From: Takakia lepidozioides
Lineage: Eukaryota > Plantae > Bryophyta
Direction: 5' to 3'
Assembly (NCBI GenBank): GCA_030704615.1
Contig: JAKLZA010000127.1
Coordinates: 1-6,000, forward strand
Length of the DNA stretch: 6,000 nt
Made by a program: the position numbers and the translations under genes. The notes beneath the pieces are model-generated. The model did not search any database and had not been told where the DNA came from. It saw only the letters and a program-made list of their open reading frames with translations. This document shows, piece after piece, positions 1 to 6,000 of this stretch. The first letter of the stretch is position 1. Every line of letters begins with the position of its first letter.

Positions 1-613
1 AATCAAGAATTATTTGAGCAATGATTGGACCGGACACAATGATCGGAGACTTTGCAGCAGTGCCCTGTAACCTCTTCATCTCGTCCACCAATCCATTGTA
101 CATTAACTCTGCCCAAGCAACATCCTCTCCCCTCAAAGCTTTCAGGATCTCATCTGTGAAGGACCTGCTCAAATACTATTGGTTCTGTTTCATGGGAAAC
201 AGAACATTCAAGATTTGTCCAACTTCTCTAAGCCCTGGGTACTCCGCCTTAGTACAAGCAAAACCTTGAGTTTTAAAGAAACTCCCTTGTTGGAACAGAT
301 TCCCTATCTGCAATCTTGCCCTGTACTCATCCACATTCACATGTCCTGATGGCAAATCAAACAGTTGCTGCAGGTACTGGGGAGTAATTTCTATATCTAC
401 TCCCCTCACCTGAGTAACTCCTATCCGAGGCTCAAAGTTTTGAAGAAATTGTATCATGAACTATCGATGATGCAAGGACCAGTCTTTGCGTAGCAATCCC
501 TCCAATCGCAGCTCCTTCAGTAGCTGCACCGCCTATGGTGCAGCGATCATTTGCTTCTGTAAGATTGTGGTGCTTTTCACCCTGTTATCTTCCATTCCTC
601 TCACTCTCTTCAT
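1..613 (-). pseudogene. Decayed ORF resembling plant retrotransposon-associated accessory proteins (Transposase_32 / Athila ORF1-like); runs off window start
   Basis: One frame from ATG at 613: MKRVRG...AAP*AVQLLKELRLEGLLRKDWSLHHR*FMIQFLQNF...QVRGVDIEITPQYLQQLFDLP...NQ*YLSRSFTDEILKALRGEDVAWAELMYNGL...GPIIAQIILD. The F-x-x-N...VRG...I-x-x-x-x-L-x-x-LF-x-LP and G-x-x-V-x-W patterns recall that family. The family assignment is by eye only. Confidence 0.5.
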
Positions 614-1073
614 TTTGGACAAACAGACAGGTTTTGGTTGCAACAACTGAAGAAACGCCTGCAGGGCACAAAACATAAAAGTATGGTTGGCGCAGAATGA
701 AATGGGTAAGTGCTTGTAAGCCTGTGGGGCTTGCAAGTAGCGATTTAGAGAAAATGTACTCTCCGTTCGTCTGTCCTTGTGCCACTGCGTAAGTAGTAAG
801 GCGAGCGTGTAATCTGTTATTTCCGCCATAGCTTCAAAGCTATAGCTTTGATTGTCTCTCCTGACGAGACGCCCGTTACTTGGAACGACGCCGACTCTTG
901 CGCTCAGAATCCCTCCATTTTCTTGATTTCGTTTCTTGGAAATTACCCTCTGCAGATAATTCTGGCTGGTGATTGGCTGTTGGCTGTGTGATTTGTTTTG
1001 TAATTTAATTTCCTCCCATGGATTTTCCACTCTGGTCTGTCCACTAGGATAGCACATGTGACATGGATTTCGC

Positions 1074-1163
1074 TTGTCGTGCGCATACGTATCGCTACAT
1101 AACTACATCGCTGTCCAAACCACACCACACATATATGCACAATAAAGTAGTCTGCCACAATCG
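1074..1163. repeat. 90-bp direct repeat, copy 1 (pairs with 1538-1627)
   Basis: ttgtcgtg...ctgccacaatcg; 88/90 identical, differences at 1082/1546 (C/T) and 1147/1611 (G/A). Confidence 0.97.
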
Positions 1164-1417
1164 ATAGAATAAGCTAAGAGACACACTGTTCACACCAGAA
1201 ACAACATGAAATCCATCGCTATCACTCGTTAAAATAGAAGTCGAGCTAGGGGCACCCCAAGCTATGGGGACTCCACTCCACAACAACCTATACTCCCATC
1301 ATAAGCACACTCAGTCCTAAACGATGCAGGAGCTCGGTCGCGCAGGCTCAACTCGAGAGAGATGAACTGCGCGATTGCCACTCTCGTGAAGATAAGGCGG
1401 TTCAGGTGTCAAACTAA

Positions 1418-1462
1418 ACTTGACACCTGATTTAACACTTGACACCTGATTTAACACTTGAC
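1418..1462. repeat. 19-bp tandem repeat (acttgacacctgatttaac, ~2.4 copies) overlapping an inverted-repeat cluster at 1402-1510
   Basis: Units at 1418-1436 and 1437-1455, with a partial unit at 1456-1462. Confidence 0.92.
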
Positions 1463-1537
1463 CTAAATCCAAGTGTTAAATACAAATAACTAGATTTATT
1501 CTAGTTGTTTTCACACTGTGCTTATTTAACTTGACAG

Positions 1538-1627
1538 TTGTCGTGTGCATACGTATCGCTACATAACTACATCGCTGTCCAAACCACACCACACATATAT
1601 GCACAATAAAATAGTCTGCCACAATCG
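1538..1627. repeat. 90-bp direct repeat, copy 2 (pairs with 1074-1163)
   Basis: Same sequence at an offset of 464 bp; abuts the PPT G-run. Confidence 0.97.
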
Positions 1628-1636
1628 CCCCCCTAG
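1626..1636 (-). promoter_or_regulatory. Polypurine tract (plus-strand primer)
   Basis: Minus strand reads CTAGGGGGGCG then AT then TGTGGCAG: a G-run immediately before a TG start, ~250 bp downstream of the pol stop. Confidence 0.75.
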
Positions 1637-1883
1637 CTGGTGGGTAGGTACCTCTACCTCCAGATAGCTACAAGATGTAATAGCCACAGCCGTACTAAGT
1701 CCTCTATCACTGTCCCTATTGCACTCAAACCCTATAGACCAAGAGGCCGGGTACAAGAGTAGCCCCATCGTTAGTCGCCGTCTTGCAATTTGTGAACTTG
1801 AGCCTGGACCTCGTGTGTTCAAGGTCTCCTAGTAGCTGGGCCTTGCGTTTCTTGTTAGCCTTCCATGGTTGTATCCACTCCCA

Positions 1884-3165
1884 CTATCCAATGCAATGTG
1901 GACATAACCAATCCCCATCCGGAACCATCTCAAGAGGTGGAGTCAAGCATCCCATATGCCAACCTCTACAGCATCGATCACACACCAGCATGGTGGCTGC
2001 CCCTCTAGCAGACCCACACAACATGCACCTCAAACCTGCAGATACCACTGCCAAGTTTGGGTCTATCCTGCCATCGACATTCGGAAGGTGACATGGCGCA
2101 CAATTACGCACATGGTCCTTCCAAGTTATGCCATCCCGACCCTCCAAGACCAAGACGCCTGAGGGCAAGACCTCTCGAACCCTCAAAATAACACGTCCTG
2201 CAGTCACATCCAAGGTCGTAGGAGCATGCTGCATAGCAGGGTTGAATCTCCGAACCCCAGGACGATAGCCCCCACCACGTATGGTAGCATACCTCAACGT
2301 ATCACGGTGTTGTGCAATGGCAAGGTTCTCGAAAGCCATGGGCATGACTTTCTTGAACAACTCTGCACGCTGCTCACATGCACGTGCCCACACATCCGGA
2401 TCGTCAAGGTTAAGAACTGTAGCAGCTTCTCTGCGAATGGATGTAGGCAAATCCGGCTCTCGGCCAAAGAGAAGAAAGTATGGTGAGAAGGAGGCAAGTG
2501 ATGCTTGCTTGCTGAACCTGTAGCCCATGGCTAACCAGGTAACTGAAGGTCCCAATCTCCTAGGTGTCCCTTCTGCAAGCCATACTTGCGCAAACCCCTC
2601 TTTACTGTCTGAACAACTCTCTCTGCCAAGCCATCGGCCTCAGGATGATCCCGAGAAGTGGTGCGGTGGTCTATCAAGGCCTTGTCACACAAAGCCTGAA
2701 ACTCCCCCAAGAACTCTCTCCCTTGGTCCGTGAGTACCTCAGCTGGAGCACCGAATCGGCTAAGCACACAATCCAAGAATGCATACGCAGCTCCCTCACT
2801 AGCCTTATCAGGCAATGGAACCAACTCAATCCACTTGGAGAAGTGCTCCACCATCACCAACACGTACTTGTTGTGGCGCATGGTCAGTGGCAACGGCCCT
2901 GCGAAGTCAAGACTCCACCTGTAGCCCAATCCCATGATCGGAAGAGGGTGCAATTGTGGAGTAGGGGCGTTGAATGAAGCACGCACCCTGTCACACACCA
3001 TGCACCTAGCCACAAATTGTTGCACCTCTGTGTGCATACCACGCCACCAATACTGCCCTGCAGTAGACTATGAGTGCGTCGCACCCCAAAATGCCCCAAC
3101 TCCTCATGGGCATGCCGCACTAACCGTGCCCGCTGTGTGGGTGAGGCACAATCCTCACTCACCAT
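1884..3165 (-). CDS. pol: pol: integrase (HHCC zinc finger, DDE core, GPY/F-like region, C-terminal PHD); frameshifts near 3160-3135, 3057 and 2537
   Basis: HEELGHFG...CMVC (HHCC). WSLDFAGP / LTDQGREF / DGLAERV give the D, D(34)E triad. FSPYFLLFGREP follows. Stop TAG at 1886-1884. Confidence 0.93.
1893..2027 (-). other. PHD finger (Cys4-His-Cys3) at the integrase C-terminus
   Basis: CMLCGSARGAATMLVCDRCCRGWHMGCLTPPLEMVPDGDWLCPHC has the full C4HC3 pattern, the hallmark L-x-PPL-x-x-VP-x-G-x-W-x-CP-x-C tail, and is in frame with the integrase C-terminal region. Confidence 0.95.
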
Positions 3166-4997
3166 CCTCCCACACTCGGAGCAGGTGTGTCCCCTCCCAC
3201 TTGAACCTCTTGGCTCGTTGTAGGATCCGATCCCTCTCCTTGGCAGTCACAGTGGCTGCAGTGTCTCCAGTGCGGAGGTAGTCCAACACAACTGAATCCT
3301 CATGTATATCTTTGGCGCCACCTTGCTCATTGCTGGCCTCAGGGTCCTCAGACACTTGATCTACAGTCATCCCTGTTGCAGGTCCAACCTGGCCTTCCGC
3401 TGCCAAGATACACAGAAATGCAGATGCATGCCATCCGGGCACCATCTCCTCGTCCGTCTCACCATGCCACCGAGCTCCAGTGTCATCCTGTTGGCTCGTG
3501 CATGGATTGCGACTCAACCCATCTGCATTGCGATTGACCAAACCCGGTCGATGCACCACCTGAAAGTCATACTCTTGAAGGATGAGTGCCCACCGTGCAA
3601 GCTTCCCCGTAAGCTTGTCTGACTCCATCAACCACTTGAGTGGTTGGTGATCCGTGACAAGGGTGAAGAGATTGCCGTATAGATAGCACCTGAAGTGTGC
3701 CACGGCCCACACTGCAGCTAAGCATTCTCCCTCATATGAGCTATACTTAGACTCTGCAGCATTGTTCGAGCGGCTAGCATAAGCCACTACGAACTCTCTT
3801 CCCTCATCATCCACCTGTGTGAGCACCGCTCCAAGCCCCAGCATGCTCCAATCTGTATGCAGCTGAAAAGGACGCCCCCTGATAGGTCGTCTCAAGATGG
3901 GCGCCGAGGTCAACCTCGCCTTGAGCTCTTGAAAAGCTTGTTCTTGCTCATCTTCCCACTGCCACTCCTGGTCCACCTTGGTCAGCTTGGTTAGAGCCTT
4001 TGCAATGGCACTAAATCCCTTAACAAACCGTCTGTAATAGTTTGCTAACCCCATGAAAGCTCGAACTCGGCTCACATCCGTGGGGCGTGGAACCTGTGCA
4101 ATGGACTCTACCTTAGTCTGCTGTACCCCCAATCCTCCAGGATATATCATGTGACCCAGATACTCAATCTGGTTGTGGAAAAACTTGCACTTGCCCGGAT
4201 GTAACTTCAATCCGTGCGTCCTCAAGCGCTCAAATACCCCCTGAAGGTGTCTCTCATGCTCCTCCACCGTAGCACTAAAGATGATGATGTCATCTATGTA
4301 GCACCGAGCAAACTCCACCCCTGCTAGAATCCTGTCCATGACTCTTTGAAACTCAGCGGGAGCGTTTTTAAGCCCAAATGGTAAGAACCGCCACTGGTAT
4401 AGGCAATCCTTCCCGTGCTCATTGATCCCCCAGAATGCCGTCTTTTGCTTATCCGCCTCCTTGATCGGCAACTGGTGATATCCGGATCGTAAATCCAACG
4501 TGCTAAAGACCTTGGAATGCCCAATGGCATCAAAGATCTCCTCTGGTGGGCATGGCATACCTATCGGACTTGGTCTGACGATTTACAGGCCGGTAATCAC
4601 CGCACATACGTCTCTCCGTCCAATTGCCATAGACATCCTTCTTGGCTGGCATCACTGTGGCTGAAGCATACTCTCCACCAGAGAGCTCCACCAAACCTGC
4701 CTCCCAGAGATCTTGAGTCCTCATCTGAATCAAAGACCTCTCCATGTCACTGTATCTATAGGGTCTCCGAAAGATTGGCGTGTCAGTGGCCAATTCAATA
4801 CGGATCTCTTGACCCTTCAGTGCTCCCAAGTCCTTCAAACTGAAGGCAAAGCAATTCCTGTAAGCCCTCAGGAACCGCCGTATACGTCGTCTCTCTCCTC
4901 CGGTGACAATGGGTCCAATGTCAGGCTCCCAATTGTCCTCCGTAACTGCAACCTTAAGTCCAGTGGGCTTAGAGGTAGAGGACGCGTCCCGTGGTTG
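3155..4997 (-). CDS. pol: pol: reverse transcriptase + RNase H (one frameshift near 4550)
   Basis: RT motifs PIFRRPYRYS, RMCGDYRPVN, LDLRSGYHQL, LPFGLKNAPAEFQ, YIDD (4300-4289), KCKF...YLGH. RNase H motifs LHTDWS (D at 3853-3851), YSSYEGECLA, TDHQPL, NADGLSR (to ~3509). The frame of ORF 4530..4838 is open upstream to 4997. Confidence 0.95.
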
Positions 4998-5299
4998 CTA
5001 TGCTGCAACCTCTTGAGCAGTACTCCCTTCCTGCTCAGTCAATGACAAGGCCTCATCCTGCCCCATCATCTCATCATTGAGAACCTCCTCATCCCGAGAA
5101 GAATCCCCAACCTCATCCATCACAGCTGCCTTGGCTGCCAACTCCCTCTGAACCTCGAGCACCTCCCACGTGTGCCATGGATGTCTACACCCCGTGGTCC
5201 TCACCGGCTCGCCCCGCTGCCTGTACCGTCTCGGTAGGCAGAGAGACCGTCAAGGGAAGTGCACTCCGCACTCTACGTTGCTCAGCCATAGCCAAGCTG

Positions 5300-5998
5300 A
5301 TAATCCAGGTCAAGCAATTGAGATCCATTGCTTGCCCCAACACCTGACGACGTGATGCCTCAGAAAGAGAAGGCACCGCCGTGGTCCCAGTGGAAAACCC
5401 CATAGCCCGCTCTCGCTCGTCGGCATTAGGCTCCACTAACTGCTGCAACTGAGCATCCCACAGGAGGCCAGGTCCACCATCCCGAAAAGCATGGGATCCT
5501 GGGAAGCTGAGCAGTGTAGGTAATGTTGCTCGTGGTTGACCCACCCTGTTGACCACTGCCAAAGGCGAACGGTCATCGTGTCTCACACGTTGAGACTGCC
5601 TCCCTGTGTCCAAAATGTCATCCACGGTGAGGTGTGCTGGCCGCTGCACCCCATCAAATGCACCTTGAGCAGTGCGGGTGGCATCAAGTTAGTCCACCAA
5701 AGCCGTGGACGATGAGCCCGTGACCCCACTGCAGCTGCATCCAGCAACACTGCTGACCCAAGCCACGACCGGACTTGATGCACACTGGCCATCACCCTGG
5801 CCCGAGAATCACCCATCAGTGGCACATTCTCCAAGATGTATGCTGGAGATACAGCTTGATGAAGCTGCAAGGGCGCAAAACCCGCACCATCTCCCAAAAC
5901 AGACCCGTCCTCGAGTCTCGCAATCCATTGCCATGCCCGGCTGATGAATGCCCTTGGCAGGGCCAACCTGCCACTACCAGATCAATGGAGCCAACCCG
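5300..5998 (-). pseudogene. C5 cytosine DNA methyltransferase domain (DNMT3-like) within the pol region; split by two apparent 1-nt deletions (~5872, ~5663); N-terminal motifs I-III beyond window
   Basis: Manual translation from 5998 (frame absent from the ORF track): RVGSIDLVVAGWPCQGHSSAGHGNGLRDSRTGLFWEMVRVLR, with motif IV PCQ at 5962-5954. Next frame: YILENVPLMG (motif VI, ENV 5831-5823) and VLLDAAAVGSRAHRPRLWWTNL (motif VIII, RPR 5711-5703). Next frame: EPNADERERAMGF (motif IX, to 5395) and RRQVLGQAMD (motif X, to 5323). Confidence 0.92.
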
Positions 5999-6000
5999 CT

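Follow-up and report, generated by a model that had tools for sequence, protein, structure and literature searches.

A Ty3/Gypsy retrotransposon family of bryophytes with a DNMT3-like methyltransferase domain ahead of a conserved in-frame stop codon

Layout of the element and its terminal repeats

The window, that is, the whole stretch of 6,000 nucleotides analyzed in this study, contained the 3' two-thirds of a Ty3/Gypsy retrotransposon on the minus strand, running from position 5998 down to 1075 (Table 1). Reverse transcriptase (RT), RNase H, and a DDE integrase were arranged in the Ty3/Gypsy order, and a DNA methyltransferase (DNMT) domain resembling DNMT3 was located upstream of them. The gag and protease genes expected upstream in a Ty3/Gypsy element were found outside the window, in related metagenome loci and in Marchantia proteins. 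We regard the layout described here as nearly certain. The copy in the window is a decayed or dead member of a high-copy Ty3/Gypsy family, with frameshifts near 5871, 5663, 5250, and 4548, as well as several in the integrase. The observed/expected CpG ratio was 0.48-0.58 within the element and 0.64 in the flank, and thus the element was not singled out by CpG depletion.

Table 1. Features of the retrotransposon identified in the window
Feature	Position	Strand	Evidence or remark
DNMT3-like domain, piece 1: motif IV (catalytic PC) and motif V	5873-5998	minus	Pfam PF00145, E 6.9e-10; open at the window edge
DNMT3-like domain, piece 2: motifs VI (ENV) and VIII (HRPR)	5664-5870	minus	1-base frameshifts at both bounds
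DNMT3-like domain, piece 3: target-recognition region, motifs IX and X	5281-5661	minus	
C-terminal tail of ORF1 (Gag-protease-DNMT), acidic, poorly conserved	5001-5249	minus	Frameshifted relative to piece 3 in the window copy
In-frame TAG followed by CAACCA (UAG-CAR-YYA readthrough-type signal), ORF1/pol boundary	4992-5000	minus	
N-terminal part of the pol frame	4533-4997	minus	Earliest ATG at codon 85
Reverse transcriptase and RNase H	3158-4582	minus	RVT_1 E 7.7e-31, RT_RNaseH E 2.2e-36; frameshifted here relative to the pol N-terminus
Integrase zinc finger and DDE core, broken by frameshifts	2534-3246	minus	Integrase_H2C2; rve E 7.9e-15
Integrase C-terminal region with terminal PHD finger (about 2027-1893)	1887-2639	minus	PHD E 5.9e-10
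Polypurine-tract-like sequence abutting repeat A	1625-1636	minus	Common to relatives
Terminal repeat A, first copy (TG...GACA)	1539-1623	minus	
Segment B, starting TGTCA two bases past the GACA end of A	1161-1536	minus	
Terminal repeat A, second copy, 3' end of the element	1075-1159	minus	

The integrase in the window carries a PHD finger at its C-terminal end, and PHD fingers were identified in 13 of the 23 related proteins scanned. REM1 of Chlamydomonas is reportedly also a Gypsy-type element with a PHD finger; we liken the two by description, and we know of no DNMT reported for REM1. As for chromoviruses (Tcn1 and Chlamyvir), the domain search of the window yielded a PHD finger and no chromodomain match, and the comparison was made with an RT tree built without REXdb references. 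PHD fingers are unmentioned in the accessible text of PMC6317226. Additionally, about 50 codons stayed open past the stop behind the PHD finger (1730-1884, minus strand), and the intact integrase ORF may be longer than the one annotated here. Many other copies contained extra sequence at 2226-2237, indicating a deletion in the integrase C-terminal region of the window copy.

The ends of the element were read from relatives. L027 is a complete element in which segment B (341 bp) is followed by the coding region, a polypurine tract, repeat A (112 bp), and then B and A again; this B-coding-A-B-A structure does not consist of two identical LTRs. The window showed the same A-B-A pattern at the 3' end of the element, the only end visible. 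In complete relatives, segment B also forms the 5' end of the element, and the 5' copy of B belonging to the window element would lie beyond the window. An A-B-A 3' end was also found in L030, and A-B was found up to the contig end in L005. Segment B of the window showed no similarity to that of L027, and we assigned its role from its position and end motifs. The internal junction between A and B had the form GACA-NN-TGTC in the window, L005, L027, and L030, and was a perfect palindrome in L027 and L005. All three relatives with both ends (L027, L013, and L021) were flanked by 4-bp target duplications. L012 and L013 carried a single A, which fits collapse between two A copies. Inspection by eye of the sequence after the 5' B in 13 loci revealed no TGG-type primer-binding site for a tRNA. 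An assignment to the DIRS/Ngaro type was rejected, because the family has an rve integrase and 4-bp duplications, whereas DIRS/Ngaro elements have a tyrosine recombinase and no target duplication.

Several minor rearrangements were observed. Segment B of the window contained a perfect 19-bp tandem duplication (1418-1455), and one relative (L021:12674-13570) had an inverted internal rearrangement while keeping its 4-bp target duplication. Around 6250 and 10007 in L033-L036, copies of the L016 subfamily were truncated upstream of motif VIII, and a second GACA-NN-TGTC palindrome was located about 3.7 kb upstream in these loci, possibly reflecting a nested insertion. Outside the element, the window contained a broken ORF (18-460, minus strand; 94 aa with a continuation beyond a stop) similar to accessory proteins of plant transposons (0.90 for the Transposase_32 and ATHILA ORF-1 clusters of the Atlas). 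A homologue of its 179-460 part was found in none of 18 candidates. This flanking ORF was itself repetitive in the sequencing runs of the organism, and therefore the element was likely inserted into or beside another repeat. Taken with the bryophyte elements that are the closest named relatives of the family, the plant-transposon type of this flanking protein makes a non-seed land plant the likely host.

The methyltransferase domain and its distribution

The recognizable motifs of the DNMT domain, IV through X, were all on the minus strand and co-oriented with pol, at the places where an earlier note on this DNA had put them. GWPCQG (IV) and DSRTGLF (V) were found in the first piece of the domain, ENV and AHRPRLWW in the second, and ERERAMGF and GQAMD (IX and X) in the third. 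Motif I, which binds SAM, would lie past base 6000 in this copy and was present in relatives (DLFGG). The order is I-IV-VI-VIII-IX-X, unpermuted as the earlier note had held. Its statement on distance stood in part: no LTR separates the DNMT from RT, but the distance from motif X is about 340 bp to where the pol frame starts and about 800 bp to the RT domain (RVT_1 start near 4531), rather than a few hundred base pairs to RT.

The proposed resemblance to mammalian DNMT3A was supported with the intact relative P0005, for which DNMT3 was the best match by both sequence and fold. Its best match among solved structures was DNMT3A (E 6e-12), and a profile search gave DNMT3A/B at E 5e-14, compared with 6.5e-7 for DRM and 3.5e-4 for M.HhaI. 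In a fold search with the predicted P0005 model (pLDDT 92.4), DNMT3B (Z 28.9, rmsd 2.6, 278 residues aligned) and DNMT3A (Z 27.8) ranked above M.MpeI (Z 25.5), M.HhaI (22.8), DNMT2 (21.5-22.7), DNMT1 (19.3), and chromomethylase (18.3). A DRM identity was rejected on the basis of the unpermuted motif order and the alignment of DRM2 over only 133 residues. The catalytic C140, E183 of ENV, and R223 and R225 of motif VIII were conserved in at least 90% of 65 relatives.

The family was abundant. The window sequence or a part of it was found in 15 of the 19 listed runs, from seven studies, and about 58,000 short contigs matched the window in each of two runs of one sample, although contig depth is not a copy number. 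The summed contig depth over the DNMT was similar to that over RT in those two runs. The two frameshifts in the DNMT (near 5871 and 5663) were absent from many other copies in the same organism, as seen in 30-43 contigs of each of the runs X1 and X2 and in one X9 contig. Additionally, a 5009-bp contig of a second organism covered 1619-6000 at about 95% identity. A scan of metagenomes yielded 36 loci, with gag-protease upstream of the DNMT in 28 and pol downstream in 26. A search of viral contigs for relatives gave 32 pattern matches, none of which was confirmed.

Searching with the DNMT piece identified 59 proteins among 361 candidates, and named relatives were from Marchantia polymorpha, M. 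paleacea, Calypogeia fissa, three Sphagnum species, and Riccia sorocarpa (50-78% identity). The long ones among these proteins read from a Gag with CCHC knuckles through a protease into motifs I (DLFGG) to X. When P0005 was compared with protein clusters at 50% identity, 269 clusters, most of them of metagenome proteins, matched at E <1e-30. Among the best 150 of these 269, 66 also held RT, of which 60 had the order RT-RNaseH-DNMT(-integrase) and six had DNMT-RT. The DNMT and RT shared one ORF in Klebsormidium nitens P0298 and Closterium P0274. A large subclade with the DNMT between RNase H and integrase (P0066, P0076, P0082, and 79 others) probably has green algal hosts; in P0076, a PTM/DIR17-like Tudor domain followed the PHD finger. 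P0360, a pol protein of the clade, is filed under "uncultured Synechococcales cyanobacterium" and is probably of plant or algal origin, placed there through a metagenome bin.

These results bear on several points of the earlier note. The DNMT occurs in many copies and is not confined to the one in the window, and it lies within the terminal repeats of the complete relative L027, that is, inside the element. The suggestion that such an element might occur in a land plant holds for the family, through the named Marchantia, Calypogeia, Sphagnum, and Riccia proteins. Evolution among copies was also not neutral between subfamilies. In comparisons of the window DNMT with 16 loci, pN was 0.17-0.24 and pS 0.69-0.77 (near saturation), and RT behaved similarly (pN 0.12-0.17). 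The dN/dS of the DNMT was 0.06-0.13 between the window and 14 loci, with two further loci saturated, and 0.15-0.25 between L016 and 15 loci, with dS near saturation in these comparisons. Within the Sphagnum-like subfamily, dN/dS was 0.57 over 105 pairs, and most copies had stops. The low ratios between subfamilies indicate that the DNMT domain is under purifying selection.

From the window copy by itself, which is frameshifted and shows only the 3' part of the element, one might imagine that a piece of a host methyltransferase was captured once or nested there by insertion, with no function for the element. Such an event is very improbable and was rejected given the contig depth, the layout of the 36 loci, and the selection results: the DNMT held the same position in the 26 loci with pol, gag-protease preceded it in most loci, its depth was similar to that of RT in the organism's own runs, and the RT and DNMT trees described below contain matching subclades.

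The stop codon between ORF1 and pol

The earlier note had seen no evident intergenic gap between the DNMT and RT. The two are not continuous: an in-frame TAG at 5000-4998 ends the DNMT ORF. Neither this stop nor the split repeats are mentioned in the earlier note. An in-frame stop, taken as the nearest one upstream in the pol frame, separated the DNMT ORF from pol in all 27 junctions compared (the window and 26 of the 36 loci, those with a pol N-terminus), although these junctions represent only three subfamilies and about five pairs seem to stem from one insertion each. The stop was TAG in 21 junctions and TAA in six. CAAC followed it directly in 26 of 27, as did the looser consensus CARYYN, and the strict CARYYA was present in four, namely the window, L016, L033, and L034, which carry the UAG-CAR-YYA motif known as the type I (tobamovirus) readthrough signal (PMC3542737). 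By their junctions, the sequences fell into a window subfamily (TAG CAACCA), an L016/L033/L034 subfamily (TAG CAACCA or CAACTA), and a Sphagnum-like subfamily (CAACCC, then ATG). L001 and L018 had space behind the DNMT and gave no pol match.

The stop was located at one homologous place in these three divergent subfamilies. Between the window and L016, 19 of 21 bases at the junction were identical, compared with 25 of 78 in the upstream flank and 17 of 52 in the downstream flank. Among 884 contigs of run X2, no variant reached 2% at 4992-5002, while 4980, 4990, 5003, and 5004 varied; only 6 of the 101 sites varied overall, and this invariance is weak when taken alone. Scanning every frame of the element on the minus strand gave 137 stop-like triplets, among which only the junction stop was followed by CARYYA. 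In L016, a single frame of 2064 codons ran from gag through motifs I-X and RT to integrase and was interrupted only twice, by the TAG-CAACCA of the junction and by a stop shortly ahead of motif I, and L033 was open over 865 codons except for the junction stop. The gene models of Marchantia (P0014, P0030, P0021, and P0009-type) and Calypogeia (P0019 and P0033) ended 97-99 residues past motif X, like the loci. RNA folds 3' of the stop, as compared among junctions without a shuffle control, revealed no shared structure.

From this conservation, we consider it likely that the stop is read through to make pol. Alternatively, ribosomes could reinitiate at an ATG farther downstream, or pol could have a spliced or subgenomic RNA of its own, with the DNMT still produced at Gag levels. 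The Sphagnum-like subfamily, in which an ATG is the third codon past the stop and the context is CAACCC, would allow reinitiation; six of the 27 junctions have TAA; some Marchantia models (P0012, P0013, and P0023) join ORF1 to RT across the stop, though their introns may be predictor artefacts, and the pol-only proteins P0214-P0217 were called with their own Met. However, the earliest in-frame pol ATG was at codon 85 in the window and at codon 48 in L016 and L033, within conserved sequence, and both the frame and the CAAC context were kept across subfamilies whose flanks cannot be aligned. We therefore find production of pol without readthrough unlikely. With readthrough or reinitiation alike, the DNMT would be part of the abundant Gag product and not of the rare Pol product.

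Relation to known elements and proposed function

The closest known system is KnitGypsy-Dnmt3, which was described from K. nitens and attributed to an acquisition within that lineage (de Mendoza et al. 2018, PMC5890265). The present family shares with it a Gypsy pol, an unpermuted Dnmt3-related domain under purifying selection, membership of the same RT clade, the protease-DNMT-RT-RNaseH-integrase order (K. nitens P0298), and a DIRS-like repeat layout, as the K. nitens elements are described as combining DIRS-like repeats with Gypsy domains (PMC5890265). In contrast, the DNMT and RT share an ORF in P0298 and Closterium P0274, whereas in the present family the stop keeps the DNMT within the Gag ORF, and a single polyprotein as in the K. 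nitens element would result from readthrough. The present family also differs in its land-plant hosts and high copy number.

Trees were built in quick mode with SH-aLRT support only; 16 of the 62 RT-then-DNMT proteins were drawn at random, and P0213 and P0200 were omitted as near-duplicates. In the RT tree, all 62 ingroup rows formed one clade (SH-aLRT 99) against 10 other, hand-chosen Gypsy RTs, although 22 of these rows are pol-only proteins on which a DNMT was not demonstrated. The window grouped with Marchantia and the loci, with a Coleochaete scutata transcript adjoining (95). In the DNMT tree, which was built without host DNMT3, DRM, or DNMT1, the window was placed within an 18-row group with bryophyte sequences (89), and K. 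nitens P0298 was among the sequences of the tree. The 16 RT-then-DNMT rows formed one clade in both trees (100 and 100). Together, the trees link the family with elements of Klebsormidium, Closterium, and Coleochaete and indicate that it is a land-plant variant of KnitGypsy-Dnmt3. With the hand-chosen outgroups, they fit a domain that was acquired a single time long ago, was then inherited, and changed its position once. These results suggest that the Gypsy-DNMT3 clade is much wider and older than the K. nitens lineage.

A DNMT3 origin of the domain is proposed from the best matches and the 2018 paper. Acquisition from a phage or bacterial methyltransferase instead of a host DNMT3 would agree with 582 phage records matching at <60% identity (24-31% identity, E 1e-15 to 4e-9) and with the third rank of the CpG-specific M.MpeI in the fold search. 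Nevertheless, DNMT3A/B came first by sequence, well ahead of M.HhaI, and by fold, and the Klebsormidium sequences that fall among the present ones in the DNMT tree were placed as Dnmt3-related in 2018 (PMC5890265); a phage or bacterial origin is thus quite improbable.

Other systems share parts of this organization. SymbioDIRS-Dnmt3 of Symbiodinium is likewise a retrotransposon-borne Dnmt3 with split direct repeats, but it has a tyrosine recombinase in place of the DDE integrase and is an independent acquisition; it methylates CG de novo in yeast (PMC5890265), which is a precedent for the function proposed here. EpiLTRs/DAM-LTRs are LTR retrotransposons that also combine DNA methyltransferases with a chromatin reader, although their DNMT is sister to DNMT4 and is accompanied by a Dam domain and a chromodomain (Fernandez-Moreno et al., bioRxiv 10.64898/2026.05.21.726589). 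Host plant DNMT3, such as PpDNMT3b, which methylates CG and CHH sites de novo in heterochromatin (Yaari et al. 2019, PMC6453930), and mammalian DNMT3A/B resemble the domain in their unpermuted catalytic domain and fold, the plant enzyme being likened by description. Unlike host DNMT3, the domain is intronless, is embedded in a retrotransposon ORF, and has about 23-25% identity to human DNMT3. The junction resembles type I readthrough of tobamoviruses (PMC3542737), as its UAG precedes CAACCA or CAACTA and the downstream polymerase is in the same frame, and differs from it in the CAACCC of one subfamily. Gag-pol stops are also described in retroelements (PMC3441728); the present stop follows Gag-protease-DNMT and not Gag alone.

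Taken as a whole, the evidence is, in our judgement, probably best explained by a dead Gypsy copy whose family has a DNMT3-like domain ending the Gag-protease ORF, a readthrough stop, and methylation of its own cDNA. Ribosomes would mostly halt at the UAG and read through it at a few percent, as in tobamoviruses, and the DNMT, as the end of the Gag ORF, would be made at coat-protein levels. The protease might free it inside the particle, where it would be in large excess over RT and integrase and could methylate cytosines, likely CG and perhaps CHH, on the new cDNA or the fresh insertion. A new copy would thereby arrive marked like host heterochromatin. The PHD finger on the integrase likely reads histone tails and could influence the choice of insertion site. 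The internal A-NN-B junction may serve as a template for rebuilding the ends, an idea borrowed from models for split-repeat DIRS-group elements, with insertion by the DDE integrase.

Methylation of the element's own cDNA by the predicted DNMT is our best guess on its function, and we hold it with slightly better than even confidence. The DNMT may be kept for another role instead, such as methylating host chromatin or sister copies and thereby damping transposition, acting on RNA, or binding DNA as a component of the particle. In yeast, no methylation was obtained with the KnitGypsy-Dnmt3 domain in isolation, a result its authors call inconclusive, and the same authors name host benefit and RNA methylation as options (PMC5890265); Gag-level amounts could also suit a structural role. 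The conserved catalytic Cys, Glu, and both Arg speak against these roles, as do a fold nearer to DNMT3 than to DNMT2 and, among the RT-bearing proteins in the best 150 of the 269 matches, the predominant position of the DNMT, namely behind RNase H and ahead of integrase, a placement suggestive of the cDNA stage. We consider such roles fairly unlikely.

A broader and more tentative reading, possible but improbable as a whole, would be that Gypsy-DNMT3 elements are an old, green-plant-wide lineage with split repeats and no tRNA primer, a palindromic end junction cut by the DDE integrase, and a PHD reader, and that the land-plant branch put the DNMT before a leaky stop, loading particles at coat-protein numbers and inserting pre-methylated copies. 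If this were true, many-copy non-seed plants would have a second, parasite-encoded source of de novo cytosine methylation.

Our literature search found no report of Gypsy-DNMT3 elements in land plants, although supplementary material and subscription journals might contain one. The accessible text of PMC11982613, PMC9477723, bioRxiv 363937, PMC11244446, and PMC6317226 contained no such land-plant elements. PMC12344493 (2025) and bioRxiv 10.64898/2026.05.21.726589, from the same group, refer to "streptophytes" while citing the 2018 paper, with no land plants named in the main text; the latter separates EpiLTRs from streptophyte Gypsy-DNMT3, and Marchantia and Sphagnum are unnamed in its accessible parts. 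In print, we found this kind of element described from a green alga alone.

Why a transposon keeps an enzyme that silences it is a question that can now be tested directly in Marchantia polymorpha, because the family is present in this transformable species, for which methylation mutants exist, with gene models containing all motifs (e.g., Mp_4g09160, P0030). Unlike the single-ORF elements of 2018, the conserved stop predicts that the DNMT would be abundant in particles and that the base context would tune the DNMT:RT ratio. Additionally, the combination of split repeats, a DDE integrase, and target duplication points to an unstudied way of rebuilding retrotransposon ends. Copies of the element have been annotated as host DNA methyltransferases (P0014 and P0022) and can inflate DNMT counts in bryophyte genomes.
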